Positions 1-64,000 of a DNA stretch of 64,000 nt are shown here, one piece after another (position 1 is the first letter of the stretch; the number at the start of each line of letters is the position of its first letter). The position numbers and the translations under genes are program-made. The DNA is from a phage: assembly GCA_018865545.1 (NCBI GenBank), contig GCA_018865545.1_3633.1, one strand, 5' to 3'. The notes below the pieces were generated by a model, which searched no databases, was not told the origin of the DNA, and worked only from the letters and a program-made list of their open reading frames with translations.

Positions 1-33
1 CTACGTGCGTTAGCCTCCCTGTGTGGTTAAATT

Positions 34-468
34 TTACTCTTCTGGTGTATCCCAATCGAGATGACTATGGAGAAACTTCCTCACGTACTCCCTTGCATCC
101 GTTTCTTGTGTGTGGTCATCTGCCCACATTTTAGCCACATTCCCAGCCACTTCGTAGAGTTCCCTCTCAAAATCTGTGAGTCCTGGGAGAATATTTACCA
201 AGAGTTTTTCACTCTCTGATATATTTTGTGGGTCAAGTGTCATGCTGGGATCAATTAATGTTTTCCAACCAGACCCAAAAAATTTCTGTATTTCAAGAGA
301 TTTCCTTGTGCAACTTACAAAATATTTTGTGGTATCTTGTCTAAGCGACCCAAAAATAAATTTACCACCGTTCCAACTCTTCCATGATATATCTATGGCA
401 CACCCTAGAGACAGGAAGTGAATATCCACTAACATGTCGAAAACTTTTAATTTATTTTGCGTGTTCAT
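34..468 (-). CDS. hypothetical protein
   Basis: 144-aa ORF, no recognisable motif. Confidence 0.35.
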   Translation of the reverse strand: MNTQNKLKVFDMLVDIHFLSLGCAIDISWKSWNGGKFIFGSLRQDTTKYFVSCTRKSLEIQKFFGSGWKTLIDPSMTLDPQNISESEKLLVNILPGLTDFERELYEVAGNVAKMWADDHTQETDAREYVRKFLHSHLDWDTPEE

Positions 469-1888
469 CTAAATTTACAGCCCTTCCGAAAGGTGGTACA
501 AATTTATTATTTCCGCGACCACAAATAACCCAAAGAATATCCCATTTGCGTCCCCAATCTTTTTTCTTGTGTCTTAAATCCTCTATATATCCGTCTGTAA
601 AAATAATAACGTCTTTTGCATCAAAAATGTTATTTTCAATATACTCAAAAGCCGATGCTGCAAGTGTCCCACCCGTATAATTTACTTTATAATCAAGCAT
701 TTCCTTGATATTATCATGTGTATAAACTTTAACCTCTCCGACTTTTGTTGACCAACAGAACAATGTCACGCGAAAAACGCGGTAAAGCTGGCATAATCCT
801 ACAATTTCTCCGAAGATTTTGTCTAAATTCGCCTTCGAAATTGATCCAGACACATCGAAGCCAATAACTATATCTATAGTATTATCGTACTCCCTTCCTG
901 GTAAAACAATATGCTGTTTTTTTCCAATAGCTCCATACTGCCGAAGTGCCTGTGTCATAGATCCAGACCTACGAGATGGTTTCCTGTATGTCAGGTTAGA
1001 CTTGATCCGAGAAAGCATACGCTGTTTGATTATCTGAAGATAATTTATGTGTGGTTTACGCATTCTTGCAATAACGTCACGCACCTCTTTCGGCCCCTCT
1101 CCTCCCGCTGCTTCCATCGCGGCCTCGATAAGACCAGATGACCACGACATATTATCATCTTTTTCTGCTTGGCTTGGCACTGGGTGAGGATCTTCATATC
1201 CTAGGATATTGCTGTCTTGATCATAATCACCTATGTGTGTGCCCATAGGTTTACCAACAGACGGTTGGCCTTTGTTTATGAGACTGTAAATCTCCTCCGC
1301 TGTCTTACCGTGGAAATTAAAATCACAGTAGCAATAAGCCATAAACCCAAACTCTTTACCTTTGTCAAAGGTTGTCTGTTTCCCCATTGGGAAGAAACAC
1401 ATCTGGCTGGAGCGTGGCCCAAGATCAGACACCACTAAATCCGTGTTAATATAATGATCTGCTGCTGTGTTGTAGGTTTTAGAATCAAATGCTTTTCCAC
1501 GGGATAAATGATCGTTAGTAATATGACGTAGCTCGTGCATAAGAATAACAACAACCTCTTTGGGTGTTTTCTTACGATAAAATACGTTCACATAGTCTTT
1601 ATAGTCATCTTTTTCTTGTTGTGTCATTGTGGGGTGATTATCCACACGCTCAAAAACCTTCTTCTTCCTTTCTTCAGGCATACCCATAATAAACTCAGGG
1701 TTGAAGTAGAGGTTTTTGTGATCAGTCGCTGCTGTTGGCAACCATTTCCAGTTAGCAACTAAGGGTAGAGAACTTAACAAAGTCCCGTAAAATGGTCTGT
1801 ACTTTAAAAGAGCTATTCGTGCCGATTGGATAACTTTTACAGCATCCTTCTCTAACTTGGCAATCATTTCATATTCGTCTTTTTGCAT
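452..1888 (-). CDS. VWA-domain protein with N-terminal HExxH metallopeptidase-like domain (MoxR-partner type)
   Basis: HELRH motif; C-terminal MIDAS-like GFDVSGS and FTDG motifs of the von Willebrand A fold. Confidence 0.7.
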   Translation of the reverse strand: MQKDEYEMIAKLEKDAVKVIQSARIALLKYRPFYGTLLSSLPLVANWKWLPTAATDHKNLYFNPEFIMGMPEERKKKVFERVDNHPTMTQQEKDDYKDYVNVFYRKKTPKEVVVILMHELRHITNDHLSRGKAFDSKTYNTAADHYINTDLVVSDLGPRSSQMCFFPMGKQTTFDKGKEFGFMAYCYCDFNFHGKTAEEIYSLINKGQPSVGKPMGTHIGDYDQDSNILGYEDPHPVPSQAEKDDNMSWSSGLIEAAMEAAGGEGPKEVRDVIARMRKPHINYLQIIKQRMLSRIKSNLTYRKPSRRSGSMTQALRQYGAIGKKQHIVLPGREYDNTIDIVIGFDVSGSISKANLDKIFGEIVGLCQLYRVFRVTLFCWSTKVGEVKVYTHDNIKEMLDYKVNYTGGTLAASAFEYIENNIFDAKDVIIFTDGYIEDLRHKKKDWGRKWDILWVICGRGNNKFVPPFGRAVNLDEHAK

Positions 1889-1899
1889 AATTATGCTCC

Positions 1900-1932
1900 A
1901 TACAAAAATAGGCTATCTTTCGACAGCCTATT
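1900..1932 (-). terminator. rho-independent terminator
   Basis: 8-bp stem AATAGGCT/AGCCTATT with 10-nt loop, U-rich tract on minus strand; between stop of 1940..2203 and start of 452..1888. Confidence 0.45.
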
Positions 1933-1939
1933 ATACTTG

Positions 1940-2203
1940 TTATTTTTTACTTGTAAATAATTCTATGGTATCAAGCGGCATAAAATTATTACCGCCAGTT
2001 AATCTGGCTCCCCATACCGGAACTTGTCCTCCAGTTGGTTGGTGTGGGAACATAAATAATACTATAGCCTCTACAGAAGTTATAACGTTTCTGGCATTTT
2101 TATAACGAACCCTATCACCAACTTTAAAATTTGGTTTCTTTCCAGATTCAATCATCTGGGCTTCTTGATCGGTAGCTGGCCTTCCAAGAATCTCTTCAAA
2201 CAT
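1940..2203 (-). CDS. hypothetical protein
   Basis: 87-aa ORF in operon-like arrangement. Confidence 0.35.
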   Translation of the reverse strand: MFEEILGRPATDQEAQMIESGKKPNFKVGDRVRYKNARNVITSVEAIVLFMFPHQPTGGQVPVWGARLTGGNNFMPLDTIELFTSKK

Positions 2204-2204
2204 A

Positions 2205-2393
2205 TTATTTTACCTCTTTATTACCGACATTCCACCAACTTACAGCAGTAGGCTCACTCAGAGCCTGTGGCCCAGATGTTCCACATTTCTGGCAGTAAAT
2301 GTAGTGAAATATTGTTTGACCAGAGCGTGATTGTTTAAGCAGAAGTGCATCATTTTTACAAAACGGACACGGTTTTGGTAGAGAATCTTTCAT
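2205..2393 (-). CDS. Lar-like restriction-alleviation zinc-finger protein
   Basis: 62 aa; CPFC...CQKCG cysteine pairs and SWWN motif resembling the Lar family. Confidence 0.5.
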   Translation of the reverse strand: MKDSLPKPCPFCKNDALLLKQSRSGQTIFHYIYCQKCGTSGPQALSEPTAVSWWNVGNKEVK

Positions 2394-3208
2394 TAAACCA
2401 CCTTGTTCAGCATAGCTGTAATTTTTGGTAAACTCATTTTCGTATTGATCATGAGTTGTGTTAATGCTGTTTCCATCTTTTCAGAAACAATAATGAAGTT
2501 GTCTTTTGCAAACCCAAGATCTAAATCCATAATGAGAATAGGTTTTGGTGTTTTTGTTAACTTCTCCCCTGTTAGAGAACAGGTGTTTCTTGAATATTTA
2601 GCCTTAAATTGTGCATAAGTAACGCTAACATTCATACCTGCTTCTGCAAATGTTTTACAGTAGTTTGCGTATGCAAGTGCAATTTCAACATCGTCAGGAA
2701 GAGATTTTTCTTTCATCTCTTCAACCTGCTCATCAATAATTACGTTCTCTGTCTCTTTCATATCTGTTTCCGTAGGTATGTATTTAAGTTTTAACTTTTC
2801 CAAGTGATCCTTTGACATATTTAACATCATTCCTTGGACGATATCCATGTCGAGTGGATCTACAATCGTTAGAGCTTTCTTTTTGTCTACAAGAAAATCT
2901 TTTAACTGGTTTGCTCTCTTACCGACTACACAAACGTTTCCACGAACATACCCTTTTTTGTCATCTATTCGTTCAACAGACGGGTAGAGGGGGTCATTAG
3001 GTGTCGCAGAAAAAGGTAGGCCTGTGTAATCACAAACACCTTTCCCAAGTAATCCGTTGCCCATCATAAACCAGTCATCTTCTGTCAGATTGAACTCTAT
3101 ACCTCTCGCTTTGGTATTCCTCTTTTTGAAAAAGAGTCGTGTTTTGAGATACCTTATCTCTTTGGTTGTAAACTCTTCATTCCAGTTCATACAGAATATC
3201 TCTGTCAC
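2393..3208 (-). CDS. hypothetical protein with degenerate HNH-like motif
   Basis: 271 aa; PSVERIDDKKGYVRGNV segment resembles nuclease-associated DNA-binding motifs; acidic C-terminal half. Confidence 0.35.
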   Translation of the reverse strand: MTEIFCMNWNEEFTTKEIRYLKTRLFFKKRNTKARGIEFNLTEDDWFMMGNGLLGKGVCDYTGLPFSATPNDPLYPSVERIDDKKGYVRGNVCVVGKRANQLKDFLVDKKKALTIVDPLDMDIVQGMMLNMSKDHLEKLKLKYIPTETDMKETENVIIDEQVEEMKEKSLPDDVEIALAYANYCKTFAEAGMNVSVTYAQFKAKYSRNTCSLTGEKLTKTPKPILIMDLDLGFAKDNFIIVSEKMETALTQLMINTKMSLPKITAMLNKVV

Positions 3209-3254
3209 TTAACTTGTGTTCGTAGTATCTCACAAATTTCCAGTTTGTCAAGTA

Positions 3255-3283
3255 TTGACTTTGATTTTTTAGTTATGTACATT
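3255..3283 (+). promoter_or_regulatory. candidate sigma70-type promoter
   Basis: TTGACT, 17-nt spacer, TACATT; in the divergent intergenic region upstream of ATG 3320. Confidence 0.25.
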
Positions 3284-3319
3284 CCTCATAACCAATGAAA
3301 ATATTTTTGGAGTTTGACC

Positions 3320-4174
3320 ATGGCAAAGATACCTGACGAAAACATTTCTTCTTATTTTGATGACTACCTGCATCACACAAAATCTATGAAAATAAATTTT
3401 AATGTATTCCGTGAAGCCATTATAAGGGAAGTTGAAAGTCGCCACCATGAACCAAACCCTTTAATAGAACTCATAAAACATGCTGTGCTTATGTGTTTTG
3501 ATACTCTGGATAGGAAATGTTACTGGAAATATTATGTTGAAGCTGACGAGCGTGCTTACATGGCAAGCGTAAACTTAACGCATGAGTTTTCAAGCTATGA
3601 TATTACTTGTGGGCAAATAACAATTTCTTTCCAAGGCTTTAATTATGGAATGTGTTTAGCAGGATCGTTGTCTGCACGAACACAAAAATTCCTGTCTGTT
3701 TTGTCCCAATTGGGGCATTGGGATGGTAATATGTTTTCCATAAAGGCTTCCTATGTCAGAACAAACCCAGATATTCTCCACATCAGGGAGATTAACTCCA
3801 GTTTTGGATCCTTTTCTCTGGCGGGTTGTTATGGAATGTTTTACCAAACAAAGATGTATGATTATGCAGGTCATGCTGCAATTAAGATAGCCAACACGCC
3901 AAACGTAGAGAATAAGAAATCGCACTACTACTTGGTGTGTAATACCCAAGAAGTAATGTACCATCGTGTTGTAGAAAAGGAGCTAAAAGAGCTTATCTTG
4001 GGGGAGATCCCTACCCAAGAGGAACGCTCAATGATAGAAATGGCTGGGTACAAAGGAGAATTTTTTCTTGATTCTCTTGTAGATTTTGATAATATTGGTA
4101 TAAAACCCTTTAACATGCAAGAGGCATATGAATGGCACAATCGAAGTCTGTCCCCAGTAACATGCAAGATTTAA
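3320..4174 (+). CDS. hypothetical protein
   Basis: ORF from ATG 3320 (track start 3314 is TTG); no motif recognised. Confidence 0.45.
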   Translation: MAKIPDENISSYFDDYLHHTKSMKINFNVFREAIIREVESRHHEPNPLIELIKHAVLMCFDTLDRKCYWKYYVEADERAYMASVNLTHEFSSYDITCGQITISFQGFNYGMCLAGSLSARTQKFLSVLSQLGHWDGNMFSIKASYVRTNPDILHIREINSSFGSFSLAGCYGMFYQTKMYDYAGHAAIKIANTPNVENKKSHYYLVCNTQEVMYHRVVEKELKELILGEIPTQEERSMIEMAGYKGEFFLDSLVDFDNIGIKPFNMQEAYEWHNRSLSPVTCKI

Positions 4175-4629
4175 GACCCCATCAGGAGTTGGCTTTAGCT
4201 ATAAAATTGGCCTCTGAAAACCATCTTAAGCAAAAAGATCGTGGTGGAATGCCCTACATTCTTCACCCATTAAGGGTGATGCATGAACTTGGTAATGATG
4301 ACTTACAGCTAATGGCAATCGGTGTCCTTCACGATATCCTTGAGGATACTAAAGTTACAGCTTACGATTTGGTAATGTTAGGGTTCACTAACAGAGTAAA
4401 AGATGCAGTTCTTCTGCTAACAAAGAAACAGAGCCTGACTGAAGAAGAGTACATTGAGGGCATCTGTACTAATTATGATGCGATTCGTGTAAAACTCGCT
4501 GATTTAAAAGACAATATGGACGTAAAACGTCTTAAATCCTTATCAGATAAGGATTTGGCAAGGTTAAAGAAATACCATGAAATGCATCTTAAACTTGCTG
4601 ATGCAAGAAAAAGATTCGAGGGGAAATAA
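4132..4629 (+). CDS. HD-domain hydrolase, small alarmone hydrolase (Rel/SpoT HD)-like
   Basis: HPLRV...LMAIGVLHDILEDT matches the HD signature of (p)ppGpp hydrolase domains; 165 aa. Confidence 0.55.
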   Translation: MAQSKSVPSNMQDLRPHQELALAIKLASENHLKQKDRGGMPYILHPLRVMHELGNDDLQLMAIGVLHDILEDTKVTAYDLVMLGFTNRVKDAVLLLTKKQSLTEEEYIEGICTNYDAIRVKLADLKDNMDVKRLKSLSDKDLARLKKYHEMHLKLADARKRFEGK

Positions 4630-4844
4630 TGAATGTTTATCAACCACATCCATTTGATCCAAAGAACAAAGCGGTGATCCACAGAGAATGGGTGGAGAGA
4701 AGGAAAACAGACTGTCCTGTTAAAGGTACAGAGGATTACAATAGGTTTTACATAGCAAAGTTTGTTGAGTATACTTTTATTAACAAAAAGGGTAAGAAAG
4801 TGCATGTTGCAGAATACCCTTTATGGATAAAATGGGAGGATTAG
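4629..4844 (+). CDS. hypothetical protein
   Basis: 71-aa ORF tightly packed with neighbours. Confidence 0.4.
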   Translation: MNVYQPHPFDPKNKAVIHREWVERRKTDCPVKGTEDYNRFYIAKFVEYTFINKKGKKVHVAEYPLWIKWED

Positions 4845-4845
4845 G

Positions 4846-5040
4846 ATGTATTGTAAACAACAATATACCCACAAAGGAACCATTAGGAAAAAGCAGTTCG
4901 GTTGGGTATGGGAAGACAAGTTAAAAGATGAAGGTGCTTATTGGGTAGCATTTGAAAGCAAGGCAAAATACCGTAAGAAAGACGGTAAACGAGTGGGTGG
5001 TGATGAATATCTTGATTTAGAATCTGTTAAGGAGTTATAA
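4846..5040 (+). CDS. hypothetical protein
   Basis: 64-aa ORF. Confidence 0.4.
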   Translation: MYCKQQYTHKGTIRKKQFGWVWEDKLKDEGAYWVAFESKAKYRKKDGKRVGGDEYLDLESVKEL

Positions 5041-5041
5041 A

Positions 5042-5398
5042 ATGGCACAGTGGAAACATCGACTTGATTTACGTGATATCTGGAAAGGTAATCCCGTAGA
5101 AGGTAAGGTAGAGCCTTGGGCAGATGATAATATTCACCTGTTTGTGGACATGCTTGTAAAAAGAGTAAAACGACTTTTACCAAAGCAAACTGATGAAGAG
5201 AATGCTGACTTCGATGGATGGTTGTATGATATTCTTGAAGAAATGCAGCATATTCTCACATATGAAGAATACTTGGAAATCTGTAGCAAAGAAGATAACC
5301 CCAACCTTATCGTGAGTCCTCTACAGCAGTTCAATCTGGCTTTGAACGAGTTCTACGACTGGTGTGATGAGAACAGAGTTTGGGTGGATAAGTGGTAA
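5042..5398 (+). CDS. hypothetical protein
   Basis: 118-aa ORF. Confidence 0.45.
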   Translation: MAQWKHRLDLRDIWKGNPVEGKVEPWADDNIHLFVDMLVKRVKRLLPKQTDEENADFDGWLYDILEEMQHILTYEEYLEICSKEDNPNLIVSPLQQFNLALNEFYDWCDENRVWVDKW

Positions 5399-5634
5399 AA
5401 CCTCTTGATTTTTCAGAGAGAGCGGAGTATTTAAAAACCGTTGTTAGAGCGAGGATGACACGACGACAATGGTTTTTAGTTTTTGGTGCAGAAAGAGTAG
5501 ACAATTTTTCTGCCAAAGACCTTGCATCAAGCATTATGAATCTGTATGCTGATATTGAATCAGCAGATATAGACAGTATCATTGAAAGTTATCTTGAGCA
5601 GAAGAACGATTTAAGGAACGAGACGAATGTCTAG
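5392..5634 (+). CDS. hypothetical protein
   Basis: 80-aa ORF overlapping neighbours by a few nt. Confidence 0.4.
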   Translation: MVKPLDFSERAEYLKTVVRARMTRRQWFLVFGAERVDNFSAKDLASSIMNLYADIESADIDSIIESYLEQKNDLRNETNV

Positions 5635-6835
5635 TAGAAATATTTTTGAAGATCATCGTGTTACACTCCGTGATATTCCAAGCCTCATGAAATTTTGTAA
5701 GAAGGCAAACAAAGCACTTATGATGTTTGGTGGTGCTGGGCTTGGTAAGAGTCAAGTCATGAAGCAAGTTGCCAATGAGATGTTTGGTGAACGAGATGAT
5801 AATCTCGTTGATTTTCGTCTTGCGGATAAAGATCCGACAGACGTAGTCGGTGTACAGATTCCTGTAACAGACGACAATGGAAAAACACGTACAGTCTATG
5901 CGCTACCAGATTTCTGGCCAGAAGACCCAGATTGGGAAGGTATTATTTTCCTTGATGAACTTTTACATGCTGATAACTACTTACAGAAAGTAGCTTTCCA
6001 AATTGTTTTGGATCATAAGATTGGTAAGTACACCTTTCCAAAAGGTGCAGTTTTTGCAGCGGCAGGGAACCGTCCTGGTGATGGTACGGCAGTGACCATG
6101 ATGGAAGCTCCTTTGGCTAACCGTTTTATTGTTGTGGAACTTGATTACGATGCCTCTGTGTGGATGCAGGATTATGCGTTGCGTAAAAATGTGCATCCAT
6201 CAGTAATTGGCTTTATCCAGGCCAATCCTGATAAACTGGAAAACTTCGAGGCCATGTATGAGATTAACAGTCCTGCATATGCCACACCACGAACTTGGGT
6301 TACTGCAAGTGATATTCTGTATGCGTATGAGGATGGTGATCTTACTTCCCGTCTTGCAATGGCTGCTTTGCAAGGGTGTATTGGTGGGCCATTAATGAAA
6401 GAGTTATGGTATTACCATACTCGCGTTGCTGATATGGTCCCCATTGAGAAAGTAATGGATGGTTCAATTAAGGAACACACTGGCTCTGATAGCTCTGATG
6501 TATTGTGGACGCTAGGATCACAAGGTTGCATCTGGCTACGTAAGGCTATGAAGAATACCAACTACACAGATGATCAGATTATTGACTTCTCAGCCAATTT
6601 CTTGCAATATCTGTATGATAACTTTGGTAAAGATGATGCTCATTCCAACCGCGATTTTGTATCATCTGTCTTCATGACGTTTATTAATGACAGTTCCACA
6701 GGGAAGGGTATTTTGTTAGATGGCCTTCGTGACAGACTGCCAGCGAAGTTACTTAAGAAGTATCCTGTCGTCATGCAGATTATTACTGAATATCACAAGA
6801 ACTTTGCAAAAGATGTAGATGCAATTTTAAATTAA
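5627..6835 (+). CDS. MoxR-like AAA+ ATPase
   Basis: Walker A GGAGLGKS, Walker B IIFLDEL, sensor AAGN. Confidence 0.75.
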   Translation: MSSRNIFEDHRVTLRDIPSLMKFCKKANKALMMFGGAGLGKSQVMKQVANEMFGERDDNLVDFRLADKDPTDVVGVQIPVTDDNGKTRTVYALPDFWPEDPDWEGIIFLDELLHADNYLQKVAFQIVLDHKIGKYTFPKGAVFAAAGNRPGDGTAVTMMEAPLANRFIVVELDYDASVWMQDYALRKNVHPSVIGFIQANPDKLENFEAMYEINSPAYATPRTWVTASDILYAYEDGDLTSRLAMAALQGCIGGPLMKELWYYHTRVADMVPIEKVMDGSIKEHTGSDSSDVLWTLGSQGCIWLRKAMKNTNYTDDQIIDFSANFLQYLYDNFGKDDAHSNRDFVSSVFMTFINDSSTGKGILLDGLRDRLPAKLLKKYPVVMQIITEYHKNFAKDVDAILN

Positions 6836-6837
6836 TA

Positions 6838-6862
6838 GCAGCAGCCTAATGGCTGCTTTTCC
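6838..6862 (+). terminator. rho-independent terminator
   Basis: stem AGCAGCC/GGCTGCT, loop TAAT, then TTTT directly after the MoxR stop. Confidence 0.55.
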
Positions 6863-6875
6863 CAGGAATACCTGA

Positions 6876-7292
6876 ATGAATGATATGTGGATAAAAACAC
6901 CAAATGGTGTTAAAGATCTTGATGTTGGTAGATGGCTTGTCGTTTTGGCAGATGGTGAGATCGGTATTTGTGAATCCTATCAAGGTTATAACAGCATTGT
7001 TCATGTCATCAATGGATCTTTCTACTTTGATTGTGAACCTGTCATTGCTTATATGCCTATGCCATCTGTCAGTAATCTTCTGAAAGAGCATTTTAAAACA
7101 GATGCTAATTTTAAGACCGCTGGAGCTAAGGTGATGGATCTTGATGATTGGAATTTCGGTGTCCTAGCGGCGATTTTTAGCCCTGAAGATGGGAATGGAT
7201 ACTGGTGTCCTAACGATAGCTATGAATCTGACGTTTCAGTATGGGATAAAAAGCCAGACTGGGCCACACATGTGGTATGGTATAATCGTTGA
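6876..7292 (+). CDS. hypothetical protein
   Basis: 138-aa ORF. Confidence 0.45.
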   Translation: MNDMWIKTPNGVKDLDVGRWLVVLADGEIGICESYQGYNSIVHVINGSFYFDCEPVIAYMPMPSVSNLLKEHFKTDANFKTAGAKVMDLDDWNFGVLAAIFSPEDGNGYWCPNDSYESDVSVWDKKPDWATHVVWYNR

Positions 7293-7468
7293 TGGCAAAA
7301 CATAAATTTAAGAAAGACCAGCTACATGAGAAATGGTGGATTGAAAGATCCGATATGGTTATGGCTGGGTACACCTATAAAAATAAGCGTGTGTTTGTTG
7401 TTTGTGCTAAAAATAAAAGCGAGGCATTGGAAAGTATGAATGCCTTCCTTGAAAGGAGTTGTGAATGA
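7292..7468 (+). CDS. hypothetical small protein
   Basis: 58-aa ORF absent from the track (<60 aa); ATGA start/stop overlaps on both sides suggest translational coupling. Confidence 0.35.
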   Translation: MAKHKFKKDQLHEKWWIERSDMVMAGYTYKNKRVFVVCAKNKSEALESMNAFLERSCE

Positions 7469-7647
7469 AGGTTAAAATGATTTCTGATTTTTCGGATGTT
7501 GATGGATATCCAAAAACAGGAGATATTCTTGAAGTAAGAGAAGAAATATTTAATGGTAGTTTTCTTGAGTGTTACTCTTGCGAATGGAATGGGAAAAGAC
7601 TGGATATCTATCCATACGAATGCGAAGAGGTATCAGACAATGCTTAA
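7465..7647 (+). CDS. hypothetical protein
   Basis: 60-aa ORF. Confidence 0.35.
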   Translation: MKVKMISDFSDVDGYPKTGDILEVREEIFNGSFLECYSCEWNGKRLDIYPYECEEVSDNA

Positions 7648-8161
7648 GTATAAAGTTGGTTGCTTAATAGAGGCAGCACTTAAAAGGGATGTTAATGTGA
7701 TAGCTCATGGTTGTAATACATTTTGCACCATGGGGTCTGGAATTGCTAAAGAAATAAAGAATACATTCCCAAAAATGTATGCTGAAGATTTAAAGACAGA
7801 GAAAGGTGATCGAACAAAACTGGGCAGTTATACTTGGGTTGTCATGAACGAAGGTAAACTGGCTGGTTTTAATCTGTACACACAATACGGTTATAATGGG
7901 CGTAGAATGGGTGTGAGGGATCTGAATTATAACGCCCTTTACGATTCCTTAGCAGCAATGCGAGATTGTTTGCAAAGGCACACAGATGGCTTTATGTCTG
8001 ATTATAAGATCGGGCTGCCAAAAATAGGTGCTGGACTAGCAGGTGGGGATTGGAAAATCATAGAAACTATGATAGAATCTGTTCTCCATGATTGTGATGT
8101 GACAATTTATGTCTTAAATGAAGAGGAGATCCCCGATGGCAAAAGAGAACATGCATCCTGA
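7640..8161 (+). CDS. macro-domain (ADP-ribose binding/hydrolase-like) protein
   Basis: VNVIAHGCNTFCTMGSGIAKEI and GLPKIGAGLAGGDW resemble the two glycine-rich macro-domain loops; start moved to ATG 7640. Confidence 0.5.
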   Translation: MLKYKVGCLIEAALKRDVNVIAHGCNTFCTMGSGIAKEIKNTFPKMYAEDLKTEKGDRTKLGSYTWVVMNEGKLAGFNLYTQYGYNGRRMGVRDLNYNALYDSLAAMRDCLQRHTDGFMSDYKIGLPKIGAGLAGGDWKIIETMIESVLHDCDVTIYVLNEEEIPDGKREHAS

Positions 8162-8321
8162 TATTGCTTACGATAAAATTGCGGAAGCAATTAAAAGTAT
8201 TGATCCAAAAATTGTAGATGTGTTAGATCGTAAAGATGCTATGAGCGCAATTTATGACGCTTGCTATGAAGTTCTGTGGCAAGATGGTATGGAAGATATC
8301 GACGAGGTGGAGGGCCAATGA
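8136..8321 (+). CDS. hypothetical protein
   Basis: start at ATG 8136 preceded by GAGGAG. Confidence 0.35.
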   Translation: MAKENMHPDIAYDKIAEAIKSIDPKIVDVLDRKDAMSAIYDACYEVLWQDGMEDIDEVEGQ

Positions 8322-8704
8322 TGGAAAGTAAATCTGTAACAGGCGTATCTAAAGATACTTATGTCTGTGGGAAGAGATACGCTGGTATCCTGTTTGGTGC
8401 TGAACCCTATTTCGGTTTTGGTTATACAAAAGATGTGCGTTGTATCTGCGGATACTTAGCAGATGACCTCAAAAAGCGTGGATTTAGCGGTTCTAATATC
8501 AGGACTTCTGTTGTCGAAAGTCTGATTATGCACGATGGGGAAATCTATGCTATTACGATGAACAGCGCCTATCGCTTAGGTAGCCTCCAATTACAACATT
8601 TTATCTCCAGTCCTGTATGGAGTCAGGAGATCACGAAACTTCTCGCCCAAGCAACTCTTGGTGTGACTTTTATTAATAAGGAAGATAGTAATGCAAGCAA
8701 CTAA
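8318..8704 (+). CDS. hypothetical protein
   Basis: start at ATG 8318 preceded by GGAGG. Confidence 0.4.
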   Translation: MMESKSVTGVSKDTYVCGKRYAGILFGAEPYFGFGYTKDVRCICGYLADDLKKRGFSGSNIRTSVVESLIMHDGEIYAITMNSAYRLGSLQLQHFISSPVWSQEITKLLAQATLGVTFINKEDSNASN

Positions 8705-9725
8705 GTACCCAAGCACTAGTCAATTTCGCAATGTTATCCGAGCGGTTAATGACCGTCTGACTTATGATGGTCGTGATGAGAATGGCAATATAAAGCGTAA
8801 GGTTGCCTCTCCAGACCAATATCTCATTCCTTATGTAGGAACAGTTAAAATTCACGGGACTAATTGCCGTGTAGTCTTTAATTCTGAAAATGAGGTTGTA
8901 TACCAGTCCAAAGAACGCGTTTTGTCTCTGGAAGAAGATAATTATGGGTTTATGGCCTTTATGGTTGAAAAAGACCCTAAAGGCCTGTTGGAGCAAGTCA
9001 AACAGATCTGCGAAGATCGTGGTATTGAATTTAAGTTCCCAGTAGAAATCGCTGGGGAATTTGCAGGGAAAGGTATCCAGAAAGGTGTTGCGGTATCTGA
9101 AATCATGCCTTTCTTTACTATTTTCCGTGTGGCAGTAGGAAAAGAGAATGACCATCGGAAATGGTTAGCTTTAAACGATATTCTTGGCATTGGATTACCA
9201 GAACAACGTATTTATAATATTTTAACTTTTGGTAAGTGGGAACTGGATATTCCTTTTAACATGCCAGAGACAGTGCAATCAGAAATTGCACAGATTACCG
9301 AAGGTGTGGAAAAAGAGTGTCCAGTAGGTAAATATTTTGGCGTATCTGGTGTTGGTGAGGGTGTGGTATGGACACCTAAAGATCGCCACTTGGCACATGT
9401 TTCTGCACTTTGGTTTAAAGTGAAAGGGCAAAAACATTCTGTTTCTAAAGTGAAAACCCTGGCTGCTGTTGATCCTGTGAAACTGCAATCTATCAAAGAT
9501 TTTGTGGAGTATGCAGTTACTGAGAACCGTTTACGACAAGGGTTGCAAGAAATTGGATTGGACATCGCATCTCTGGGGGCATTTATCGCATGGGTTAACC
9601 GCGATATCAACAAAGAAGAAGCAGATGTGTTAGAAGCCAATTCTCTTTCTATGAAAGACGTGGCAAAATTTACAACAAATAAAGCCCGTAGTTGGTACAT
9701 GGAACAACTTAACGAGGTGTCTTGA
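8691..9725 (+). CDS. RNA ligase (Rnl2-like nucleotidyltransferase)
   Basis: motif I VKIHGTN (lysine nucleotidyltransferase), EGVVW (motif IV-like), FKVKG (motif V-like). Confidence 0.7.
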   Translation: MQATKYPSTSQFRNVIRAVNDRLTYDGRDENGNIKRKVASPDQYLIPYVGTVKIHGTNCRVVFNSENEVVYQSKERVLSLEEDNYGFMAFMVEKDPKGLLEQVKQICEDRGIEFKFPVEIAGEFAGKGIQKGVAVSEIMPFFTIFRVAVGKENDHRKWLALNDILGIGLPEQRIYNILTFGKWELDIPFNMPETVQSEIAQITEGVEKECPVGKYFGVSGVGEGVVWTPKDRHLAHVSALWFKVKGQKHSVSKVKTLAAVDPVKLQSIKDFVEYAVTENRLRQGLQEIGLDIASLGAFIAWVNRDINKEEADVLEANSLSMKDVAKFTTNKARSWYMEQLNEVS

Positions 9726-9910
9726 TGGCTTTAATTGTTTCTACGACACACACAACTGTAGAACGTGGTATGTTAAAGGCAAAGTGTGACACAATTATTT
9801 TTGAAGATGAAGAACAGGGCAGAAAGTTTATTGAAGACAATAAAACATTTGTATACTCTGTTCAGAAAGCACCTATTGTTAAAGAGAAACAAAACAATGA
9901 TTACGATTAA
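9722..9910 (+). CDS. hypothetical protein
   Basis: 62-aa ORF. Confidence 0.35.
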   Translation: MMALIVSTTHTTVERGMLKAKCDTIIFEDEEQGRKFIEDNKTFVYSVQKAPIVKEKQNNDYD

Positions 9911-10241
9911 TGGTAATACAATTTCTGGAAACTATACCAATGGTAGTATCTCTATCACCACTAAGGGTGATAATGTCTATATCAATGGTGATTTAGTTCA
10001 TACCACAAACGATAAAAACATCACAGTTATTATCAAAGGTGATGCTAAAGAGGTACGTACAACATCAGGTGGTATCAATGTCTATGGAAATGTCTCTAAT
10101 GGTGTGATCTCAACATCTGGGGATATTAATGTTGAGAAAGATATCTTAGGCAATGTATCTTCGGTGTCTGGTGATGTTTGCGCAAATACAATCCATGGAA
10201 GTGTAAACACAGTGTCTGGAGATATTCGTTTCCATCGCTAA
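9897..10241 (+). CDS. small beta-solenoid-like repeat protein
   Basis: 115 aa from ATG 9897; periodic G-x-(I/V)-x-V / SGD(I/V) repeats. Confidence 0.4.
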   Translation: MITINGNTISGNYTNGSISITTKGDNVYINGDLVHTTNDKNITVIIKGDAKEVRTTSGGINVYGNVSNGVISTSGDINVEKDILGNVSSVSGDVCANTIHGSVNTVSGDIRFHR

Positions 10242-10245
10242 CAGA

Positions 10246-10270
10246 AAGCCCCTTTATGGGGCTTATTTGT
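10246..10270 (+). terminator. rho-independent terminator
   Basis: stem AAGCCCC/GGGGCTT, loop TTTAT, then ATTTGT. Confidence 0.5.
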
Positions 10271-10282
10271 CTGGAGTTAGTT

Positions 10283-10801
10283 TTGAAAATAAGATCTTTA
10301 TTATTTGCAGTTTGCTGTGCACTTTCTCTGTCTATTACCCCTGTTCTAGCCAAAGAAAGTGCAAAGAAGCCCCAAGTTCTTCACATTTGCAAGAAGAATG
10401 ATACAGAGCTTAATATTCTTGCCTGTAACTTGTATAAAGAGGGAAGAGGAGAAGGTGATTATGGAATGATGGGTGTCGCTTTTGTCACATTGAATAGAAA
10501 AGATGACAAGAATTTCCCGCATACTATCAAGAAAGTAGTTTACCAGCCGGGGCAATTCTCTTGGACATTCGGTGGGCAATCCTTTAAAGTCTATGAAAAG
10601 GATAGGTGGTTAAGAGCTAAATTTTATGCTAAAATCTTGATGAGATTGCATAAAGACCACAAAAGTTTATACAAGGCTCTTGACTACACAAAATCAGCAA
10701 CGTACTATCATGCAACTACTGTTAGGCCATCTTGGGCAAAAGTCATGGTGAAAACAGTGAAGGTTGGGAATCATATTTTTTACAAGCATCCTGACGCATA
10801 A
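10283..10801 (+). CDS. secreted SleB-like cell wall hydrolase (candidate endolysin)
   Basis: signal-peptide-like N-terminus (KIRSLLFAVCCALSLSITPVLA); KEGRGEGDYGMMGVAFVTLNR and QPGQFSW match the SleB/Hydrolase_2 signature; start placed at TTG 10283 after GGAG. Confidence 0.6.
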   Translation: MKIRSLLFAVCCALSLSITPVLAKESAKKPQVLHICKKNDTELNILACNLYKEGRGEGDYGMMGVAFVTLNRKDDKNFPHTIKKVVYQPGQFSWTFGGQSFKVYEKDRWLRAKFYAKILMRLHKDHKSLYKALDYTKSATYYHATTVRPSWAKVMVKTVKVGNHIFYKHPDA

Positions 10802-10821
10802 TTAGTTCATAGAGGTATTGA

Positions 10822-12822
10822 ATGATTATTCAAAGATCTGACAACAAAGTTCAGGTAACTGGGAACGTAGAAAGATACCAAGCATCAATTGCAATGAATC
10901 CTGAGACTTTCAGTATTCTTATCGATGGAATTTATAAAGATAAACCTTTGGCAGCAGTACGAGAGCCTCTCTTCAACGCTGTAGATGCTCATACAGAGGC
11001 AGGGTGTTCTGATAAACCCATCATCATCCACTCACCAACAGACTTGGAACCTTGGTATTCTGTTAAGGATACAGGGTTAGGTATGGATCATGAGATGGTA
11101 ACACGTACATTCATGATGATTGGTGAGTCCACAAAAAGAAACAGTAATGATCTGATTGGCGCGAAAGGTATTGGGTCAAAAGCGCCTCTTGCAGTAACAG
11201 ATATGTTCACAGTTGTTTCTGTTAAAGATGGAGTGAAAACAACATACTCTGTTCACAAAAACAGCGGAATACCAGAGGTTGTACCTTTATTCTGTTGTGA
11301 AACAACAGAGGAGAATGGTGTAGAGGTTAAATTTAACGTAAACACTTGGGAAACAGGAGCTTATCGACAGGCTATTGTAAAATGCCTTCGTTATGCCAAA
11401 TTCCCATATATTATTAACGATCCTTTTGTTAAAACTCAGATTGAAGATCGCACTTATCCTGTTCAGTATCGGTATGAGGATGAGGAGACTGGCTGGGTTC
11501 TTGAGATGTATAGTAGCATTTCAAGAAACGCTGATAGTGTTGTCATCATGGGGCAACAACCATATCTCTCTGATTATCTCTCTACTCGCAAAGAACTGCC
11601 TATGATGACGGTATCTATCCCTATTGGGGATTGTAATGTAGATCCTGGCAGGGAGTGGACAGTAGAAGGAAAGAATGACGGGGGATTTCGTGATAAACTT
11701 GAAAGTTTTGTGACGAAAGCTATCCGACTTCGCGGAGAAGAAATCACAAAAGAATTAAGCGATCTGCCAACTTTAAAGGCAGTTCTTGATCATATGAAGT
11801 TTATTGGCGGTTACTTCGCTACAAAGTACGGTGCTGCTTTTATTGCAAATAAGTTCAAGAATTATACTGATGGTTCTTACATAGATTACTGTGAAACATA
11901 TGGTGGCGAAGGCTCACGCCGTGGTAAGGATGAGCGTTATTCATACGCAGAGTTGATGAATGGTCATCCACTGGTTTACAATGATGATCACAAGTATGTG
12001 CGCTCTAAATGTAATTGGCTTGCAGAGAAGTTCGGTAAGAGATCGTTTATAACCGATGCTGATTACGCTCTGTCCTTATACAGTGATAAATTCTTTGAGG
12101 GGATGATTTTCAAGTTATCTGAACTTGAAAAACGACCAGTGCAAAAAGCAGATAAAAAGTATGGTGGCTATGGTTATTACGAACCGGGTCATAAAGTTTG
12201 GATAATCAACCAAGATGGCTCCGTAGATGTAACCCGCATTTCCCGTGCTCAGTTTGAAGATATTGAGGCGGCTATGGTCTACTGGGGTGGGCAGGTGAAA
12301 GGATTATGCCCGTTAGGATACGTTTCCAATCTTAGAACAACTTGGAGAAAGCAACCGCCAACATTTCTTAAGAATCTTGGTGTAGCTGGTAAGTTATATA
12401 TTGTGCCTTTAAACAGATCAAGTTGGCTGCCAGATGAGGCACGGGTTATAACTGAGGAGGATATTCATGCTCTTGCAAAAACTAACCTTCTTGAATATCA
12501 TTTATATCAAGAAGTGGGGAAAGATCATGAGTATCATAACATTGTTAAAGAGCTTAGCTATTTTGGTGTGATGGTAGCTAGTTTCCCAAAATGGGAGATG
12601 AAGGTAAACATACCCAGTTATTGTTCAGTTCCTGGCTACGAAGATAGTCGTGAGAAAGCATTAGGGATGATAGAGGCCAAGAAGAGAATTGGGAAAAAGC
12701 TACTACAGATTAAGAAAGATCGTTACCCATTGTTAAAATACATTAATATTAGGCATTTCAATACTCCAGAGATGCTAGAGTATCGTAAATTTATTGACAG
12801 CAAAGGAGAAAAAGGTGAGTAA
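10822..12822 (+). CDS. GHKL (Bergerat-fold) ATPase-like protein
   Basis: N-box EPLFNAVDA, G1 box DTGLGM, G2-like GAKGIGSKA; 666 aa, rest unassigned. Confidence 0.5.
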   Translation: MIIQRSDNKVQVTGNVERYQASIAMNPETFSILIDGIYKDKPLAAVREPLFNAVDAHTEAGCSDKPIIIHSPTDLEPWYSVKDTGLGMDHEMVTRTFMMIGESTKRNSNDLIGAKGIGSKAPLAVTDMFTVVSVKDGVKTTYSVHKNSGIPEVVPLFCCETTEENGVEVKFNVNTWETGAYRQAIVKCLRYAKFPYIINDPFVKTQIEDRTYPVQYRYEDEETGWVLEMYSSISRNADSVVIMGQQPYLSDYLSTRKELPMMTVSIPIGDCNVDPGREWTVEGKNDGGFRDKLESFVTKAIRLRGEEITKELSDLPTLKAVLDHMKFIGGYFATKYGAAFIANKFKNYTDGSYIDYCETYGGEGSRRGKDERYSYAELMNGHPLVYNDDHKYVRSKCNWLAEKFGKRSFITDADYALSLYSDKFFEGMIFKLSELEKRPVQKADKKYGGYGYYEPGHKVWIINQDGSVDVTRISRAQFEDIEAAMVYWGGQVKGLCPLGYVSNLRTTWRKQPPTFLKNLGVAGKLYIVPLNRSSWLPDEARVITEEDIHALAKTNLLEYHLYQEVGKDHEYHNIVKELSYFGVMVASFPKWEMKVNIPSYCSVPGYEDSREKALGMIEAKKRIGKKLLQIKKDRYPLLKYINIRHFNTPEMLEYRKFIDSKGEKGE

Positions 12823-13807
12823 TCCTTTATTCATGTCACGTCGTGAAGCTCGTGAATACGCTAAGAAAAATAATATGGTGGTTGTTGATCGTGGTCTAAA
12901 TGTTCTTAAACGCTGGACAGTTGCACCCAAGAAAGGAATGCCGACAACCAAAAAGGCTAAGGAAGATCCTGTAGGTATTATGAAGCCAGTGCATACTCTT
13001 GCACAACCAATTGTCCTTGTTACCCAAGACAATATCCATATCACTTTGTTAAATGGTGAACAATATACTCTAAATAGTAGCAGCCCCATCTTCAAAGAAG
13101 TTGGTGTTATCCTTTGGACAGGAGGAATAGATGCTGCTGTACAACGTATTTTGGAAGAGAAAGAAGCAGAAAAGAAAAAGACCATTGATTTTGGTGATAA
13201 TTTAGTATTGATAGATAGTGCTTTATATTGGCACGGTCAAAAACAGGAAAGCAGTATTGCTAAACGAATCATTAAAGATATTGAGAATGATTGCTTTGAC
13301 GAACGATATGTCAAATTCATGCAGAAGTTGCTACACAACCCGTCGTATGCTTCTGTTAAAATGCTTTATGATTTTGTAAAACATAATGATCTTGAGATCC
13401 TTGAAAACGGAAATATTAAGGCATACAAGAAAATTAAGATAACTGTAGATGGCCCACGAGATTGTCATACAGGTAAAGTTCCTAATTATAAAGGGCAAGT
13501 GATTTCCATGCCACGTAATATGGTTGAGGATAATCCCAATAGAACATGTAGCCAAGGTTTGCATGTTGCATCTATTGACTATGCCGCTACCTTTGAGAAG
13601 ACTTCAAGGGCACTTGTAGAAGTATCTGTGGATCCGGCAGATATTGTCAGTGTCCCTTATGACTATAACCAGAAAAAATGCCGTTGCTGTCGTTATGAAG
13701 TTCTGACAGGAACACCAAAACCAGCAGGTGCACCAGATATTATTGTCATTGGTGTACAGGGTAAAATTCTTGAAGAGATTTATCTACAAGAATCTAAGGA
13801 GGACTGA
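12815..13807 (+). CDS. hypothetical protein
   Basis: start at GTG 12815 after AAAGGAG (ATG 12833 is an alternative). Confidence 0.45.
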   Translation: MSNPLFMSRREAREYAKKNNMVVVDRGLNVLKRWTVAPKKGMPTTKKAKEDPVGIMKPVHTLAQPIVLVTQDNIHITLLNGEQYTLNSSSPIFKEVGVILWTGGIDAAVQRILEEKEAEKKKTIDFGDNLVLIDSALYWHGQKQESSIAKRIIKDIENDCFDERYVKFMQKLLHNPSYASVKMLYDFVKHNDLEILENGNIKAYKKIKITVDGPRDCHTGKVPNYKGQVISMPRNMVEDNPNRTCSQGLHVASIDYAATFEKTSRALVEVSVDPADIVSVPYDYNQKKCRCCRYEVLTGTPKPAGAPDIIVIGVQGKILEEIYLQESKED

Positions 13808-15111
13808 TGTCTCAATACGGGGTTGGCGTTGAAGAAGCTCTTGGCGCTATAATGTCCGGTGAAAATGTGTTTATCAGTGGTTATGCAGGTGCTGGAAAGA
13901 GCCATACCATAAAAACTATCCAATCCTTATACGCAGGTTCAGTCTTGACAGTGGCCCCTACAGGGGCTGCTGCCATTAATGTGGATGGTATGACGGCACA
14001 CAGAGCTTTCGGACTTTCATTAGGCGTGTCCACTAAAAAAGATGCAGAAGAGATAAAGGCAAAGGCTAAGAAGTTGCTTAAAAGTAAAGCACTGAAGATT
14101 CTTATTATTGAAGAGATAAGTATGTTCAGGGCAGACAAACTTTGGGAAATGGACATGAAATGTCGTCTGGCACGTAAAAAACCTAAAGAGCCTTTCGGTG
14201 GTTTGCAGGTGTGCATGTTCGGGGATTTCTTACAGAATCCACCTGTTTTGAAAGGTGAAGAAAAAGAGATCTACTACCAGTTCCACGACACAGAACTTTG
14301 TTGCTTTTCTAAAACATGGAAAGAATTGAACCCATATCCTGTATTTCTTGATAAAATATACAGGCAAAGTAGTGTTCATTTTTCAACACTTCTTAATTGC
14401 CTTCGCAAGGGAGAGCGTATTCCAGAGATTGTTGAGTTTATGAATACTTATTGCTACAACATGGGAAAACCCTTGGATGCTATAACAATAACCTCAACAA
14501 ACGCGGCAGCAGACAAAATAAACAAAAAACGTTTTGATGCAATACCTGGAATCCCAACAGTTTACAAGGCAAAAAAGACAGGGCAATTTAACCAGACACC
14601 TGTACCTGAAGAGTTATATCTGAAAGAGGGGGCGCAGGTGATGATTACTGTCAATGACCCCAGAGGTCTGGATGAACCAAGTTATGTGAATGGTTCCCGT
14701 GGGGAGATTGTTGAACTACGTAAATACAGTGTTAAAGTCCGCCTTGAGAATGGTGATATTGTTGACGTAGAACCTTATGTGTGGGAAAATGTTGAGTATA
14801 ACCCCATAAAGGTGAAAAACCCAGATGGTACAATAACTGAAGAAATTGAGAAGATTATCATTGGTGAGTACAGGGCTTTACCGATTCGTCTTGGGTGGGC
14901 TGTTACAATACACAAAGCACAAGGATTAACATTACCGGAAGTTAATGTTGACTTTGGCAATGGGACTTTTGCACCGGGCATGGCATACGTGGCTTTTAGC
15001 AGAGCAACAAGTGCAAAAGGATTAAGGTTATTACGTAGGATCAGGGATAAAGATATTATCGTTGATCAACGTCTTGTTAAGTTTTATGAAGAGACTTTCC
15101 CTGGTAAGTAG
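13807..15111 (+). CDS. Dda/Pif1-like SF1B DNA helicase
   Basis: Walker A GYAGAGKSHT, Walker B ILIIEEISM, C-terminal VTIHKAQGLT motif; 434 aa. Confidence 0.75.
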   Translation: MSQYGVGVEEALGAIMSGENVFISGYAGAGKSHTIKTIQSLYAGSVLTVAPTGAAAINVDGMTAHRAFGLSLGVSTKKDAEEIKAKAKKLLKSKALKILIIEEISMFRADKLWEMDMKCRLARKKPKEPFGGLQVCMFGDFLQNPPVLKGEEKEIYYQFHDTELCCFSKTWKELNPYPVFLDKIYRQSSVHFSTLLNCLRKGERIPEIVEFMNTYCYNMGKPLDAITITSTNAAADKINKKRFDAIPGIPTVYKAKKTGQFNQTPVPEELYLKEGAQVMITVNDPRGLDEPSYVNGSRGEIVELRKYSVKVRLENGDIVDVEPYVWENVEYNPIKVKNPDGTITEEIEKIIIGEYRALPIRLGWAVTIHKAQGLTLPEVNVDFGNGTFAPGMAYVAFSRATSAKGLRLLRRIRDKDIIVDQRLVKFYEETFPGK

Positions 15112-15121
15112 GAGATAGCTG

Positions 15122-15547
15122 ATGGCCTCATATTCAAAAAGTGAACTTTTAAAGAAATTTAAAGCTGAATTAAAGGGTTGGTGGGATAATAAAGAATCTC
15201 ATCATGGTAAAGACACCACACATATCCAGATGGCATCGGTTGATGAAATGATGGCTGCATTAGGATATGCACCTCGTTTACTACCTAACTACCCAGATGT
15301 TAAGGATGGTCGTTTTGGATATTATCGTGTTTGGGGTTCTGAAAAACACCCTTTAAACCTGTCTTTTGAAGATGCTGTGTCACTTCATAATAATTGTGTT
15401 TGTAAAGCTCGTGTTTTAGCTCCTGACGCTATCAGCTTTGCTTTACGGAGTAAAATTGTACAACAGGTGGCTGTCCAGCGTTTGAAAGGTAAAGGTGAGA
15501 AAGGTCAGATCAAATCCCAGAAGCGTTGGATTAAATTCGAGGACTAA
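15122..15547 (+). CDS. hypothetical protein
   Basis: 141-aa ORF. Confidence 0.45.
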   Translation: MASYSKSELLKKFKAELKGWWDNKESHHGKDTTHIQMASVDEMMAALGYAPRLLPNYPDVKDGRFGYYRVWGSEKHPLNLSFEDAVSLHNNCVCKARVLAPDAISFALRSKIVQQVAVQRLKGKGEKGQIKSQKRWIKFED

Positions 15548-15549
15548 TT

Positions 15550-15921
15550 ATGAAAATATCTACAAGTAAAGGTACAAGAACAGTGGCAGAAGAAACTTTC
15601 CGTCGACTTATGGAGATTTCTAAAGAACTCTCTGCAAAAGGTGAGCATCGTATGGCGTGCGATGTTGAGAATGCTGCACATATAATAAACTCCTTGGATG
15701 TTCTTATCCATCAGTCTTTGCAAGCCTGTAAAAGAATTGGTTTTGAATATGACCCGACCCTCAAAGAGGGTGAGTTTGCACAAGCGTTCTTCTGGTTGCA
15801 GGAAAAAGGTCAAGACGCATATAATTCTCGTATGGCAGACACAAAGTATCTCTTCTATAAAGGTGTGGAAGAGAAGATCACTGATCTGTTTAACTACTTT
15901 AAGGAAAATAAAGATGTTTAA
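15550..15921 (+). CDS. hypothetical protein
   Basis: 123-aa ORF. Confidence 0.45.
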   Translation: MKISTSKGTRTVAEETFRRLMEISKELSAKGEHRMACDVENAAHIINSLDVLIHQSLQACKRIGFEYDPTLKEGEFAQAFFWLQEKGQDAYNSRMADTKYLFYKGVEEKITDLFNYFKENKDV

Positions 15922-16096
15922 AGTCGAAGACTTTACAGATTTGAGTCAAGTTTCAACTGAGAAATTGTTGAAATTACGAGATGTTGCACGAGACAACTTT
16001 CTTGAAGCAAAGTTGTCTGCCGAAGAGTCGTGGCAGCGATACGAAGACATCCTAAATGAAATTAAGGAGCGAATGAATGTTGAAGAAGCTCTTTAA
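15914..16096 (+). CDS. hypothetical protein
   Basis: start at ATG 15914 overlapping the upstream stop. Confidence 0.35.
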   Translation: MFKVEDFTDLSQVSTEKLLKLRDVARDNFLEAKLSAEESWQRYEDILNEIKERMNVEEAL

Positions 16097-16403
16097 GTGG
16101 TTTTTCCCACCACACCAAAAAGCAGAAAAAGTTTTTGATTTTACTGAGTATAGGGGCAATGGCCATGATATTACACTGCGTCTCAACCAATCTGGGGAGG
16201 TTGCAGAAGCTGTGATTATCTTATCCGATGATGTAGAAAAACCGGAAGATGGTGATCTTGTTATCGTAGATCTTGATAATATTTTTGGTGATGGAAGCGG
16301 AGTGACGACATATGTGATTAGTCACATAGAGTATGTTTCTTCTGAGATCTCAAGAGCAAGTTTAGTCTTGAAGAAGGAGGATATCAATGCAGACAAAAGC
16401 TGA
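16077..16403 (+). CDS. hypothetical protein
   Basis: 108-aa ORF. Confidence 0.4.
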   Translation: MLKKLFKWFFPPHQKAEKVFDFTEYRGNGHDITLRLNQSGEVAEAVIILSDDVEKPEDGDLVIVDLDNIFGDGSGVTTYVISHIEYVSSEISRASLVLKKEDINADKS

Positions 16404-16860
16404 TATCTTAATCGGAGATATTGAGAAACTGGCAAAGAAAGCCACCAGAGGGCACTGGTGGATAGATAGCCATGGACATGCAATGGTAGCATTCCAAAAT
16501 GATAATAAAATAGAAACTGTTTTCATCACAGATCCTAAAATGGGTCCGGCAAAGAGACATGAGGGAACCGGGAATTTATCTCACTGGCAAAATGACTACG
16601 ATGCCAGTTACATTGCCACCGCAAGCCCAGATAATGTTCTGTACATTATTAATGAGCTAAGAGGAAAACGAGATGCTTATGATAAAATTAAAGAGCATCT
16701 CGACAACTTAGGCGGCTATGGCGCAGAATTGAAAAAGCGTGTAGAAGCCGAACTATATGCTAATGGTTGTCAGAGTTCTCTTGTTCACATATTAGCTTTT
16801 GTGGATGCCCTGTTAAAAGAAAATATTGAGTTAAAACAAGAGTTGGGGGAGTATGAATAG
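16387..16860 (+). CDS. hypothetical protein (shares SPxxVLxxIxEL motif with paralogues at 28092-28659)
   Basis: ASPDNVLYIINELRG resembles ATPQLVLALIEEIED and ITPHIVLALLDEIKK of the later ORFs. Confidence 0.4.
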   Translation: MQTKADILIGDIEKLAKKATRGHWWIDSHGHAMVAFQNDNKIETVFITDPKMGPAKRHEGTGNLSHWQNDYDASYIATASPDNVLYIINELRGKRDAYDKIKEHLDNLGGYGAELKKRVEAELYANGCQSSLVHILAFVDALLKENIELKQELGEYE

Positions 16861-17137
16861 CAAATCCCCTATGGTAGACATTGAGTTCGAATACGACCAT
16901 GAGGATTGCGGATTGGTGGTTGTCGAAGCTCTATTTTCTGTTCAAAAACCTGACTTCTTCAGTAAAGAAAGCGACTGGGATTACAACGGTTTTCAGGAAC
17001 TGGAATATTGCGCTGTATTCAAAAACGGTAAGCAAATCTATCTTGACATTCCAGATGATGTGCTATACCATCATTTAAGAGAATACCTAAGAGATCTAGA
17101 GATAAACGGGTGTTACAATAGAGAAGAAGGTTTCTAG
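16853..17137 (+). CDS. hypothetical protein
   Basis: 94-aa ORF. Confidence 0.4.
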   Translation: MNSKSPMVDIEFEYDHEDCGLVVVEALFSVQKPDFFSKESDWDYNGFQELEYCAVFKNGKQIYLDIPDDVLYHHLREYLRDLEINGCYNREEGF

Positions 17138-17141
17138 AATT

Positions 17142-17363
17142 ATGGTTAAAAACACTGTTAAACTCATTGAGTTCAAAATTAGCAAAACAAAAAGAGAAGA
17201 AGTAGAGAGCAAACTGGCTGAACTTCTTGATGATGGCTATGACATTGCAGGACAGCATGAAGCTGAAGGTTGGCTGGTGTATACTTTAGTGAGAAAGCAT
17301 TCCCAAGTGCAAGACATTCCATACGGTGCAGATGGAACTCCTGTCCATACAGCGTTGCATTGA
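17142..17363 (+). CDS. hypothetical protein
   Basis: 73-aa ORF. Confidence 0.4.
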   Translation: MVKNTVKLIEFKISKTKREEVESKLAELLDDGYDIAGQHEAEGWLVYTLVRKHSQVQDIPYGADGTPVHTALH

Positions 17364-17376
17364 TTTCTAGTGTACT

Positions 17377-17406
17377 CAAAAGGCCCACATTACGGGCCTG
17401 TTTTCT
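17377..17406 (+). terminator. rho-independent terminator
   Basis: stem AGGCCC/GGGCCT, 7-nt loop, then GTTTTCT. Confidence 0.5.
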
Positions 17407-17409
17407 GGT

Positions 17410-18132
17410 ATGGGAGGTGTATTGAGTGATACGGTTTTGTGCATGTTTGACGGATCAGGCATCATGGGTTACGAATGGGCAAAAAACGGGTATAAAGTAA
17501 TATGCCTTAACTATGATGATGCTGACCACGGCGGTTATGAAAGTATCCGAGTAAAACATAAAAATATAGAATACATTAATGTTTGGATAGATGACCAGTT
17601 TAACCCAACAGAGATAGGGATCTGTAAGCCAAGTATTATATTCGCATTTCCACCATGTACTGACATGGCTGTTAGTGGTGCAGCGCATTTCGCAAGAAAA
17701 GCTGCAAAAGACCCTTTATTCCAGATAAAGGCTGTAAATACAGCAAAGGTGGCAGCAAGGTTGGCAGATGAATACGACTGCCCTTACATGATAGAAAATC
17801 CTGTTAGTGTTCTATCTTCTCTGTGGCGTAAACCAGATCATTCATTTCATCCTTATGAGTACGGCGGGTATCTATCAGAGAATGATGTTCATCCGTTTTT
17901 TCCAGAATACATAAAACCCAGAGATGCCTACCCTAAGAGGACTTGTTTGTGGACAGGCAATGGTTTTAAGATGCCGGAGAAATTACCTGTCCCCGTGTTA
18001 AGAGGGTATTCTGAGCAGCACCTAAAATTGGGTGGTAAATCAAAAAAGACAAAGGTTATAAGATCGTTAACCCCAAGAGGATTTGCCAAAGCTGTATTCC
18101 TATATAATGATTTTAGGAGGGCTGGTGGATAA
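17410..18132 (+). CDS. C5-cytosine methyltransferase-like protein (compact)
   Basis: motif I-like FDGSGIMG, motif IV-like FPPCTD..SGA (PC dipeptide), motif VI-like ENP; only 240 aa. Confidence 0.45.
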   Translation: MGGVLSDTVLCMFDGSGIMGYEWAKNGYKVICLNYDDADHGGYESIRVKHKNIEYINVWIDDQFNPTEIGICKPSIIFAFPPCTDMAVSGAAHFARKAAKDPLFQIKAVNTAKVAARLADEYDCPYMIENPVSVLSSLWRKPDHSFHPYEYGGYLSENDVHPFFPEYIKPRDAYPKRTCLWTGNGFKMPEKLPVPVLRGYSEQHLKLGGKSKKTKVIRSLTPRGFAKAVFLYNDFRRAGG

Positions 18133-18274
18133 AAATGTCAAGATTCTCACAGGAACTAGTATTTCAGAATTAGAATTAAAGCTAAACACTTGGTTTAGAA
18201 AAGGTTACTGTATTTCAGGTGGTATATCTGTGTGTAATGGCTGGTATATGGCTGTAGTTACCAAACCCTTCTAA
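18125..18274 (+). CDS. hypothetical small protein
   Basis: possible GTG start after AGGAGG. Confidence 0.25.
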   Translation: MDKNVKILTGTSISELELKLNTWFRKGYCISGGISVCNGWYMAVVTKPF

Positions 18275-18283
18275 GGAGAAGAG

Positions 18284-20284
18284 ATGAAGATGACAAAATG
18301 GGGGGCTGGTGCATACTTTGAAGGTGAGAACCCAAAAGCATTCCGACCTACAAAAAGTGGTGGTAAAGTGAATTATCAGAAAAAAGAAGAAGAAACTGTA
18401 GAGTCTGTCCTAGATAGTACAAGGATCTTGGCTGTCCCCCAAATGGATATTAGTTTAGATGCAGCTAAGTACTTCAAGATCAGATCTGCAACAGATTTGA
18501 AAGACGGTACTACAGTGGTGGCAACATATCTTCCATATTATGACAAATATGGGAAATTGACAGGGTACAAAAAACGAGACTGGACTGTTCCGAAAGAGAA
18601 AAAGGGGCATTTCTCTGTTGTTGGCACAGTAAAGGCTTCCTCTCAATTTTTTGGTCAACATGAGGCCTCTATGGGATCTGGTAAAAAACAGATCTTTATT
18701 GTTGAGGGGGAAGGTGATGTAACGGCTGGCTGGCAAGCTGGGTTTGAGTATATTAAATTCCTTCATAGCAATCCTAACACGTCACGTTCAGTACGTGAGT
18801 GGGCAAACAATGCTTTAAAAGGCATCAAAGCAATTCAGGATGGGGAAGAGGTTTCTAATTGCCCGACATTACCTTTTATCGGGTTGAACTGTGGTACAGC
18901 CAATGCTGTGGATACATTCGCCCACAACGAAAAGTTTATCAGGGAATATGAAAAGATTGTCCTTGGCTTAGACAATGATGAAGCCACAGCAAGGGAAAAA
19001 GAACACAGAATTAAGAAAGGTAAGGAAGCCACAGATGATGTCGCAGGTTTTTTACTGTCTGACAACATCTATGTTGCACGATACCCAAATGAGCGCAATG
19101 ACCCAAATGGTGTTAAAGATATCCGGGATATTTACAAAAAAGGTAAATGGATGGATATCTGGAATATGTTTGCTAAAGCGCAGGATAAATATGTTCCAGA
19201 CAAATTGATTGGGTTGGAGAGAATATCTATTGAAAATCTCCGTAAAAAGAAAAAAGATGGCGTTCCGTTGCCGTGCTTTCCTCGTTTGTATGAACTAACA
19301 AGAGGCCCACGAACAGGAGAATTGTGGACACTGACAGGCCCATCTGGAGCTGGGAAATCAACTTTCTCAAGAAAGATTGAGTATGCAATTATCGAGTACC
19401 TCCGTAACATGGATATTCCCCGATTAGACGGTTGGAAAGAGAACGAGAAAATTGCAATTATTCGTCTAGAGGAGGATGAGGAGGAGTCTGTAAACAGCTT
19501 ATATGCTGAGGAGCTAAAGATTGACCCGAAAGCATTTGTTGCAGACCCAGAACAATTCCTTACCGATGAGCAGCACTTAGCTATACACCAACGATGGATT
19601 GCCGAAGATAAGGTTAAAATTTTCGATCACTTTGGTTCAATACCAACTGACCAATTACTACAAAAATTGAAACAGATGGTTTTCCTTGATGGGTGTAGAT
19701 GGATTATCTTAGATCACTTATCGATGGTGATATCAGGATTAAAATCCGATAACGAGCGAAGAGATTTAGATAACATCATGACGGAATTGGCTGCCTTCTG
19801 CAAAAAATATGACGTGTTTATCCTCAGTATCAGCCATATGAAGCGTAAAGAGATCCAGATTCCAAAAGACAAAGATGGTAATCTCTTACCGTTTTGGTAT
19901 CCTGTGCGGAAAGAGGATCTCCGTGGGTCAGCAGCACTCGAACAGTTATCATGGGTTGTATTAGGTGTTGAACCTGAAGAACTCCCTGATCGCTCTCGTG
20001 GGCGTATTCGTAGCGTTGTAATGAAAAACCGTCCACATAAAAAATTAGGTATAGCGGATACTCTGATTATGGATGATAATGGTCAGTTTTCTGATGCGTC
20101 AGGATGGGTGTGGGAAGACAATATGTTTAAACTCAACGGGGAGGTAATGCTAAGACCTAAATCAATGGTTCAAAGTTTAGAGCTTGAAACACCTGTGGGT
20201 AAAATTGCTGTTTCTGTTCCTCAACAAGAACCTGCTGTTGTTATTGAGGAACCTGAAGATTTGGACAACGACACACCATTTTGA
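18284..20284 (+). CDS. DNA primase-helicase (TOPRIM plus DnaB-like)
   Basis: TOPRIM-like IFIVEGEGD; Walker A GPSGAGKST; 666 aa. Confidence 0.7.
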   Translation: MKMTKWGAGAYFEGENPKAFRPTKSGGKVNYQKKEEETVESVLDSTRILAVPQMDISLDAAKYFKIRSATDLKDGTTVVATYLPYYDKYGKLTGYKKRDWTVPKEKKGHFSVVGTVKASSQFFGQHEASMGSGKKQIFIVEGEGDVTAGWQAGFEYIKFLHSNPNTSRSVREWANNALKGIKAIQDGEEVSNCPTLPFIGLNCGTANAVDTFAHNEKFIREYEKIVLGLDNDEATAREKEHRIKKGKEATDDVAGFLLSDNIYVARYPNERNDPNGVKDIRDIYKKGKWMDIWNMFAKAQDKYVPDKLIGLERISIENLRKKKKDGVPLPCFPRLYELTRGPRTGELWTLTGPSGAGKSTFSRKIEYAIIEYLRNMDIPRLDGWKENEKIAIIRLEEDEEESVNSLYAEELKIDPKAFVADPEQFLTDEQHLAIHQRWIAEDKVKIFDHFGSIPTDQLLQKLKQMVFLDGCRWIILDHLSMVISGLKSDNERRDLDNIMTELAAFCKKYDVFILSISHMKRKEIQIPKDKDGNLLPFWYPVRKEDLRGSAALEQLSWVVLGVEPEELPDRSRGRIRSVVMKNRPHKKLGIADTLIMDDNGQFSDASGWVWEDNMFKLNGEVMLRPKSMVQSLELETPVGKIAVSVPQQEPAVVIEEPEDLDNDTPF

Positions 20285-20478
20285 GAGAAAAAGAGGATAC
20301 GTGTAAAATATGATGAGTTAGCTATTCGTGTTGCCAAGGGGCTTGAGGGGTACATTCCCGCCAAGAGAAGCCCTTTGGCAAAGAAACATAAATCAAAAAT
20401 AGGTAGTTTTCCACATAATCTATAACCAACTAAGAGATGGGCGACGATACAGTCAAGCCCATCTTGAATAGGAGGAGT

Positions 20479-22515
20479 ATGAAAGGGCTTTTTGTCGGAG
20501 ATAACGAAGCTGACGGATTATTAGAAGAGGCAACTAAATATCACTGCACACTTTTTAAAGAATATGCTGTAAATAACTGGGTGTTGTTTCTCGATCCTGC
20601 TCACAAGGAATACCAGAGTGCAGTTAATTTTGCACGCAGCAAAGAAGGTGTTAATTTACGTATCCTTTCTTATGATGATTTTTACTCTTGGTTGCAGACC
20701 GAGCCAAGAGGGATAGCAATACATAACCTGTTCGGCTATGATTTACGTCTGTGGAAAAAACTTTCTGGGATTGAATATGACATGTTCAAAGACCCAAAAT
20801 GTATGGGGACGATAGGTAATAAACAGGTAAATCTTTACGACACTCTTTCAATGAGTCGTGTTCTTTACCCAGATCGCCCATTGCCTAATGGCTGCCCAGA
20901 TTCTGTATTGAACCCTGTAACAGGAAAACGTGACAGGGTTGGGCCACACGGCTTATTGGCATGGGGTTATCGTGTAGCAAACAAGAAAGTGCAGATTGAT
21001 GATTGGCGTAATCAGCCATTGTGGGAATATGTAAACCGTGTGTGGGAAGACGTTATCATTAACGAACTTGTGTGGAAAGCTCTTATTGATGAGTCAAATG
21101 GTACGCGATGGCCTGATGACAAGCAGTTTATGTACACTGATAAACCTCACGGGATGCACCAGATTAATTGGAAAAATGCATTACGTAGGAGAATGCTCAC
21201 AGACTATTTGATGATAGAGCAAGAAATACAAGGCGTATACTTTAATCGGGAGGAGGCAGAAAAATTAAGAGATCGCATAGATAAGATGATGCGAGAAATT
21301 GAAGAAGAGGTAGAACCACTTCTTCCAAAAAAAGAGATGACGAAATCTCAACAACCAAAATTCCCAGCTAACCCTTTTGACACAGCGGGTAATATATCTC
21401 ATCATGGGTGGAATTGGTTGGAATATAAACTTGGCTATCCTGTTAACAGGGAAGCTCTGGAGTTTAAAGCTCCACCAAAAACAGCTTTTAAGAGTAATGG
21501 GGATGTAAGTGCAGCAGGGGAGAGATATTGCATCCAGAATGGCATTGAAGATCCGGCTTTATACGGTGATTTCATTCGTTCCCAGCGAACCAAAGAGAAC
21601 ACACTCGAACCTTTACCGCCAGATCTTCTAGAGAAGGCTAAAGAAGACCTTCGAAACAGAAAAATGCCAGATTTAATGGTTCCAATGAAAATCTCTAATC
21701 AAGATGATATTAAAAAATATTTGATCAAAGATGCTGGTTGGAAACCTACACTGTGGCGTGTAAAAGATGTTACTAAGGATCAATTTAAAAAGACTCGTGA
21801 AGATTCTGAAATTGATGTACTAGTTAAGAAGTACATAGAAGAGTTGGCAGAGTCTGAGTATAAATCTCTTATTCTTGACTACCTTAATGATTCAGATGAG
21901 AAATTCAACATTTCAGAGCGTAAGTTTGACCATCGCCATGCATCTGAAAGGGGTTATTCAGAGATATTTAAGAAATTTCGGCGTAAAGCACGCCAGTTAC
22001 CGACATCTCCTCAATTAAAAGATAATTTTGGGCATCTGTGTCCAAATTTGGAGAAAATTGATGTGCATATGGCAAAACAGATTGTTAAGTGGCTATCACT
22101 TCGTAACAGGCGATCTGTTTTAGACCCAATGGATGAGGATAAGACGGATACAGGGTTATTAAATCACCCTCGTTTAGACATTGACGGAAAACTTCCAGCA
22201 CGTTTTTCTGGAATCACTAACACGGGCAGGTGCAAGCATACTGTTTGCGCAAACATGCCCAAGCCTGATCCGAAGGTTTTGTTGGGAAAAGAAATGCGGG
22301 GTCTTTGGACAGTCCCTGAAGGCTACTACCTGATGGGTTGTGATGGATCTAACTTAGAAGGTATGATTGCAGCGGCAGGGGCTTTTGAGTTTGATGGTGG
22401 TGAGTATTTACGTATCATGATGGAAGAGGATGCCCATGAACGAAACGCAAGAGCATACACAATAGCAGCAGGAAAGGAGGTAACACGCTCTGGAGGAAAG
22501 GGGGTTACGTATGGT
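20479..22515 (+). CDS. family-A DNA polymerase, exon 1 (3'-5' exonuclease to start of motif B)
   Basis: start ATG 20479 after AGGAGG; Exo I-like FVGDNEADGL; motif A-like CDGSNLEGM; ends ...RSGGKGVTYG, the first half of motif B. Confidence 0.75.
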
Positions 22516-23249
22516 TAATGATAGCCCCCTTACAAAGTAATTTGTAAGGTGCACCCATTGAATTGCTGGGAAGTCTGACCGAGTTATGTCGAAGATAATC
22601 AGCAGGTAAGCGAATGCTTCCCTCTTACAAAAGGAGGGAGAATATGAGTACATTTTGTTGTATAATCTGCGGTGAACAATGTGTTAAAACTGGTAAAAAT
22701 CAAAAAGTATGTCTCTCTGAAGGTTGTAGAAGAGAATATTCAAAGATAAAAACCAGAGAATATAGACGCAGAAAGGCCGAAAGAGAAAATAGGCTTGACA
22801 GAGTTGGCATAGGAAAAGGTGGTGGGCAGCCTCGTGGGAAATTGTCCAAATTTTATAAAAATGGCATATCGATGTTTCGTAAGTTATCCCCTGTCATAAA
22901 GGAACAGAGAAGATACTGTAATAGATGTAATAAAGATCTTCTTTATGCAGGTAAGGATGAGTGGTGCGTTCATCATATTGACCATGATAGGACGAATAAC
23001 GAAATAAGTAATTTTGAATTACTTTGTAAAAAATGCCATCAAATAGAACATAAATGTTGGGAAGCATTCGAAACTTCAACGACTAGCCGAAAGGCGTAGG
23101 GCCAAGCGGTGAGGGAAACCTCCAGTCTTTCAGACTGCCGAAGCAGTGGGCATCCTGAAAAGGATGAAGATATAGTCTGATCTGCATAGAAATATGTAGC
23201 AGTTCCTAAGAGGACGGGCATGGTGTAGCGAGCCATGTTGAACAATATG
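22516..23249 (+). mobile_element. group I self-splicing intron (IA-like) in the DNA polymerase gene
   Basis: exon 1 ends in U, intron ends in G; P-like AATTGCTGGGAAG (22561-22573), Q-like AATCAGCAGG (22597-22606), R-like TTCAACGACTAG (23075-23086), S-like GAAGATATAGTCTG (23166-23179); several GNRA-capped hairpins; HNH ORF between Q and R. Confidence 0.75.
22644..23099 (+). CDS. intron-encoded HNH homing endonuclease
   Basis: N-terminal Cys-rich zinc-finger-like region; C-terminal CVHHIDHDRTNN...CKKCH HNH motif; start ATG 22644 after AAGGAGGGAG. Confidence 0.7.
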   Translation: MSTFCCIICGEQCVKTGKNQKVCLSEGCRREYSKIKTREYRRRKAERENRLDRVGIGKGGGQPRGKLSKFYKNGISMFRKLSPVIKEQRRYCNRCNKDLLYAGKDEWCVHHIDHDRTNNEISNFELLCKKCHQIEHKCWEAFETSTTSRKA

Positions 23250-23882
23250 ATCATGTATGGAGCACAAGCTCCTAAGATAGCCGCAATGCTGGGTATCCCC
23301 CTTAATAGAGCACAGGCTGTAATAGACGCATTCTGGGATAGTAACTTCGGGTTGAAAATGCGTAGAGAGTGGTTAGAAAAATTCTGGGAGGCAAATGGGA
23401 GACGCTATATTCCAGGCATGGACGGGCGTAAAATTTGGACTCGTTCTAAACATTCTCTGCTGAATGCTTACCAACAAAACGGTGGTGCTTCATTGTTTGA
23501 CCTCATGGGAGTCCTGTTCCATTGGGAATTGGTGAAACGGGGATGGTACGACCAAGGTGTCAGGAGGGTTATCTACTACCACGATGAGATACAGGTACAA
23601 GTACCGGAAAGATTTAAATCAATAACGGAGCATTCTAACTTAGAGGCTGCACAAAGCTATGTAGACATGATGCTTGAAAAAGGCCATCGTTTCGACGGGC
23701 ATTATGTGAAAGCAGGTAAAGTTATTGTTGAACCTGATGTGTATGGGAAATACAGGATACTGCATTGCCCAGTAGGAGAGCTTGCAACAAAATGTGTAGA
23801 AAAAGCATCTAAGATAATGGGACTTCCCGTTTTAATTACAGGAGAATATCTTTGTGGATACACATGGGCAGATTCCCACTGA
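23250..23882 (+). CDS. family-A DNA polymerase, exon 2 (rest of motif B, motif C)
   Basis: begins IMYGAQAPKIA, completing motif B (K..YG..YGA...KI) when joined to exon 1; YYHDEIQV matches motif C. Confidence 0.75.
   Translation: MMYGAQAPKIAAMLGIPLNRAQAVIDAFWDSNFGLKMRREWLEKFWEANGRRYIPGMDGRKIWTRSKHSLLNAYQQNGGASLFDLMGVLFHWELVKRGWYDQGVRRVIYYHDEIQVQVPERFKSITEHSNLEAAQSYVDMMLEKGHRFDGHYVKAGKVIVEPDVYGKYRILHCPVGELATKCVEKASKIMGLPVLITGEYLCGYTWADSH
23854..23870 (+). repeat. direct repeat, copy 1 (flanks freestanding HNH gene)
   Basis: GTGGATACACATGGGCA; 14 of 17 nt identical to copy 2 at 24410-24426. Confidence 0.4.
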
Positions 23883-24492
23883 TGAAGTAGAGGAAATTTG
23901 GAAGGATATCGTAGGGTATCCTGATTATCAAGTAAGTAATTATGGAAATGTAAGATCTTTTAAATCAGGAATGTGGAAATACTTAAAAACTAAAAGTGAA
24001 AATTTATCTCCACAATGCTATCCGAGCGTGTGCTTGTACAAAAGGGGTAAAGATTCAGGGAAAAGTTTTTCAGTCCATAGACTTGTAGCGGAGGCTTTTA
24101 AAGAGCCTCCTTCTCCAGAATTGCAGAAAGAATGTAGAAAAACTGTGCTAGGAGTTCCAATTATAAACCACATAGATGGTGACAGACATAATAATAGGGT
24201 TGAAAATCTTGAGTGGTGTACCTATAGCCATAACAATACAGTGGCTTATGGTATGGGGAGAATCCAAAAATTTGGTGATGATTATCATTTATCTGTTCTT
24301 ACAAAGGAGAAAGTTTTAGAGATTGTACGGCTTATTGATTGTGGGATAACACACAAAGCTATTGCGGAACTATTCGGAGTTTCCAGAAATACAATATCTT
24401 CTTTAAATAATGGATACTCATGGTCACATGTCACAGGAAGACCTAAGAAAGTCCAGAAAAGAAGATCAAAAACAGACCCTATATCAGAGTAA
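23854..24492 (+). CDS. freestanding HNH homing endonuclease (NUMOD4-like N-terminus, HNH, C-terminal HTH)
   Basis: EEIWKDIVGYPDYQVSNYGNVRS; HIDGDRHNNRVENLEW; HTH-like ITHKAIAELFGVSRNTIS; GTG start overlaps the polymerase 3' end. Confidence 0.65.
   Translation: MDTHGQIPTDEVEEIWKDIVGYPDYQVSNYGNVRSFKSGMWKYLKTKSENLSPQCYPSVCLYKRGKDSGKSFSVHRLVAEAFKEPPSPELQKECRKTVLGVPIINHIDGDRHNNRVENLEWCTYSHNNTVAYGMGRIQKFGDDYHLSVLTKEKVLEIVRLIDCGITHKAIAELFGVSRNTISSLNNGYSWSHVTGRPKKVQKRRSKTDPISE
24410..24426 (+). repeat. direct repeat, copy 2
   Basis: ATGGATACTCATGGTCA. Confidence 0.4.
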
Positions 24493-24502
24493 GGTAAAAA
24501 TA

Positions 24503-24874
24503 ATGAAAGTAAAAGGAACCAAGACAACAACACAACTTATTGATGTTGAAGTAAACGACTCTGAAATCAAAAGAATCATAGATAGCCAAGACAAAATAAT
24601 CTTGGCAGAAGCAATTCAACAAAAACTTTTAAACAAATTCTTCAAAAGATGCCTACCTTCAATAGACGGAGAGATTATCGTAAGAAAGGACGCTAAGGCT
24701 GGCAATAGAGGAACACGGGTCTTCGTCCATGTTGATGCCGATTGGGATTACCATAATAATGTTGGTGTGGATAAAGAAATCAGGCCATTGACACACGGAG
24801 AGATTGTGCTGTATGAGAACATCCGAAAGCTACCTGAGTATATAATGTCGTTGGATGCTGAATTGGCTAATTAA
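24503..24874 (+). CDS. hypothetical protein
   Basis: start at ATG 24503. Confidence 0.4.
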   Translation: MKVKGTKTTTQLIDVEVNDSEIKRIIDSQDKIILAEAIQQKLLNKFFKRCLPSIDGEIIVRKDAKAGNRGTRVFVHVDADWDYHNNVGVDKEIRPLTHGEIVLYENIRKLPEYIMSLDAELAN

Positions 24875-24940
24875 GAACACTTGCTATAGGCAATCTGTTT
24901 GTGTATCATTTCGCTACCTGACACTTTGTGGAGAATTTCT

Positions 24941-25360
24941 ATGAGAAATGTAAAGATACATGCAATACCAAGTGACTATTTATCACCCCCTGTACAAGGG
25001 AGTTCCTTCTGTACAGACATGGTTTCTTACGATGACTACAAGAAACTGGAGGGTATGTTCATTGACGTAGCATCAGAAAATGCACTCCTAAAGAAGTTCA
25101 TTCGTGAGAGTTGTTATGTTTTTGATGGGGAACAATCTGATATCTCTGATGCATATACCCCAGCAGATCAATCACTTTTAATGCCTGGTTTGGAAGCCAC
25201 ACAGAAGTTTTCTACAGAGATGATGGCTCAAGGTGTTCATATGTACGGTATGCTCACAATCCGTATCGGAGAGCAGGAGCAAGAAGAAAGCATCATCTAT
25301 GCGGGAAAGCAAGCCCTTCTTTATGCAGAACAACTTCGTAATGGAGATTTCGAACAATGA
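24941..25360 (+). CDS. hypothetical protein
   Basis: start at ATG 24941 (track start 24899 is TTG). Confidence 0.4.
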   Translation: MRNVKIHAIPSDYLSPPVQGSSFCTDMVSYDDYKKLEGMFIDVASENALLKKFIRESCYVFDGEQSDISDAYTPADQSLLMPGLEATQKFSTEMMAQGVHMYGMLTIRIGEQEQEESIIYAGKQALLYAEQLRNGDFEQ

Positions 25361-25851
25361 ATTTTGATATTACAAAGCTACATGTCTTACTACAAAGTTT
25401 TTACCTTTCTTACGATGCTTGGGTAAAAAGAGGAGCACCAGACTCTGATATTTTCTCTCGTGACTGCGGTTTGTGTGCTAATTTATATGATTGGTGTAAT
25501 GTGAATCATTTGTCCGGCTACATGGATGACCTACTGGACATGCTGCATGATGATTTCGAAAAGGCGGGGCTAGATAAAAGATTGCCTTTCAACCAGACAA
25601 GCCCCTATAGTAGAGAAATGTTTAAAAATACTTGCCATAAGAACAAAGAACGCTTGCAATGGGTACAAGACAATATAGATTTGTTCAAGAAGGAGCAAGG
25701 AGCTTTAAGAAATAAGTATGAAACTTTGAGCGACGCTGCTAAAATGGTTGTGTATACATGGGCAAGTGCGGACAGTAAACAATTTAAAGCAAGTATGGAT
25801 AAAAGCGTCCCTGTATTACGAGATATTCTGTTCAATGAGGGGGAATCATGA
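25357..25851 (+). CDS. hypothetical protein
   Basis: 164-aa ORF. Confidence 0.45.
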   Translation: MNFDITKLHVLLQSFYLSYDAWVKRGAPDSDIFSRDCGLCANLYDWCNVNHLSGYMDDLLDMLHDDFEKAGLDKRLPFNQTSPYSREMFKNTCHKNKERLQWVQDNIDLFKKEQGALRNKYETLSDAAKMVVYTWASADSKQFKASMDKSVPVLRDILFNEGES

Positions 25852-26162
25852 AAACCTTTACAAAAGAGCAGCTACTTAAGCATGTTCGCTCTAATGTTGA
25901 CCATCTGAAAGACCTCCAACAGCGTGTTGGTGAGGCTGGAGATGAGTATAAGAAGATTTTTGACATGGTATCTCTTGATTTGGAGATTGCTAAGATCGCA
26001 TTAAATGCATTAGAAGCAAAACCGATTGGTGCTTTCCATATCGCAGAGCAGCAAGTCGATGGTACAAGCGATTATATCAAAGATGGGGAATGGCCCATTG
26101 ATAACGGAACAATTGAAGTGTACACTTCACCACTTGCTTTTACAAAGAGTAGCCGATATTAG
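25848..26162 (+). CDS. hypothetical protein
   Basis: 104-aa ORF. Confidence 0.4.
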   Translation: MKTFTKEQLLKHVRSNVDHLKDLQQRVGEAGDEYKKIFDMVSLDLEIAKIALNALEAKPIGAFHIAEQQVDGTSDYIKDGEWPIDNGTIEVYTSPLAFTKSSRY

Positions 26163-26216
26163 ATAATTTACCAAAAATGGGTTTCTTTGGCATATTTTTC
26201 ACAAATGGTTCTTATT

Positions 26217-27086
26217 ATGAAAGATAAAGTTTTTGTTCCGCCTATAAAATCGCAAGGGATTAAGACTAAACTGGTTCCGTGGATAAAGAGAATTGTTCCT
26301 AAAAACTTTAATGGGGTATGGGTCGAGCCGTTTATGGGGACTGGAGTTGTTGCCTTTAACGTTGCTCCTAAAGATGCATTATTATGTGATACAAACCCTC
26401 ATTTGATTTCTTTTTATAATGCATTGAAAAATAAAGATATAACAGGGGATCTTGTTAAGGATTTTTTATATCGTGAAGGTGAAAAACTCTTATTAAGTAA
26501 TGGTGAGTATTATTATGAAGTCAGGGAAAGGTTTAATAATTACAAGGAACCTTTAGATTTTTTATTCTTAAATAGGTCTTGTTTTAATGGTATGATTAGG
26601 TTTAATAGTAAAGGAGGGTTTAATGTTCCTTTTTGTAAAAAACCAAACAGATTTGCACAAGCATATATTACCAAGATTTCGAATCAAGTTGATAGGATTT
26701 CTGAAATAATATCAAAAGGGAACTATACATTCTTGTGTCAGTCATTTGAAAAAACTATTGGCATGGTAAATAGGGATGATGTTGTTTATTGTGATCCTCC
26801 ATATATTGGTAGGCATGTTGATTATTTTAATTCATGGGGAGAGCGTGACGAGCGTTTATTATTTGAAACGTTATCATCTTTGAATGCTACATTTATAACG
26901 TCTACGTGGCATCATAATGATTATAGGGAAAATAAGTACGTTCGTGATTTATGGTCATCTTTTAGAATATTGACGAAAGAACATTTTTATCATGTTGGAG
27001 CGTCCGAAAAAAACAGATCCCCGATGGTAGAGGCGCTAATTACAAATATCAATTACTTACCCCAGGCTGAAGCTGCGAAATGTTGA
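26217..27086 (+). CDS. Dam-like DNA N6-adenine methyltransferase
   Basis: motif [11 protein letters not shown], catalytic DPPY; local GC about 26% against about 40% for the window. Confidence 0.75.
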
Positions 27087-27104
27087 GATTAAGGTGAAAT
27101 AGTT

Positions 27105-27476
27105 ATGACCACTATTACCAAAGAACGTCTGCTGACAATCAAGCAATGGCGCGAAACATACGGACTAGGTAGCAACGTTGTACTGCCAGCAGAAGAAGCG
27201 CAAGAACTGGCTCGAATTGCTCTGGCATCGCTGGAAACAGAGCCTGTAGCATGGATGTGTGAGGACGCAGATGGTCGTGAGTATAACGCTCGCAATGAAT
27301 TTTCTGGTGGGAGGAAAGGAACCCCACTCTACACCTCTCCTAACGTGCAGGTAGTGCCGGAAGAAATGTATTGGCAGGATGCGCCAGTTGAAGGCAGCAG
27401 CAAAGCGGCTGCATACGCTACAGGCTGGAATGCCTGCCGCGCCGCTATGCTCAAAAAGAAGGGGATGAATCAATGA
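27105..27476 (+). CDS. hypothetical protein (high-GC island)
   Basis: 123-aa ORF; local GC about 50%. Confidence 0.45.
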   Translation: MTTITKERLLTIKQWRETYGLGSNVVLPAEEAQELARIALASLETEPVAWMCEDADGREYNARNEFSGGRKGTPLYTSPNVQVVPEEMYWQDAPVEGSSKAAAYATGWNACRAAMLKKKGMNQ

Positions 27477-27540
27477 CTTGGCCTGAAGCATTCACAACGG
27501 TAGGGGTTGTAATGGCTGTAGCCTTTGCAGTGTACTCAGT

Positions 27541-27756
27541 TTGTCGATGGGGGTGATGATGATAAAAGAACAACTAGGGAATGATACTCAAAAATCACGT
27601 TTTCAGCAGTGGTTGGAACAACAACATGACCAGATTGATGTGGATTGTGGTTGTGTTTCTATTGAAACATTCATGTATTGGTTACAAGTGGCGTATGAGG
27701 CAGGAGGAGATTTAAATGAGCAATGGTTATCAACCTGTCATCTCGGAAATGACTAA
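27541..27756 (+). CDS. hypothetical protein
   Basis: 71-aa ORF in high-GC island. Confidence 0.35.
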   Translation: MSMGVMMIKEQLGNDTQKSRFQQWLEQQHDQIDVDCGCVSIETFMYWLQVAYEAGGDLNEQWLSTCHLGND

Positions 27757-28102
27757 TGTTGCGCTTCCACCTTCGTCACCAAGCCTTAAAGCAGCAACCC
27801 AACAACCAGTTGCTTGGCGCTATCGTTATGTAAAACAGGGAAATCTGTGGACTGGTGACTGGAAATATGTCCCAACAAAAGAAGATTGTAACGACAGACC
27901 AAACTACGAAATTCAGGCGTTATACACCACACCTGTAACTTTAGAAGGTTTGTCTAAAGCAGTGCGCTTCTATGAACAGGTTAAGCGTGAAAATCCACCA
28001 GTCGAAACAGGGGCATGGAAAGATGCTATTGACTGGATACTCAAAGAGGCATATGATGTGGTAAATAAAACCACACAGGACTTATCGAGTTATGAAAATT
28101 GA
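27716..28102 (+). CDS. hypothetical protein
   Basis: 128-aa ORF in high-GC island. Confidence 0.4.
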   Translation: MSNGYQPVISEMTNVALPPSSPSLKAATQQPVAWRYRYVKQGNLWTGDWKYVPTKEDCNDRPNYEIQALYTTPVTLEGLSKAVRFYEQVKRENPPVETGAWKDAIDWILKEAYDVVNKTTQDLSSYEN

Positions 28103-28421
28103 TTACCAAAAATTACGTAAGCTAGCGGAGATAGCAAGAGATGGTGGTACTTATCAAGAAATAACTGACTACCGTACTATGGCCACACCTCAGCTTGTGC
28201 TGGCATTAATTGAAGAAATTGAAGATCAAGGCAAACGTATTGCAGATCTGGAGGCACGGATAGTAGATCTTCCTCAACGGTTGCAACCTGGTGCTGATGG
28301 TTATGATGATTGGTATATGCACAGCGCAGATGATGGTGAATATTTCAAAGCCGATGAGGTTATCGCGGCAATCTACGCCGCTGGCATTCGCCTCAAGGAG
28401 GCAACCAGTGAGCGGAATTAA
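28092..28421 (+). CDS. coiled-coil protein, tandem paralogue 1 (possibly Ead/Ea22-like)
   Basis: DYQKLRKLAEIARDGG and ATPQLVLALIEEIED shared with the next ORF. Confidence 0.45.
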   Translation: MKIDYQKLRKLAEIARDGGTYQEITDYRTMATPQLVLALIEEIEDQGKRIADLEARIVDLPQRLQPGADGYDDWYMHSADDGEYFKADEVIAAIYAAGIRLKEATSERN

Positions 28422-28659
28422 TTACCAAGCACTGCGTGAGGCGGCGCAGAACGCGAAAGATTTAGGTGGGATTAAGAATTACAAGCGAGGCGAGCAAGCT
28501 GTTGCCGAATTTGAGTCCTTGATAACACCACACATTGTGCTGGCGCTACTGGATGAAATTAAGAAGTTAGAAGACACAAATATTGACGCCATGTGTCAAA
28601 TTGCAGAACTCAAAACTAATGTCAAGTTATTGAAGGAAGGGGTAACTAGCCATGACTGA
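28408..28659 (+). CDS. coiled-coil protein, tandem paralogue 2
   Basis: start GTG 28408 after AAGGAGG; NYQALREAAQNAKDLGG and ITPHIVLALLDEIKK. Confidence 0.45.
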   Translation: MSGINYQALREAAQNAKDLGGIKNYKRGEQAVAEFESLITPHIVLALLDEIKKLEDTNIDAMCQIAELKTNVKLLKEGVTSHD

Positions 28660-29107
28660 GAAATCGGTGCATATTGATGAAATCAAACGTCTTGGTGCTA
28701 AATGTGCAACTCTTTTAGAAGAGAAATACCATGATAAAAAGAAAATCTCCGAACTTGCGACTCGTTGTGCAGAGCTAGTCGCTGAAAATATAGTGCTGCA
28801 CAGGGCAATTAAAGCTGTCCACAATGTTGCTGATAACTCCAGTGGGGTTGCCGATTGGCATTTGAATGGCGATATCTCTGCATGGGAAGAGGTTCTTCCT
28901 GAAATTTATGATATCAAAACCCCAGCTACCGATGCTTTCCTGGCTGAAGTACGGGCGCAGGGCGTGGAGATGCTGGCAAAAAATCATCAGAGTATCGTCA
29001 ATGCACTTAAGGGAGATTCTTTATTTTCTGATGGTGAAAACCGACATGCAGCTATTGTTTCCGCAGCCGTATATTTCGCCGCAGAGCTTCGCAAAGGGGG
29101 TGAGTAA
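28652..29107 (+). CDS. hypothetical protein (weaker relative of the paralogue pair)
   Basis: 151-aa helical ORF. Confidence 0.4.
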   Translation: MTEKSVHIDEIKRLGAKCATLLEEKYHDKKKISELATRCAELVAENIVLHRAIKAVHNVADNSSGVADWHLNGDISAWEEVLPEIYDIKTPATDAFLAEVRAQGVEMLAKNHQSIVNALKGDSLFSDGENRHAAIVSAAVYFAAELRKGGE

Positions 29108-29289
29108 TGCGTGTGGCATGTATCGGCCTGTTACCGTATCCGATTCGATTTTGGGCATCTGCGCCAATTGCAAATCCGAATATCCTGATGGCTGACAACA
29201 TCATCTCGGCACAGAAGCGCCATACCGGTATTGCAGCGGCACGACGAGCAGCCAAGAAACGCAGAAAGTCAAAACATAAGAGGAAATAA
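29107..29289 (+). CDS. hypothetical protein with basic C-terminus
   Basis: C-terminal KKRRKSKHKRK. Confidence 0.35.
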   Translation: MRVACIGLLPYPIRFWASAPIANPNILMADNIISAQKRHTGIAAARRAAKKRRKSKHKRK

Positions 29290-29453
29290 TGAAAGAAATA
29301 TTATTTGCATTCATATTTGCACTTGTAAGTGTTCCTGTGGCGATGGTTATGGCTGGTTTACCAGTTCATAAAGGGCTGCTTTTTGCGGGGCATATAGGAG
29401 CTTTTGTCATAGGTTTGCTCACTTGTCTACAGGTGGTTGCTAAAGATGTGTAA
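29289..29453 (+). CDS. small hydrophobic (membrane) protein
   Basis: 54-aa ORF absent from the track; two hydrophobic stretches. Confidence 0.3.
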   Translation: MKEILFAFIFALVSVPVAMVMAGLPVHKGLLFAGHIGAFVIGLLTCLQVVAKDV

Positions 29454-30102
29454 AAATCGTTTTTACATGATGTGCTTGCGTGAAACTGTAGGTAATAACG
29501 CCTCATTCCATTGCCATAACGGTAATGGTTACAGTTCTGATATCGATCGCGCTCATGTTTACACGCTGGAAGAAGCCCAAAAAGCCTGGAATTGTGGTCG
29601 AGATATCGATCAACCTGTTTGTGCCGATAGTGTGGATGCAATGGCTGTGTGGCACGTTGATTGCCAGTACATCCCTACAGAAAGCCTGATTGAGTCAGAT
29701 TGCACTGCGTATGTGGCCTACAAAAAAGGTAGCTGGAACGGCAACGATGTTTACTGGCTTCAACACGGTGGATTGCCAACAGATGACTTCAGTAAAGCAA
29801 CCATCTTTAGCGTCACCAACAGAAACGAACCAGGAATAGTTTGGTTGCCATTTTCCATTGCTGATTCAGCAAAGCGCAGGACGTTCAATATCAATAACTT
29901 TAACCGCAGAACAATGGCTCAGGGCGCAGGTTTGATCATGCCTGACTGGTTGAAAAAGCAGAACAGAAGAAAGAAGTCACGAACCGGGAAGGTGCGTTGG
30001 AATTGTCCGTATTGCGGAAAAATAGTCTGGCAGTACAGTCCCTATGATTTTGAAGGATGTCGTGATCACAACTGTGAAGGGTGGGTATATGGAAGATTTT
30101 AA
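29446..30102 (+). CDS. cysteine-rich hypothetical protein
   Basis: start ATG 29446; C-terminal CPYCG...CRDHNC. Confidence 0.4.
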   Translation: MCKNRFYMMCLRETVGNNASFHCHNGNGYSSDIDRAHVYTLEEAQKAWNCGRDIDQPVCADSVDAMAVWHVDCQYIPTESLIESDCTAYVAYKKGSWNGNDVYWLQHGGLPTDDFSKATIFSVTNRNEPGIVWLPFSIADSAKRRTFNINNFNRRTMAQGAGLIMPDWLKKQNRRKKSRTGKVRWNCPYCGKIVWQYSPYDFEGCRDHNCEGWVYGRF

Positions 30103-30298
30103 AATTAAACAAGGTTGTTTATACAAGTCTAAATTATCTTGGGATCCAGAGCAGAAATACCTTGTTACTGCCGTTGGTTTAAATCATGTCTTGATTACTG
30201 ACTACCCTTTGATTAAAATTAACGAGGGTTATTTAGAGCACTGTTTAACATACAAACAGTTCAAAGAAGACTTTATCTATGTTGGGGAGGTAGAATAA
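30089..30298 (+). CDS. hypothetical protein
   Basis: start ATG 30089. Confidence 0.35.
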   Translation: MEDFKIKQGCLYKSKLSWDPEQKYLVTAVGLNHVLITDYPLIKINEGYLEHCLTYKQFKEDFIYVGEVE

Positions 30299-30828
30299 TG
30301 GAACTTTCTAAATTCGCAGACTTGGTTAACCATATAGCCTCTTTACGTGGGAAACAATATCAGGATCCAGACACTAAAGTAACAATTGTTATTCATTCCC
30401 CAAGTACTGTTGGAGCAACACCTTCGGTTGATGTTCAATCTATACATGCAGGATTCGATTGGGATAGTGGACAAATAATGATTTTCCCATCTCAACCACT
30501 CACTGTGCTCTCAAAAGAGCAAGTAGAGGCCATTTGTGAAAGTGTTCATAAAGGACAATCTTGGCACGCTTTTCAAGAATACAAAAGACATAAGGAAGAA
30601 ATTGAAAAAGCACAGGCTCGTATTAAAGAGCTTGAAGAAGATCTTGGAAATATAAAACTTGTTGCTTCGGGTCTGCTCTCTGAATATCTCATGAATAAAG
30701 GTACTGATCTGGAATTTATCGCCTGTGTGACTCCATCGAAAAACACAATAGGTAATGGTGGTGTGTGGGATATGTGGCGAAAACTGGATAAGATGATTGG
30801 AGATAAAGATGAAAAATCGCAAAGCTAA
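30298..30828 (+). CDS. hypothetical protein
   Basis: 176-aa ORF. Confidence 0.45.
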   Translation: MELSKFADLVNHIASLRGKQYQDPDTKVTIVIHSPSTVGATPSVDVQSIHAGFDWDSGQIMIFPSQPLTVLSKEQVEAICESVHKGQSWHAFQEYKRHKEEIEKAQARIKELEEDLGNIKLVASGLLSEYLMNKGTDLEFIACVTPSKNTIGNGGVWDMWRKLDKMIGDKDEKSQS

Positions 30829-31018
30829 AATCCTTCTCCTGCCAAGGAAAAGGGAATCCCAAGTATTAAAAGTAAGCAATAGACGTGTTGTTTTATTTAA
30901 GTATTATGGCGCAATGGTTGCCGGAGAGAGAAAAAAGTTAAGCATAAAACAAAAGATTAAATACAGGAAACTCGAAAAAATATTTAATAATGCAATGGCA
31001 AAATTGAGGAATAACTAG
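30809..31018 (+). CDS. hypothetical basic protein
   Basis: start ATG 30809; Lys/Arg-rich. Confidence 0.35.
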   Translation: MKNRKAKILLLPRKRESQVLKVSNRRVVLFKYYGAMVAGERKKLSIKQKIKYRKLEKIFNNAMAKLRNN

Positions 31019-31312
31019 ATGACCAAAGAAATGTGGGAACATCACGAGGATTTGTTTGGTGAAAACCAAGTTATTGTTAAAGGTAGTCTTGAGAAAGAGG
31101 GAAACGGAATGGAGAGCTACTCCCCAATCTGTACCGCTGAAAACGGGAATCTAGCTTTGGCTATTGCAATGTGTCCCTTGATTGTGGATGCTCTCGAACA
31201 AGCCCTACCATATGTAAAAGCGGCAGCAAAAACTGATGGACATGCCAACGGAACTTATCAGCTTGCAGCTAACATTGTTTCTGACTGGAAGAGATATATG
31301 AATAAAGGATAG
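31019..31312 (+). CDS. hypothetical protein
   Basis: 97-aa ORF. Confidence 0.4.
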   Translation: MTKEMWEHHEDLFGENQVIVKGSLEKEGNGMESYSPICTAENGNLALAIAMCPLIVDALEQALPYVKAAAKTDGHANGTYQLAANIVSDWKRYMNKG

Positions 31313-31316
31313 AAAC

Positions 31317-31673
31317 ATGATGTCTTTTTTAGAGTGGGTCCAGGTGCATAATAACTGGTTCCCTGCTTTATCGTTTTATGTGTTGTGTTCTATTTGGGCT
31401 TTCATTTTATCGTATAAAGGGACATGGAAACACGTTGTTGTCTCTTTTGTTATGTTCGTTATTCTTGGGGCAACAACTATTAACTACTTTCTCCTTTACG
31501 AGGATGGCTACAAAGAGTACACAAAAAACTGGGAATCGTGCACAACACAAAAAGCATTGGATGAAATGTATGTCTTCGATAATGTAAAAGAGAAATGTAT
31601 GAAGCCTGTTGTTGGCTTTGTACCAACAGAGAGCGTAGATATACTGGAAATTAAAAATGGAGATTGGACATGA
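31317..31673 (+). CDS. membrane protein
   Basis: two hydrophobic segments in the N-terminal half. Confidence 0.4.
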   Translation: MMSFLEWVQVHNNWFPALSFYVLCSIWAFILSYKGTWKHVVVSFVMFVILGATTINYFLLYEDGYKEYTKNWESCTTQKALDEMYVFDNVKEKCMKPVVGFVPTESVDILEIKNGDWT

Positions 31674-31945
31674 CAAACAAAAAGTTAACAGGTGCACAAC
31701 TTGTTGAGAATCTCAAAGAGAAACTTCGCAACAACCCCTCTTTGGAAGAGGAATTGCTACTTAAATATTTCGAAGATAATGTGGATATGCTCCCTGTGGA
31801 ATATGGTTGTCCAGAGGGTTTCCACAAAGCATTTCGACAAGTGGATGTGTGTAAGAAAGGCTATCAAGATATGGTTATTTGGAGTATCCTTTCAGGAGGG
31901 GATTCGGAAAGGGTTTGGGAAGTTATAGAAGAGTTTTTCTCTTGA
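31664..31945 (+). CDS. hypothetical protein
   Basis: 93-aa ORF. Confidence 0.4.
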   Translation: MDMTNKKLTGAQLVENLKEKLRNNPSLEEELLLKYFEDNVDMLPVEYGCPEGFHKAFRQVDVCKKGYQDMVIWSILSGGDSERVWEVIEEFFS

Positions 31946-31952
31946 GGTTTTT

Positions 31953-32144
31953 ATGAGATTTTTATCTGCGTTAAGCATTCTCTTCATAGCGTTGAAGTTG
32001 TGTGAGATTATAGACTGGTCTTGGTGGTTAGTTCTTGCCCCTCTATACCTACCATGGGCAATTGTTGTCATGCCCCCTTTGATTATAGCGGTTACAGCAT
32101 TTGTCCTGTCTTTTCTCCAAGAAAAAGACAAAAAATCATCTTGA
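31953..32144 (+). CDS. small membrane protein
   Basis: 63 aa with two hydrophobic helices. Confidence 0.4.
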   Translation: MRFLSALSILFIALKLCEIIDWSWWLVLAPLYLPWAIVVMPPLIIAVTAFVLSFLQEKDKKSS

Positions 32145-32200
32145 CATACATGCATGCATAGTGTAAGATGTGATACTCAACAACCTTGTAAGGAATAGAC

Positions 32201-32542
32201 ATGCCTAAAGAAAAACAAACACCTGAAAATAAAGAGGATATCCGTTTTCTTGATCTTGATGAAGGGCAGTTTGGAACAATCGTATACTTGTCCAGCGCCA
32301 GTCACCAGATGGGAACAGTAATCGGGTCGAAAGAAATTCGAGAAGAGATGCTAAAGCTCATCCAAAGTGGTAACTATAAAACGGTAGAGGATGCAATTTC
32401 ATGGATCCGAGGACACCGCAACAATTTGTTGAAATTAAATACTGCTTCCACTTTTGCATTGAACCTGCTAAATCAAGTTGAAGATTTAGTGGTAGATAAA
32501 ATGTTGAGCGTTGGAAACGAAACTGCTGAAGGCGTTAAGTAA
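32201..32542 (+). CDS. hypothetical protein
   Basis: 113-aa ORF. Confidence 0.4.
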   Translation: MPKEKQTPENKEDIRFLDLDEGQFGTIVYLSSASHQMGTVIGSKEIREEMLKLIQSGNYKTVEDAISWIRGHRNNLLKLNTASTFALNLLNQVEDLVVDKMLSVGNETAEGVK

Positions 32543-32556
32543 TAAAAGGAGAGAGA

Positions 32557-33774
32557 ATGAGCGTAATCAATGAATTTAAGAATCCAATCAACGGAAAAGT
32601 TGATTATTTTGCGAAAGGTTTTATCAAGTATGTTAATATTCGTCCAGTGAAAAACGCTGACGCAGATGGTATCCGGCGTACCCATATCCCTGCTCGCAAC
32701 GGGCAACCAGCTAAAGTTATTGAGGCTACGCACTCAATCAGTTTCCTGATGCAAGAGGTTGACGATAATAACAACGTTATTGACCCACAGAGCCAAGGTG
32801 AGTGGATTTCTATGGGTGAGAAAAAACTTCACCCAAGCCATGCAGACAAAATTCAGGTGAAATTTGATTCTGGATACAAAGATATTGTGGCGGGGATGGT
32901 TGTTTCTTTCCCTCTCAAAATTACTAAGAGTGGGGATAAAACGTATACAAACGGCACTTTAAACGGAAAGACCTTCAGCATTCTCGATGAAAGTAAAGTT
33001 GGTCAAAGTGCTCCTCGCCAGCAATCTTCGACCCAATCACCTGCAAATGCCCAAGTTAAAGGCACTAAAATTTATGGTGAGATTGCTGCAATCGTTGGCA
33101 ATGTGGTGACAGTTAATGATGAGAAGAATGGTCAAGGAAACCTTGTCCTCACAGATGAGCAATTGGCGCAAGTTGTAGTAGGTGGTCGTGTCACTGCGAT
33201 TGTTAACCTAAGTGATGGTACGGTCTTAAGTGGATTTAAAGCCTATGGTCCTGCTGGGCAGACTAAGAAGTCATCTGGCGGCTATGATGCTTTAGGTGTT
33301 GCTTGTGGACACGGCATCAACGGTGTGAAGGAACTCATTAAAGCTGGTTTTAAGATCGAGGATCGTCTCTCTGCCGCGAAGATGGTTCACAACGCTACAG
33401 TAGCTATGAAGGCTTTTGTGGCAGAGAAAACAGGAAAAGATGTGGAATCTAATGCGGTGGGCGCTAGTGCGGGTAATGCTATCTTAGTGGCTTGTGCTTT
33501 GTATCATCAAACCGATAAACTAACAGAAGATAGTATTCTGAATGCCGCCAAAGATGTTTACCTAACACTATCAGAGCCGTTTTACGAGTTCTTATCTAAA
33601 GGTGATGGGAAGACACAACAAAAGAACAAACAGCATGCTAAGGAACCTTTGAACAGTTCCAATAGCGATATTCCGAATATGGAATCGCCAGCACCTGAAT
33701 TTGACTATGATGAAGATATCCCTTTCAGTCCTGTAGGTCTACAGTACGGTAAACATCGGGTATACATCCTGTAA
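32557..33774 (+). CDS. hypothetical protein, possibly ssDNA-binding (acidic DEDIPF-like tail)
   Basis: C-terminal FDYDEDIPF resembles the SSB acidic tip; Gly/Ala-rich middle. Confidence 0.3.
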   Translation: MSVINEFKNPINGKVDYFAKGFIKYVNIRPVKNADADGIRRTHIPARNGQPAKVIEATHSISFLMQEVDDNNNVIDPQSQGEWISMGEKKLHPSHADKIQVKFDSGYKDIVAGMVVSFPLKITKSGDKTYTNGTLNGKTFSILDESKVGQSAPRQQSSTQSPANAQVKGTKIYGEIAAIVGNVVTVNDEKNGQGNLVLTDEQLAQVVVGGRVTAIVNLSDGTVLSGFKAYGPAGQTKKSSGGYDALGVACGHGINGVKELIKAGFKIEDRLSAAKMVHNATVAMKAFVAEKTGKDVESNAVGASAGNAILVACALYHQTDKLTEDSILNAAKDVYLTLSEPFYEFLSKGDGKTQQKNKQHAKEPLNSSNSDIPNMESPAPEFDYDEDIPFSPVGLQYGKHRVYIL

Positions 33775-33787
33775 ATACCTCATAAAA

Positions 33788-33815
33788 ATGGAGGGGAGAT
33801 CCCCTCCATTTTTTG
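33788..33815. terminator. bidirectional rho-independent terminator between early (+) and late (-) blocks
   Basis: 9-bp stem ATGGAGGGG/CCCCTCCAT with AGAT loop, A-run before and T-run after. Confidence 0.6.
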
Positions 33816-33959
33816 ATTAAAGTCTAGGTGTTTATTAGGGATTTATACAACAGTGGCGATCTTATGATAATTACATACTCCTATAAAGTGTGGATTATTT
33901 GTAATAAATATTTACTTGTAAAAATAAGTGATGTCCTACAAAATTATAAAAGAGCTTTA

Positions 33960-34592
33960 TTAAACCACCGTTACTGTTTCTTTGTGGGTGGCAGAAACAT
34001 CTTTGTATGTACCTTTTAATCCACATTGTGCCTCACCAGAGGATATGCATGTAAATATCCCGCTAGGAGCCATGCTTATGATGTTAGGTGTTTCTGCAAA
34101 CCCATAGACAGAGAAGTCATCTTCTTCCATGATCTCTGGCGGGAATACATCAAAACCAACCATATTAGGGGATGGGTTGCCAGGATCAAAAGAAGGATCG
34201 CCTCTATAGACAAACCAGAACCTGTCCCCGATTGATCTATTTCCTATAGGGTCAACGTCCAATCTCAACTCTTCTACATTTCCAGTTATAACATCGGATA
34301 AAGTTATATCTCCAACTGTCTTTGCTGTCATCAATATACTGAAGTAACCTTCTGAAATAAAGGATATTTCCCCATCTTTATTAACAGAGACCGAATCCGG
34401 CGTATTAGCTTCAAAAGTTATATCATATATATCAGCCCCTTCGGGGGAAACCGCATACGCCAGCTTTTTAGAACTACCTTTTAATGCAATACCTATAGGT
34501 TGTAAAGTTATGGATTGTGCCGCTATCTTGTTAATAATTGTATTATAGAAACAAGGAATTGGATACATTAAACCTCCTAAAACAAAGGCCAC
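33960..34592 (-). CDS. hypothetical tail-associated protein
   Basis: 210-aa ORF just downstream of a tail-fibre gene. Confidence 0.35.
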   Translation of the reverse strand: MAFVLGGLMYPIPCFYNTIINKIAAQSITLQPIGIALKGSSKKLAYAVSPEGADIYDITFEANTPDSVSVNKDGEISFISEGYFSILMTAKTVGDITLSDVITGNVEELRLDVDPIGNRSIGDRFWFVYRGDPSFDPGNPSPNMVGFDVFPPEIMEEDDFSVYGFAETPNIISMAPSGIFTCISSGEAQCGLKGTYKDVSATHKETVTVV

Positions 34593-34609
34593 TGCTGTGG
34601 CCTTTTACA

Positions 34610-36364
34610 TTATGGTTGTGGTCTACGGACAATAACAGTGTCGATAACCCCACCTTCAACACCATTAAAGGTTAATTGAAGGATGGTGACTGAATTTGCT
34701 GTTGTATTAACAGTTTCACTGTTAAGGACAACATAATTAGGATCCAGAGTCACACTGTGCCCACCTGTGGCATCCTGCGTCAGATAAATCATAGCGGAGA
34801 AAGGTTGCTGTGGATCAGGCCATGCTCCGATTGTCAGATTTTTATTTACTGTGACATTATAAATGTTGGATGTGCCGCTTGGTGTCCATGTTGCTGTCGG
34901 ATCGTCAACTTCTTCCGATTGTAAAGTTAGGAAACTTACATTGGTGGAAGAAAGTTGTGTCTGGCCGTTAACAAATAACTGATTTGTCGTTACACTGCTT
35001 TGAGCAGAAAGAGATGCTACGTTTACGTTTTGTCCTGTCAAATCAAACGTAATACCAGATACAGTCCCCTTAACAATCAGGTTGTTTACTGTTGTTGTGC
35101 CAGAAGATCTATTTAAAGTCACATCGCCATCAGATATTATCTTACCAAGGGTTGAAGTTCCGTTGACAGTTAGATCACCACCTACAGACCCGTCACCAGT
35201 CGCAGTGAATCCCTCCCCTAAAGTTAATAGCCCTGTGACATTACCAGTTGTAGAGGAGAAATCTTTGAGACTGGCTTGTCCATTAACAACAAGGTTGTTA
35301 GTAACTTCTAAGCTCTCACATGTTGTACTGTTGAGATTGGTGTTACCATTGACTTGTAAATCACCACCTACAGTAATCCCTTGTGCCGTTGTTACAGAAT
35401 TAGGCGAGATATCTTCCCCATTGACAGAAAAAGAAAGTCCTGTTACAGTACCTGTAATCTTTAAGTTTTCAAGTTCTGTTATCCCAGAAACTTTAAGACG
35501 AGCTTCAGAAGGGTCTTTTTTAGAGTTACCTGTAATGTAAACATAGTCGAAGGTATTATTACCAAGACCTGTGAAAGACATTGTTGTATTGTCTGCTACT
35601 GGCACACCGTTTATGATGATGTCTGTATGTAACTGATGTGTCTGCGCTGAGTATGCTTCAAGCCTTGTTTTTATAAACGTCGGGTTAGAATCATCACTGT
35701 AGGCAAAAGATAGACTTGAATTATCTTTTGTTAAGATAAGATTCTGGAATTTTCCTGTTTGATTTTCAGCATTAACAGGCCCATTAAATGTTGACACACC
35801 GCCAACAGAAAGCGTATTAAGACTCGCTAAACCTGTTACAGTAAGATCCGCGAATGTACCGTTGCCACCCGCAATTCCAGCCAAAGCAGTAGCAATAGCT
35901 CTAGTAACGAATTGTGTTGTTGCCAGAGTTGTACTGTTACTATCCGCTGATGGTGTTGGTGCTTGAGGGTTCCCTGTAAAAATAGGGCTGTCAATAGGCG
36001 CAAATAGCTGAGACATAGATTCTGAATCGTTGTATAATCTCCAGTTAACATTATTGACTGGATTAGGAGGTAGTGTTACAGGCGAACTCTCTGTCGCACC
36101 GGGTGCATACCACCATTGGACACCTCTTTCCCCTGTATAGGCATACAACTGATTAAATACCGTCGTCTGTTGTCCAGCAACCCACGGCAGTGGAGGTGTT
36201 TTAAAGAATAAATTGTCAAGAAATGCTTTTCTGACTGTAGGTATCAGACTGCCATCCTCTGTAACTACAGTTTCAGTAGCTGCCCCATTGACAACTTTAT
36301 GAAGGCGTTCAGAATCTTCTACAACCTGATCTACCGCCTGTTCAAATTTAGTCATGTCCGCCAC
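34610..36364 (-). CDS. tail fibre protein
   Basis: PIFTGNPQAPTP...TTQFV collar motif shared with 56066..57676 and 58239..59489; long Gly/Thr/Asn-rich repeat region. Confidence 0.55.
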   Translation of the reverse strand: MADMTKFEQAVDQVVEDSERLHKVVNGAATETVVTEDGSLIPTVRKAFLDNLFFKTPPLPWVAGQQTTVFNQLYAYTGERGVQWWYAPGATESSPVTLPPNPVNNVNWRLYNDSESMSQLFAPIDSPIFTGNPQAPTPSADSNSTTLATTQFVTRAIATALAGIAGGNGTFADLTVTGLASLNTLSVGGVSTFNGPVNAENQTGKFQNLILTKDNSSLSFAYSDDSNPTFIKTRLEAYSAQTHQLHTDIIINGVPVADNTTMSFTGLGNNTFDYVYITGNSKKDPSEARLKVSGITELENLKITGTVTGLSFSVNGEDISPNSVTTAQGITVGGDLQVNGNTNLNSTTCESLEVTNNLVVNGQASLKDFSSTTGNVTGLLTLGEGFTATGDGSVGGDLTVNGTSTLGKIISDGDVTLNRSSGTTTVNNLIVKGTVSGITFDLTGQNVNVASLSAQSSVTTNQLFVNGQTQLSSTNVSFLTLQSEEVDDPTATWTPSGTSNIYNVTVNKNLTIGAWPDPQQPFSAMIYLTQDATGGHSVTLDPNYVVLNSETVNTTANSVTILQLTFNGVEGGVIDTVIVRRPQP

Positions 36365-36374
36365 AAGAATCTCC

Positions 36375-36638
36375 TTATTGGTCTGACTCTTCCCTACGTT
36401 GTGCTTCTACACCCCAGCGTAGAGATATTAACTTACTTATTAACTGCGGGGCAGCTACTGTGGGGGCATACACCCACATATACCACTCCGTTAATGTGCC
36501 TTTGAAACCCCAATCCAAAAAAACTGCTGTCATTGCAGCTAATCCGATATTGCTCCAAAATTTTGTGTGGGAGGCTTTCTCTGGATTTACTGGGGATCTG
36601 ACAAGATCTTTTAAAAATTTCAATATTGATTTTATCAT
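36375..36638 (-). CDS. small membrane protein
   Basis: 87 aa with a central hydrophobic segment. Confidence 0.35.
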   Translation of the reverse strand: MIKSILKFLKDLVRSPVNPEKASHTKFWSNIGLAAMTAVFLDWGFKGTLTEWYMWVYAPTVAAPQLISKLISLRWGVEAQRREESDQ

Positions 36639-36653
36639 AATACATTAGAATCC

Positions 36654-37127
36654 TCAATAATTTACTCCAGGAACAATTCTGGCTATAATTATGAAACCAA
36701 CAACAACAGAAGTTTTAAACAATTCTTTTATTGTACCTGTTTTGTATGCAGCGCATAATAAAAGAACTTCCATAAATGTTGGATATGATGAATTTATCGT
36801 GAAGCCTAATGCGTTCGGTAAAATAAATGGGAACTGCATAATTAAAATTTGGCAAAACAAAACAGGTAGAGATAGTGCAAGCATTAGCTTTTTTCTCCAT
36901 CCTGTCAAAACACATGCAGTAAAGAAAATCAGAGATATATCCAAAAACCAACAAAAAGTTAGGTAGAGTGATAAATCAAATGCGTAGATATGGGAACTGA
37001 ACCACCAGTACAATATATTCTCTATCAGGATATGAACCATGCCAAGTACTGACATGGTTCGGATACCTTTATCATTATCAAGAAGTAGCACTGCAAAGCA
37101 TATAAAGTACAGTGCAGAACTTATCAT
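36654..37127 (-). CDS. multi-pass membrane protein
   Basis: 157 aa with several hydrophobic helices. Confidence 0.4.
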   Translation of the reverse strand: MISSALYFICFAVLLLDNDKGIRTMSVLGMVHILIENILYWWFSSHIYAFDLSLYLTFCWFLDISLIFFTACVLTGWRKKLMLALSLPVLFCQILIMQFPFILPNALGFTINSSYPTFMEVLLLCAAYKTGTIKELFKTSVVVGFIIIARIVPGVNY

Positions 37128-37438
37128 TTCATTTGGCTCTCTATAAGAATTTTAAGCTGGTCTATAAGATCAACTCTCAAACTGCTTACATCCTCTTTTA
37201 AGTCTTTTCTAAAATCTGAAACATCATCGCGGACAGCTTTCAGTTTTTTATCAAGAATCTCATCAAGTTTTTCTTTAGTGACCATTTCTGCCTTAATTCT
37301 TATGATGTCCCTATCAAGTTCATCAAGACGTTGTTGTGTCTTTTTATAGTCTGAGTATGTTAACTTCAGAACACCAACTAAGAAAAACGTCAATACGCCC
37401 CATACGGCTTTTAAGATAGCAAATAGGTCAATAGACAT
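37124..37438 (-). CDS. membrane-anchored coiled-coil protein
   Basis: N-terminal hydrophobic helix then charged coiled-coil (QQRLDELDRDIIRIKAEM). Confidence 0.4.
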   Translation of the reverse strand: MSIDLFAILKAVWGVLTFFLVGVLKLTYSDYKKTQQRLDELDRDIIRIKAEMVTKEKLDEILDKKLKAVRDDVSDFRKDLKEDVSSLRVDLIDQLKILIESQMK

Positions 37439-37450
37439 TCCTTAGCTCCT

Positions 37451-38035
37451 TTACTCAACTGACGGTCTTATAGCCCATGTTATGTTAGGAGCATCCTCAG
37501 TTTTAATGCTTAATACCTCACAACGATAAATCTTTAATTTCTTAAGAATATCTGCCATGTGCTCTGGTAGTTTTTTACCTGTTACCTGCTCATAGTCTTC
37601 ATATGTCTGAATATATTGACTTGCCCATGCAATTTCCTTATCCTTGTGAAGTTTTGCCTCTTGTATAGATCGGAAATAGGTATAAACAAATTTGCCATCT
37701 TTTAATGCCACGTCACCGAGGTCATACTCAATGCCTTTAGGCAAATTTTCTACCGGAACAACCGCTATTTTCCAGCCGCTGAAAGGAGTGCACCCATCAA
37801 AACCTTCATAGCAAACGCAGCAAACCCTATCGTCGAGATCCAGCGAAAGAAAAGCATATTTCCCCGGCTCTGTTTGGGATTTCAATTCTTCGGCTATTTC
37901 ATAATAGTCTTTCCCCGTAGATTCTTCATAGAAAAAAGGGGCGAAAGGGTTAGCTTCCAACAATCTTTTCGTAGCTCCTGTTGCATTATCAGGAAGTGGA
38001 GAATAAGGGAAAAATGGTCCAAATATTTTGTTCAT
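37451..38035 (-). CDS. hypothetical protein
   Basis: 194-aa ORF. Confidence 0.4.
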   Translation of the reverse strand: MNKIFGPFFPYSPLPDNATGATKRLLEANPFAPFFYEESTGKDYYEIAEELKSQTEPGKYAFLSLDLDDRVCCVCYEGFDGCTPFSGWKIAVVPVENLPKGIEYDLGDVALKDGKFVYTYFRSIQEAKLHKDKEIAWASQYIQTYEDYEQVTGKKLPEHMADILKKLKIYRCEVLSIKTEDAPNITWAIRPSVE

Positions 38036-38052
38036 GCAACTCTCCTGAATGA

Positions 38053-39147
38053 TTAAACTCTACTTACGTTGTGCCAGACACCATTTACTTGTTTCTGGAT
38101 ATACGCATAGTAAACCCCACCAATGTTGTCTGCTGAGTTTTTACCAACATCTTGAGGATAGATACCTGTCATAACTGCACCCGCTGGCGCTTGCCAGTTC
38201 CAAGATACTAGGTTACTACCAGGCCAGTACCATGTGTTACCTGTTAATCTAACATCTTGAACACCGCCAGTTTGGATATTAACATTGCCGTTACCATCCG
38301 CACCTACACCATTAACAGATCTTACGATATTTCTCCCAGCAACCGTAGCAGAGTTATTATTTACAATTAACGCATTTACGTTTGCTGTTCCATTAACTCT
38401 TGCAGATGGTGTTGTTAATGAGCTTGTTGCTACAACAGTCTGACCTTGAATTTGCCCTGTAGCCGTCAAAGAGGATGTTCTTGTTGTGGTGAATGTTGCA
38501 TTTGTGCCATTAACATTTGTTCCTTGTACAGTTCCTGTGGCAACAACATTTCCTGTTACTTTACACAAAGCCGCTGAGGAGCTAATAGCATTAAGCTCCA
38601 TCATAGTGAACATCCCAGAGTTACCTGAAGGAGAGAATCGGAAACGTATAGAATCTACACCGTTTGTCCCTGCTGTTCCCGGATTATCTCCAAGAACAAA
38701 ATCCCAGTACGTCCAGTCAGAAGCCGGATTTGTAGTTGTAATATACGCAGTATCTGTTTCAGAAGGTTGAAAATTCAATCTCGGCAATGACAAAGCTCCT
38801 GTCATTGTATCTCCCGTTACATTCACGTAACGGTTGTCGGCCTCTGATCTGCTCCACACATCAAGGTTGACTCTGGATGTTTCCTTGTCAGCTAAATCAG
38901 ACAGATTTTCACTTCTTCTTAAAAATCTTGTATCTAATTCAGGAATTTGATCCCCTGTAACATATTTTATCCAACTTGTCATCATATGAAGAACATAGTT
39001 AAATTCTTCACAAGCTGGTTTTTCTCCCATATCCCAACCTTTTAACCAAAGGTCGTCAATAGGTCTTATTTTATTCTCCCCGTGAGTATTAGGGAGAATT
39101 ACATCCCCCGCTGCCCAAATCTCGATTGGTATACTTGGTGTAGCCAT
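38053..39147 (-). CDS. tail fibre protein
   Basis: GDTMTGALSL fibre motif; Gly/Thr/Asn-rich repeats. Confidence 0.55.
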   Translation of the reverse strand: MATPSIPIEIWAAGDVILPNTHGENKIRPIDDLWLKGWDMGEKPACEEFNYVLHMMTSWIKYVTGDQIPELDTRFLRRSENLSDLADKETSRVNLDVWSRSEADNRYVNVTGDTMTGALSLPRLNFQPSETDTAYITTTNPASDWTYWDFVLGDNPGTAGTNGVDSIRFRFSPSGNSGMFTMMELNAISSSAALCKVTGNVVATGTVQGTNVNGTNATFTTTRTSSLTATGQIQGQTVVATSSLTTPSARVNGTANVNALIVNNNSATVAGRNIVRSVNGVGADGNGNVNIQTGGVQDVRLTGNTWYWPGSNLVSWNWQAPAGAVMTGIYPQDVGKNSADNIGGVYYAYIQKQVNGVWHNVSRV

Positions 39148-39162
39148 AAAAGTATCTCCTTC

Positions 39163-41226
39163 TTAAACTTCTGGTGGGGTATCTTTTAAATACCCTTTCA
39201 ATGCTGTATGCCCCATATGAAAGACTGCGGATTGAGAGTTGTGCACTGTTATAGAATCATGCATTACTTGTGGATACGCCCATATGTATTGATAAATACC
39301 TGGAAACTTAAACTCATTAAGAACGATGTTCCCTATAATCATTTTCCAAAGATATTCTCTATAATTAGAATTAGGGTCAAATCCGTATAATGGTGCTAGC
39401 CCTTCGTCTGGAACAAATCCTGCCAGATAATGTATCTTATCTTCTTTAAATTTTAAGACATCTCGCGGAATGGTGATGGCCTGGAATGATTTTTCCATTT
39501 TTCCTTGAAGTAACCAGTCATAGCACTCGGAGCAATAAAAATCAAAATTCTCAGGTGTATAACTACCACTAGGGAAATTTATCTTTTCCATAATACCATT
39601 ACCAATAATGGATGGTAAAAACGGTAAAAGTGTTATTTTTGCATTAGGATAAGATTTTTTAAGATCAGCACCGAATTTTACCACTCGCTCCCCTAAGCAC
39701 TGTCTTAGAAAATCTACATACTCATCATAGGGTGTTCCGGTCTTAAAGTCATAAATTGTTCCCATGTCTTGAGCATACAATCCAGTCTCTTCATTAAAAC
39801 GAACTTTTGTAGTATAATCATAGACACAAGGTAAGTTAGTAGCTGTATTATACCACCACCAAGGTTCTCCTATCTGAATGATAACAACTTGGTTAACTTG
39901 TTCGCACGTAGCTGCTATTTTATTTATCACACTTTGGATATATTGCATACCCTCATTAATATTAGGTGATAATACCCAACTAGGAGGTGTATAGCCTGTT
40001 TCAGCCAATGCATCATTCCAATCATGCTGCACCCATTCTGCCGGACATACAGTGCTCATCAACTCAAAACTAATAGAATTGATAACCTTATAACCATTTG
40101 CTCGTGTCAGTGCGAAATAGTTATTCATCCATTGTAGGGTTGCATTATTGACAGGGACATCTTTGTTCAGTTTCCATGCGGAGCTTTCCCAAGAGAACTC
40201 GTAATAATGCGACATACCATTATAGTGGTTTATCATATCCCTGTACCCAAGTTTCAAGCAGTTGTCCACCACTCGTTCAGGTGTCAGGTTATACATGTCA
40301 TCATAGGATGTACACATACGCACATCATGTGCAGGAATTGTCAAATTATTAACTCTCATCATTGTATAGCCTGTATCAGGCTCTTTAAGAGTTATTTTCA
40401 ACATAAGGTTCTGATTTTCTTTAGGGACAACATCTTCTCCTTCTGCATACTTCTCAGATATCATAGAAAAGAAAAACTGATCCACTTGAGAGGTATCCAC
40501 TGGCACGTTCACATCAGGGCCAGATTTTAAATTTGAAAAATCAAGTTTGATTGTGGCTCTTTTATAATCCTCGCTGATATTTTCAGCATAAGCGTACAGA
40601 GGGATATAATGGGTCGCCCCATCTAAAAGTTTAAGGGTTAATGTCGGGGTCAATTTCTCATTATTGAAATCAGGCATTCCGTCGCCCAACTCTATATCGA
40701 ACCACAGTTTAGCGTTTCGAAGATCTGCGTGATCTTGAAAAGAGATCCCTTTATGATCATACTTATCTTTTGTGCTCCAAATAACCCCTGCTAAACCGCT
40801 TACAGTTCTATTAGTCATATAAGCTGTAAGTATATTACCATTAGATATTATAGAGCAACTTTCTGTGGGTTGAGAATCAATTGTCCAATATTTAGGTAGA
40901 AACATTTTCTCTTCTTTTGTTCCCCACCCCAACTCAGACATATCCTCCTTGGTGCTAATAACACATCTGGAAGCCAGCCTGTCTAGCCTTGCACCAAAAG
41001 ACGGATTACTCATTTTTAAGGTAAATTCTCTTGGTAATGAGTTTTTAGGATGTTGTTTTATCTCCACAGGTATCTGTACAGACTTTTCCCCTTTAGGAAT
41101 TGTTGCCGTACCTACTTTGGGTGTATAATCTCTTCCAGCAATAGCTGTGTTTGATATTGTTTCATAGTCAAAGCTGACAGCTACAGAGTCATCTTCTCTT
41201 CTGGCTGTGAAAATAGCCTCTGCCAT
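39163..41226 (-). CDS. tail spike/fibre protein with N-terminal Calx-beta-like domain and large globular C-terminal domain
   Basis: VSFDYETISNTAIAGRDYTPKVGTATIPKGEKSVQIPV resembles a Calx-beta repeat; Trp/Tyr-rich C-terminal domain (IGEPWWWYN). Confidence 0.45.
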   Translation of the reverse strand: MAEAIFTARREDDSVAVSFDYETISNTAIAGRDYTPKVGTATIPKGEKSVQIPVEIKQHPKNSLPREFTLKMSNPSFGARLDRLASRCVISTKEDMSELGWGTKEEKMFLPKYWTIDSQPTESCSIISNGNILTAYMTNRTVSGLAGVIWSTKDKYDHKGISFQDHADLRNAKLWFDIELGDGMPDFNNEKLTPTLTLKLLDGATHYIPLYAYAENISEDYKRATIKLDFSNLKSGPDVNVPVDTSQVDQFFFSMISEKYAEGEDVVPKENQNLMLKITLKEPDTGYTMMRVNNLTIPAHDVRMCTSYDDMYNLTPERVVDNCLKLGYRDMINHYNGMSHYYEFSWESSAWKLNKDVPVNNATLQWMNNYFALTRANGYKVINSISFELMSTVCPAEWVQHDWNDALAETGYTPPSWVLSPNINEGMQYIQSVINKIAATCEQVNQVVIIQIGEPWWWYNTATNLPCVYDYTTKVRFNEETGLYAQDMGTIYDFKTGTPYDEYVDFLRQCLGERVVKFGADLKKSYPNAKITLLPFLPSIIGNGIMEKINFPSGSYTPENFDFYCSECYDWLLQGKMEKSFQAITIPRDVLKFKEDKIHYLAGFVPDEGLAPLYGFDPNSNYREYLWKMIIGNIVLNEFKFPGIYQYIWAYPQVMHDSITVHNSQSAVFHMGHTALKGYLKDTPPEV

Positions 41227-41238
41227 ATGTGGTCTCCT

Positions 41239-41916
41239 CTACTCTGTTGCATCTACAGAAATATTGTCAACATAAATAAGGATGTCATCCGATGTTCTTG
41301 GTGGATCCGGTACGTAAACTAGATGGGCTAAACCGCCATCCCCAGTTCTTGATTTCTCTGCCACAGATCCGAATCCAAGTGCATGTTTGTCATTCTTAAA
41401 GCCAAACGCCAAACCCACAGACTCTGTTAGTCTAAGGTGAGTTGGTAACGGTAATAGGTCAAGTATCTCATCTATCGCTGCTGCTAAGTCGAAACAGCTT
41501 TTCGATACGTTTACGTCAAAACGGTAATTATCCCCTTTGTAAGTTGTAAAATTTCCAACACCAAACAGTTGATCTAATGTTTCAATAAACTCTGGTCTTG
41601 TACCGTGTCTTGCAGATCCAGCAGCCAAGATCATTATTATTGCCCTATAGGTGGCATCATCAAGCCCGTTTCTCTCAATACCAACCTGATTACCTATCTC
41701 ATCAAGATTCAGCCCTGCGGCATTCCTTAATAATCTACCTTCTGATAGCTTTACAAGCATCTCATCAATAGCTTTCAATCTTTCAAGGTATATTGTCAGA
41801 AATTTTACAAGATTCTTTTTCTCTTTCAGAAAATCACCAGGGAGATAATCAATACCTCCCTCAACGAAATCTGGCAGTGTGTGTATATGATTTACATCTT
41901 TTAAATAGTCTGCCAT
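41239..41916 (-). CDS. baseplate-associated protein
   Basis: position between baseplate and fibre genes. Confidence 0.35.
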   Translation of the reverse strand: MADYLKDVNHIHTLPDFVEGGIDYLPGDFLKEKKNLVKFLTIYLERLKAIDEMLVKLSEGRLLRNAAGLNLDEIGNQVGIERNGLDDATYRAIIMILAAGSARHGTRPEFIETLDQLFGVGNFTTYKGDNYRFDVNVSKSCFDLAAAIDEILDLLPLPTHLRLTESVGLAFGFKNDKHALGFGSVAEKSRTGDGGLAHLVYVPDPPRTSDDILIYVDNISVDATE

Positions 41917-41926
41917 AATAACATCC

Positions 41927-43420
41927 TTAAAGAACTTGCTGGAAAGTTATGTCATTTAACTCTACAGCGAAAACTTCTGTCATAGTAGCAACAATATCAT
42001 CATTAGTGTACGTACTGTCTGGCTCACCTTTGTTTTTGACATCTACTAAAAGTTGAGTAAATCTGCCTGATGAGATGGATGACCCCACAGCAGAAACAAG
42101 TTGGATATTGTACAACGTATCTGCAATGTTAAGAGGATCAACAACAGCTTTAAGGGAATCCCTGATCGTGTTCTGTTCTGTAAGGGATAGTAATTTACCT
42201 TTATATCTGACACGAATTTCAAGTTGCCTTACTTTTGCCTTGCTATGATAAATTCTTTCTACTTGGTCATCTTCTGTAGTCACATCATAGAATACATCAC
42301 CATAAGTAGCATTAGAGAGTGCTATAGTATTATAAAGTGCCTTACTGATATCTTCTGTGGCCCCACCATAGACTACTGTCTCAAACTTATACGCTGGAAC
42401 ACCGTACTCGTTTGTCACACCAGTATTGTTGGAGAAAATTTTAACCTTACTTACACCAGGCACATTTAAAACAGCAGAAACAATAGCAGGTCGTGTTGCG
42501 GCAGCGCCCGCTGATGTGGTGTTCGAAGCCCTCAGCTTATATTCTGTATCCGTCTCAACATCTGTACCATCACTAAATGCTTCCCTGTTCGTCAAGCTAA
42601 CAAAACCACTTGGTGTCGGGCTTATGTTAGTAACTGTCTCTGCTTCTCTAGATATTTCTCCTGCTTCAACAGCAATAACATCCATGGTTATTGTTCTTTG
42701 ACCAAGTAGGGGTGATGTTCTAAAGTCCACAGGAGCATTAAGACCAATCATTTTCTTATTTTGATCATAACCTATAAACATACTTCCTGAAGAAGATTCG
42801 ATAAAGATCTTATCTTCGTTCAGATAAGTTGTATTATCGACTATAAACTCTTTCATAGCCATCATAAAAGAGTTTAATTCGGTACTGTTTGGAGTTTTGT
42901 TTTTCAGAGATAGGTTCAGTGTCTTTGTTGTCCCATCATTCTGGTTAACTATCTGGATGGTGTAGTTACCAAGAACCCAATCTTGATTGGTTATTTGCTG
43001 CGCTATGATATTGCCAGCAACGGCGGTATCTTCTGTTAACACAAAATTTCCACCGTCAATACTGTATGTTGCGGCATCATAAATCATGTTATACGGCACT
43101 GTGTTATTAATTACCATTTGAACAGTACCGGACCCTTTGGTTTTTCCTCTACGGAATATGCCACGACGACCAAGAATCTCGTCAAGATATATACCTTCTG
43201 CCCCTGCTAGCGTTTGTGCTGCATAAATAGATGCAGCCAAAAGAATTAATTGATATTCCCTTTCGTTGAAAATAGTAGTGATCTTATCAACAACAGAGTT
43301 AGTTTGGGTGTTAAAGTTTTCACCAAAAGCTCTAATAAGGGATTGCTTAGTGTCTGTTATCAAGTCATCAAGGGACGGAATTGAAAAACCGTAGTCATTT
43401 AATCCAAATTGAGCAGCCAC
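41927..43420 (-). CDS. baseplate wedge (J-like) protein
   Basis: 497 aa; position after spike and hub candidates; GTG start after GAGGAGG. Confidence 0.4.
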   Translation of the reverse strand: MAAQFGLNDYGFSIPSLDDLITDTKQSLIRAFGENFNTQTNSVVDKITTIFNEREYQLILLAASIYAAQTLAGAEGIYLDEILGRRGIFRRGKTKGSGTVQMVINNTVPYNMIYDAATYSIDGGNFVLTEDTAVAGNIIAQQITNQDWVLGNYTIQIVNQNDGTTKTLNLSLKNKTPNSTELNSFMMAMKEFIVDNTTYLNEDKIFIESSSGSMFIGYDQNKKMIGLNAPVDFRTSPLLGQRTITMDVIAVEAGEISREAETVTNISPTPSGFVSLTNREAFSDGTDVETDTEYKLRASNTTSAGAAATRPAIVSAVLNVPGVSKVKIFSNNTGVTNEYGVPAYKFETVVYGGATEDISKALYNTIALSNATYGDVFYDVTTEDDQVERIYHSKAKVRQLEIRVRYKGKLLSLTEQNTIRDSLKAVVDPLNIADTLYNIQLVSAVGSSISSGRFTQLLVDVKNKGEPDSTYTNDDIVATMTEVFAVELNDITFQQVL

Positions 43421-43490
43421 GATTATGCCTCCTCTTGTAAATTATTATAAGATGTGGTTATTTTACCACAATATGTCTTAATTATAAATA

Positions 43491-43521
43491 GTAAACACAA
43501 ATAAAGGGGCATAAGCCCCTT
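43491..43521 (-). terminator. rho-independent terminator
   Basis: stem AAGGGGC/GCCCCTT with ATAA loop, U-rich tract on minus strand. Confidence 0.45.
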
Positions 43522-43525
43522 TCCA

Positions 43526-44053
43526 TTATTCATTAGTTGCCCACTTATTCCACCAAGTTGCGTCACCTGTACGAGGTAAACGGAAATTGATGAGGTAATA
43601 GAGTTTGTTAGCCCAAAGTATCCAGCCATCATCATCGCAAAGGATTGTTGTCCCTGCATCAGCTTCTGGATAATAATACTCATCCTGCCCTATAAAGGCA
43701 ATCCTAACAACCTCTTGTTCTTTGGTTGTCACTTCAAAATATGCTTGATAGCTTCTTGTCCCTGAATCCATTGTGGAATGAAAATAAGTTATTTCCAAAA
43801 CGTCCGGTTCCTGCCTTGTTACCTCTTTTATCTTATTATCAAGTACAGTCTTCATAACCTTCTTGCTAATATATGTTCGATATGGAAATCCGAATGTCTC
43901 ATCGAAATACCAGTCTCCTTGCCAGACATTAAACCTTAGCCACAAACGTTGACGAAGACTAACTTGGTTTGATTCTATCAGTTTAAGACCTTCTGAGACA
44001 TCGAGATCCCCAGTAACAGGATCCATTAATAAATCAGAATAGAGAGTTGCCAT
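43526..44053 (-). CDS. baseplate protein
   Basis: 175-aa ORF in the baseplate cluster. Confidence 0.35.
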   Translation of the reverse strand: MATLYSDLLMDPVTGDLDVSEGLKLIESNQVSLRQRLWLRFNVWQGDWYFDETFGFPYRTYISKKVMKTVLDNKIKEVTRQEPDVLEITYFHSTMDSGTRSYQAYFEVTTKEQEVVRIAFIGQDEYYYPEADAGTTILCDDDGWILWANKLYYLINFRLPRTGDATWWNKWATNE

Positions 44054-44062
44054 TTACACTCC

Positions 44063-44764
44063 TTATTTGTTAGGGACATTTGTGTCACTTTCACCAGATG
44101 GGTCTGTCCAAATATAGTGATGTGTGTGTCTTGTAAACCAGTCGTAGAAATCATTTAGATTCACACCTCTAGCTGTCACGATATTCCCATCTGGTGTAAC
44201 CTTCGCCCCATTCATCTCTATATTCCCATCAGGCTTCGCTGTCAATGTCGCAGACCCGTTGGTAAAAGACATTTTACCATCTTTATCAACAGTAAATGTT
44301 CCCACTGGGCCTTTTAATACAAAATCTCCTTCAGGGGCAAGAGAGAAATGAACTTGGTCGTTCCATAATTCCACATTGTTTGGGTCGATAACCATTGCAT
44401 TCCCATCACTGTGAACACCAATGATTGACCACCCAGGAAATAAACCGTGTGTCGTTAAGTCATTAGCATCTGACTCATTTCTCTCTGAAAAAGATAACCC
44501 GACAATATCACCTGGTTTAACAGGCAATGTAAGTCTTGCCTTACCGCCGTTTGCGCTTGGCATCGAAAGCGGCACATCGAAAACAGCAGGATATGCATCT
44601 ACTGTTCCGTCATCGAAATTAGTGGATGCTAAAGGTTGTACAGTTGCTGAGGGTATGCTATAATCAACCTCAACAACCTTCGCCCTTAATCCTGTGTGGA
44701 TGTCTCTAGCTTGTCTCGCAAACCACTGATTCAATGCTGCGTCCATTCTTTGAATTGCTGCCAT
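44063..44764 (-). CDS. central spike (gpV-like) protein
   Basis: 233 aa; beta-rich; C-terminal His cluster TRHTHHY. Confidence 0.4.
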   Translation of the reverse strand: MAAIQRMDAALNQWFARQARDIHTGLRAKVVEVDYSIPSATVQPLASTNFDDGTVDAYPAVFDVPLSMPSANGGKARLTLPVKPGDIVGLSFSERNESDANDLTTHGLFPGWSIIGVHSDGNAMVIDPNNVELWNDQVHFSLAPEGDFVLKGPVGTFTVDKDGKMSFTNGSATLTAKPDGNIEMNGAKVTPDGNIVTARGVNLNDFYDWFTRHTHHYIWTDPSGESDTNVPNK

Positions 44765-45762
44765 TATTCCTCCACAACACCACCACGGGCTTCAGCAAGG
44801 CCAATTTCGGAAATCCAATCTCCACCTTCAAGTTGCCCTTTGTGTGTCAAATATACTACTTTATAAAAACCTGTATATTTATGACTCTTCAAATAAATTG
44901 TGCTCTCAGGAATAATTGCCCCATTAAGCTCTGTGGTTACAACCAACCCAGCGTCTTCTTTTATTCTTGCTCTACTTGGTCTTGTATCCGTGCCAGGTTT
45001 AGGTTTCCTTTTTTTCTTTTTGCTTTCTTTCTCAAGTCTTCTTTTAGCAGGTTCTGGATTCTGTGGGGTTGGAGAATCATGCATCCCAGATTCTGCGCTT
45101 ATTTCAAAAACAGCGTTCTTAAATCTTTTACCTTGGGTTGTCCAGTACACAGCACCGTCTTGGACACTAAATGTGGAACCTGTATTTCTAGCTAATCTCT
45201 CAAGATTATTAGCAGCATTCCCTGTGAATGCCATTGATTGTTGAAGAGTCTTATTCCCGAATTTAACAACTTTTCCGATAGGTAATTTTAAATCAGAAAT
45301 TAAATCATTAAGAACAGTATCTAAAGGTGTTCCTTTTTTATATGATCTTGCTGTTTTAGCAGTCATAATATTTGTGGTTGCATCACCAAGGATCATTTTT
45401 GTTTGGCGAGTATTTCCATCCCATTTATCCTGAACAAACTCTACTGTCCCAGAGAATAACATTTGGTTTTCACCATCAAACCCAGCCTCCAACACTATGG
45501 CTAGAGATTCTCTCTGATTAGCATCTAGATAGCTAACGGTCTCATCACTTAAATTGTAAATTGTTACGTAACCTTTGTTGGGGTCTTTTGAGTTGTCTTT
45601 TTTAACTTCAAATTCTATATTTGCAGAACCGTACTCATTACTTACAACATAAGCATCCTTATTATTCTGATTTGTATAATCTGAAATATTCGTTGGCTTC
45701 TCTCCAATGTATACTGGTTTACCTATTGTTAGTTTATATGTTCTTGTTCTGTAAGATGGCAT
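44764..45762 (-). CDS. baseplate hub-like protein
   Basis: 332 aa; position; Lys-rich linker. Confidence 0.35.
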   Translation of the reverse strand: MPSYRTRTYKLTIGKPVYIGEKPTNISDYTNQNNKDAYVVSNEYGSANIEFEVKKDNSKDPNKGYVTIYNLSDETVSYLDANQRESLAIVLEAGFDGENQMLFSGTVEFVQDKWDGNTRQTKMILGDATTNIMTAKTARSYKKGTPLDTVLNDLISDLKLPIGKVVKFGNKTLQQSMAFTGNAANNLERLARNTGSTFSVQDGAVYWTTQGKRFKNAVFEISAESGMHDSPTPQNPEPAKRRLEKESKKKKRKPKPGTDTRPSRARIKEDAGLVVTTELNGAIIPESTIYLKSHKYTGFYKVVYLTHKGQLEGGDWISEIGLAEARGGVVEE

Positions 45763-45767
45763 AATTA

Positions 45768-46118
45768 TTACTCCTCACCTGTTAACTCCTCATCAGGAGA
45801 TGAATAAAGAAGTTGGAGATCTGCAAGAAATCCGATATTGTATCTTCCGACACGTTTTGTAGATTGTTTAAAAGAAAAAACAGACAATTGACCAGATGGT
45901 ATATTCTCAAGGTATTTGAATGGCTCAAAGATATCAAATATTGTTGTTAATTTAAAAGATATCGTAGGTGTTGAACCAACATCCCCAAAATACACCAACC
46001 AAGATTCATCCCTCTCATTCCATTGAAATCTCATCTCGTATGTTTTACTGTCCAAGACAACTCTCATTGTTTGATCAGCAAACCCATCTATATCCCAGAC
46101 AAAAGTTATTTTAGACAT
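45768..46118 (-). CDS. tail/baseplate protein
   Basis: 116-aa ORF. Confidence 0.35.
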   Translation of the reverse strand: MSKITFVWDIDGFADQTMRVVLDSKTYEMRFQWNERDESWLVYFGDVGSTPTISFKLTTIFDIFEPFKYLENIPSGQLSVFSFKQSTKRVGRYNIGFLADLQLLYSSPDEELTGEE

Positions 46119-46128
46119 CTATAGTTCC

Positions 46129-46995
46129 TTACTTACCAAACTTCATAGGGTTCCCATCCAGATCTTTAAATTCCCCAGACGGAGTAAGTGTATATGACCC
46201 AACTTTCTGTAGAGAAGTAACATCATCTAAATTATGGTGTCTGCTCTCTGACCAGTTTTTCCAGAAATCAGCTTGGTCTCCAGAGTATAATGTTTTTCTA
46301 GCCATAATATCAACTTCTTGTTGGGTAGCGGATGATTGAACAGAACCTTTCTGTTTTGTTTTCCCTGACTTCTTAGGATCTGTGTAGATGGTGGCTAAAA
46401 CAGTCTTTCCTAATGTGAATGTACGGAACTCTGTAAACTCTAATTGAAAAACTAATGCCGCGCCATCTGAATTGCTACGAGATGCCTCCATTGAAGTAAG
46501 GATATAATTATCTAAGATTCTATCCTCTGTCACAAGAGTTACAATTTGTCTTTGGTCTATGAGGCGCTCAAGCACTTCCAGAGCTTTTTCTGGTCTTTTT
46601 GAAGCAGCGGGGTTCTGATTATCGGTATCTTTATCTATGTAATTAAACTGAATAATTGAAAGTGGTGATGAGCTAACCCTTGCACTAAAAGAGAATTTCC
46701 CATCTTCTATTACACCGTGATCACTAAACTTAACCCTATCTTCAACTGCATAAGAAGTCTTATCCACAGTTCTCGTATAGGAGTGTTCTTCAACAACATC
46801 AAAAATTATAGCTAAATCGTCTGTATAATTTTTATCTTTCAGTTCAATATTACGACCACCATAATTCAAACCGCTGGCAAAAAGTGTATACTTAACACCA
46901 GAGCTTGTTTCTTGTGCATTACTTACCTTTCTTTCGACATTTGCTGTAGCTTTACCTTGCTGCGGTTTTGACTGGTTATTGGAAACTGAAGCCAT
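46129..46995 (-). CDS. tail protein
   Basis: 288-aa ORF downstream of the tape-measure region. Confidence 0.35.
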   Translation of the reverse strand: MASVSNNQSKPQQGKATANVERKVSNAQETSSGVKYTLFASGLNYGGRNIELKDKNYTDDLAIIFDVVEEHSYTRTVDKTSYAVEDRVKFSDHGVIEDGKFSFSARVSSSPLSIIQFNYIDKDTDNQNPAASKRPEKALEVLERLIDQRQIVTLVTEDRILDNYILTSMEASRSNSDGAALVFQLEFTEFRTFTLGKTVLATIYTDPKKSGKTKQKGSVQSSATQQEVDIMARKTLYSGDQADFWKNWSESRHHNLDDVTSLQKVGSYTLTPSGEFKDLDGNPMKFGK

Positions 46996-47040
46996 AAGAA
47001 CCTCACTTGTTATTGTATGATTTTATCATAAATCTTTTAT

Positions 47041-47070
47041 TAAAACAACAAAAAGGGGCAAAAGCCCCTT
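47041..47070 (-). terminator. rho-independent terminator
   Basis: stem AAGGGGC/GCCCCTT with AAAA loop, then UUUGUUGUUUUA on minus strand. Confidence 0.55.
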
Positions 47071-47074
47071 CAAA

Positions 47075-48195
47075 TTATTGAGGGACAGCAAGAATAAGAT
47101 TAATGTTATCCATATTAGCTGTCTCTATTTGCTGATCAATCATATTCCGTAATTCTCCAGCATCTATTTTAATTGTTATTTCACCACTGACAGGCTCGGT
47201 AGGAATAACCATAGGAGCTACAATTTGACCCGCAGTAGATCCGCCCGGCATCAAATTATGGGATTGAAGATAGTTGGCTTTATCCTGCATATGCCCAGCC
47301 CAAAGCGATGTCCACCAACTACTTAACATCCCTCCGGTAACAGCCATTAAGTCACCACCACCAAATGAATAAGCATTTCCAAGATCTTGTTTTTTAGCGT
47401 TCTTTTCACTATCGTTGGAATTTACGTAGTCGTATCCCATAAGGGCAGCAGCAACGTAGGGATTTCGTATAGACCACCCTAGCAGCTTACCAAAAACCCC
47501 ACTTCGTTTCCCACCACCTTTCCTATCCCACGGTCCATTACCACCGCTATTACCTCCCCCAGATTTTGGTACGTCCGGCCCACCAAAAATTTCTTTAAGA
47601 ATTTTTAATGTTCCCGTTATTCCAGCAATTTTAGCCAAGATTCTGAATACTCTAACCAAGGAAGCTGCGAAGAATAGAGCACCGAGACCCCAACCTACCC
47701 AGTTAGTCGCTTTTTGGAATGTCTCACTTTTCTTTATCCATTGTGGGATATACATGTTTAATTCTGCATTTATAAAAATGCAGACATTAGATATCGTATG
47801 TGCGATATCCATAAAGCCCTTTATGAATCCAGAAGTAAATTGTCCAACTTTCTCAGCTAACGGTCCTTTAGCATCCAACATGTGGGACAAATCATTAAAC
47901 GTCTTAGTTAATTCATCCCCAAATCCACTTTCAAATATCTTATTTTGAAAGTTCATCCATGTTTGTTGTAAACGCTGCATAGCAACACGGTTGCTTTGTT
48001 GTGCCTTGGTAAGTGCACCACCTTTTCTTGCGGCCTCGGCATAATACTTAGCGACCAAAGGAAGAATTTTTGAAGCCTTTAGCTCCCCATTCTTCATCAT
48101 ATCCATTAATTTTGCAATGTCTATAGATGAATCATTGAATGCTTCTTGTGTGGCTTTAAGGAATACATCAAGGGAACCAGGGATGCCCTCGGCTA
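47075..48195 (-). CDS. tail tape measure protein, C-terminal part (putative exon 2)
   Basis: frame is open upstream of the first ATG (48106) to 48196, directly abutting the structured intron core; Gly-rich segment; 5' limit uncertain by a few nt. Confidence 0.5.
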
Positions 48196-49014
48196 CTTAT
48201 TGTCCCCTCAGTTCGCTACACTGAGGCGGTGTGCTAAAACACCCGCCACATGTTTCCATGTGGAACAGACTATATCTTCCTCTGATTTTACAGAGGCCAA
48301 CCATTTCGGAGCGGCTTCGCCCCTACTCTCCTACACTCATCGGAGATAGTCGTTGAGCACATAACTTAAAGATTTTTTAATAAACGTCGCCAAGCATTTT
48401 TATGTTTTATCCTGTGGATAGTTGATCTTGTTACACCAAACTCATTCATTAAAGATGTTGTATCCTCAAAACGCCTGTGGTAAATCCTAATAACTTGATC
48501 TTCTGTTAATTTGCAATTAGGATTTCTTTTTCCATCTACGGAGTTTAGACCTTTTGAGAAAGCATGTTTTTGGTTCTGCGACCTAGTAACATACTCCAGA
48601 TTATCTTTGTGGTTGTTGGCCTTATTACCATCTTTATGGTTAACTTCCATTTTTGGATGTGGCGGTTCACCAATGAATGTTAATGCGACTATCCTGTGTA
48701 CAAGATACAATACACACTTTCCGTCTACCCTAAAGTAAACTCTTTTATATCCATTGTGTATTGTTTGCTCAGTTAGTTTCTTCCATGTACCTCTTTTTGT
48801 TGAAAAGATTGCACCATCTTCTCGACAAAAGTACCCGTTATGTCCAGGCACGGGTCTAATCTCTAAGTTACTTCGCTGCGGATTGTCCATTGTTACATCT
48901 CCAAACTTTTTACTATACCTGAGATAGTTATTCTCAGCCATTATTATGTTACCATAATAATTTAGTATTTGGTAGCTTTAGGAGTTCCCCGCAATTAGAT
49001 TGGTTTTACAACAG
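48196..49014 (-). mobile_element. group I intron (IA-like) with HNH ORF; minimum extent, 5' splice site unresolved
   Basis: minus-strand RNA carries R-like CAACGACUA (48347-48355), S-like GAAGAUAUAGUCUG (48266-48279), GNRA-capped P9-like hairpin, P-like AAUUGCGGGG (48987-48996); GC-rich stem-dense segment 48200-48360. Confidence 0.6.
48366..48941 (-). CDS. intron-encoded HNH homing endonuclease
   Basis: NUMOD4-like N-terminus; HNH motif EVNHKDGNKANNHKDNLEY; C-terminal HTH-like region. Confidence 0.7.
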   Translation of the reverse strand: MAENNYLRYSKKFGDVTMDNPQRSNLEIRPVPGHNGYFCREDGAIFSTKRGTWKKLTEQTIHNGYKRVYFRVDGKCVLYLVHRIVALTFIGEPPHPKMEVNHKDGNKANNHKDNLEYVTRSQNQKHAFSKGLNSVDGKRNPNCKLTEDQVIRIYHRRFEDTTSLMNEFGVTRSTIHRIKHKNAWRRLLKNL

Positions 49015-50325
49015 CTAGTATGTCAACTGTTGTTTTAATTCTTCAGCCATGATCTGACCTTTACCCATCATTTGTTGGATAGCGGTAATACCACGCTGGA
49101 ATTTTACAGGATCAACCTGAAGTGCAGTAGCATATTCTGAGAAACCTTTGAACAGTTCGTCATTTTGCGCCTTGCTCAAAACACCTTTGGCAGATATGGA
49201 CATTTGGGTATAACCTTGGGCGGCGGTTTTTAAATCCAAACCCAATCTGTAAGATTGCTCCCGAACAAACTGTATTCTTTTCGCTGCTTCTTCTGAGTCA
49301 TCAGAAACCATTAACATGGTAGCTTCCATGCCTTGAAAGAATTGTCCTGTTTTCACAACACTTGCGGCAGCATTAAAAGCTCCGTATGCAGCAGAAACAC
49401 TAATTAATGTGCTACGAAGGTTTTTCAATCCTTGATCAAGAGATAGTGTATTTGCCTTAGCTTTGCGGAGTCCTGTTTCCATTGCTGCCAATTCAGCACG
49501 GAAATTAGAAGCTCTCATAGTCTGGCTTTGCATAAATCTCTTTTCCAGATCATCATAACCTTTAATTTTAGACCTGAAATCATCACCATACTTAGCACGA
49601 AGTCTTACAGCAGCATTAGCAATTGTTGATTGTTTTGCAGCCTTTATCCTTTCTGCTCTTAACGCTTCTCTTTCTTTCTTCTTATTAGCATCTTTTTCTG
49701 CCTTAATCTCATCCGCTGTTTTTTCTTTCGGAATAGATTTATGATAGCGTTCCATAGCAGAGTTCTGGGCAGCCACAAGACTTGGATCGTGACGACTATT
49801 AGGATCCCCAACAATACCAGAGGCAGACCCTGAAGACTTTCTTGCTGCAAGTTCTTGCTGCAATCTTGCTTGACGGGCAGCAGATATTTCTGGATTTGTT
49901 CCATATCCAGAACCTGTTTTTTCCATCTGCTTCAACTTTGATTTTAATGCATTATATTCTTTTTGTTCTTCAGGTGTTCTTCTGTTTGTTAGTCTGGCTA
50001 CTGCTTGCTTTCTTCTCGCGCTCTCAACTTTGGCTATTTGTTCACGAGCACGAGCTTCCTTTTTTGCCATTGCAATAGCATGTGCCGTAGATTTTGCTTG
50101 CTCTGCACGTTCAGTTTGGTGTAATCTTTTAGCTACAAGACGAGCCTCTTGCGCAGAACGTTTATAAATTGCTGCCGGATTACTTTTATTAGAAGTGAAA
50201 GCTCTGTTAGTCTTTTCCCATTCCTTCTTCAGGGATTTTATAGCTTTCATTGCACGACCGTAACTGGTGCGATCTACAGACCACTCGACAGCATTTACGG
50301 TTTTAGTTACTATGATATTCGCCAT
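49015..50325 (-). CDS. tail tape measure protein, N-terminal part (putative exon 1)
   Basis: Ala/Lys/Glu/Arg-rich coiled-coil; directly downstream of the frameshifted chaperone pair; the last 20-30 codons may be intron-encoded. Confidence 0.5.
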   Translation of the reverse strand: MANIIVTKTVNAVEWSVDRTSYGRAMKAIKSLKKEWEKTNRAFTSNKSNPAAIYKRSAQEARLVAKRLHQTERAEQAKSTAHAIAMAKKEARAREQIAKVESARRKQAVARLTNRRTPEEQKEYNALKSKLKQMEKTGSGYGTNPEISAARQARLQQELAARKSSGSASGIVGDPNSRHDPSLVAAQNSAMERYHKSIPKEKTADEIKAEKDANKKKEREALRAERIKAAKQSTIANAAVRLRAKYGDDFRSKIKGYDDLEKRFMQSQTMRASNFRAELAAMETGLRKAKANTLSLDQGLKNLRSTLISVSAAYGAFNAAASVVKTGQFFQGMEATMLMVSDDSEEAAKRIQFVREQSYRLGLDLKTAAQGYTQMSISAKGVLSKAQNDELFKGFSEYATALQVDPVKFQRGITAIQQMMGKGQIMAEELKQQLTY

Positions 50326-50334
50326 AGATTTTCC

Positions 50335-50371
50335 TCAATAAAAAAGCCAGGTTCCGAGAAGGAACCTGGCT
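50335..50371 (-). terminator. rho-independent terminator / attenuator
   Basis: 11-bp stem AGCCAGGTTCC/GGAACCTGGCT with GAGAA loop, then UUUUUU on minus strand. Confidence 0.55.
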
Positions 50372-50376
50372 TGAGA

Positions 50377-50766
50377 TTAACCTCTTCTACCTCGGCGCGA
50401 CCTATTTGCAGCGGCGGCAGCATTGGCTGCACTTTGTTCCTCTCTCTCCTGTACGTCTTGGATAAACTCTTCAATATCAAGATATTCGTTCAGTTTAAGC
50501 AGGTAGGCCATGTCAGCAGACTCAAGTGAGGAATAAGACTCACCTTTAAAACTCTTCAGAGCACGACACCACAAATAATCGAACCAAGTCAATGAGCTAT
50601 TTTTTCTTGCATAATTCATAGCTCTCAGGACAACTTTCGAAATATTAGACGGTGTTACTCCGCTTCCTCTGCCTGATCCATCGTGTTCAGTTGATGGGTC
50701 TGACCCAGGCGTCCCAGAAGATCCTGAAGGTTTGCGAAACCGTCTTTCGTGAAAAAACAGCCGTAG
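50377..50766 (-). CDS. tail assembly chaperone, -1 frame extension (GT-like product)
   Basis: -1 frame stays open for 37 codons upstream of its first ATG, overlapping the 3' end of 50655..51122. Confidence 0.5.
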   Translation of the reverse strand, partial: LRLFFHERRFRKPSGSSGTPGSDPSTEHDGSGRGSGVTPSNISKVVLRAMNYARKNSSLTWFDYLWCRALKSFKGESYSSLESADMAYLLKLNEYLDIEEFIQDVQEREEQSAANAAAAANRSRRGRRG

Positions 50767-51122
50767 TTAACCTCCAGCACTTTTGCCACGAGTTTGATAA
50801 GGTCCATCATCTTCCCTTGGAAAATATCATCAATGTCTACCTTACCTGCCATACCATCAACAGATACATCGTCCAGAATTAAGGCAAAAAGTTCTTCAAT
50901 ATTATCTTGCTCCATCTGGTCAAATAGGTATAATACTGCTGTTGGAATAGCATCAGAAAGATTCTGCCCACCAGACATAAGTGCTCCAGAAATGGATGCC
51001 ATTGGAACAGCAATATAACGTCCTATCTTAGGAATATTTTTAAATGCTTTTGTTGGGGACCAATGTGTAATAACAAAGTTGTGACCCGCTAGGTCAATTT
51101 CAGTTGTTTGTCTGATTTTCAT
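50655..51122 (-). CDS. tail assembly chaperone (G-like)
   Basis: between tube and tape-measure genes; start ATG 51122 after AGGAG (track start 51188 is GTG). Confidence 0.5.
   Translation of the reverse strand: MKIRQTTEIDLAGHNFVITHWSPTKAFKNIPKIGRYIAVPMASISGALMSGGQNLSDAIPTAVLYLFDQMEQDNIEELFALILDDVSVDGMAGKVDIDDIFQGKMMDLIKLVAKVLEVNYGCFFTKDGFANLQDLLGRLGQTHQLNTMDQAEEAE
50751..50757 (-). other. slippery heptamer U_UUU_UUC for -1 programmed ribosomal frameshift
   Basis: TTTTTTC in the zero frame as tgU UUU UUC within the overlap of the two chaperone frames. Confidence 0.5.
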
Positions 51123-51197
51123 GCACGCTCCTGCGTCTTTAGAAGTTGAACTATCCTTACGTGTATAAAGGCCACATCCATGTGGCACACGAAATTA

Positions 51198-51671
51198 TTA
51201 AATAATACCGGAAAGTCCAGCGAGGCCGAAGCCAACAGAGGACAGAGTATCAGGACTCAACCAAGCATCCAGAATACCAATTTCCCAGTCCATCTGACCA
51301 ACTTCCGTTCCGTAAGTAAGGTCAGGCTGTTTCTGAATCCATCCAATTGTACTCAAGCCCATACCTTGAGAACCTTCCAGAAGAACAGGGAAGAAAATAA
51401 GGCCAGTTACGGATGCTTGTTTTTGCCAGTTTGCTAAATTACCATTCCATGATGCTGTATTCTGAAGAGAAACCGTCATAACACCAGATTGGTTACGGGA
51501 CAGTGCAGCAGATAGCTCACCATCAACCCCCATGTGGGGGATGATATTGTCTTCATTACGGGACACAACAATTTTCGTGTCCGCTGCGAATCCTGTTACT
51601 CTTTGAGTCATCAGATACAATTTTACTTTTTTAGGGTCATATGCATACGGCGTTAGAATAGCTGTATTCAT
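51198..51671 (-). CDS. tail tube protein
   Basis: 157 aa, immediately upstream of the chaperone pair. Confidence 0.45.
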   Translation of the reverse strand: MNTAILTPYAYDPKKVKLYLMTQRVTGFAADTKIVVSRNEDNIIPHMGVDGELSAALSRNQSGVMTVSLQNTASWNGNLANWQKQASVTGLIFFPVLLEGSQGMGLSTIGWIQKQPDLTYGTEVGQMDWEIGILDAWLSPDTLSSVGFGLAGLSGII

Positions 51672-51674
51672 TTA

Positions 51675-53087
51675 TTACACTCCTGCTGTTACTGTCTGTG
51701 CGTTACCAGAATTTGAACCTGTTTTGTCCAGCATGACAGTCATACGGATCTTGACAAAATGTAGTGGTGTGTTGTATACCAGTTCCACTTTCACGTTGTT
51801 AAGTGTACGTGCTGCCAGATCGTTAGTAGGTATGCTTCCACGCAGAGGGATTGTGATTACAGGGTCGAAGAAGACCTTGTTAACCTCATCATAACCTGTT
51901 AAAATAGCTCCGTTAGAAATACCTACGTTGATAGGGTTATTCATGATGACAGACTTCAGGTTAGGGAGGTCATCATCACTCATTTTAACAGACAGCCCCA
52001 TGTTGGATCTGCGGGACATATATCCGAAAACACTTTCTTCGGTGCGGAACTTAAGCCAGTGACCAAATCTCACAACATCTACATAATTGCCGGAAGCGCA
52101 TTTGCCTTCATAGAAGGATCCTACACCATTAATCATGCGGTAGAAGTTCAGATTCTTACCCCAGATAGTCATACGTTCCGTTGCACTCAAGGTTGGAGCA
52201 ACAACCCCGTCCATAGTCTTCAGGTGGATAGAATCCCCATAGGAAGGATCATTTGAGGCCATCGCCCCGATAATTCCTCCTTCTGGATAGGCACTGTCTG
52301 CCAGCGGATCGTACATACCAATAGAGGTGTCGTATTGCAGAGCTTTCAGTTCATCTGCGATGGAATCACTATCAGCAGTTTTAGATTTTTCATCCGCAGT
52401 TGAGTAGACATGCATCTTGTAATTTGCAGCGGCGAATGCGGCGGCACTTAAGATAGATGTTTTTGTGTGTGACTCAGTGCTGACAAAATACCAGTTCTCA
52501 TTTGCGGTCATAACCTGCGGAAGAACAGAAGAAACTGTCTCATCGGAGGTATTGGTGATGACCATATTTCCGCTGTCTTTACCAACACTAAACTTGCCAC
52601 TATCTTTTGGGGCAATTGTTACTTTAGCCTCGCTTGCTGTTGCCGTAAGTACAGTCTTCAGCGTTGTATCCGCATTAATAGCGTCAGCCAGAGATGTAGC
52701 AATTGTAGAAGGCTCTGAAGATGCATTTACATTGACAAGTATGCTCTTTTGATAAGCCCCTGTCACAAAGTTTAGAGCTACAGGTGTTTCTGGGTCTGTG
52801 TTTGTCTGGTCTGTAAAATCCACAATCGTATTGGTGAAGCCTTGGCGACCAATCATCAGATATTGTGGACGGAATGTTCCAGAAAATGCCTTAGATGCAT
52901 AATTATATGCAGGTGTTCCAACAGCAAATCCATCATCAACTAATTGACTAAGTTCGGTATAAGCACGAACTCTTTCTGGGAAGATATTATGGATCGCAAG
53001 GAACAGTGGGGTTTCAAACCCTTTTGTGTCGATTGGTTGAGTACCAAGTGTGACTGTTACATCAACCACCTTGTCATTATAAGCCAT
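51675..53087 (-). CDS. tail sheath protein
   Basis: 470 aa, immediately upstream of the tube gene. Confidence 0.45.
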   Translation of the reverse strand: MAYNDKVVDVTVTLGTQPIDTKGFETPLFLAIHNIFPERVRAYTELSQLVDDGFAVGTPAYNYASKAFSGTFRPQYLMIGRQGFTNTIVDFTDQTNTDPETPVALNFVTGAYQKSILVNVNASSEPSTIATSLADAINADTTLKTVLTATASEAKVTIAPKDSGKFSVGKDSGNMVITNTSDETVSSVLPQVMTANENWYFVSTESHTKTSILSAAAFAAANYKMHVYSTADEKSKTADSDSIADELKALQYDTSIGMYDPLADSAYPEGGIIGAMASNDPSYGDSIHLKTMDGVVAPTLSATERMTIWGKNLNFYRMINGVGSFYEGKCASGNYVDVVRFGHWLKFRTEESVFGYMSRRSNMGLSVKMSDDDLPNLKSVIMNNPINVGISNGAILTGYDEVNKVFFDPVITIPLRGSIPTNDLAARTLNNVKVELVYNTPLHFVKIRMTVMLDKTGSNSGNAQTVTAGV

Positions 53088-53213
53088 CGATTTCCTCTTT
53101 TATTTCTGTACGTACAGTTATTGACCAGCACTTATTTGTGCTGTGTTGTGGGTTATTTCTCCACATCGTGATCACCAATAAGCCAGTGCTTATCAATAAC
53201 CAAAATATTTCTT

Positions 53214-53744
53214 TTAATCCTCTTTCGGAAAATGATATGAAAGTTGCGCATTGAGGGTTTCCAAATCTTCGAAAACTCCAGTGTCTGTTTCTGCAAAGCA
53301 AACATTAAAAGTTATCAGCACTACAGCCCGAGTTTCATATTTTTGGACATTCAAAGGAACTCTCAACCGAGATATTGTTGAAGAGGAGGAATATGCAAAA
53401 GGTGAATTAGTTGGGAAATACTTATCGTATATAAAAGGTAAGTTCATAGCTTGTAAAATACGACTTAGGGCATTTGGTGCTTTACCACGATAAGCAGTCA
53501 ATGTATATACAATTTCATAGTTATGAACTGTCATCGCTCGACCATCATCAGTAAATCCATCGTCTGATTGCCAGTCAAGCTGATCTACAGCAGTAAGATC
53601 CACTAGAATAAACTCACCATCAACTTTAGGTATTTCATCTTCCCCTGCCAGCACGACTTTCCTACCAGTAACTTCTTTACAAAAAGAACCTATTGTTTTC
53701 GTCAAAGCATCGAAGATTTCATCTGTACTGATAAAATCAGTCAT
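53214..53744 (-). CDS. tail completion / head-tail joining protein
   Basis: position between head and tail modules. Confidence 0.3.
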   Translation of the reverse strand: MTDFISTDEIFDALTKTIGSFCKEVTGRKVVLAGEDEIPKVDGEFILVDLTAVDQLDWQSDDGFTDDGRAMTVHNYEIVYTLTAYRGKAPNALSRILQAMNLPFIYDKYFPTNSPFAYSSSSTISRLRVPLNVQKYETRAVVLITFNVCFAETDTGVFEDLETLNAQLSYHFPKED

Positions 53745-54178
53745 TAAATACCTCCGTTTGTCCCTTCTGGTATTGCCACCACATAAGCTCTGAACCTAGA
53801 GACACCTGTGGTCTGATACAAATCAGATTTAATAACTGTGAACCACTCCATCTCACCACGAGAGTTCATTAATAGGATCTGATCAGCCATGTTATCAGAC
53901 CCTTCAACTGGGCCTTTCAACATCACAGATGAATACACAGTAAAGGAATCATACTGCCTACCACCTTCAGGAACTAATTGGGACGTATAATCCCTAGCTG
54001 CTTTACCACTAATAGGTTGAACGACACATTCAGGTACATCAAATTCAACATACTCAATATCCAACCCACCATTTTCAAATGGATTATCTAAGTCTGTCTT
54101 TTTGAACTGTCTGTGTCTACCTTTCATGGTGACTCTGGGTATCAATTTGTTCTTGCCTATGAGTTTGTATCCCGCCAT
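53744..54178 (-). CDS. head-tail connector protein
   Basis: position. Confidence 0.3.
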   Translation of the reverse strand: MAGYKLIGKNKLIPRVTMKGRHRQFKKTDLDNPFENGGLDIEYVEFDVPECVVQPISGKAARDYTSQLVPEGGRQYDSFTVYSSVMLKGPVEGSDNMADQILLMNSRGEMEWFTVIKSDLYQTTGVSRFRAYVVAIPEGTNGGI

Positions 54179-54181
54179 AAT

Positions 54182-54658
54182 TTACGCCCCTGAACCTCTT
54201 CTGTTCGAAATTTTATAAGTTGTGGAATCTCTTAAATCCCCATAATGATACATAGCTGCGCTAAAACCTTTGACATCTGCCCATGCATCTGATACAGTAT
54301 TATGAGGGAAAAGACCAGAGTCTATTACAAACTTAATTTTTTCAGCACCTGCTTTACCAATTTTTTTCAGCATTGGGGTTGGATTATTACTTCCAGATGC
54401 TAACGTGCCGAATAACTCCTTCTGTAATTTCTCCAAATCCTTTTGAAAGGACACAGCCGCGCTAGTTATGAATGTACGGGCTGGAAGATTATTCCAGCCT
54501 TGTTCATGGATAGCTGCCAGAGTTGCAGTATTTAGTCCTGAATAGTGTGGGTCATCATAATAACCATAGGAGACTTGTTTTTTATCAAGTTGCTGTACAG
54601 AGTTATAAAAATTCTCCAAAGCACTTAAATCTTGATGAGATTTAAATTTTGTTCTCAT
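54182..54658 (-). CDS. head-tail connector protein
   Basis: position. Confidence 0.3.
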   Translation of the reverse strand: MRTKFKSHQDLSALENFYNSVQQLDKKQVSYGYYDDPHYSGLNTATLAAIHEQGWNNLPARTFITSAAVSFQKDLEKLQKELFGTLASGSNNPTPMLKKIGKAGAEKIKFVIDSGLFPHNTVSDAWADVKGFSAAMYHYGDLRDSTTYKISNRRGSGA

Positions 54659-54723
54659 AAGAACTCCCGTTAAGGTATTTTACCACATTATCCAAGCAAA
54701 ATCAATAATTAGGAATACGATTG

Positions 54724-55242
54724 TCAATAATACCTGTGTTTTGGGTATCTCCGAGGAATACCGGGAACTCCTGTTTGAGGAACTATACCGGAAACATCAA
54801 ACGGGCTTCTTGAGTTAGGATTACTCTTAACACGCCAAAACTCATCCTGTCGCACACCGCCCACAATAACCAAACCAGAGACACCATTCAGGCAGCTATT
54901 GACGTAATCAGGGTTTTGCAGTAGCCAGTCCAGAAAATCTTTCCAGTTCTGATAGGAAGATCCACCTTTTACCTGTATCGTCTCATCACCTATCTTTTCC
55001 AATCTTTCTGTGATGGATGCCTCGCCAGAATTTATCTCTTGAAGAATTAACCATCTTAATACAGCCACCATTGTGTTATAGACCACTTTCCACATGTCGC
55101 AAGGCGTGGATGATGGGTTAGGCCAGTTTGCTCTTTTTTTCTCTATCTCAAGGAATGCCATGATAACTTCATCAGGTAGTGCCTCTGGGGATATTGACCC
55201 AAGCAGGAGCCTGATGTAATCAACAATTTCTTGGTCTGTCAT
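54724..55242 (-). CDS. head completion protein
   Basis: position. Confidence 0.3.
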   Translation of the reverse strand: MTDQEIVDYIRLLLGSISPEALPDEVIMAFLEIEKKRANWPNPSSTPCDMWKVVYNTMVAVLRWLILQEINSGEASITERLEKIGDETIQVKGGSSYQNWKDFLDWLLQNPDYVNSCLNGVSGLVIVGGVRQDEFWRVKSNPNSRSPFDVSGIVPQTGVPGIPRRYPKHRYY

Positions 55243-55314
55243 CTAACTCTCCATTTTATGTTACTTGTCAGTAACTATATTATCACAAAATACAATTTTT
55301 GTCATTAAAAACGC

Positions 55315-55342
55315 TTGACACGAAAAATTCCGTAGGTAAGAT
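55315..55342 (+). promoter_or_regulatory. candidate sigma70 promoter for the secreted-protein gene
   Basis: TTGACA (55315-55320), 16-nt spacer, TAAGAT (55337-55342); GGAGG before ATG 55370. Confidence 0.4.
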
Positions 55343-55369
55343 AAACACAACAATTGCTATGGAGGATTT

Positions 55370-55774
55370 ATGAAAAATATTTTAAAAATTACAATTGGTC
55401 TGTGCGTCTGTGCTGTTATTGCAGCGGGAACTCTCCAATATGTGAAAAAGAACCCAGATATTAATGATTATAAATCTGTCGAGGCAAGTTGGTTGTCGCC
55501 AGAAGAAAAAGATGAGGCAATTAGCCGTATTGTACAATTATCTTGCGATAAGAGATTCAGAGAAGCATTTAAACCAGGCGTTATTGTTGTGTCATCAGGT
55601 TTCGAGGGTAGGATAGCAGAACAGGCGGAAGCATATCAATATTTTGATGATGTCGCAATTATCTCAGGAAAACAATCTTACACTGGAAAATACATCTGCA
55701 CTTTTTACAAAGATGGGCGGGAAGTGTATATTAATGCAAACTTGGATAAAGGAGTGCAAGGAATCCTAAAATAA
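55370..55774 (+). CDS. secreted/periplasmic protein (moron-like accessory gene)
   Basis: N-terminal signal peptide MKNILKITIGLCVCAVIAAGT; opposite strand to surrounding structural genes; own promoter and terminator. Confidence 0.55.
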   Translation: MKNILKITIGLCVCAVIAAGTLQYVKKNPDINDYKSVEASWLSPEEKDEAISRIVQLSCDKRFREAFKPGVIVVSSGFEGRIAEQAEAYQYFDDVAIISGKQSYTGKYICTFYKDGREVYINANLDKGVQGILK

Positions 55775-55796
55775 AAGACCCCGAAGGGTCTTTTTA
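55771..55796. terminator. bidirectional rho-independent terminator
   Basis: AAAAGACCC-CGAA-GGGTCTTTT between convergent genes. Confidence 0.6.
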
Positions 55797-56054
55797 TCAC
55801 GACATAATACCAGCGGCTTTCAATTTGGCAAGCAAAGCATTAAAATCGTTGACCAACGTAGAGACATCTGAAGCCACAGAATCTGCTTGTGTTTGTGCTT
55901 TCTTAACACCTCCTAATACTGATTCCGTAGCCGCTGGAAGAACATAGCTATCTGAGCCTCCAGCAACAATATCTTCGATTTTCACAGATTTTCCAGTTTT
56001 TATATCAATAAGGCTTGATGCATATACTTTACCTGCTACGCCATTTGTTGCCAT
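55797..56054 (-). CDS. fibre-related small protein
   Basis: N-terminus MATNGVAGKVYASSLIDIKTGK resembles the N-terminus of 58239..59489. Confidence 0.4.
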   Translation of the reverse strand: MATNGVAGKVYASSLIDIKTGKSVKIEDIVAGGSDSYVLPAATESVLGGVKKAQTQADSVASDVSTLVNDFNALLAKLKAAGIMS

Positions 56055-56065
56055 ATTTTCTCCTT

Positions 56066-57676
56066 TTAACTTGTGTAACTATATTGAACAACATAGTTAA
56101 ATTCATGTGAGGCTTCATCAGCACCTGCTTCGGGTATTACTCCAGCTAACCCAGAATTACCAGCCCCACGAAGAAGTTTCTTGATTTCCTTTGTCTCAGG
56201 GTCGATGGTATGCGTGGGAACTGTTGGTAGAATAAGCCATACAGCCACTGTAGGTTTCTCTGATCCGACAACCTTGGGGTATTCTGCATAGATATCGTAA
56301 TCAAGATATGTACCATCTTCCATACAAGGTAGTTCTCTCAAGCGAACATCTGTAATAACATTTGTGCTGCCAGCAGGCGCGCTATACAGGGTGACTGTTG
56401 TTTTCAAATATATAGAAGACCCAGACCTCCCTACCGCTTTATCAGCCGAAGGTGTATCTCTATAATTGAAAGAAAAATTCCCAGATGTTGCTGACAACCT
56501 CATAGACGGCTGAGGGGAAAATGGGATATTAAAGCTCGCTTGTTGACTTGAATCATCTGTCATTGTAAAAGTTAGTGTAACCTGTTGTGCGTTATCAACT
56601 TCTTTCACAACAGCATTAACAGATTTTATTGTTTGACCATCAGGTGCTTTTGGTATTCCCAAATTTAAGACCTGTGATGGTGATTGACCAGTTATTTCAA
56701 TAGTAGGTTGTGATCCACTATCTAAAACAGTAACTGTGCCAGCAGACAGTGTGTAAGCATTATCAGAGATCTGCTTTTTAACAAATTCTACGTTGGCAAT
56801 CTGGGTTCCTATTGCTGAGTCACTTGGTGTCGGGCTTTGTGGTGTACCAGTGAACACAGGGCCATCAAGATCTGCCTTAAGGGAGATAAGACGTTTTAGT
56901 CCTTCAACATCAACCTTCAGGTTTTCCCATCCGATGAGATAACCACTACCAGTTGTATGATAACGGTTGTACCAAAAATCCCCGTTAACACCGAAAAAGA
57001 ATATCCCTTTCTCTTCGTATTGTGGACCAGAACTGTTCCGTGATGTACTAATATATTTTATTTCGATAAGTCCGTTGAATACCACTCCTGGAATTATTTT
57101 ATCTTCCCCTGCCAATTGTGATACTTGGTAAACCCCTGGTGTTGCTGCTCTAACCCATGTTAAGAACTCTGATGTTCCAGAGTTGCCACTAAAATTTTTT
57201 GTACTAGTGAGTATTGCTCCAAAACCAAACGCACCAGGTATAGCGGCAACACCTTCTGTACGATCATAAAGCCATTCTTGTACTTTAGTAGGTGCAACAT
57301 ACAACCCCTCTTCACCTTCAGAAGTTAGATTTGTTAAAGTATTTCCTTCTTTAGGAGATATAGGGATATTTATTTCGGGCGCTGTTACATATAATGCCCC
57401 TTGTTTCAACTCCAACAGGTTATTTGCAGCAGGGCTAACCTTAACAGCTAACCCATTATCTCCAGCTTGGAGAGCATTATTTTCATCTTCTGCCACCACA
57501 ACAACACCTTTAAGTGGTGTTGCTTTTTCACCATTACCTGAAAGTTTTATGGTCGCGGTGTCTTCTGTGTATAATTTAAAAGATTGGCTTGGGAGTCCTG
57601 ATCCTCCAATACTATGCCCATCTGGAAGTATGACTTCAGCATTGACAACTTTATCCTTATAATCCATAACTACCAC
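56066..57676 (-). CDS. tail fibre protein
   Basis: PVFTGTPQSPTPSDSAIGTQIANVEFV collar motif; C-terminal PGAFGFGA block shared with 58239..59489. Confidence 0.5.
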   Translation of the reverse strand: MVVMDYKDKVVNAEVILPDGHSIGGSGLPSQSFKLYTEDTATIKLSGNGEKATPLKGVVVVAEDENNALQAGDNGLAVKVSPAANNLLELKQGALYVTAPEINIPISPKEGNTLTNLTSEGEEGLYVAPTKVQEWLYDRTEGVAAIPGAFGFGAILTSTKNFSGNSGTSEFLTWVRAATPGVYQVSQLAGEDKIIPGVVFNGLIEIKYISTSRNSSGPQYEEKGIFFFGVNGDFWYNRYHTTGSGYLIGWENLKVDVEGLKRLISLKADLDGPVFTGTPQSPTPSDSAIGTQIANVEFVKKQISDNAYTLSAGTVTVLDSGSQPTIEITGQSPSQVLNLGIPKAPDGQTIKSVNAVVKEVDNAQQVTLTFTMTDDSSQQASFNIPFSPQPSMRLSATSGNFSFNYRDTPSADKAVGRSGSSIYLKTTVTLYSAPAGSTNVITDVRLRELPCMEDGTYLDYDIYAEYPKVVGSEKPTVAVWLILPTVPTHTIDPETKEIKKLLRGAGNSGLAGVIPEAGADEASHEFNYVVQYSYTS

Positions 57677-58242
57677 CCAATTTTTATCCTTTGTAATTCC
57701 TCAACCGTAGAGGCTGAAAGCACTTGATCTTTCATTTCTCGTTGCTTGATGTATATTGAATCATTCTTAGTTGCCAACTCGGAAGACATAGCCACAACAA
57801 GATTTTCAAATTCAGAGTTACTCATCTCTACAGGTTTGTTATCAACATCTCTCCAAACCACAGCTTGTCTAGCCGAGGATGCTTTTTGTGCTAATAATAC
57901 TGGATAAATACGACCAAGGGTTGCATTATTGACATCATACCTTGCACCATTATAAGAAACAATAGCTGTAGAGCTTTCTTCCAGTTTTCTCCACTCTTTT
58001 ATTTCTGATAACATCTGTTGCTTTAATGCCTCGATAAATTGAGGGTTTACTACATACGGGGCAATCTCCCCAAAATTACCAGATTGTAAGGAATCCCAAA
58101 CTGCCTTTCCTGTTTCGCTACAGTCGTTGCTGGAAGCGGTGTATGGGAGATAATCAGAGAAACCCTCAAAAAGGACGAGGCAATCAACGTCACCATTAAG
58201 AAGATACTGTGGAGACTTGATAGCTTTAATATCTAGCATCAT
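57670..58242 (-). CDS. tail fibre assembly/accessory protein
   Basis: 190 aa between two fibre genes. Confidence 0.3.
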   Translation of the reverse strand: MMLDIKAIKSPQYLLNGDVDCLVLFEGFSDYLPYTASSNDCSETGKAVWDSLQSGNFGEIAPYVVNPQFIEALKQQMLSEIKEWRKLEESSTAIVSYNGARYDVNNATLGRIYPVLLAQKASSARQAVVWRDVDNKPVEMSNSEFENLVVAMSSELATKNDSIYIKQREMKDQVLSASTVEELQRIKIGW

Positions 58243-59489
58243 GCAATCCTCATAAAAAGGCCAATATAACCTGTATCAGTACCATTTCTATTGCTTGGTG
58301 AACCGGATAAGGCTATAAACGTACCTCTCTGTGTTTCAGTACTGTGTGTAACAGAAACTGGTGTACTTTGATATGCACCTGTTGCGGAAACATTGCTATA
58401 AAGCGTTATACACCCTATGCGGGAACCTGGGATAGTCTGACCACGAACAAGTTTTCTGTTTGAATCACTATCCGACTCGCCAAGATACACTCCTAACATT
58501 ATTCCTCCAACATCAGGACTCCCCCAAGAATTGCCTACCGTAGACTGCAAAGAAGAGAATTGCCCTTTTATATTCACCCAGTCACCATTGGCAAAAATAG
58601 TCAGTAAGCGATAAAGGTACAACTCCCCATTTATGCCATAAAAATAGGCATGTTTACTATTTTTTGCTGCCTGCTCTGCATTCTCTGCTGGATATGGTGA
58701 CAATACCTCAACCATACCTCTAAAAGTGATCCCTTCAATAATACGTGTACCACCTGAAGGTAAATCTTGGCGAACAAGGTAACGACCAGGTTGTGCACTT
58801 CTCAACCAAGAAACCCATTCCTCTGGCCCATTCTTCTCTTGAAAAACAACTTCTTTCTCGGCAGGGATAAACGCCCCAAAACCAAATGCCCCTGGTAAAG
58901 ATACTACCCCATCGGTGGCATCATAGATATCGTTTTGTACATCTTTTGTAGCGGCGGTTTTTATCCCCAGATAATCAAGAACCCCAGTTTTTGAGTCTTG
59001 CCCTATAATAACTCGACCAACAGCGGAGAGATTTGCCAAAGCCATTACGTTTTTGTCACTGAAATAAGCTAGTTTATTTCCAGCAGTAATCAATCCTGAC
59101 AAAGATGTCAGTATTTCACTCAATGGTTGTTTACCCGCAAGCGCGTTAGTCATGGTGGTCGCAAAGTTAGGGTCATCACCTAATGCCTTCGCCAATTCAT
59201 TGAGAGTATCTAATGTTTCAGGCGCTGAGTCAGCCAATTTTGCAATTAAACCCCTCACATATTCTACATTAGCTATTTCCTTTCCAATAGCATCATCCAA
59301 CGGTGTTGGTGCTTGAGGGTTCCCTGTAAATGAAGGGCTTTCTATTGGGGCTTTAGATGCAATAAGATCTGTTATATCTTCTGGAATATTCCCGCCACCC
59401 AGTTCATCAAAATTTATTTTCTTTCCTGTCTTCTGGTCAACCAATGCACGACCATAAATTAAACCACCAACACCTGTTGTTGCTGTCAT
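58239..59489 (-). CDS. tail fibre protein
   Basis: PSFTGNPQAPTPLDDAIGKEIANVEYV motif; PGAFGFGA block. Confidence 0.5.
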   Translation of the reverse strand: MTATTGVGGLIYGRALVDQKTGKKINFDELGGGNIPEDITDLIASKAPIESPSFTGNPQAPTPLDDAIGKEIANVEYVRGLIAKLADSAPETLDTLNELAKALGDDPNFATTMTNALAGKQPLSEILTSLSGLITAGNKLAYFSDKNVMALANLSAVGRVIIGQDSKTGVLDYLGIKTAATKDVQNDIYDATDGVVSLPGAFGFGAFIPAEKEVVFQEKNGPEEWVSWLRSAQPGRYLVRQDLPSGGTRIIEGITFRGMVEVLSPYPAENAEQAAKNSKHAYFYGINGELYLYRLLTIFANGDWVNIKGQFSSLQSTVGNSWGSPDVGGIMLGVYLGESDSDSNRKLVRGQTIPGSRIGCITLYSNVSATGAYQSTPVSVTHSTETQRGTFIALSGSPSNRNGTDTGYIGLFMRIA

Positions 59490-59516
59490 TGCTTAACTCC
59501 TTGAAAAAAAAACATT

Positions 59517-60026
59517 TTAAAATGCTTCTAATTCAGATTTAAGATCAGCAATCATCTTTTCAAAGGATTTGTTCTTAGTCAGTGTAACACCTTTAGAAAG
59601 TGCAAACTCAACTAATCTATCTTTACTACCTTTTTTATCAGCTTCATCATTCAGAGACATTGCTTCCTCTAAAATCAGGTCAATAGATAGATTTTCTTTA
59701 TCATCCTTTTTATCTTGCACTTCTACAATCTTGGCATCAACTACCTTACCCATACTATTTGGGCTAGGGATATCTTTGTTGAAGAACACGATATAAGATC
59801 CCATACGAATAGTAGAGTGCTGTGCATCAACATCAAGACCAGACATCTCAGCAAGAGCAGTGAAAAACTCAACAGTGTTTCTGAATGCTTTGTGTTGTGT
59901 TCCCACACATAAACCATTCAAAGGCAGTCTTGCAGATACCGCTGCATTCAATTGTGGTGCATATGCTCCGAAAAACTTAAACAGTTCCACTTTATTAGGG
60001 AAAATACGATAATTTTGATTTGCCAT
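59517..60026 (-). CDS. hypothetical virion protein
   Basis: 169-aa ORF downstream of capsid gene and terminator. Confidence 0.35.
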   Translation of the reverse strand: MANQNYRIFPNKVELFKFFGAYAPQLNAAVSARLPLNGLCVGTQHKAFRNTVEFFTALAEMSGLDVDAQHSTIRMGSYIVFFNKDIPSPNSMGKVVDAKIVEVQDKKDDKENLSIDLILEEAMSLNDEADKKGSKDRLVEFALSKGVTLTKNKSFEKMIADLKSELEAF

Positions 60027-60100
60027 AAAATCTCCTTTTATTCCTTAGTAAAAACCACTTGACAACACAGGATAAGTGGCTATTATTAAGGTCAGAATGT

Positions 60101-60132
60101 GAAAAAAGGGGAGGTGATAATTCACCTCCCCT
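60101..60132 (-). terminator. rho-independent terminator
   Basis: 10-bp stem GGGGAGGTGA/TCACCTCCCC with TAAT loop, then UUUUUU on minus strand. Confidence 0.6.
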
Positions 60133-60157
60133 CATTAGAGGTAGCATTTAAGCTATC

Positions 60158-61171
60158 TTATGCGAAAGTACCAGTAGAACGCACAACCAGTTCAGGACGG
60201 GTGTTAACCGTCAAGAAGGAAGTTTCAGATTCAACTTTCTCTTCACGCAGATATGCAGAAGATTTGTACCACAGATACAGTTCTTCAGCTACAGTGTTTG
60301 CTTCACGAACATCATCTGCCGGAGCATAGTGGATCTGGAACATATCATCAATACCTTGCGGCAGGATGTATGCTTCACCATCTGGGATATATCCAGAGAT
60401 GTCTTCAATGTAGGTTACGTTCTTATGAACAAACATACGGTTGTTGGCATTCTCAGAACCCATACCCAGACGACGACGCAGCGGCTCTTGGGTAGAAGAA
60501 TAATACTGGTATGCATTCATGATCAGCGGATGGGCGATCAGAGCAGAGAACCATTTACGAGAAGCCAGAACAATGATATTGTAGTTATTGCCGTTATCAC
60601 CTGCATTGTCGATGATGTATGCACGAGCGTCTTTCTCAATCAGATCAGACGGGTCAACAGCGACATCTGTGAAGTCGATATTGGCAGTATGCTGGGTAAC
60701 TCCCCACTCAGTAAAGTAGTTGTACTGTGCGGTCGGATCTTGTGGAGACCATGATTTACCCATGATTGCCTGAACCATTGCTTTTTCTTTCAGTTGTTCA
60801 TGAGAAACGCGAATACGCTTAACTACGCGAGCAACTACGTCTTCAACAGTTCTCGGAGCGTCCGTAGTGAAATATTTACGGAAGTTCTGAACATCTGCCG
60901 CAGTGATCTGACGATCCAGAGGGAAGAACGGAATGTTGAAGTTCTTGATTTGAGCTTTTTCACTACCCACATAGTTACGTTCTCCACCACGACGACGTGC
61001 AGGAATATCCGCAACAATTTCGTCAACACGCTCAACACGAGCAATTGTGGTTTCACCATGGTAAGCGGTGAACAGATCCATGTTGGTAATCAGGCGATAC
61101 TGACGTGGAACAAGTTCCAGTGCTGCGCCAAGGTTTACGATTTGAAAGTCGTTAGTCTGTACTGCTGCCAT
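60158..61171 (-). CDS. major capsid protein
   Basis: 337 aa; follows scaffold-like and decoration-like genes and precedes a strong terminator. Confidence 0.5.
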   Translation of the reverse strand: MAAVQTNDFQIVNLGAALELVPRQYRLITNMDLFTAYHGETTIARVERVDEIVADIPARRRGGERNYVGSEKAQIKNFNIPFFPLDRQITAADVQNFRKYFTTDAPRTVEDVVARVVKRIRVSHEQLKEKAMVQAIMGKSWSPQDPTAQYNYFTEWGVTQHTANIDFTDVAVDPSDLIEKDARAYIIDNAGDNGNNYNIIVLASRKWFSALIAHPLIMNAYQYYSSTQEPLRRRLGMGSENANNRMFVHKNVTYIEDISGYIPDGEAYILPQGIDDMFQIHYAPADDVREANTVAEELYLWYKSSAYLREEKVESETSFLTVNTRPELVVRSTGTFA

Positions 61172-61194
61172 TTATAAATTCTCCTTGATGCAAA

Positions 61195-61617
61195 TTAGCT
61201 GATAGCCGTTACTTTAATATCTTCAGAACCATCGTAATATTTATCGGTGATTTTCAGACCTCTTGCCTCAAGAGCTTTAATAGCAGTCTCGTCAATTCCA
61301 GTGGAACCGTCGGAGAACACAATCTTGGACTTATTCAGAGTAACGCCACGAACAGCAACAACAAAATTATATTTGGTTCCTACTTTGTACGGGGTAACTG
61401 GCTCGTAAGCAGGTACAAGATCATGGTCAACAAGAACACCATAAGCATCCGCACCACTTCCAGAAGCGACCAGAGTACCGTCTTCTTTAACAATCATACC
61501 TGCTTTCATACCTGCTGCGTACTGAATCTCCATTTCCTTGAAGCTATAGCCTTGGTCAGAAGAATCAACTTTACCCAGTACAATGTCAGAGTAGAAACCT
61601 TGAATTGGATTAGCCAT
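61195..61617 (-). CDS. head decoration-like protein
   Basis: 140 aa between scaffold and capsid genes. Confidence 0.4.
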   Translation of the reverse strand: MANPIQGFYSDIVLGKVDSSDQGYSFKEMEIQYAAGMKAGMIVKEDGTLVASGSGADAYGVLVDHDLVPAYEPVTPYKVGTKYNFVVAVRGVTLNKSKIVFSDGSTGIDETAIKALEARGLKITDKYYDGSEDIKVTAIS

Positions 61618-61635
61618 TTATTTAATCTCCTCGAA

Positions 61636-62637
61636 TTACGCGTTCATTGCAGCCGCTTCGCGTGCACGGGCGCGAGCTTTTTCTACGTTGGCTTTCAGAA
61701 TATCTTCAGCAGACTTATTAATGTCGTCTGTAGCAGCTTCAGCACCGGAACCATGTTCAGCGGTAGCAAATTCTTTTTTCACAGTCTTAACTTCTTCTTC
61801 AAGCTCCTGAATACGAGCCTGTGCTTTTTCCAGAATAGCCACCACAGGAGCATTAGCTTTCTCGATAATAAAGTTAGCCAGTGCTTCATGATCAGAGTCA
61901 GCAGCGAAAGTGAAAGTTTTTGCTTTATTCAGAGCTTCTTTCTTTTCCACTTCAACGGCAGCTTTGATGATTTCATCAGCTTTAGCAGCTTTGGCTTCAG
62001 CTTCTTCTAATTTTTTAACCAGATCTAGATATTCCTGAGATTTGGTCACATCAACATTATTAGACACTGAGGTCTCCTCTTTTTTCTTGGATTTATCAAC
62101 TACAGGTTTTGAACCTGCTTCTTTGACGACCCCAGTCACCTGGAGATCTTTATCATCACCCTCTACGAAAGTGACTCCTAATTCTGCAACACCTTTTTCA
62201 AACAATTGTTGTAATTTTAGCAACTCATATTGTTTAGCGAGATCTAATTCTTTACCTTCGTGAGCAGCTTTAGCAATTGTTATTGCTTGCACGCGTTCTT
62301 CAAGAAATTCTTGATGTTGTGCATTCCACGCCACAATAAATTCATCATCAGGGTTTTGCGCCGCATCGTATTCAAGTTCAGTTTCAAAACCAAGAAGTTT
62401 TGCCAGCAGTTCTGCATCATCATGCCACATGTAGAAGAATCTACGCAGAAATTCTTCAAAGCTCATTGTAACAGTTACTTGCTGGAGGGCTTTGATAACG
62501 TCTTTAGTAAGCTGCTCAGGTTTAAGATCAGACTTCATAAGAAGTGATACTGGTCTTAAATTAGCAGAATACCCTTGAAGCTCATGACACAGTGCAATAC
62601 CCTTCTCCTTAATGGCTTTGGCCTTTACAATTGTCAT
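61636..62637 (-). CDS. capsid scaffolding protein
   Basis: Ala/Glu/Lys-rich coiled-coil; position. Confidence 0.5.
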   Translation of the reverse strand: MTIVKAKAIKEKGIALCHELQGYSANLRPVSLLMKSDLKPEQLTKDVIKALQQVTVTMSFEEFLRRFFYMWHDDAELLAKLLGFETELEYDAAQNPDDEFIVAWNAQHQEFLEERVQAITIAKAAHEGKELDLAKQYELLKLQQLFEKGVAELGVTFVEGDDKDLQVTGVVKEAGSKPVVDKSKKKEETSVSNNVDVTKSQEYLDLVKKLEEAEAKAAKADEIIKAAVEVEKKEALNKAKTFTFAADSDHEALANFIIEKANAPVVAILEKAQARIQELEEEVKTVKKEFATAEHGSGAEAATDDINKSAEDILKANVEKARARAREAAAMNA

Positions 62638-63323
62638 TCGTCCTCTTCCTCTGTTTCATCTAGATAACCCAGACATTCGATACCGAAATCAACATCTGTT
62701 ATTTCTCCTGTTGCTGTGTCCACACGCCCAGAGCACTGGATGCTTAAACCACCAACAACATTTGCTTTTTTCAAATTCCACAAATCAGGATCATTATACT
62801 TAACCTTGGCTACCCATGTTCCTGCTTTAATTATCTGTTCCGTCCCAATGACCACAACATCCAGTTCTTCTTGAATCCAAGTTTTTTCAATAGTGAATGC
62901 ATCAGTCTCGCTAAGATGGAATAAATTTTCTTTCACCAAACCAGCAGCGAGTGCCTTATCGTAAGATTCTTTTGCCTTTACTATCGTTTCAGGAGACATC
63001 CACTCTCCATGGGCATCCTTGGTGTTTGGCTCATAAATAACCTCATAAGAGATCATTTGTTCCGCATCTTTTTGGATATTAACTACAGATGTTTCTTTAT
63101 TAAGACTCTTTTTAAGATTTAGAGATAAAACTCTCTCAGAAGCCTTTTCTACAGAAATTTCTGGAGAATGGCCTGAAGCAATCAGGCCATTAGCGATATT
63201 CAGTATCTTGCTCTTTTGAACAAGAGACAGATCAGATACTGATGAAGGAAGGTCTTTAATGCTTTTAAATTTCATTATTTCCCCATTAACAGTTATTTTA
63301 ACATCGTTCTTTTTCTTTTGCAA
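62634..63323 (-). CDS. head maturation protease or head-assembly protein
   Basis: 229 aa upstream of scaffold; acidic C-terminus. Confidence 0.3.
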   Translation of the reverse strand: MQKKKNDVKITVNGEIMKFKSIKDLPSSVSDLSLVQKSKILNIANGLIASGHSPEISVEKASERVLSLNLKKSLNKETSVVNIQKDAEQMISYEVIYEPNTKDAHGEWMSPETIVKAKESYDKALAAGLVKENLFHLSETDAFTIEKTWIQEELDVVVIGTEQIIKAGTWVAKVKYNDPDLWNLKKANVVGGLSIQCSGRVDTATGEITDVDFGIECLGYLDETEEEDE

Positions 63324-63344
63324 GTTATTTCAGAAAGTTGAGTG

Positions 63345-63914
63345 TTAATTCTCTAAATTAGAAACAGAATTATCCCTCACTGTTGATATTTTTGATGTTC
63401 CGTTACCTGTTGACCCTGGAGTCATCCCATCACCAGAACGACTTACATCCTGACCAAGAATTTGCAACAACTCTTCAAGGTCCATATCTTCTGGGATTTC
63501 TTCGTCAAAACCACCAACCTCAAGAATTTTATTAATAACTGTAGGTGTCTTAGGCAAGTACCCAACAGCACCGATACGCTGAACAAATTTAGAGAAGCCT
63601 TCCATATCAACTTCTTGAATAAGCCCAGGTTTTAATCTTGGCATATCTTCGTCAGACAATCTTATATCGTTCAAAGCAAGAAGTTGAGGTATTAAGTTCT
63701 TATTGAACGCCTCAACAATAATATCAATATCTCTCTGGACAAAATGACCATGAATAGTTTGTTTTGATTCTGAAAGATTATAAGATCCTTGCCCATCGTT
63801 ACCTAAGTTAATAAACCCCGCACCAAAACGATCAAGAATAGCCTTCTTACGAGAGTTAACAAGCTCTTGTGTGCTGTATTGTTTACCTGCGCCATCGATC
63901 CCTTTAAGGGACAT
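63345..63914 (-). CDS. head morphogenesis protein (possibly 3' part of a gene running past the window)
   Basis: 189-aa ORF at the window edge. Confidence 0.3.
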   Translation of the reverse strand: MSLKGIDGAGKQYSTQELVNSRKKAILDRFGAGFINLGNDGQGSYNLSESKQTIHGHFVQRDIDIIVEAFNKNLIPQLLALNDIRLSDEDMPRLKPGLIQEVDMEGFSKFVQRIGAVGYLPKTPTVINKILEVGGFDEEIPEDMDLEELLQILGQDVSRSGDGMTPGSTGNGTSKISTVRDNSVSNLEN

Positions 63915-64000
63915 TTCATATTGTTTACCACCTTGATTATTGAGGTCAGATGGTAAGATAAAATAGGCTTGTTCCCCAGCGTGTGCGTTTGCAGCATCTG

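Follow-up and report, generated by a model that had tools for sequence, protein, structure and literature searches.

A reversed, clade-specific gene cassette at a late-operon boundary of Vequintavirinae phages encodes a predicted membrane-anchored protein

The DNA considered here is a 64,000-nucleotide stretch of a phage genome (contig GCA_018865545.1_3633.1 of GenBank assembly GCA_018865545.1), which we refer to as the window. It derives from a virulent, rV5-like coliphage, a myovirus of the Vequintavirinae; over this stretch, identity is 94% with vB_EcoM_TH18 and with three sister records, and 88% with Av-05. Inside a block of minus-strand structural genes that spans about 30 kb lies a plus-strand open reading frame (ORF) of 134 codons, at 55370 to 55774. 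From 33960 to 63914, every other ORF of at least 90 amino acids that falls outside longer minus-strand ORFs is on the minus strand, making this gene the sole exception. The gene and its regulatory elements are arranged as follows.

55276 to 55285, minus strand: late-type promoter motif TGATAATATA (TGnTAAnATA, extended -10-like), assigned by motif class to the divergent adaptor/neck/tail operon; outside the cassette
55296 to 55314, plus strand: upstream block TTTTTGTCATTAAAAACGC, with columns that are invariant or nearly so in the alignments of relatives
55315 to 55320, plus strand: -35 hexamer TTGACA, read from the sequence and invariant in both intergenic alignments (11/11 and 10/10)
55337 to 55342, plus strand: -10 hexamer TAAGAT after a 16-nt spacer, with T1, A2, and T6 kept in every relative
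near 55349 to 55350, plus strand: predicted transcription start
55361 to 55365, plus strand: Shine-Dalgarno sequence GGAGG, 4 nt before the ATG at 55370, with the GGAG core conserved in both intergenic alignments
55370 to 55774, plus strand: coding sequence of 134 amino acids, PHROG 11434 "membrane protein," an ORFan family found in Vequintavirinae only and under purifying selection
55388 to 55444, plus strand: hydrophobic N-terminal segment, residues 7 to 25, rich in Gly, Ala, and Thr, from hydropathy, the AlphaFold2 (AF2) helix, and the transmembrane note in the PVP-SE1 record
55451 to 55771, plus strand: acidic alpha+beta domain, residues 28 to 134, from the AF2 model
55773 to 55794, both strands: bidirectional intrinsic terminator hairpin AAAAGACCC-CGAA-GGGTCTTTT, from fold energy, covariation, and the PVP-SE1 annotation

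The original prediction had described a sigma70-like promoter (TTGACA, 16 nt, TAAGAT), a GGAGG ribosome-binding site, and a palindromic terminator common to the ORF and the convergent gene, and all three are borne out by the sequence and its relatives. The same prediction placed the 134-residue ORF amid minus-strand genes, which is correct, and between head and fibre genes, which is not, because the upstream neighbor is the head-tail adaptor gene that heads the neck/tail operon. This divergent gene (54724 to 55242, minus strand) is a homologue of rV5 gp057 and falls in the Pfam family Phage_Adaptor_PhiTE, according to precomputed assignments for related contigs; the head-closure, tail-terminator, and sheath genes come after it. 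The convergent gene (55797 to 56054, minus strand) encodes 85 amino acids that match the C terminus of Pfam Phage_head_fibr, and upstream of it on the minus strand are three fibre-type genes, a 169-amino-acid gene, and the major capsid gene. With an adaptor gene on one side and a head-fibre gene on the other, the cassette thus occupies the border where a head-fibre/fibre operon meets a neck/tail operon. The fibre genes that it adjoins are mosaic.

The flanking structural genes carry their own class of promoter motif. Other minus-strand late genes of the window are preceded by motifs of the class TGGTAAAATA, TGATAAAATC, and TGGTAACATA, with TGGTAAAATA-like examples at 54685, 43468, and 48954 and the variant TGATAAAATC in the gap upstream of the gene at 46129 to 46995. 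In rV5, a late motif, TggTAaAAtA, was extracted from the upstream regions of late genes and compared with the late promoters of T4 (PMC3606486), and the late motifs of the window agree with it. The copy that precedes the adaptor gene is conserved in relatives, including those that do not have the reversed ORF.

At the other end of the cassette, the terminator hairpin has a 9-bp stem and fills the whole 22-nt gap up to the stop codon of the convergent gene. It overlaps the stop codon of the ORF and ends 2 nt short of the stop of the convergent gene. Folded as the plus strand, the hairpin has a free energy of -11.4 kcal/mol (z = -4.3; none of 200 shuffles was as good), and as the minus strand, it reaches -12.8 kcal/mol. 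A-runs and T-runs flank it on both sides, so that termination is possible in both directions. Evolutionary evidence points the same way: a compensatory change from A-T to G-C in the stem distinguishes the Avunavirus group from the rest in an alignment of relatives, and the depositors of the PVP-SE1 record annotated terminators on both strands at this site. The promoter/terminator scanner overlooked the 55773 to 55794 hairpin because it extends stems maximally. An Rfam scan of 54.5 to 60.5 kb returned nothing credible.

A promoter with 10 of 12 consensus positions is, taken by itself, no better than chance. A scan for 10/12 matches to the sigma70 consensus found 36 sites in 16 kb, compared with 38.6 ± 6.9 in shuffled sequences. 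The significance of the cassette promoter comes from its conservation among relatives, not from its match score. We aligned the intergenic region in two sets, the first from 11 phages of three genera and the second from 10 sequences, among them the metagenomic members that diverge most. In both alignments, TGTCAYYAAAAA..CTTGACA is invariant, as is a -10 pattern of T-A-n-n-n-T at a spacing of 16 to 17 nt, whereas the spacer and the 5' untranslated region vary freely. The encoded proteins fall to 38 to 40% identity, and synonymous sites are saturated between genera, yet the promoter elements do not change. By phylogenetic footprinting, then, the regulatory elements of the cassette are real.

Several features suggest which polymerase reads this promoter and when. 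The A-tract in the block at 55296 to 55314 resembles an UP-element proximal site, and together with the full -35 hexamer, it sets the cassette promoter apart from the late-type motifs of the flanking structural genes. TH18, a sister phage, has many sites of the form TTAAAAAT-N4-TTGACA-16/17-TAnnnT in and around its block of small early ORFs at 80 to 94.5 kb, and these sites are intergenic and in the right orientation. On sequence grounds, the cassette promoter is therefore classed as a canonical host sigma70 promoter of the same kind as those of the TH18 early region. Early promoters in Certrevirus have been described as AAAA(N3-4)TGTTGAC(N17-19)TATAAT and assigned to early, possibly middle, transcription (PMC7344957). 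From the promoter class, the gene is most likely read early by unmodified host RNA polymerase, independently of late transcription. Against an assignment of timing by promoter class, the authors of the rV5 study found sigma70-like promoters all over that genome (PMC3606486). In public records of family members, terminators have been annotated (PVP-SE1), and the promoter has not.

The cassette promoter also abuts the late promoter of the adaptor operon. Together, the TGTCA of the upstream block and the TGACA of the -35 hexamer make up an inverted repeat that is invariant; on the minus strand, the former reads as ATGACA, a -35-like sequence. Because the two divergent promoters abut and the halves of the inverted repeat lie 12 bp apart, it is conceivable that polymerase binding at one would exclude binding at the other.

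The protein belongs to a family that has already been catalogued, to which the window adds another member. It matches PHROG 11434 over its full length (E = 3.3e-63; residues 1 to 134 on profile positions 1 to 134 of 134), which the PHROGs database places in the category "moron, auxiliary metabolic gene and host takeover." Known orthologues include Av-05 gp081 (YP_009111155), PVP-SE1 gp66 (YP_004893872), GAP31_206, 4MG gp064, KB57_068, and Mydo gp241, and protein identity to the window's copy is 96% for TH18, 84% for Av-05, 52% for PVP-SE1, and 38% for Mydo. By tblastn, the protein is present in 66 phage records, which fall in Avunavirus, Seunavirus (PVP-SE1 gp66, GAP31, and 4MG, among others), and Mydovirus (Mydo, KB57, Ro1, and KP12, among others). 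A HMMER search over 1.84 billion representative sequences recovered four clusters of the PHROG 11434 family only, none of them in cellular genomes. Two long repeat proteins, P0020 and P0021, also received weak scores spread over multiple stretches in HMMER; we rejected them as chance matches inflated by repeats. Two names in public records are likewise unsupported, namely, "adenosine deaminase" in the TH18 group and "putative portal protein" in Salmonella phage 19 and GEC_vB_MG. A literature search found no experimental, transcriptome, or functional study of the family.

The distribution of the gene indicates how the locus may have arisen. The adaptor gene is present in 268 records, of which 66 have the reversed gene. 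In every member that we inspected, the gene occupies the same junction, between adaptor and head-fibre genes, in the same reversed orientation, and this arrangement is kept in the three most divergent metagenomic members. The corresponding junctions of rV5 (Vequintavirus), CR3 (Certrevirus), and pEa_SNUABM_56 (Henunavirus) have no reversed gene; instead, they show a terminator, then, at most a few tens of nucleotides away, a late-type motif, and after it the adaptor gene. The hairpin of pEa_SNUABM_56, GCCCCGAAGGGC, is recognizably the same as that of the cassette. The simplest history suggested by these comparisons would be a single insertion of promoter and gene between an existing terminator and a late promoter, in an ancestor of Avunavirus, Seunavirus, and Mydovirus, after which the gene appears to have been kept in essentially every sequenced member of the three-genus clade. 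The cassette would then reuse an older operon-boundary terminator as a two-way stop.

This history bears on the proposal that the cassette is a classic moron. The layout agrees with that description, since a single gene is flanked by its own predicted promoter and terminator and lies between genes that are adjacent in relatives (rV5, CR3, and pEa_SNUABM_56). Morons of the sporadic, lysogenic-conversion type are a different matter. Expression from a prophage and a benefit to the lysogen do not apply here: the relatives examined are all Vequintavirinae, which are classed as virulent, and none of the three divergent metagenomic contigs that we examined has a prophage or bacterial-genome context. 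Because it is fixed in essentially every sequenced member of a virulent clade, the gene is an ancient accessory gene that these phages have retained stably, rather than a sporadic lysogenic-conversion moron.

Substitution patterns indicate both constraint and rapid change. The ratio dN/dS is 0.08 against TH18 and 0.14 against Av-05, values that reflect purifying selection and show that the ORF is a real gene; together with conservation and synteny, they rule out a chance ORF at 55370 to 55774. At the same time, dN of this gene is 2.5 to 5 times that of the adjacent structural genes. Faster change than the neighbors under purifying selection fits what would be expected for an interaction or arms-race protein.

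All 20 family members that we aligned begin with M-K-x-x-K, followed by 19 to 24 uncharged residues (usually 20 to 21, rich in Gly, Ala, and Thr) and then by K-(K/H)-x-P-(D/N). The N-terminal flank has a charge of +1 or +2 from one or two lysines, and hydropathy in a 19-residue Kyte-Doolittle window is about 2.0 to 2.4. AF2 predicts a continuous helix over residues 2 to 27, and the PVP-SE1 record notes one transmembrane helix by both TMHMM and Octopus. The original prediction had read this region as the signal peptide of a secreted protein. A hydrophobic N terminus is indeed present, yet cleavage and secretion are probably not its purpose, as judged from the long uncharged stretch, the lack of a conserved AXA motif, and the transmembrane helix noted for PVP-SE1. 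The uncharged stretch of 19 to 24 residues compares with an h-region of 7 to 15 residues in cleaved Sec signal peptides. Among the 20 members, candidate small-x-small sites occur in some, including the window's protein (AAG|T), but without conservation, and in one member there is no such site.

An uncleaved signal anchor, with the N terminus inside and the C-terminal domain in the periplasm, is thus more likely than a cleaved signal peptide, with the orientation taken from simple rules in a family where the charge asymmetry across the hydrophobic helix is not strong. A helix of the signal-arrest-release (SAR) type, which could be released, or a cleaved signal peptide is possible. We also considered a lipoprotein of the Llp/Cor type and rejected it: Cys12 and Cys14 of the window's protein, which lie in the hydrophobic stretch, are not conserved, and no canonical lipobox ([LVI][ASTVI][GAS]C) is present in any of the 20 members. 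We infer that the product is a 15-kDa bitopic protein with a short cytoplasmic N terminus, one membrane helix, and a periplasmic domain of about 105 residues.

One alternative starts from the position of the gene, which lies inside the structural module, beside the adaptor and head-fibre genes, in every member inspected. Such a location might be expected of a protein that belongs to the virion or serves its assembly, at the neck or the head fibres, and whose gene simply happens to be on the opposite strand, and a 12-kDa band of KP12 virions in SDS-PAGE has been labeled "putative membrane protein," by size only and without mass-spectrometric support. Nevertheless, we regard a role in the virion as very improbable. 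An N-terminal membrane helix and a conserved pair of cysteines suit the periplasm, the promoter is of the host type rather than the late type, relatives that share the neck architecture lack the gene, and its dN exceeds that of its structural neighbors 2.5- to 5-fold.

The composition of the membrane segment raises a different alternative, in which the protein is a lysis-timing factor, i.e., an antiholin or holin accessory like T4 RI, with a SAR-type helix and a periplasmic domain that would delay lysis by binding a SAR endolysin or the periplasmic portion of a holin. Gly, Ala, Ser, and Thr abound in the segment, and its mean hydropathy of about 2.0 to 2.4 is close to that of the SAR domain of P1 Lyz, which we take to be about 2.1 from an estimate by hand. 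The holin gene of T4 is also located among fibre genes, which we count in favor of this reading. Moreover, the mydovirus KP12 has been reported to have a SAR endolysin along with candidate pinholins (PMC9902359), and lysis genes are scattered, and holins poorly defined, in the subfamily (PMC7344957). The gene is not beside the endolysin gene, however, which in TH18 is about 55 kb away, and rV5, Certrevirus, and Henunavirus lyse normally without it. Neither the sequence comparisons nor the fold-search results indicate any likeness to RI. On balance, we consider a lysis-timing function quite unlikely.

The C-terminal domain, of about 105 residues, is acidic (pI about 5.0) and holds the invariant positions of the family. 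Modeling depended on the depth of the alignment: with 4 sequences, AF2 gave an unusable model (pLDDT of 50), and with 20 sequences, it gave a model with a pLDDT of 89.4 and a pTM of 0.74. In the latter, a long helix (residues 44 to 64) packs on a five-stranded antiparallel sheet (residues 72 to 125), and a short C-terminal helix follows. One helix across a five-stranded antiparallel sheet places the modeled domain in the cystatin/NTF2-like fold class. Conservation extends to just two cysteines, Cys59, which lies in the helix, and Cys110, which lies in a strand; both are invariant. Two invariant cysteines suit an oxidizing compartment, and in the model, a disulfide between Cys59 and Cys110 that would tie the helix to the sheet is plausible.

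Beyond fold class, similarity searches assign the domain to no described family. Foldseek found nothing significant in the PDB and only the family itself among viral models (BFVD), with no outside match at E < 0.001; all of the fold matches listed have less than 16% identity. Neither the single protein nor the family found a match in NCBIfam or among PDB sequences, and the family profile had no PDB match at E ≤ 10. None of the 20 members matched any Pfam family, including PF00031 and YebF, even at E ≤ 10, and no family among the PADLOC anti-phage defence profiles was matched at E ≤ 10. The cystatin motifs, namely, the N-terminal Gly, the QxVxG loop, and the PW loop, are absent from the family alignment. 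This fold is a binding scaffold with many uses, and so it constrains function only loosely.

A cystatin-like domain in the periplasm could act on the host. As a host-envelope modulator, it would inhibit or redirect a host enzyme, such as a protease, a murein hydrolase, or an enzyme of O-antigen or capsule polymerization or ligation. Modulation of this kind would stabilize the infected cell or alter surface receptors, sparing the loss of progeny to already infected cells and debris. We consider this unlikely, albeit worth keeping in mind. The inhibitory motifs of cystatins (QxVxG and PW) are missing, there is no Pfam cystatin match, and the fold is equally close to NTF2-like proteins that are not inhibitors. 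Nor could a host partner be identified by computation.

The interpretation that we favor, tentatively and at somewhat less than even chances, is that the protein is an immunity or exclusion factor that works at the cell envelope. This reading rests on the probable early and independent expression, the accessory and lineage-specific character of the gene, its fast divergence under purifying selection, and its location beside the fibre genes, taken together. Superinfection exclusion, receptor masking, and host modulation, the roles that the original prediction suggested as possible, likewise stand as hypotheses. Comparison with known systems shows in what respects such a role would have precedent.

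First, the lambdoid phage HK97 has morons in its tail region. Like this cassette, they are extra genes with their own promoter and terminator, inserted where relatives have the two flanking structural genes side by side, and one of them, the "reverse moron" gp23, is likewise on the opposite strand. HK97 is temperate, however, with moron expression in the prophage state; the present phage is virulent and shares the gene with an entire clade, in which it is fixed. HK97 gp15 carries the title of superinfection exclusion protein and is reportedly a small membrane protein that blocks DNA entry. It has 62 amino acids, without a folded periplasmic domain of the size seen here, and hhalign of the family alignment against gp15 gave a probability of 0.2%.

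Second, the llp gene of T5 (T5.158, annotated "Cor superinfection exclusion protein") provides an example from a virulent phage, in which a gene for a small envelope protein and the late host-recognition gene oad/pb5 are transcribed in opposite directions, from promoters placed back to back in the intergenic region between them. Llp, which is said to be expressed early, protects infected cells and progeny by blocking FhuA. In contrast to the present family, which has a transmembrane-helix anchor and no conserved lipobox cysteine, Llp is a 77-amino-acid lipoprotein with a lipobox; its gene lies at the end of the late region, whereas the cassette is embedded between two late operons. The hhalign probability of the family alignment against Llp was 0.6%.

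Third, T4 offers Imm, in the inner membrane, and Sp, in the periplasm, which are products of early genes of a virulent myovirus and block DNA entry or the tail lysozyme of a superinfecting phage. Sp is all-helical, unlike the alpha+beta domain described here. Neither Imm nor Sp was indicated by a Pfam or PHROG match, and Sp is absent among the fold-search matches listed.

Fourth, a parallel in construction is the colicin M immunity protein, Cmi (PDB 2XGL and 4AEQ), a protein of 117 amino acids that is anchored by residues 1 to 23, has an essential DsbA-dependent disulfide, and neutralizes an invader that acts in the periplasm (PMC8469651). Like the family, Cmi combines an inner-membrane anchor, a periplasmic sheet round a long central helix, and exactly two conserved cysteines, at a similar length (117 versus 134 residues). 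Like the cassette, its gene is on the strand opposite to its neighbors and has its own promoter (PMC8469651). There is no sequence likeness to Cmi or YebF, including in the register of the cysteines, as judged by the PDB search with the family profile (E ≤ 10) and by Pfam YebF. Since none of Llp, gp15, and Cmi is related to the family in sequence, the resemblance is one of working, not of family membership.

Bitopic proteins of the VirB8/TraE/DotI type also appear in the fold comparisons, with 8 to 13% identity in the alignments listed. VirB8 and NTF2 domains have three helices, whereas the family domain is smaller, has one long helix, and occurs without the context of a secretion system. More broadly, Pfam, PHROG, PADLOC, PDB, hhalign, and Foldseek gave no sequence likeness or significant fold likeness to any known exclusion or immunity protein.

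As an envelope-level exclusion factor, the protein could operate as follows. A self-contained backward cassette of promoter, ribosome-binding site, and one gene, set at the boundary of two late operons, would be transcribed by host RNA polymerase early and independently of the late genes. Its product would be tethered so that the domain lies on the outer face of the inner membrane, probably clamped by the Cys59-Cys110 disulfide. There, the domain would bind and neutralize a target that acts in the periplasm; our leading candidate is the tail-tip or ejection machinery of phages of this kind that arrive later, or their wall-degrading enzyme. Given an anchor that appears to lie in the inner membrane, the protein is unlikely to mask an outer-membrane receptor directly; more plausibly, it would interfere with enzymes at the tail tip, with ejection proteins, or with a factor for entry at the inner membrane. 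A still more specific version would make the family a phage counterpart of bacteriocin immunity proteins such as Cmi, i.e., an early, inner-membrane-tethered, disulfide-clamped inhibitor with a cystatin fold that acts on the tail-tip enzyme or ejection proteins of superinfecting Vequintavirinae, with its promoter and the abutting late adaptor promoter forming a mutually exclusive early/late switch. We offer this version as speculation and think it quite improbable.

To a known family, the analysis contributes a fold class, a model of topology, an assignment of promoter class, and a history of insertion, rather than a function. The locus is a clean case of a moron-like, apparently early gene inside the late module of a virulent phage, and it offers a footprinted pair of divergent promoters together with an ancestral terminator that may be used both ways. 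There are many proposals to use Vequintavirinae, including PVP-SE1, Av-05, and the Klebsiella mydoviruses, in biocontrol and therapy. If the gene makes cells refractory to related phages or alters the envelope, it would affect the design of phage cocktails and help to explain cross-interference among these phages.

A scan of 48-64 kb for sigma70-like promoters returned a second strong plus-strand candidate, and alignment with relatives revealed a conserved stretch beside the major capsid gene's terminator:

60050-60160, plus strand: second strong sigma70-like promoter, TAAAAACCAC-TTGACA-16-TATTAT
60108-60133: capsid-gene terminator hairpin, GGGGAGGTG-ATAATT-CACCTCCCC
60134-60157: conserved 24-nt stretch from the capsid-gene stop codon to the terminator hairpin, TTAGAGGTAGC.TTTAAGCTAT.TTA

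With a score of 11/12, the promoter-like site was the scan's top match. Flanked by the 169-aa gene and the major capsid gene within the minus-strand structural block, it points at the capsid-gene terminator hairpin; no ORF was found downstream of it. In the alignment, TTGACA and TAnnnT are kept in GAP31, Mydo, KB57, and Ro1, and TH18 has TTCACA in place of TTGACA. The site could be an antisense or small-RNA promoter; alternatively, its conservation could serve the minus strand.

The adjoining 24-nt stretch is nearly invariant between genera. Because the Mydovirus group has a 1-nt indel there, the stretch is not a coding extension. It contains two potential stems, TAGC-loop-GCTA and CCTC-TAAT-GAGG, and had no match in Rfam. 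It may represent a conserved small RNA element.

A third promoter-like site was found where the plus-strand block ends, upstream of genes at 32201-32542 and 32557-33774 (plus strand; PHROGs 7310 and 4477, without known function):

32141-32168, plus strand: A-tract plus TTGACA-17-TAAGAT

We know of no late-transcription factor in Vequintavirinae. Several late structural genes of the window are preceded, at 25-60 nt, by a minus-strand motif that resembles an extended -10 element without a -35:

54685, 43468, 48954, the gap upstream of 46129..46995, and 55285, minus strand: TGGTAAAATA-type motifs (TGnTAAnATA)

These motifs agree with the late motif described for rV5 (PMC3606486).

Two annotation matters emerged from the comparisons. 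In public records, orthologues of the cassette ORF are named "adenosine deaminase" or "putative portal protein" (OK136180, OK181858, OK181861, and ON075799 of the TH18 group; KR296684; MW006477), names that have no support from Pfam, NCBIfam, or fold. Also, TH18 63775-67488, which corresponds to the region just past the window's right end, holds a large terminase gene that the annotation divides into three parts, with an HNH homing endonuclease gene interrupting it; the terminase of rV5 is likewise split.

Finally, comparison with TH18 and Av-05 shows the fibre-type genes to be mosaic:

56066-59489, minus strand: three fibre-type genes (536, 190, and 416 aa)

Megablast coverage of this region is just 81-86%, split into two pieces, and the TH18 match (94%) ends near 56065, the end of the head-fibre gene. 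In short patches, the matches are to tail fibres from temperate phages that are unrelated. This mosaicism is ordinary fibre-module exchange.
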